IMG/VR virus record: IMGVR_UViG_3300029286_000014 | Length of the DNA stretch: 20,000 nt | Reading direction: 5' to 3' (one strand) | Origin: an uncultured virus (IMG/VR IMGVR_UViG_3300029286_000014) | Lineage: Duplodnaviria; Heunggongvirae; Uroviricota; Caudoviricetes | Translations under genes and position numbers: made by a program | In this document: one piece after another, positions 1 through 20,000 of the stretch | Numbering within the stretch: the first letter of the stretch is position 1 | How the letters are laid out: each line of letters starts with the position of its first letter | Notes under the pieces: generated by a model | The model's database searches: none | Told to the model about the DNA's origin: nothing | Seen by the model: only the letters and a program-made list of their open reading frames with translations

Positions 1-303
1 CTACAAAGAAATAACAAACAGATCCGGTTAGATCGAGCTCAAGCAATTGGAGATGACACACAACTGGGATACAAAAGGGCAGTTGAAGATCTTGAATTGA
101 GTATTAAAAAGATGAGGAGAGAGCAAGAAAACATGCTAGACCTAAGTCCTACTAACGCTCAGAGTCTTGTATTGGCGAGTGATTTCGATTCTAATGCTTA
201 TATAGCAAAAGATATCGAAATCGGAGTCAAAATCAGGAATGCTGAAATTAAACTAGAAATTGCAAAAGCGAGGTATGGTTATCTCTTTGGAAAGGAGGTT
301 TAA
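1..303 (+). CDS. 5'-truncated helical/coiled-coil hypothetical protein, first gene of the VWA-PurA-like module
   Basis: The frame of the 97..303 ORF is open back to base 1 (LQRNNKQIRLDRAQAIGDDTQLGYKRAVEDLELSIKK...YLFGKEV*), so the true start is upstream of the window. The stop is followed after 1 nt by the next ATG. Confidence 0.8.
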   Translation, partial: LQRNNKQIRLDRAQAIGDDTQLGYKRAVEDLELSIKKMRREQENMLDLSPTNAQSLVLASDFDSNAYIAKDIEIGVKIRNAEIKLEIAKARYGYLFGKEV

Positions 304-304
304 T

Positions 305-1201
305 ATGGGGCATGGCGGATATTCATCGACGTGGGACAACTCAAAAGGTTCTTATTCTTATGATTCTAGTATTAGAGATTTAAGAGCAAAGGACAGAGGA
401 TTCTATACAAAAAGTAGAACAGAAATATTTAACTCAAAAAACATCAACAGTTCAATGAACCCTTATGGGGTGCAGATAAGAGAATCAAGAGATTCTATAG
501 AACACCCAAACTCAGTTCCAATAATTATTGGTATTGACGTAACTGGATCCATGGGATCTGTTCCTCATTATCTAGTAAAAGAGGGACTCCCAAAGATAAT
601 GGAAAAGATTATTCTAAATGGAATATTAGACCCTCAAGTTTTGTTTGTAGCAATCGGAGATCATGAATGTGATAATAGCCCACTTCAGATAGGGCAATTT
701 GAATCTTCTGACTCTTCTCTTGACAAATGGCTAACGGATACCTGGTTAGAAGGTGGCGGGGGAGGAAATGCTGGTGAGTCTTATTTATTGGCGTGGTATT
801 TTGCAGCAAATCACACTGCAATAGACAGTCTTGAAAAAAGAGGAAGAAAAGGATTTTTATTCACAATTGGGGATGAACCAGTTCTTTCAGAAATTCCATC
901 ATCTGCGCTGAAAGGAATAATGGGCATCGATCAGCCTCAAAGTTATACAGCGCAACAGTTATATGAAAAAGCGAAAGAAAAATATCACGTTTATCATATT
1001 CATATAAAAGAAACTTCTTCTGGAAGTAGACAAAGAGTGATAGATGAATGGAAACAGTTGCTTTCAGATAATTTGTTGGTTGCAAATAGACACACAGAAG
1101 TTTCTGGAATTATTTCAGAAATTATTTTAAAAGAAAAGGATTCAATTGTTTCTGGTATTTCTACCCCTTCAATTCATGATTCTGTAGAGGAAATGTTGTA
1201 G
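305..1201 (+). CDS. von Willebrand factor A (VWA) domain protein
   Basis: MIDAS-type motif IDVTGSMG, then GGGGNAGESY and FTIGDE. RBS AAGGAGG precedes the ATG at 305 (MGHGGYS...), a better start than the TTG at 260. Confidence 0.85.
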   Translation: MGHGGYSSTWDNSKGSYSYDSSIRDLRAKDRGFYTKSRTEIFNSKNINSSMNPYGVQIRESRDSIEHPNSVPIIIGIDVTGSMGSVPHYLVKEGLPKIMEKIILNGILDPQVLFVAIGDHECDNSPLQIGQFESSDSSLDKWLTDTWLEGGGGGNAGESYLLAWYFAANHTAIDSLEKRGRKGFLFTIGDEPVLSEIPSSALKGIMGIDQPQSYTAQQLYEKAKEKYHVYHIHIKETSSGSRQRVIDEWKQLLSDNLLVANRHTEVSGIISEIILKEKDSIVSGISTPSIHDSVEEML

Positions 1202-1209
1202 GAGTTAAA

Positions 1210-2337
1210 ATGAAAACAGCAGTTATTGGGCTAGGATTTGGAGACGAAGGAAAGGGCAGAGTCGTAGATTGGCTCTGCTCTTATCGGCCCGATTCTTTAG
1301 TGGTAAGATTTTCAGGAGGATCTAATGCAAGTCATAAAGTTTATAAACCAGATGGTTCTGGATTTCATGCTTTTTCAAATTTAGGAAGCGGAACATTCAG
1401 AGGATGCCCAACCTACTGGTCAGAGTTTTGTACTTTCGATCCTGCCGATTTATTGTTTGAGGCCGAATACATCAAAAAAGCAGGAGTTGAAAATTTTAAA
1501 CTCTATGTGAATTTAGATTGTCCAGTTGTTACCACATGGGATAAAAGATACAACAAGATTCAAAATGATATGACTTTTCATGGGAGTTGCGGTGTCGGTC
1601 TAGGAGCTACTCATGAAAGAGAAGAAAATCATTATTCTCTTAGGGTGAGAGATTTATTTTATTATGATCTGAGATCACAAAAAGTAACAGAAATTATAAA
1701 ATATTATAAATCTAAAGGAATCAAAGCAACCCTAGAAGAGATCGAACTATTCTTCATTTGTGTAGAGAAATCTAAAGAATTATTCACACCAGTTGAAAGC
1801 ATCCCTCAATCTGTTAATTATCTATTTGAAGGATCACAAGGATTAATGTTGGATCAAAATTATGGTGTTTTTCCACATGTAACAAGAAGCAATACAGGAA
1901 CACAAAACATCATTAAAATGGGATTTGATATGAATTCCTTCTTTCATGATAGGTGTTTTCTTGTCACTAGAGCATACCACACTCGACATGGAAATGGATA
2001 TCACCCAACCGACCATATTCCGCATAATATTAAAGAGAATCCCTATGAACAAAATGTAGAAAATTATCAGGGAAAGTTTAGAAGGGGATTACTTGATGTA
2101 AGTTTGTTGAAATACGCAATTGAAAAAGATAAGATTTTAAAAGGTAATCAGTGTGATATGTCAATTGTTATAACATGTCTCGATTTGATAGAAAATGAAT
2201 GGAGATTTGTTGAGAATGGGGTAATTGTAAATTGTTTAGATGAATATGAATTTCTAACAAAGATTAAAAAATTACTACCCTATCCTATAGCGGTTAGTCG
2301 TACACCTTATGGGAAAATCGAAATATTTACACTCTAA
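1210..2337 (+). CDS. Adenylosuccinate synthetase (PurA)-family protein, divergent
   Basis: GDEGKG P-loop, RFSGGSNASH, EGSQGLMLD, FPHVTRS, RAYHTRHGNG and TCLD motifs; RBS GGAG. Short (375 aa) and lacks the GxTTGRxRR aspartate loop, so the purA symbol is withheld. Confidence 0.85.
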   Translation: MKTAVIGLGFGDEGKGRVVDWLCSYRPDSLVVRFSGGSNASHKVYKPDGSGFHAFSNLGSGTFRGCPTYWSEFCTFDPADLLFEAEYIKKAGVENFKLYVNLDCPVVTTWDKRYNKIQNDMTFHGSCGVGLGATHEREENHYSLRVRDLFYYDLRSQKVTEIIKYYKSKGIKATLEEIELFFICVEKSKELFTPVESIPQSVNYLFEGSQGLMLDQNYGVFPHVTRSNTGTQNIIKMGFDMNSFFHDRCFLVTRAYHTRHGNGYHPTDHIPHNIKENPYEQNVENYQGKFRRGLLDVSLLKYAIEKDKILKGNQCDMSIVITCLDLIENEWRFVENGVIVNCLDEYEFLTKIKKLLPYPIAVSRTPYGKIEIFTL

Positions 2338-2435
2338 ATCATTTAAGTAAATCACATTTATATGTAAGAGAAAAAACAATGGGGTAATGTAAAAAGAAAA
2401 ATGATATTGGTTCAAATAAATCATTAACAAATTGT

Positions 2436-2470
2436 ACCGGTTATATTTTATATAGCCGGTCTTTTTCTTT
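2436..2470 (+). terminator. Probable intrinsic terminator
   Basis: Stem accggttatat (2436-2446)/atatagccggt (2450-2460) followed by ctttttcttt. Confidence 0.7.
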
Positions 2471-2508
2471 GTAAAAAACAAATATAAAAAATTAGAAGGA
2501 GAAAAGCT

Positions 2509-2718
2509 ATGCCGTTGTTCGAAGTCGCTGTAATTCAAGATCCAACCGTAAGAGAAAGGGAAGATGGGGAATTGGAAAAATTGATCTATGGTCCAGAGAC
2601 CGTGATCGCTGCAAGTGAACAGGCTGCAGGAATGGAAGTGTACACAAAAGCTGTAAAGATTGAAAATATTGAAAATTTTGATCCGAAAAGATTTAAAATT
2701 TTAGTTCGCCCTTTTTAA
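2509..2718 (+). CDS. Small hypothetical protein ending in VRPF (non-frameshifted product)
   Basis: 69-aa ORF with RBS AAGGAG; ends CGC CCT TTT TAA. Confidence 0.85.
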   Translation: MPLFEVAVIQDPTVREREDGELEKLIYGPETVIAASEQAAGMEVYTKAVKIENIENFDPKRFKILVRPF

Positions 2719-2771
2719 GTAGCCTTTCCAACAGTTCTTACTGGTCTATTGGATTTATAAAACGGAAAGGC
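2709..2771 (+). promoter_or_regulatory. Candidate -1 programmed ribosomal frameshift signal
   Basis: Correctly phased X_XXY_YYZ heptamer C_CCT_TTT (2709-2715), 6-nt spacer, perfect 8-bp stem gcctttcc (2722-2729)/ggaaaggc (2764-2771). Confidence 0.7.
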
Positions 2772-3032
2772 ACACAACCAAATTCTTATTGTCATACGAG
2801 AGCTATTTCTGGTTTTTCTGGTTATAGCGGAATTTCTGGTTATATCGGATATTCTGGAAAACCACAAATGATGATCTATAATGGGTCTACAGGATCTACT
2901 GGTCCCAATGGCCCTTGTGGGGAATCTGGAGAATCTGGAACGACAGGAAGATTGGTTGGAAAGGCGAGAGAAGTTTCTATTGTAGAAAAGACAAGCAAAA
3001 AAAGGAGTAAAAGTTTTTCAGTAAATAACTGA
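2715..3032 (+). CDS. Predicted -1 frame extension (105 aa) with Gly-X-Y repeats
   Basis: The -1 frame is open from 2697 to TGA at 3030-3032: LSSLSNSSYWSIGFIKRKGTQPNSYCHTRAISGFSGYSGISGYIGYSGKPQMMIYNGSTGSTGPNGPCGESGESGTTGRLVGKAREVSIVEKTSKKRSKSFSVNN. No ATG before 2868. Confidence 0.65.
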   Translation, partial: LSSLSNSSYWSIGFIKRKGTQPNSYCHTRAISGFSGYSGISGYIGYSGKPQMMIYNGSTGSTGPNGPCGESGESGTTGRLVGKAREVSIVEKTSKKRSKSFSVNN

Positions 3033-3114
3033 AAAACATAGAACCGGCCACGCCTCTATTTTTGTAGTTTAAATATGCGCACCACGGCCGGTCTTTATAA
3101 AAATAACATAGGAG

Positions 3115-3432
3115 GTGATTGTGAATACTGAACCACAAGATGTTTACACAACTGAAAAAAGAACAGTTAGAAGTAAAAGAATAACACCGTCAAATGAACC
3201 ATGCCCTAAATGTGCGAGTATGAGAGCAGATAGAAAGTTATATTTTAAGGGGAATAAAGTCGAAAGAGAATATGGCGATTGTTTTAATAAATTCATAAAT
3301 ATGATTTTAAAATATTCAGAATTTTTTATAAAAGATACTGATTCATACAGTGATCGTAATATAGCAAAAGAGTGCATAGTAAGTAAATGCAAATGTTGTG
3401 GATATATGTGGCCAACTAAACCACTAAGTTGA
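3115..3432 (+). CDS. Hypothetical protein, possible zinc-binding
   Basis: RBS AGGAGG; CPKC and CKCC cysteine pairs. Confidence 0.65.
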   Translation: MIVNTEPQDVYTTEKRTVRSKRITPSNEPCPKCASMRADRKLYFKGNKVEREYGDCFNKFINMILKYSEFFIKDTDSYSDRNIAKECIVSKCKCCGYMWPTKPLS

Positions 3433-3494
3433 ATTTTTGGTCGGATGTTTATAAAATGTTTTATAATAAATATTAAAAAGTAAAAGGAGTTAGT

Positions 3495-3920
3495 ATGGAC
3501 AGAAGTAGAATTTCTATAACACGTCATGTAGGGAAATTGTGGGGGGATATTCCTTCAAGTTTTGTCAAGTGGGCCATTGAAGAAGCTAAAAATTTTAAGG
3601 GGTTTACACTTGAAAAACTAATAGAGGAATATGAAAAAAGGGAATTGAAAACTATTAAAATGGAAGTTTTGGAAAAAACAGAAAAAGCATTAGCTCTTTC
3701 AAAACTAAACAAAGAACAAACAGTAAATCCTGAGCAAGAGCAAGAGGAAACTGTTGAAAAGAAAATGATTTTTGAATACGATCCTGATCAACTTAAACTT
3801 TTTAGAAAAAAGATTTTGGGCAAACAAAGAGGAAATGCTGTTATAAAAGAAGGCATCAAATATGCATTCAATGAGCTTGAAGAATATATAAAAGAAAACT
3901 CAAAACTAATAGAAATTTAA
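3495..3920 (+). CDS. Hypothetical protein
   Basis: RBS AAGGAG, 141 aa. N-terminal RHVGKLWGDIPSSFVKW resembles the small KH/YKG-x-DIP-x-YLxW domain; the rest is charged and helical. Confidence 0.75.
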   Translation: MDRSRISITRHVGKLWGDIPSSFVKWAIEEAKNFKGFTLEKLIEEYEKRELKTIKMEVLEKTEKALALSKLNKEQTVNPEQEQEETVEKKMIFEYDPDQLKLFRKKILGKQRGNAVIKEGIKYAFNELEEYIKENSKLIEI

Positions 3921-3989
3921 AAGGAGAAAATCTATGAAAAACAAACCATTTACTTAAGTAACTAAAAACTACTTAAGGAGGTATTTACA

Positions 3990-4271
3990 ATGTCTAGATC
4001 TCGTAAAAAGATCTGTGGTGGAGGAATTTGCTGTGGATCAAATCATGAATGGTCCAAAGCAGAACACAGGAGAGAACGCAGAACTGCTAAACAACTTATT
4101 CTGTCGTTTATGGATGAAACACTTATTCCTCATCCAAAGTATTGGGGGGATCCGTGGTTGTCACCTAGCGATGGAAAAAGTGTTTGGTGGTGGCCTTGGA
4201 TGTTAAAAACGGATTCTTTCAAAAACAATCCTGAAAAGATTAAATGTTACATGAAAAGTATCAGAAAGTAA
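3990..4271 (+). CDS. Small basic phage hypothetical protein (MSRSRKK... type)
   Basis: Strong RBS TAAGGAGGT; 93 aa, Arg/Lys/Trp-rich. Confidence 0.75.
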   Translation: MSRSRKKICGGGICCGSNHEWSKAEHRRERRTAKQLILSFMDETLIPHPKYWGDPWLSPSDGKSVWWWPWMLKTDSFKNNPEKIKCYMKSIRK

Positions 4272-4297
4272 ATATCTCATCCACCAAGAGTGGAAGG

Positions 4298-4390
4298 AGT
4301 TGGGTCTTCCCTAGAGAGTAGACCTTGTTTTTAGCTGATCTGCCATGTGCAGAAACAGTTACAGGATCGTCATTCGTGGCGATCCCAGCT
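4298..4390 (+). ncRNA. Candidate structured RNA (four-way junction), family unknown
   Basis: Closing stem agttg/cagct encloses hairpins ggtct/agacc, tagctg..tctgc/gcaga..cagtta and ggatcgtca-TTCG-tggcgatcc. GC-rich intergenic island; G-U pairs favour the plus strand. Confidence 0.55.
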
Positions 4391-4392
4391 TT

Positions 4393-4464
4393 ACCCGAAT
4401 AGTTCAATAGTAGAACCTTCCGCTGATAATGGAAAAACGGCAGGTGCGAATCCTCCTTCGGGTA
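4393..4464 (+). tRNA. tRNA-Ile(GAT), atypical T arm
   Basis: Acceptor stem acccgaa/ttcgggt plus discriminator A; D stem gttc/gaac; anticodon stem ttccg/tggaa with loop ctGATaa (GAT 4425-4427); T arm ggcagg-tgcgaat-cctcc. No encoded CCA. Confidence 0.8.
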
Positions 4465-4489
4465 AATATCAAAATTCATAGGAGATTTT

Positions 4490-4774
4490 ATGGAATTAGA
4501 TGGTTCATTAAATATTGAAAAGATTGGTGAGATAAATTTTACAATTGAACTTGATCAATTTTATGAGAAAGCAGAAAGAACAACAATGGATCATCCTGGA
4601 TTTCCAGAATCTGTAACATGGGATGGATATACAATAATTGGTTTAACTGATTATCCAAATATTTTCAAAGATGTTGATATTCTTATGAAAGAAGCTTTTG
4701 GAAATGATGAAATTCGTAAAGAGATTGAATCAGAAATGCTTAGAATAATCAAAGAAACTGAAGATTTTGATTAA
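4490..4774 (+). CDS. Acidic hypothetical protein
   Basis: RBS AGGAG, 94-aa ORF. Confidence 0.75.
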   Translation: MELDGSLNIEKIGEINFTIELDQFYEKAERTTMDHPGFPESVTWDGYTIIGLTDYPNIFKDVDILMKEAFGNDEIRKEIESEMLRIIKETEDFD

Positions 4775-4803
4775 TTATAACAAAATATTAAAGGGAGAGA
4801 TTT

Positions 4804-5094
4804 ATGAAAAAAATAGTTATCATAATGTTTTTAATAATTATGTTTCTATTAACAACAACATCAGTTTTAATCGCGTCACCAATTTTTAAAATAGATGCAT
4901 CTTCTTCGTTTAAAGAATTTGAAATAAAAGAATTGCAAATTCAAATAGATCGATATAATTCTTATCATCAAATAGATTTTCGGCAAAAACCAACAAATGC
5001 TCCTGCCCCAGTTCCAGAACCAGCAACAATAATTTTATTGGGTTCAGGAATTATTTTCGTTGGAACTATGGTTCGAAGAAAACCAAAAGGCTGA
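4804..5094 (+). CDS. PEP-CTERM sorting-domain protein
   Basis: N-terminal signal peptide MKKIVIIMFLIIMFLL...; C-terminal APVPEPATIILLGSGIIFVGTMVRRK = VPEP motif + TM helix + basic tail. Confidence 0.85.
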   Translation: MKKIVIIMFLIIMFLLTTTSVLIASPIFKIDASSSFKEFEIKELQIQIDRYNSYHQIDFRQKPTNAPAPVPEPATIILLGSGIIFVGTMVRRKPKG

Positions 5095-5098
5095 TGAG

Positions 5099-5356
5099 AT
5101 GCCTATCTTAGAGATATGGATGATTATTATTGGTGCTTCATTGGCTTTTTCAAGTGTTCCACAGATTTTAAAAATAGTTAGAGAAAGAGAATCAAAAAGT
5201 GTTTCTATTCCATCATGGATAATAATTAGTCATGCAAATTTCTGGTGGCTTTGTTATGCAGTTGTTATAAAAAGTGTAAGTTTATTTGTAACAAATATGT
5301 TGTCATTGGGTATATCACTAATAACAATTATTGTAATTATGAGATATAGAGAATAA
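5099..5356 (+). CDS. PQ-loop / SemiSWEET-family membrane protein
   Basis: Three hydrophobic helices with SSVPQILKIVRERESKSVS (PQ motif). ATG at 5099, just after the upstream stop, is the likely start. Confidence 0.8.
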   Translation: MPILEIWMIIIGASLAFSSVPQILKIVRERESKSVSIPSWIIISHANFWWLCYAVVIKSVSLFVTNMLSLGISLITIIVIMRYRE

Positions 5357-5379
5357 ATTTATACTTTCATTATTTTAGA

Positions 5380-5557
5380 GTATCTATGAGATAAGCCACA
5401 CACCGGGATGTCGATGAAGCTGAGGCTCGGGGGTGGAGACTTGTGTGAAACTATCAAAATGGATACGATGAGGATTCGGGAGTTATAATCCTCGATTGAG
5501 AATCGGCGCCGATAAACTCAATTAAAAGAGATGTGTTGAGCAAGCATCTTACCTCCC
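5380..5557 (+). ncRNA. Candidate structured RNA with possible pseudoknot, family unknown
   Basis: Nested stems gtatctat/atggatac, cacaca/tgtgtg, ccggg/ctcgg, then gaggatt/aatcctc, attgag/ctcaat, gagatgt/gcatctt. Loop gggag is complementary to 3' ctccc. Confidence 0.6.
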
Positions 5558-5594
5558 AAAAATTTTTATAAAATAAAGGTCAAAGGCGGTTAAT

Positions 5595-6071
5595 ATGATT
5601 AAGGCTGCATATACAGGAACGTTTGATCCTTTCACAAAAGGGCATTCCGATATTCTAAGAAGAGCTTCTGGAATTTTTGATGAAGTTCTTGTTGGGGTTT
5701 TAAATAATGCAAATAAGAATTCTATGTTCACAATTTCAGAACGTGTTGATATAGTTGAACATTATTTTATAGATCTTCCAGAAAATATAAGCGTCAAAGG
5801 ATATGACGGAACTTCTTTTAACTTTGTTGCTGAAAATAATGCTAATGTGATAATTAGAGGAATACGAGGAACATTAGATCTTGATATGGAAATGCAATAT
5901 GCAATTATGAACAAAAAATATGCCGGACTTGAAACCATATTACTTTTTAGTGATCTTGAAAAATCAATAATAAGTTCAACATTAATAAAAACACTTTTCA
6001 AATCTGGCGTAAATATTCTCGAATTTGTAAATGAGTATACATACTTAAAAATGAAGGAGAAATTACAATGA
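5595..6071 (+). CDS. coaD: Phosphopantetheine adenylyltransferase
   Basis: YTGTFDPFTKGH (TxGH motif), IIRGIR, MN...LET, ISSTLIK; 158 aa is the typical CoaD length. Confidence 0.88.
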   Translation: MIKAAYTGTFDPFTKGHSDILRRASGIFDEVLVGVLNNANKNSMFTISERVDIVEHYFIDLPENISVKGYDGTSFNFVAENNANVIIRGIRGTLDLDMEMQYAIMNKKYAGLETILLFSDLEKSIISSTLIKTLFKSGVNILEFVNEYTYLKMKEKLQ

Positions 6072-6673
6072 TAGACTTTCATGAAGATATAAAATATACA
6101 CAAATGTTTCTTGGTTTTTGTGGTTTCTACAAAGCAAAGGTTGATGGAATATGGGGGCCTAAAACGAATAAAGCAATGATTGAGTTTGAGATGCTAACTG
6201 AACATATAAAAGATGGTCATTCATTGGTAACTGATTTAAGATCTGAAAATTGTATATGTAGTCTTCACCCCAATGCACAACTTCTTGCTAGAGATTTTTT
6301 ATTAAAGTGTGAAGATTTCCCAAATTTTAAAGTAAAAATAATCAGCGGATTAAGAAGTTACAGGGAACAAAGTATTTTATATGCAAAAGGAAGAACTACA
6401 TCAGGAATTATAGTAACTAATTCTAAAGCTGGTCAATCATATCATAACTTTGGTGTAGCTTTTGATTGTGGGATTTTTTCTAAAAATGGTACTTATTTAA
6501 GTGATGATGAATACTACAAAGAAATCGCAGAGAAAATAAAAGATATAATGCAAATAGATTGGGGTGGTGATTGGGAAACATTTAAAGATTCCCCTCATTA
6601 TCAGTTGATTAATTTACCATCAGTAACAAAAATACGAAAACTATTTGAAAGTGGAAAGGAGTTAATTATATGA
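6068..6673 (+). CDS. Endolysin: peptidoglycan-binding segment + M15 (L-Ala-D-Glu) peptidase
   Basis: VDGIWGPKT PG-binding motif; GLRSYREQSILYAKGRT, SYHNFGVAFD and WGGDW..DSPHYQ zinc-peptidase motifs. Confidence 0.88.
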   Translation: MIDFHEDIKYTQMFLGFCGFYKAKVDGIWGPKTNKAMIEFEMLTEHIKDGHSLVTDLRSENCICSLHPNAQLLARDFLLKCEDFPNFKVKIISGLRSYREQSILYAKGRTTSGIIVTNSKAGQSYHNFGVAFDCGIFSKNGTYLSDDEYYKEIAEKIKDIMQIDWGGDWETFKDSPHYQLINLPSVTKIRKLFESGKELII

Positions 6674-7026
6674 AGATAAAAGTGTGTAACGTTACGAATA
6701 GTAGTTCATGTAGTTTTTTATTAATTGGAAAAAGAGTTACCATTGAAGAAGCAAAAGAAAAAAAATTTAAAAACTGTGTTTTTTATAATGGTGAATATAT
6801 TGTTGATGTAGAGGAAATTATCGAAGATGAAGTACATGACGTAGAAAAATATATTAATATACATAGTTATGATGAAAATTCATTATATGAATCTTTGTTT
6901 GTTGAGCATATTTTTTCTGATGATGAGCCTATGAAAGAAGTTATATCTTTATATGATTTAGTAAAAGGTTTATCTGAAGAAGAATTGAAAAAATTTAAAT
7001 TGATAACTGGAATAGCTATGTGTTAA
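6670..7026 (+). CDS. Hypothetical protein with N-terminal MK..VTNSSS.SF motif
   Basis: MKIKVCNVTNSSSCSFLL resembles a common phage N-terminal motif of unknown function; overlaps the upstream stop. Confidence 0.75.
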   Translation: MKIKVCNVTNSSSCSFLLIGKRVTIEEAKEKKFKNCVFYNGEYIVDVEEIIEDEVHDVEKYINIHSYDENSLYESLFVEHIFSDDEPMKEVISLYDLVKGLSEEELKKFKLITGIAMC

Positions 7027-7036
7027 GGAACCATAA

Positions 7037-7261
7037 ATGCGCGTTTTAAAAATTGATATGGAAATAGAAACATGCAACGAATGCGTTTATTGCAGATTGA
7101 CATCACCATCTCATCCTGCATTAGACGTATTTTTTTGTTCATATGAAAAATCTTTTTCTTCCGAAACATCCCAGCCTTTAATCGCAAGAATATCAACTAC
7201 AGCAGTCCCCCACATGCCTACACCTTCCTGGTGCCCACTACCAAATAAAAGGAGGATATAA
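7037..7261 (+). CDS. Small Cys-rich hypothetical protein
   Basis: CxxCxxC...C...PSWCPL pattern; RBS AAGGA. Confidence 0.7.
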   Translation: MRVLKIDMEIETCNECVYCRLTSPSHPALDVFFCSYEKSFSSETSQPLIARISTTAVPHMPTPSWCPLPNKRRI

Positions 7262-7654
7262 ATGACTCTACATGCAAGTAATATAGTAAATACTTCAGGA
7301 ATGTCATATTTAGTTTCATATGACAAGAAAAAAGAAAATCTTTCTGTTTTATTTTTAGACTTTTTTGTGGATTTTATTGAAAAAAAAGGAAACGTTTTTT
7401 TAAATCAAGACTATGAAATAATTGAGAACATTTCTGAGCATTATGAAGAATGTTTAAAAGAAGAAGAACTCTTCGAACACAAAGATAGACAGTACATAGA
7501 ATACTTGATAGATAAAATCAATCTATGTAAGAAAGAACAAAAAAAAGGAAAAACTGTTATAAAAATAGTGGTTAGTAATGGAGACGAAATTGTTTCAGCT
7601 ATCTTAGAAAAAGGAAATAAATTAAAAGAGATTAAACTTATAGAAGGAGATTAA
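7262..7654 (+). CDS. Hypothetical protein
   Basis: RBS AGGAGG, 130 aa, tightly packed between neighbours. Confidence 0.75.
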   Translation: MTLHASNIVNTSGMSYLVSYDKKKENLSVLFLDFFVDFIEKKGNVFLNQDYEIIENISEHYEECLKEEELFEHKDRQYIEYLIDKINLCKKEQKKGKTVIKIVVSNGDEIVSAILEKGNKLKEIKLIEGD

Positions 7655-7655
7655 T

Positions 7656-8669
7656 ATGAGTTACATTGAAAGTCAAAAGTTAAAAGAAATTCTTTGTAAA
7701 ATGAATAAGCTTAAAGTTTTAGTCATTGGTGATTTAATGTTAGACGAATATATCTGGGGAAAAGTTGAAAGAATTTCCCCAGAAGCTCCAGTTCCAATTG
7801 TTGATGTTGTGAAAGAAGAAATAAAGTTGGGAGGCGCAGGAAACGTTGTTAGAAACTTAGCAAGTTTAGGATGCACAGTTTACATTGGTTCTGTTATTGG
7901 TATTGATGATGCTGGTGATAAAGTTAGAAAACTTTTGAGAAAAGAAAAAACAAATCTAAAATTTTTAATGAATGATGATCGAAGACAAACAACTGTTAAA
8001 ACAAGACTGATGGCACATACACAACAACTTGTAAGAATTGATAGAGAAGACAAATACGCAATTGATAAAAATCAAAGAGATCATATTCTCTATACGTTGG
8101 GGGAAGAAGAAAAAAATATTGATGCAATAGTTATTTCAGACTACAACAAAGGTGTTGTTAATGCCAAATTAATAAGTGAAATTATTAAATTCACAAAAGA
8201 TGGGCGTAGAATTCCAATAATTGCTGATCCAAAGAAAAACTTCTTGAATTACAAAGGAGTTGATATTTTAACTCCTAATTTGAAGGAACTAGGTTTATAT
8301 AGTGGAAACATAGTTGAGTCAGAAATTGATGTTGTTGAGACTTCACGAAAAGTTATTGAATCCTCAGAATTAAAAGCTATCCTTGTTACAAAAGGACCTC
8401 AAGGAATGAGTTTAATTGCTAAAGATTTTGCATATGATATTCCAACATTTGCTCAAGAAGTTTACGATGTTACAGGAGCTGGTGATACTGTGATTGCATG
8501 TTTTACATTGGCACTGTTATCAGGAGCTTCAACATACGAGGCAGCATTAATATCAAACGTAGCTGCTGGAATTGTTGTAGGTGAAGTTGGTGCAGCAGTT
8601 GTCACACAAGAAGAACTATTGAAGAAATGTATTGGTATAATTAGTATTGAAGGAAAAAAAGATGAATGA
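7656..8669 (+). CDS. rfaE1: D-glycero-D-manno-heptose-7-phosphate kinase (HldE/RfaE domain I, PfkB family)
   Basis: VIGDLMLDEYIWGKVERISPEAPVP, GGAGNV, ISDYNKG, LTPNLKE and DVTGAGDT signatures. No fused nucleotidyltransferase domain. Confidence 0.9.
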   Translation: MSYIESQKLKEILCKMNKLKVLVIGDLMLDEYIWGKVERISPEAPVPIVDVVKEEIKLGGAGNVVRNLASLGCTVYIGSVIGIDDAGDKVRKLLRKEKTNLKFLMNDDRRQTTVKTRLMAHTQQLVRIDREDKYAIDKNQRDHILYTLGEEEKNIDAIVISDYNKGVVNAKLISEIIKFTKDGRRIPIIADPKKNFLNYKGVDILTPNLKELGLYSGNIVESEIDVVETSRKVIESSELKAILVTKGPQGMSLIAKDFAYDIPTFAQEVYDVTGAGDTVIACFTLALLSGASTYEAALISNVAAGIVVGEVGAAVVTQEELLKKCIGIISIEGKKDE

Positions 8670-9150
8670 AATTCTAATAGTAGCCCCACACATTGATGAT
8701 GAGGTTATTTCATCTTTTGAGATTTTAGAAACAAAAGTATTAACAACAATTATATATACAGATTGTGAAGATTGGTCTGATGTTAGAAGAAGCGAAATTG
8801 AAAAAATACGGGGTATATTCAATATAAAAAATATTCTTTTTTTCAGTGATCTCACCAATTATTATGTAGATTTTATGACAAAAATAAAATATACTTATTA
8901 TTTTCCAGATCCAATATATGAAACTCATCCTGAACATAGAAAACAGGGATATATTGGGGAACAAATGTTTAGAGATGGAAAAGATGTAGTATTTTACAAC
9001 ACAACAATGACAGCACCATATATACATAAAGTTAAAAATTGGCAACGAAAGAAAGAAATTTTAAATAAATTATACCCAAGTCAGAAAAGTTTATGGGAAT
9101 ACGAACATAAGTATTTTCTGTGGGAAGGAAGATGTAAATATCTTCCATAA
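8662..9150 (+). CDS. PIG-L/LmbE-family de-N-acetylase
   Basis: VAPHIDDE and HPEH metal-binding motifs, C-terminal YPSQ. ATG at 8662 overlaps the upstream stop. Confidence 0.78.
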   Translation: MNEILIVAPHIDDEVISSFEILETKVLTTIIYTDCEDWSDVRRSEIEKIRGIFNIKNILFFSDLTNYYVDFMTKIKYTYYFPDPIYETHPEHRKQGYIGEQMFRDGKDVVFYNTTMTAPYIHKVKNWQRKKEILNKLYPSQKSLWEYEHKYFLWEGRCKYLP

Positions 9151-9161
9151 CAGATATAGGT

Positions 9162-9175
9162 TATATATATTAATT
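9162..9175 (+). promoter_or_regulatory. TATATATATTRATT motif, copy 1
   Basis: TATATATATTAATT 25 nt upstream of the ATG at 9201. Confidence 0.6.
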
Positions 9176-9200
9176 TATAAGTAAAATAAAAGAGGAGAAA

Positions 9201-9602
9201 ATGGACAAAAAAATTTTAGATTCATTTAAGCTTGAATTTTTTAAGGAAATAAAGGAATACAAAAGAGTTGAGGAAAAGATTAGGGATCCAAGGTGTACAA
9301 AATTTACACTGACTGATGGCAAAACAAAATACGCCATTGTCGGGGCACTTCCATTAAAAGGTGTAGGAGTAAACATGATTCTCGCTGTACACCAAGATCA
9401 TGATGGAAATGGTATTTTGAAAGATGCTTCAGATCTGTTGATAAAAAAATATAAAACCACAATCATTGTTGATGTCGAAAAAACATCTCCTGAAATCCAA
9501 AAATATTTGAATGCAGGATTTGTTAAAGATGATACGGAAATAAGAAAAAATCAAATAAGATTGGTGAAAGAGAAAGGAGGCTCTTGTGAAAAAGAAAGTT
9601 AA
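9201..9602 (+). CDS. Hypothetical protein, possible GNAT-fold acetyltransferase
   Basis: LAVHQDHDGNGI and KYLNAGF resemble GNAT motifs A and B; RBS GAGGAG. Confidence 0.5.
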   Translation: MDKKILDSFKLEFFKEIKEYKRVEEKIRDPRCTKFTLTDGKTKYAIVGALPLKGVGVNMILAVHQDHDGNGILKDASDLLIKKYKTTIIVDVEKTSPEIQKYLNAGFVKDDTEIRKNQIRLVKEKGGSCEKES

Positions 9603-9885
9603 AGAGATAACGATCTTTGTTTTATTAATATCTTTTATGTTGTTATCAGAGGCATGCTCAACTGTTAAAAAAGCTTTCAATCCAGATCCTGGATTAAAAG
9701 CTAAAGTTGAGAATGTTCTTCTTAAAAAAAATTATTACGTTATTGTAACTAATAAGGGAACATTTATATGTGGAAATTGTGATTATGTTATACATAGTCA
9801 GAAATACTATAGATTTTACTTAGAAGGAAATAAAGTTATAAAAATGGAAATAATTAAGGAAACAAAAAAATCAAAAAGGAGTTAA
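9586..9885 (+). CDS. Putative lipoprotein
   Basis: Basic N-terminus, hydrophobic stretch, then ..LSEAC. GTG start with RBS AGGAGG. Confidence 0.6.
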   Translation: MKKKVKEITIFVLLISFMLLSEACSTVKKAFNPDPGLKAKVENVLLKKNYYVIVTNKGTFICGNCDYVIHSQKYYRFYLEGNKVIKMEIIKETKKSKRS

Positions 9886-9886
9886 A

Positions 9887-10123
9887 ATGAAAGCATTTTT
9901 TGGATTGTCATTAATTTTTGGGGGAATTATTCTTGGGGTGTATGTTGGTGTGTGGGTTATGTTTGTTGGTGGAATTGTTCAATGTATTGAACAAGTAAGA
10001 GCAGAAAATATGCAAGCAACAATTCTGGCATATGGTATCCTCAAAATAATATCTGCTGGATTTATTGGGTGGGGAACTGCTATTCTTTTAGTTATTCCAG
10101 GTGTTGCAGTATTGAAAAAATGA
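9887..10123 (+). CDS. Small two-TM membrane protein
   Basis: Two Gly-rich hydrophobic segments; RBS AAGGAG. Confidence 0.75.
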   Translation: MKAFFGLSLIFGGIILGVYVGVWVMFVGGIVQCIEQVRAENMQATILAYGILKIISAGFIGWGTAILLVIPGVAVLKK

Positions 10124-10132
10124 GGAGAATAT

Positions 10133-10459
10133 ATGAGAATGTGGAATGTTCCGACAAAAATGATGTGTAGACAACATCTATTGGGAGAGCATCTAGAAAC
10201 ACATATGTTTCACTCATCAATTCTTCAAGGTAGAAAGATTACAGGATTTATAACAAATGGTCTTGTTGAAACTGACAAGATCAAAGAAAGACATGATGCG
10301 CTTGTTGAAGAAATGATTTCTCGAGGGTATAACCATAAGACTCCTATGGAAGAAAACAATTTTCCTCAACAAGGTCGGGTTGATATTTCTAAAAACATTA
10401 ACATATTAATAAATAAATGTGTTAATTGTAAAGAAAGACATATAAGGCTTGTGCAATAA
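10133..10459 (+). CDS. Pyrimidine-dimer DNA glycosylase / endonuclease V (DenV-like) family protein
   Basis: MRMW...CRQHLLGEH.E.H and RHDALVEEMISRGYNHKTP patterns of this family. Confidence 0.75.
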   Translation: MRMWNVPTKMMCRQHLLGEHLETHMFHSSILQGRKITGFITNGLVETDKIKERHDALVEEMISRGYNHKTPMEENNFPQQGRVDISKNINILINKCVNCKERHIRLVQ

Positions 10460-10503
10460 GCCTTATTTTTTTTATAAATTTTATTTAAGAAAAGGAGAAT
10501 AGT

Positions 10504-11097
10504 GTGTATATAATTGATCTTGACCCTATGTTTTTTAAACTTTTTAAAAAGGTCGGTGCTTCCTATACTGGAAATATGACACAAGGAGATGATATTTCTG
10601 CTCTCCTTTCATTAACAAATGCATTTAGACCAAAAAGATTTTTAGAAATTGGTGTAAACCTCGGGCATACCGCAAAACAGATTCTTCAATACTCTCCATT
10701 CATTGAAACATATATTGGTGTTGATATTCCCTTTGATCAAAAAGAAAAAACTTTAGGAGATCAAAGTAAGGAAGTTCCAGAAACCGCAGGAATTGTATGT
10801 ACAGACAAAAGATTAACAACAATATTAAGACCTTATGGCGTTAAAAATATAGATCCAGCAGAAATAGGAACATTCGATTTTATTTTTATTGATGGGGATC
10901 ACTCTGTAGAAGGAATAACTATTGATACCGAATTTTCAGAAAAAATATTGAATCCTGGGGGAGTAATTGTTTGGCATGATTATGTTTGTTTGCCACTTGT
11001 TTCAGCTTATTTAGATCTTTATAATGATACAAAATGTGATAATCGTCTTTGGTGGATTAAAGGAACATCTTTAGCATTTAGAATTGGAACATTATAA
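10504..11097 (+). CDS. Class I SAM-dependent methyltransferase (Methyltransf_24-like)
   Basis: [18 protein letters not shown] and [12 protein letters not shown] motifs. Confidence 0.85.
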
Positions 11098-11107
11098 GGA
11101 GAAATAT

Positions 11108-12058
11108 ATGGGAAAAAGAATTTTGGTAACTGGAGGATGTGGATTTTTAGGAAGTCATTTGTGTGAAAGATTATTAAATGAAGAGAATGAAGTAATTTGT
11201 TTAGATAATTTGATGACAAGTTCAAAGAATAATATTAGACATTTATTAGACAATCACTATTTTGAATTTATAAGACATGATGTTACAGTTCCAATAAAAT
11301 TAGAAGTTGACCAAATATACAATTTAGCTTGTCCTGCTTCTCCCATTCATTATCAGAAAGACCCAGTTAAAACAATCAGAACATCAGTTATGGGTGCTAT
11401 AAACATGCTCGATTTAGCTAAAGAAACAGGAGCAAGAATCCTTCAAACTTCAACATCAGAAGTATATGGTGATCCTATTGAACATCCCCAAAAAGAAACA
11501 TATTGGGGGAATGTAAATCCTATTGGAATAAGAAGTTGTTACGATGAAGGAAAAAGAGTTGCAGAGACTTTGTTTTATGATTATAATAGAAACTGGAATG
11601 TTGATATAAGAGTTGTAAGAATATTCAATACTTATGGACCAAGAATGCATCCAAATGATGGAAGAGTAGTTTCAAATTTTATTGTCCAGGCTCTAAAAGG
11701 AGAAGACCTAACAATTTATGGGGATGGAAAACAAACAAGATGTTTTTGTTATGTTTCTGATACTGTTGATGGACTTATAAAAACTATGGAATCAGATTAT
11801 ATTTATCCAATAAATATAGGAAATCCTGATGAAAAGTCTATAATATCATTTGCAAACATAATAATAGATTTAATAAATCCAAAACTTAAAATAAGTTGTA
11901 AAACACCACTTCCAAAAGATGATCCAATGCAAAGAATGCCAGATATAGATATTGCAGGAAAAGTTTTAAAATGGAAACCAAGAGTTGATTTAAGAATAGG
12001 TTTGAGATTAACAATAGAATATTTTGGAAATAAGTTAAGTAAAGGAGATATGAATTAA
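11108..12058 (+). CDS. UDP-glucuronic acid decarboxylase (UDP-xylose synthase), extended SDR
   Basis: [44 protein letters not shown] and [17 protein letters not shown] precedes the ATG at 11108. Confidence 0.92.
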
Positions 12059-12696
12059 TGTTCCTAAGTTTTAAAAGCAAAGGAATTGCAATAAAATATT
12101 TTTCTGATATGTTAAAAAAATATAATGCTGGAGATATATTAGATTATGAAGACTTCAAAAAAGTTATGGAAATATTAGAAGTACATCCTTCTTATGAAGA
12201 AAAAATATCAGGAGGAGTAAAAAATATATTAATTTTATATGATAAATATGGGCATAAGGGATTTAATATTGAGCAAGATAATGGAAATATTTTAAATTTT
12301 AGTTTTTATAGATGTATAAATGGAGCTTTAAAGAAAAAGGAACTATTCATTCAAGCAGCTAGACATTCAATAATGAATGATATAATTACATTTAAAAAAA
12401 CTTATTTTTCTGAAAATAAAGATACAGAAAATAAAGTTATATGCCCAATATCAAAAGACCTTGTTGGGTGGTATGAATGTCATGTAGATCACGAACATCC
12501 AAAATTTCATGAAATCGTAAGTATGTTCATTGAACAAAAAAATATTGATTTAGATAAAGTAGAATATGAAAATATTGTGAATGGGCAAGGAAATACCTTC
12601 TCCGACAAAAGATTCGAGAGCGAGTTTGTCGATTTCCATAATGATGTTGCTAAATTAAGAATTTTAAAAGCTGAAACTAACATTAAATTAAAATAA
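12058..12696 (+). CDS. DCL/DUF3223-like protein with HNH-like HVDH motif
   Basis: HPSYEEKI.GG, FSFYRCI, CPI...HVDHEHPKF and FVDFH; resemblance by eye. Confidence 0.55.
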   Translation: MFLSFKSKGIAIKYFSDMLKKYNAGDILDYEDFKKVMEILEVHPSYEEKISGGVKNILILYDKYGHKGFNIEQDNGNILNFSFYRCINGALKKKELFIQAARHSIMNDIITFKKTYFSENKDTENKVICPISKDLVGWYECHVDHEHPKFHEIVSMFIEQKNIDLDKVEYENIVNGQGNTFSDKRFESEFVDFHNDVAKLRILKAETNIKLK

Positions 12697-12707
12697 AGGA
12701 GAATTTT

Positions 12708-12902
12708 ATGAAACATTATAAAGAAATTACTGCATATCATGTTATTTTTGAAACTGATTTGAAAAAGCTAGACGATAGAGTTAATAACTTAATAAGTAAT
12801 TGTCTTTGTGAACCAGTTGGTGGATTAAGAATAACGGATGATGGATTTTATCAAACACTGATTGAATATGAATGGTTTAGTGAAGAAGAATTTAACAAAT
12901 AA
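12708..12902 (+). CDS. Small DUF1737-like protein
   Basis: L...VN..I.....PVGG......FYQTL pattern; RBS AAGGAG. Confidence 0.6.
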   Translation: MKHYKEITAYHVIFETDLKKLDDRVNNLISNCLCEPVGGLRITDDGFYQTLIEYEWFSEEEFNK

Positions 12903-12921
12903 AATTATAAAGGAGAAATTT

Positions 12922-13182
12922 ATGATTACTTACAGTACAAATGATTTTTTGAAAGCAACCGTTGGAAAAGCGATTAGAAGAGCAAGTTGGGATAAATCAC
13001 AAAAATTTATTGTAGATGGATTAGAAAAAAATGACAATGAAGGGGATTCAGTGTATATCTCAGGTAAACTATCTGACCGGGTGTGTCAATTTAGAATGGA
13101 TACTGCCGATAATGAAGACATATGGGTCTTCTGTAATACTGGAAATCCTGTTATATGCACAATGATGGTTAGTAAGGATTAA
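12922..13182 (+). CDS. Hypothetical protein
   Basis: RBS AAGGAG precedes the ATG at 12922 (MITYSTNDF...), preferred over 12862. Confidence 0.7.
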   Translation: MITYSTNDFLKATVGKAIRRASWDKSQKFIVDGLEKNDNEGDSVYISGKLSDRVCQFRMDTADNEDIWVFCNTGNPVICTMMVSKD

Positions 13183-13209
13183 TAAAATAATTGCTAAAAA
13201 GGAAATAAT

Positions 13210-14139
13210 ATGTCAAGAATAATATTCGTACCTCAGTTTCCAACACCTTTAAGATATCAAGAGTTTTTTTTCACTGAAATTCCTAATGAGTTATCGAAAC
13301 ATTATGACGAAGTTATTGTTTTAGGAAAAGGTGTTGCTCCTAGAGATGGTGTTGAATATGACAAGAAATTATTCTCACCAATAGATACAGCTTGTCAAGT
13401 CGAAATTTATCAGATGAGAGAGTATATGGCTCTAAAGTTGAAGGGTGATGATACTCTGCTGCATATGGATCTTTCATTCCCGGGACTTTTTCATAATATT
13501 CTTTATCATAAAAGACCAATGAACTGTTATTGTTATTGTCATGCTACAAGTCTTAATACTGGTGATTTATTTGAATGGGATAGAAATAGCAAATGGCATA
13601 CAGAATTAGGTAATTCAAAACTTTATGACAGAATTTTTGTTGGAAGTAAATATCACGCAGATAAATTAAGATTAGCTAATACAGAAGTTGTTGGATTACC
13701 TATTCCTCCATTTCCAACTTTTAAAGAAGAAAAGATATATGACATTATTTCAGTTGCCAGACCTAATCCTCAAAAAGTTGATGCTGAATTAGAGAATCAT
13801 GTTAAAAAATTATTTGGTCCTATTGTAAGAAAAGAATGCAAAACATGGGAAGAATATTATAAGTTTTTATCTAGTGCAAAAATATTACTCATAAGTTCAA
13901 TTGAGGATACATTCAATTATTCAATAATGGAAGCAATTTTAAACAATACAATTGTTCTTGCTCCAAACAGATGTTCATACCCAGAATTATTACCTAGTGA
14001 ATATATTTATTATGATAGAACCAATTTAGATCTTAAAATAAAATACTATTTAAATAATTATAAACTTGTTCCTGAACTTTTGTGTTTAGACATGTGTAAA
14101 AACTTTTACAATAATATTTCTAATATAATTAAGCAATAA
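13210..14139 (+). CDS. GT-B (GT4-like) glycosyltransferase
   Basis: C-terminal nucleotide-sugar binding region YYKFLSSAKILLISSIEDTFNYSIMEAILNNTIVLAPNRCSYPEL, plus ARPNPQK. Confidence 0.8.
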   Translation: MSRIIFVPQFPTPLRYQEFFFTEIPNELSKHYDEVIVLGKGVAPRDGVEYDKKLFSPIDTACQVEIYQMREYMALKLKGDDTLLHMDLSFPGLFHNILYHKRPMNCYCYCHATSLNTGDLFEWDRNSKWHTELGNSKLYDRIFVGSKYHADKLRLANTEVVGLPIPPFPTFKEEKIYDIISVARPNPQKVDAELENHVKKLFGPIVRKECKTWEEYYKFLSSAKILLISSIEDTFNYSIMEAILNNTIVLAPNRCSYPELLPSEYIYYDRTNLDLKIKYYLNNYKLVPELLCLDMCKNFYNNISNIIKQ

Positions 14140-14168
14140 AAAAAGGGCTTCTTTCGAAGCCTCTTTTG
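14139..14168. terminator. Bidirectional intrinsic terminator
   Basis: A-run, gggcttc-tttc-gaagcct stem, T-run, between convergent genes. Confidence 0.8.
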
Positions 14169-14181
14169 AACGACTTAAACT

Positions 14182-14457
14182 TTAAGCCTCCGGTTTCGGT
14201 TCCAGTTCCGGAGCAGCTTGTGATTTAAGCCTTACCACGGTATACGTCTTGTTTGCAGCGAGAGATAGTTCCGCTTCTTTGTTATCCCACGGAGTCAACT
14301 TCTTCTCAATTTTAAAAGAATTTTCTTTCCGCTTCAGATACAATACTGCTGCCTTGTCCACGCGCATCGTCAACAGCGACTTTGCAACTGTATCTTCAAA
14401 GATCTTCCTCTGCTCAAGTTCGTAAATCTTTTGTGTTTTCGTTTTGAATATTGCCAT
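14182..14457 (-). CDS. Hypothetical protein (91 aa)
   Basis: RBS AGGAGG precedes MAIFKTKTQ... at 14457; preceded by a TATATATATTGATT motif. Confidence 0.75.
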   Translation of the reverse strand: MAIFKTKTQKIYELEQRKIFEDTVAKSLLTMRVDKAAVLYLKRKENSFKIEKKLTPWDNKEAELSLAANKTYTVVRLKSQAAPELEPKPEA

Positions 14458-14524
14458 TTTATTCCTCCTTCTATCGTTGTTTTTTTTTGAAAGATAAAGA
14501 TATGGCAATCCTCATTCTTTCATA

Positions 14525-14538
14525 AATCAATATATATA
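14525..14538 (-). promoter_or_regulatory. TATATATATTRATT motif, copy 2
   Basis: Reverse complement reads TATATATATTGATT, upstream of the 14457 gene. Confidence 0.6.
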
Positions 14539-14608
14539 ACGTTGTTTATTTTAAATGGAAAGGAATATTATATTCCTATTATTATATATGTAGCAAATTT
14601 CAGCAAAT

Positions 14609-14632
14609 AAAAAATGGGCATTTCTGCCCATT
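14609..14632 (-). terminator. Intrinsic terminator (minus strand)
   Basis: aatgggca-tttc-tgcccatt stem with a T-run on the minus strand, right after the stop at 14637. Confidence 0.75.
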
Positions 14633-14636
14633 CTAC

Positions 14637-14882
14637 TTATAGTTCTGTTGTAACCTTTTTAGGTTCTTTCCATAATAGCTCAAACCAAACTTGAGACACA
14701 ATTGTCACCAAAATAGTATACCCCAAAAAGTACCACTTGTATTTGCTTGCAATTCTAAACCAGAATGTGATGAACCTGGGGAGCCACTTTATAGCTGCAA
14801 TTTTTCCATTTAGATCCCAAATATTAGATAGTGCCGCTCCCACTATACCGATGATACCACTAATTCTTAAAAACCAAATCAT
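14637..14882 (-). CDS. Small membrane protein (81 aa)
   Basis: RBS AAGGAG precedes MIWFLRISGIIG... at 14882; two hydrophobic segments; has its own upstream motif and terminator. Confidence 0.7.
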   Translation of the reverse strand: MIWFLRISGIIGIVGAALSNIWDLNGKIAAIKWLPRFITFWFRIASKYKWYFLGYTILVTIVSQVWFELLWKEPKKVTTEL

Positions 14883-14918
14883 GTCGTTGGTCTCCTTCAC
14901 TGTTTTATTTTGTTCATC

Positions 14919-14932
14919 AATTAATATATATA
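14919..14932 (-). promoter_or_regulatory. TATATATATTRATT motif, copy 3
   Basis: Minus strand reads TATATATATTAATTgatgaacaaa, nearly identical to copy 6. Confidence 0.62.
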
Positions 14933-14946
14933 ATAAACTTAGAAAT

Positions 14947-14968
14947 AAAAAAGGGGCATCACTGCCCC
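14947..14968 (-). terminator. Intrinsic terminator (minus strand)
   Basis: Minus strand ggggca-gtga-tgcccc followed by tttttt. Confidence 0.75.
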
Positions 14969-14976
14969 CTGCGGTA

Positions 14977-15051
14977 TTACTTCTTAAATTTAAAAAATAC
15001 TGCACCACCGATTGCTCCGAGAACTAATGTAACAATAAGAAGTTTTTTCAT
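14977..15051 (-). CDS. 24-aa single-TM peptide MKKLLIVTLVLGAIGGAVFFKFKK
   Basis: Not in the ORF track. RBS AAGGAGG 6 nt before the ATG, motif copy 4 upstream, terminator 8 nt after the stop. Confidence 0.7.
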   Translation of the reverse strand: MKKLLIVTLVLGAIGGAVFFKFKK

Positions 15052-15080
15052 GGCGTATCCTCCTTTTTCTTATTTGTATC

Positions 15081-15094
15081 AATTAATATATATA
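15081..15094 (-). promoter_or_regulatory. TATATATATTRATT motif, copy 4
   Basis: Minus strand TATATATATTAATT, upstream of the 24-aa ORF. Confidence 0.6.
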
Positions 15095-15124
15095 GAAAAA
15101 ATTTTAATTAAAAACACGTCTTAC

Positions 15125-15138
15125 TATATATATTAATT
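15125..15138 (+). promoter_or_regulatory. TATATATATTRATT motif, copy 5
   Basis: TATATATATTAATT upstream of the ATG at 15191; divergent from copy 4. Confidence 0.6.
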
Positions 15139-15190
15139 CTTGAATCAAGAGAAACATATTATTTATTTAAATCAAAAAGGAGGAGAAAGA

Positions 15191-15991
15191 ATGGAAAAGT
15201 TACTTGATGAGTTAATTGAGTTGCTTTCCAAAAACAAAGACGGCTTGAGCATTCAAGTCATTTCATCATTGTTAAACCAACAGTGTTCGACAATAAAAAA
15301 TTTAATTTGGAAGGTAAATGATCTGTCGGAAAAGGAAATCTTCAAAGAAATAAAACTTAGAGGATTTCAAAATTTTTCTCTTGTATCATTAGATTTAGAT
15401 GTTATAAAAGAAAAATTCAAAAAATTCGAACGTTGTATGGATTCGTACGAATTTTTGATTTTGAAATGTCTTAGAGTTTTCGATGAAGATGGTGCCCCAT
15501 TGTGGCAACTTGAAAAAGAATTACATCAAGAAGGATTATCAGCCGTCTGCATTCAAATGTTTTTGAAAAAAATTAAAGAATCAGCAGCAGGGATCTTCAT
15601 CGAATATTCTCAAACGAAATGGAAAATATTGGATGACACTACATCAATTGCTGAGATCATTGCATTATATGGGGCTCCTACAAAACCAGCATTGATGGAA
15701 CCAGAACACAAAATAGATGATATAGCGAACCACGTTTTTGTAACAACATGCAGGGAATTGGCTGCAACAGTTGATACATACTACAAGAATAACGATGTTC
15801 AAGTATTTGAGTCAAAGGATTATTTCGTAAGCATATCAAAAAAAGGTAAAAATCCATTTGATGAGAAGACAACACAAGGTATATTGGTATTTGCGAGAGA
15901 TATCGCAAGAGCGCTAGAAGACATTAGATGGAATGGTGGAGGGTGGAAACAACTTGAAAATCTATCAACAACAATCCAAAAGGAGGATTAA
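15191..15991 (+). CDS. Hypothetical protein, possibly with winged-helix-like domains
   Basis: RBS AGGAGGAG precedes the ATG at 15191. LIELLSKNKDGLSIQVISSLL is HTH-like by eye only. Confidence 0.7.
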   Translation: MEKLLDELIELLSKNKDGLSIQVISSLLNQQCSTIKNLIWKVNDLSEKEIFKEIKLRGFQNFSLVSLDLDVIKEKFKKFERCMDSYEFLILKCLRVFDEDGAPLWQLEKELHQEGLSAVCIQMFLKKIKESAAGIFIEYSQTKWKILDDTTSIAEIIALYGAPTKPALMEPEHKIDDIANHVFVTTCRELAATVDTYYKNNDVQVFESKDYFVSISKKGKNPFDEKTTQGILVFARDIARALEDIRWNGGGWKQLENLSTTIQKED

Positions 15992-16693
15992 GTGAGAACA
16001 AAAAAATCAATAGTCAAGAATAATGGAGAAAAAGTGAAAAACTTTAGAACCACAACGGACATCTTCAGAAAGATCATAGTGTTTCTACTAAGTCAAAAAA
16101 CGGTTGAATCAGCAGAGATTTTTGAATCTGTTGGAGACAACGAGAAATCAGCAGGAGCAATGTTGAATTTGATGGTTAAGTTTATTCCGGAGTTTATTAA
16201 GGTTGAAAAAATATCGAGTAGAAAAAATATATACACTTTGACTCCTGCTGGGCATCAAACTGATATTGAAGAAATGAGGGAGGTATACAGAAAGAGAAAA
16301 TACGATTATAAGTTTAGTCGCAAAGGTAAACTCCCATCATTGTTGAAAAGAATTACCCCTGCTCCTGGGATCTTTGTTAAAAATTCTGAAACAAACGCAG
16401 AAAAAGAAATAGAAAAAATTTCTACGGAAAAAGCTTCAGAAAGAATGGTTCTTTCGTATTTGAAAGAAATATTTGAAACAAAACCTGAAATTCTTTCAGA
16501 AACTTCTCAGGAAGAGGAATTCTCCATAGCCAGAAACTCCGATACGATGGTCTTGGGGTACCTTCAGAAACTTCTTGAAAGCTACAAGAAAAAAGAGATG
16601 TTGGAGATTTCTATCAAACCTGGAAATAGGGAAAAAATTTATTTCCTTAGAACAAAGGAAGGAAATAAATTAACCATCTCTTTTGGCGAATAG
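15992..16693 (+). CDS. Hypothetical protein, possible N-terminal winged helix
   Basis: GTG start with RBS AGGAGG. KIIVFLL...RKNIYTLTPAG resembles a wHTH wing. Confidence 0.7.
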   Translation: MRTKKSIVKNNGEKVKNFRTTTDIFRKIIVFLLSQKTVESAEIFESVGDNEKSAGAMLNLMVKFIPEFIKVEKISSRKNIYTLTPAGHQTDIEEMREVYRKRKYDYKFSRKGKLPSLLKRITPAPGIFVKNSETNAEKEIEKISTEKASERMVLSYLKEIFETKPEILSETSQEEEFSIARNSDTMVLGYLQKLLESYKKKEMLEISIKPGNREKIYFLRTKEGNKLTISFGE

Positions 16694-16743
16694 AAAAGGA
16701 GGCCCACAAAAATAATAAAAAATAAGGGAGGTGAGTACATTGT

Positions 16744-16902
16744 ATGACTATGGATAAAGTTTCTAAAAGAAACAAGAAAAAATTTACAAAGAAACAAATC
16801 GAAGCAATGAAAGAAGAAACCATAAAACAGAAAAACAACAATATTAATAGCACTCCTAAAGGTGCTGTTTCAGATCCTAACATTGTTATAAAAAATATGT
16901 AA
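16744..16902 (+). CDS. Small basic protein (52 aa)
   Basis: MTMDKVSKRNKKKFTKKQIEAMKEE...IVIKNM*. RBS GGGAGGTG upstream; below the ORF track size limit. Confidence 0.55.
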   Translation: MTMDKVSKRNKKKFTKKQIEAMKEETIKQKNNNINSTPKGAVSDPNIVIKNM

Positions 16903-17180
16903 GAGGGGTTACTAGGCTGCATCCATGTCATAAGGCAACATGGATGCCAAAACCATTTTCATATGCAAAAGGATCTATATGGTGCATGAACATTATGTAA
17001 CGATGGTTCCATTGGTAATAACAAAACAATTTGGCCGAAACATATTTTCAAAAGGATACCTGATAAACTTCAAAATAATAATACCGTGAGAATTTCTAAG
17101 CGAGACTGGTAAACCAGTCCACTCGGAAACTTTTCTCTGCTCATTTTTTTGTAAAATATTTCAGTTTATAATAATCCTAT

Positions 17181-17194
17181 TATATATATTGATT
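17181..17194 (+). promoter_or_regulatory. TATATATATTRATT motif, copy 6
   Basis: TATATATATTGATTgatgaacaaa upstream of the ATG at 17228. Confidence 0.62.
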
Positions 17195-17227
17195 GATGAA
17201 CAAATAAAAAATAATAGGAGAAATAAT

Positions 17228-17659
17228 ATGGGATTAATATCAAAATCACTGGAAGGTATAGGGTTTGTACTTTATGCAGCAAAGTGTAATATAGCTGATA
17301 GTTTAAAAACGCCTGAGCAAAAACGTGCGGAAAAGGAAGCTTCTGATGCGTACTGGGCAGAGTATAAACTTCGGCAAAGTATGGAGCAGAGTAAGAGGGA
17401 AGAAAGAGAAGAATTGAGTCTAAAACAAGCAGAAATTGAAAAATCTAGAGAACAGATCAGAGAGACAGATCGACAAGACTTACTTAGAAAAATGGAAGTC
17501 TTGAATAAAAAGGTTGAACTTGTGAAGAGGGATGAGATAAGAGAAAAGGAAGAAGAGAAAAAAGAATTTGCAAGAATCATGGAAAAAACCTTCGGAAATA
17601 ACTACAAAGATCTACCATGGATCAAAGAAATGGCAATCAAAAAAGGGATCTCCCTTTAA
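17228..17659 (+). CDS. Charged coiled-coil hypothetical protein
   Basis: RBS AGGAG precedes the ATG at 17228; E/K/R-rich helical sequence. Confidence 0.75.
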   Translation: MGLISKSLEGIGFVLYAAKCNIADSLKTPEQKRAEKEASDAYWAEYKLRQSMEQSKREEREELSLKQAEIEKSREQIRETDRQDLLRKMEVLNKKVELVKRDEIREKEEEKKEFARIMEKTFGNNYKDLPWIKEMAIKKGISL

Positions 17660-17663
17660 GATG

Positions 17664-17687
17664 AAGGAGAGTAATCTCTCCTTTTTT
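17664..17687 (+). terminator. Intrinsic terminator (plus strand)
   Basis: aaggagag-taat-ctctcctt followed by a T-run. Confidence 0.8.
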
Positions 17688-17701
17688 ATAGTTTTTTTTG
17701 C

Positions 17702-17732
17702 AAAAAAAAAGGGAGAGCTAAAATGCTCTCCC
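17702..17732 (-). terminator. Intrinsic terminator of the tail sheath gene
   Basis: gggagagc/gctctccc stem with 9 T on the minus strand. Confidence 0.8.
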
Positions 17733-17749
17733 CAAAGATAAAAAGGAGG

Positions 17750-19798
17750 TTACTTTATGAAGAGGTTTATATCGATCTTTTCTACTACTCTTGTAGGCTG
17801 TAGCACAATGTTGACGTGGATAGTCTTTGTTTTTATTTCATAAGGTGTTGCACCAACATCAACTGTGTAAGAATACAGACCACGTTTTGATTTAATAAGC
17901 TCAAGGAATGAAGTACAATCAGCTTTTATTTGATTCCAAGTTGTTGAATCATTCATCTCGAAGATATAATATCTGCAATATTGTTCAAGAGCTCTTTTAA
18001 CATAAAGAACAAGCCTTACAATATTTATATCTTGTAGTGCTGATGGTTTTGTTTGTGTAGTTAAATTACCCCATACAACATAACCAGGAGCAAACTTAAC
18101 AATTGGATTCAACTGTGCCAAATACAACTGATCTCTTTCACCTTGTTTTGGATTATACCTTAAATTCCTAATTGATGCAATTGATGCTCTATTAAATCCT
18201 GCAACTGCGTACCAAATTTCTGCAACGAAATCATTTCTAGGAATAAGATAACTCATGTGATAAACAGGAGAAACCCAAATTTCTTTTCCAGTAAATGTGT
18301 CGTATATTTGGTTGTATTCCTCATAGAGAGCACAATACATTGTATTGTATGTGTGATGATTCTTTCTTTCAACCAATGAATCGCTGCAAGTTTTATTGCT
18401 GCCATTATCAAGAATTGCAATACAATCTTCCCTTTCAACAACCAAATCATGAATTGCAGTTTTAACGGATGTTTCATAGCCAGCATCAAATACAAGGTTG
18501 AAATAAACATTATCCGTATCGTACATGCTATTTTCATAAATTACTGTTACAGCATCAGGATCTGATGTCGGAGAAAGAATTGGACTTATCAATTGCCCAA
18601 CATAACCTTTTGCCAATGTCAACGAACCAATTGAAGAAACAAACTGCCCTTGATTGTCAACCAATGATCCATCTGATCCCTTCTTCAAAGGAACAGGAAT
18701 TTCAGATTCAAATTCTGGGCAATCAGAAACAAGAACTTTCGCTTTTTTGACAGAATAAGTTATAAATGGGTCAGTCCATCTAAATGCAGGAGTTTCCCCA
18801 GGATTATCCCAGAACCAACCAGGACTTCTTGATGTTAACCTACTGTCATAAATATTAACTGTATTGTTGTCTAAATCAGAAGATTCCCCCAACCAACCAT
18901 AAACTGTATTACCAAAACTATCTTTAGCAACAACAACATATGAACATTCTGCCGCTAAATCAGGTGTCTGCCAGTTGTAGAAATTCTGTTTGTCATCAAT
19001 TAACATTGGTGAATAAGATGTTGAATCATTTGGAACAACAGAAACATTTCCCATATTTTGGGCATATGCTTTTATAAGAAGATCATACCCTGATGTATAC
19101 GGGGATGTTGGTTCGTCACCAACTGTCATGTCGCATTTTAAAATATTTGAATATGTGTTCAAAACATAAACAATCCAGATAGAATCACCAGAATCGTCAA
19201 CTGCTGTTGGTTCAAAAGAAACAGAGAATGATTCAACAATAACTTCATCACCATCAGATTGCTTTTCATAAATATCTAGATTATAAATTCCAGTTACCAT
19301 TTGATTTGCATAAGGAGTCAATCTTATACCAATCTGGTTGTAATAATCGCCTCTGCCCATTGGATAAATAATAGCAAGAGGCAATGTTGGTCCTACTTGC
19401 TCAAGAGAAGAATTTAGATCATTTCTAGTCCTTCTGTCAGCTACCCACTGAACACCAATTGCTGCGTCACTTTCCCCAGTAACTACTTCAGCATAAATCA
19501 AAAGATTTGCATAAGCAGCATCATAGGGCATACAACGCATAAAATACATTGCGTTTGCTTCACCAAGGAAATTATATGCCTCATAAAGTCCTTGCCCCCA
19601 AGTTTGCCCATACGTCAAAATATTTGGTTCCCCAAATTCCTTAACCAAATCGCTTCTTGAAGCAAGAAATACCATTTGGTTATCCCTACCCTTTTTCGAC
19701 AATGCGCACAAAAATCCGATTGAAGATGGAACTGTTTGAACATAACTAGAAAGATCGATTATCTTTGTGTACACGCCCGGTGATATGTTGTTTGCCAT
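17750..19798 (-). CDS. Contractile tail sheath protein (T4 gp18-like)
   Basis: N-terminal SPGVYTKIID; C-terminal WYAVAGFNRA, RDQLYLAQLNPI, VWGNLT, INIVRL, FEMND and VLQPTRVVEKI; RBS GGAGG. Confidence 0.92.
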   Translation of the reverse strand: MANNISPGVYTKIIDLSSYVQTVPSSIGFLCALSKKGRDNQMVFLASRSDLVKEFGEPNILTYGQTWGQGLYEAYNFLGEANAMYFMRCMPYDAAYANLLIYAEVVTGESDAAIGVQWVADRRTRNDLNSSLEQVGPTLPLAIIYPMGRGDYYNQIGIRLTPYANQMVTGIYNLDIYEKQSDGDEVIVESFSVSFEPTAVDDSGDSIWIVYVLNTYSNILKCDMTVGDEPTSPYTSGYDLLIKAYAQNMGNVSVVPNDSTSYSPMLIDDKQNFYNWQTPDLAAECSYVVVAKDSFGNTVYGWLGESSDLDNNTVNIYDSRLTSRSPGWFWDNPGETPAFRWTDPFITYSVKKAKVLVSDCPEFESEIPVPLKKGSDGSLVDNQGQFVSSIGSLTLAKGYVGQLISPILSPTSDPDAVTVIYENSMYDTDNVYFNLVFDAGYETSVKTAIHDLVVEREDCIAILDNGSNKTCSDSLVERKNHHTYNTMYCALYEEYNQIYDTFTGKEIWVSPVYHMSYLIPRNDFVAEIWYAVAGFNRASIASIRNLRYNPKQGERDQLYLAQLNPIVKFAPGYVVWGNLTTQTKPSALQDINIVRLVLYVKRALEQYCRYYIFEMNDSTTWNQIKADCTSFLELIKSKRGLYSYTVDVGATPYEIKTKTIHVNIVLQPTRVVEKIDINLFIK

Positions 19799-19895
19799 TA
19801 CTAAATTCCTCCAGGAATTTTTAAAGAATTCTCTAATTTTTTTATCTCTATTGCACGTTAGCCTTTTTTTTATACTCTAATTTTATAAAGCTCCG

Positions 19896-19991
19896 CTGGT
19901 GAAAACCCCTGAACTTGTTCAGGGGATGAAACCAGTAAATCAGTAAAATTATAGAAGTTTTTAACGGTTTTAATGACCCCTGAACTTCTAT
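19896..19991. repeat. Hairpin with direct repeat, resembling an IS200/IS605-family end
   Basis: ctggt..cccctgaac-tt-gttcagggg..accag (19896-19935); acccctgaactt occurs at 19905-19916 and again at 19976-19987. Confidence 0.5.
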
Positions 19992-20000
19992 CATAAACAG

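Follow-up and report, generated by a model that had tools for sequence, protein, structure and literature searches.

The stretch of DNA analysed here (hereafter the window; 20,000 nucleotides) belongs to an uncultured virus of the Caudoviricetes (IMG/VR record IMGVR_UViG_3300029286_000014). Next to a PurZ-like gene, at 2509–3032, lies a short gene with a Shine–Dalgarno sequence 7 nt ahead of its ATG; its zero frame encodes a 69-aa protein, ends with ...GTT CGC CCT TTT TAA, and is overlapped at the 3' end by a long open -1 frame (Table 1). A first-pass annotation, made from the sequence alone, had proposed that a -1 programmed ribosomal frameshift adds a Gly-X-Y tail to this protein; the product sizes given there (69 and 174 aa) are correct, the longer one comprising the 69 residues plus 105 codons (2715–3029). 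The terminator-like hairpin that closes the upstream PurZ-like gene is the 5' edge of the 2509–3032 unit. Its 3' arm, CCGGTCTTT, has only one other copy in the window, at 3088–3096, within the second (3044–3096) of two hairpins found past the -1 stop (folding z -4.08). This second hairpin probably ends the transcription unit, and the two hairpins with their common arm appear to bracket 2509–3032 as a single unit. The Rfam search returned no frameshift element and gave sub-threshold matches only, including one to abiF RNA at 3044–3092 (30.4 bits, threshold 37).

Table 1. Positions of the features at the 2509–3032 locus, numbered from the first letter of the window
Feature	Position	Strand	Remarks
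Terminator-like hairpin	2436..2464	+	ACCGG...CCGGT, then T-run; 11-pair stem; closes upstream PurZ-like gene
Shine–Dalgarno AAGGAG	2496..2501	+	7 nt ahead of ATG 2509
ORF of 69 aa ('VRPF' protein)	2509..2718	+	MPLFEV to LVRPF, by translation; zero frame, short product
Slippery heptamer C_CCT_TTT	2709..2715	+	Zero-frame phase; read from sequence
-1 frame extension	2715..3032	+	105 codons, TTA 2715 to AAC 3027–3029, then TGA 3030–3032; putative long product of 174 aa
Zero-frame stop TAA	2716..2718	+	Right behind the heptamer; forms the 6-nt spacer together with 2719–2721
Putative frameshift stimulator stem-loop	2719..2773	+	Outer stem 2722–2729 / 2764–2771, two inner hairpins
First Gly-X-Y block	2811..2864	+	6 triplets; ahead of any possible start codon in the -1 frame
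Second Gly-X-Y block	2883..2954	+	8 triplets; translation of the -1 frame
Two hairpins past the -1 stop	3013..3098	+	Folding z -4.08; second hairpin 3044–3096

The end of the short ORF does contain, in phase, the X_XXY_YYZ heptamer that had been pointed out (2709–2715). Such a heptamer by itself is no more than chance would provide, 63 of them being present in phase among the 4694 codons of the ORFs in this AT-rich window. The run of open -1 codons that follows the heptamer at 2709–2715 is 107 codons long, whereas those following the other 62 are 2–34 codons long. In agreement with the earlier description, the -1 frame is closed by TAA at 2694–2696, remains open from 2697 to 3032 (111 codons) and has no ATG, GTG or TTG ahead of the ATG at 2868, which is codon 53 of the 107 counted from the heptamer. 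Among 592 off-frame open runs within the genes of the window, the longest has 47 codons; judged from composition, 104 open codons would arise by chance with a probability of about 2.4e-4. Furthermore, codon-usage log-likelihoods, trained on 3732 codons of window genes, are +25.3 for the -1 frame over 2719–3029 and -43.1 and -53.3 for the other two frames; per codon, the -1 frame scores 0.245, near the 0.256 of the 69-aa ORF (+17.7 in its own frame). The score is already +10.0 for 2719–2867, before any start codon, and is +15.2 for 2868–3029. The long -1 ORF of the window has coding character without a start of its own. Gly repeats lie, as had been noted, both before and after the ATG at 2868, in two separate blocks of Gly-X-Y triplets; the Pfam Collagen model (PF01391) gives this tail 24.6 bits (E 2.1e-5), below its cut-off of 27.2 bits.

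Downstream of the heptamer, after a spacer of 6 nt, the minimum-free-energy fold of 2716–2790 (-16.7 kcal/mol, z -3.25) includes both elements recognized previously by eye, namely the stem gcctttcc/ggaaaggc and the inner cagt/actg hairpin (2732–2735 / 2740–2743). One of 200 shuffled sequences folds as well as the native one; when folded in a 101-nt frame, the window stem has a z of only -0.89.

Three close relatives of the 69-aa protein were found first, ahead of a profile search that extended the family, whose members come from uncultured phages, to 814 cluster representatives (50% identity) at E ≤ 0.001, 261 of which have E ≤ 1e-10. Most members are 64–70 aa long; of 160 examined, 24 have RPF as their very C terminus, and in 80 a single residue follows RPF. 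The family is nearly absent from the reference collections searched. The 69-aa protein itself has no Pfam or PHROG match; none of 90 members matches PHROG or NCBIfam, and Pfam yielded one spurious match only. Among 50,697 GenBank phage records, neither the DNA of 2400–3120 nor the protein P0001 found a match, and a high-GC member used as query found only two GenBank phage records, both of a single 735-kb uncultured megaphage. A scan of contigs for relatives returned none, a weak negative because only the exact pattern MPLFEVAV was used. In the full-text literature outside subscription journals, neither the family nor a phage gene with such a site was found described. Since Pfam, PHROG and NCBIfam hold no relevant model, the suggestion of a new recoded gene family fits; the recoded family appears to be new and its mechanism a textbook one.

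DNA of homologues was taken from 14 metagenome loci and 65 IMG/VR loci. Left out were two loci from the window's own phage (L002 and L003), three with truncated or aberrant ends (L063, L074 and L081), and L001, a hit of the first IMG/VR scan that lies beside a helicase gene and has 31% identity over 49 residues, which was set aside as spurious. After identical proteins had been collapsed, 63 distinct members remained, the window counted in. A comparison of homologues had been recommended as a check on the slippery site, and 58 of the 63 keep C_CCT_TTY in phase, on contigs ranging from 27 to 69% GC. The Phe codon at the site is TTC in 32 members and TTT in 31. Pro is encoded by CCT in 59 of the 63 members (59 of 60 Pro codons at this position), compared with 24 of the 252 Pro codons that these genes have at other positions; for Arg, CGC accounts for 60 of 63 codons at the site and for 75 of 149 at other positions. 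Fisher tests of this synonymous bias at the RPF codons give p values from 1.7e-7 to 9e-33 per GC class, which overstate independence, the loci being mutually related. In L013/L076 (CCCCTTC) and in L014 the heptamer is gone and so is the protein-like -1 ORF: loss of the site goes together with loss of the ORF. L028 (TCCTTTT) and L070 (TTCTTTT) have imperfect heptamers yet retain a motif-bearing -1 ORF, and L079 is a divergent exception at the site. From these comparisons, homologues appear to retain the heptamer and the -1 ORF more strictly than coding for the protein would demand.

The -1 frame past the stop, whose openness in homologues had been put forward as a further check, has a median length of 68 codons and reaches at least 30 codons in 58 of the 63 members; the +1 frame past the same stops has a median of 21 codons and reaches 30 in 24 of the 63. 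Of 15 loci examined, 12 have the start of the next gene no more than about 70 nt away from where the -1 ORF ends. Among the 58 heptamer-bearing loci, 24 have either no start codon in the extension or none within its first 25%.

The check for a downstream stem in homologues likewise came out in favour of the first-pass annotation. Within 70-nt stretches beginning 3 nt past the heptamer, the mean z is -1.66 (n=57) with 18 of 57 values below -2, compared with a mean of -0.19 (n=206) and 6% below -2 in control stretches of the same loci (Mann–Whitney p 9e-9). Many of these stems start 6–7 nt past the heptamer; their sequences differ and the pairing is intact. RNAalifold gave a consensus with no pairs for 15 downstream regions, and hence no aligned covariation, because the stems vary in length and position; the consensus structure is not alignable, and support for the stem is therefore taken from per-sequence energies. 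When folds were begun at the heptamer end, the first pair fell at 4–9 nt in just 23 of 57 loci because the spacer bases become paired, and the z-score test was used instead.

What the -1 frame encodes can also be followed across the family. Alignment of the -1 products of homologues reveals a common C-terminal motif, approximately V-x-Y-x-x-A-P-x-G-x-x-x-[YF]-x-[AG]-x-x-L. Furthermore, naturally in-frame fused homologues of 141–167 aa occur. The C-terminal 40 residues of 51 -1 products (excluding the window, loci running off the contig, loci without the heptamer, short ones and L012) were made into a profile, which finds the fused homologues P0120 (2.9e-8), P0011 (3e-4) and P0009 (2e-3) among 551 targets. 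This supports the view that domain and tail form one polypeptide, to which translation of the -1 frame contributes. The tail of fused P0011 is predicted by AlphaFold2 to be disordered, with a pLDDT of 53–62 and no secondary structure.

The window's own tail is not matched by the family C-terminal profile, and it is not demonstrably homologous to the family tail motif; most family members have no Gly-X-Y repeats, and L007 and L032 have short Gly-rich runs in the -1 frame. The 735-kb megaphage LR756501 (33% GC) has a homologue that ends VIVRPF and reads gtg CGC CCT TTT TAA, followed by a -1 ORF of about 190 codons with long Gly-X-Y runs (Pfam Collagen 35.5 bits, which passes the cut-off). With an identical CGC CCT TTT TAA and a collagen-repeat -1 tail, it appears to be an independent parallel of the window gene. 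In pairwise comparisons the window tail gives E 0.004 against the megaphage tail and 0.013 against that of L007, by Gly-X-Y composition only; likeness is limited to the repeats, and therefore the architecture would be shared rather than the tails homologous. A natural allele from a lake metagenome (run X8, matching P0003) has eight substitutions in 2643–2678 and none listed in 2679–2761; it has 114 nt in place of the 144 nt of 2790–2933, a 30-nt length change that keeps the frame.

Other explanations of the arrangement can be weighed against these data. The 69-aa ORF could be one gene and a 54-aa ORF from the ATG at 2868 another, independent one, heptamer and stem being coincidental. Gene callers do report this 54-aa ORF on 3 contigs (P0162), in-phase heptamers are common in the window, and a promoter-like match lies at 2855–2882, though just two such matches were found versus 3.7 expected, and its -10 element ends past the ATG. 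However, no Shine–Dalgarno motif precedes the ATG at 2868 (in contrast to 20 of the window's 27 ORF starts), and the 150 nt upstream of it are open, positive in codon usage and coding for Gly-X-Y. Searched against predicted proteins of 29–95 aa, the 54-aa ORF matched itself only. Heptamer and start-less -1 ORFs are moreover conserved family-wide, and in-frame fusions exist, so that two independent genes are very improbable.

Slippage of RNA polymerase on the T-run (CCCTTTTT) would make some mRNAs one base longer or shorter and join the frames in this way. There are five T in a row at 2712–2716, and the same two nested products would be expected. Known transcriptional slippage needs longer homopolymers, and 29 of the 58 heptamer-bearing members have CCCTTTC, with a T-run of only three. 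Polymerase slippage would furthermore leave the phase-specific CGC CCT codons and the ribosomally spaced stem-loop unexplained, and we consider it highly unlikely.

A separate tail protein, with no fusion, could also be made by termination and reinitiation at the stop of the 69-aa ORF. The sequence of 22 of the 58 loci would permit it, as they end with NTGA and have an ATG, GTG or TTG of the -1 frame overlapping the stop, but such an overlap follows automatically from any TGA stop. In 36 loci, the window among them, the stop is TAA or TAG and no start codon is close by; coupling is therefore not the general mechanism, and it might contribute in the TGA group. Neither the synonymous constraint on CGC CCT nor the fused homologues would be explained by reinitiation, which has, in our estimate, a highly remote chance of accounting for the locus. 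That an ancestral ORF of about 170 aa was broken by a 1-nt indel in this phage, or by an assembly error, is scarcely credible: fused homologues of such size are known, but 58 of 63 independent loci show the arrangement, as do three assemblies of this phage; the break is always at the same conserved heptamer right before the stop; and RPF, or RPF followed by a single residue, forms the C terminus of most of the 160 proteins examined.

We therefore return to programmed frameshifting. Computation shows directly that site, structure and open frame are present, that all three are conserved in a large family of phages, and that the -1 frame has coding character; from these results we infer slippage itself and its efficiency. 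The locus very probably carries a real, conserved -1 programmed frameshift that yields products of 69 and 174 aa, two proteins from one gene, because ribosomes would slip back one base at the conserved site. On this reading 2509–3032 would be one gene with two decodings. The majority of ribosomes would make the 69-aa protein and stop at the TAA at 2716, while a fraction would slip by -1 at C_CCT_TTT, where tRNA-Pro (on CCT) and tRNA-Phe (on TTT) would re-pair to CCC and TTT. Both the stem-loop 6 nt downstream and the adjoining stop codon would keep the ribosome at this point, the stop codon being a possible stimulator that lies within 0–1 codons of the site in most members. Slipped ribosomes would then read the -1 frame from 2715 to the TGA at 3030, and the 174-aa product would have the 69-aa domain at its N terminus, followed by a tail of 105 residues that is rich in glycine and partly made of Gly-X-Y.

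AlphaFold2 predicts for the 69-aa protein a beta-alpha-beta-alpha-beta domain with a mean pLDDT of 89.6. Foldseek searches against PDB and BFVD returned nothing at E ≤ 0.001, a PurS-like fold being a weak match (E 0.06, TM 0.45). PurS was also the best match in VIA wide (Z 6.8, rmsd 2.9 over 63 residues), followed by Z values of 6.0–6.5 to the N-terminal part of a eukaryotic large-subunit ribosomal protein, both within the range that the tool calls a 'common arrangement'. The best E in a PDB sequence profile search was 0.3, and the ESM Atlas contributed 'hypothetical protein' clusters only. The prediction of a three-copy complex of the domain scored 0.01, which weighs neither way. The 69-aa domain may, from the model, represent a small acidic alpha/beta fold outside known families. 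Given this domain fold, the disordered tail predicted in P0011 and the C-terminal motif in most relatives, the frameshift would set how much of the protein is free relative to how much carries a tether or oligomerising tail, a role that we suggest with reserve; we place little confidence in any particular function for the products.

The genomic context of the gene is varied. In the window, the 15 metagenome loci and the IMG/VR loci examined, its neighbours are not tail genes, as the first-pass annotation had stated for the window, and the sheath gene of the window is 15 kb away on the other strand. A tail assembly chaperone (G/GT) is ruled out by this context, the gene not being located between tail or tube and tape measure genes. 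A gp32 SSB is encoded directly upstream in L006/L007 and an SSB gene neighbours the family gene in L032; a Sak4-type protein is encoded upstream in L047 and L056 and two genes upstream in L008, and a RecT-like protein directly upstream in L034–L037. Other neighbours are genes for a helicase, primase-helicase or polymerase (L005, L072, L064 and L075) and for a portal or large terminase (L020, L033, L028, L066, L060, L038, L078 and L013). The recurring position beside single-strand annealing or binding proteins may be meaningful, and we regard it as a lead rather than a finding.

Most of what is known of programmed frameshifting in phages concerns tail chaperones, together with a few capsid genes. 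The arrangement described here resembles the lambda G/GT tail chaperone type in that a short and a C-terminally extended product share one start, the heptamer is in phase near the end of the short ORF, and the arrangement is conserved across many phages. In contrast to lambda G/GT, searches with 90 members of the present family gave no Pfam or PHROG match to chaperones, the gene is not between tail tube and tape measure, and the domain is about half the size. In T7 10A/10B and in the major head protein of Lactobacillus phage A2 (the latter frameshift being cited in the reference list of PMC10885494), a -1 shift at the 3' end likewise provides some copies with a tail in a set ratio. Unlike these capsid proteins, the 69-aa domain has no capsid fold, and only some relatives are located in head or packaging modules. 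A preprint (bioRxiv 10.1101/2024.10.16.618579) gives C_CCU_UUU as the -1 slippery site of West Nile virus; the NS1' frameshift site of West Nile and Japanese encephalitis viruses shares with the phage gene an identical heptamer followed by a downstream structure. NS1' differs in that it belongs to eukaryotic RNA viruses, is stimulated by a pseudoknot and involves unrelated proteins. Small collagen-like phage proteins such as SPP1 gp12 have short Gly-X-Y runs and could trimerise. The window gene resembles them as a small phage protein carrying such runs, but its Gly-X-Y would be reached only by frameshifting and scores below the Pfam Collagen cut-off.

A broader joint reading of these results can be offered tentatively, and we hold it somewhat short of probable. 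The family may be among the largest recoded phage gene families outside tail chaperones (at least 814 clusters at 50% identity), nearly absent from cultured phages, Pfam, PHROGs and NCBIfam, in which C_CCT_TTY would switch a globular domain between a free form and one with a disordered or collagen-like tether ending in a docking motif. It would form a self-contained cassette moving between unrelated phages, and its adjacency to RecT, Sak4 and gp32 would suggest an adaptor, set in its ratio, in replication or recombination.

If the frameshift is real, a widespread and so far unannotated family would be added to the programmed frameshifts of phages. At present, gene callers give the 69-aa ORF and a spurious 54-aa ORF for such a gene. 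With some sixty naturally occurring versions of a single slippery site and its stem-loops, from 27 to 69% GC, the family would be useful for studying what makes bacterial -1 sites work and for training frameshift predictors. According to PMC10885494, such predictors are at present dominated by chaperone examples. Expression in two forms, kept across very different phages, would imply a function worth finding.

The distal part of the proposed glycine-rich frameshift tail, from the first ATG of the -1 frame to its stop (2868–3032), is annotated in the public gene calls of three contigs as a separate protein of 54 aa (P0162). A search for its relatives among proteins of 29–95 aa found none, and the gene callers probably mistook part of the frameshift tail for a gene of its own. 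The GYSG-repeat DNA at 2790–2867 is covered by a pile-up of contigs from lake and sediment metagenomes, with a summed depth of up to 243 in one run; the same repeat is therefore present in many other genes of these habitats.

In the homologue locus L012 (197–658, on a 1-kb contig), the -1 ORF that follows the heptamer extends 135 codons beyond the stop. Instead of the family tail it encodes part of a UDG-superfamily domain, namely the C-terminal two-thirds (Pfam E-value 3.5e-8, profile positions 48–125 of 141). The middle of the family profile is matched 14 times, partially and in tandem, in a predicted protein of 972 aa (P0021), which looks like an unrelated tandem repeat.

Hairpins at 2436–2464 and 3044–3096, which bracket the frameshift gene in a cassette-like manner, share an identical 3' arm, CCGGTCTTT, that is absent from the rest of the window. 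The match of the hairpin at 3044–3096 to the abiF RNA is sub-threshold (30.4 bits versus a threshold of 37 bits).

Other features of the window, upstream and downstream of the frameshift gene
Feature	Position	Match or content
ORF upstream of PurZ-like gene	260–1201	PHROG of unknown function
Adenylosuccinate-synthetase homologue	1210–2337	Best PHROG, PurZ-type '2-aminooxy adenylosuccinate synthetase', E-value 3e-51
Phage-encoded tRNA-Ile	4392–4465	Anticodon GAT
96-aa ORF	4804–5094	C-terminal PEP-CTERM motif; Pfam 26.9 bits, above cut-off of 20.7
Sugar and nucleotide-modification gene run	5595–12058	Cytidylyltransferase, M15 endolysin, pfkB kinase, GNAT, DenV-like pyrimidine dimer glycosylase, methyltransferase, NAD epimerase/dehydratase

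The PEP-CTERM motif, as found in the 96-aa ORF, is unusual for a phage. Because the best PHROG of the adenylosuccinate-synthetase homologue is of the PurZ type, the sequence match hints that this phage may have 2-aminoadenine in place of adenine.
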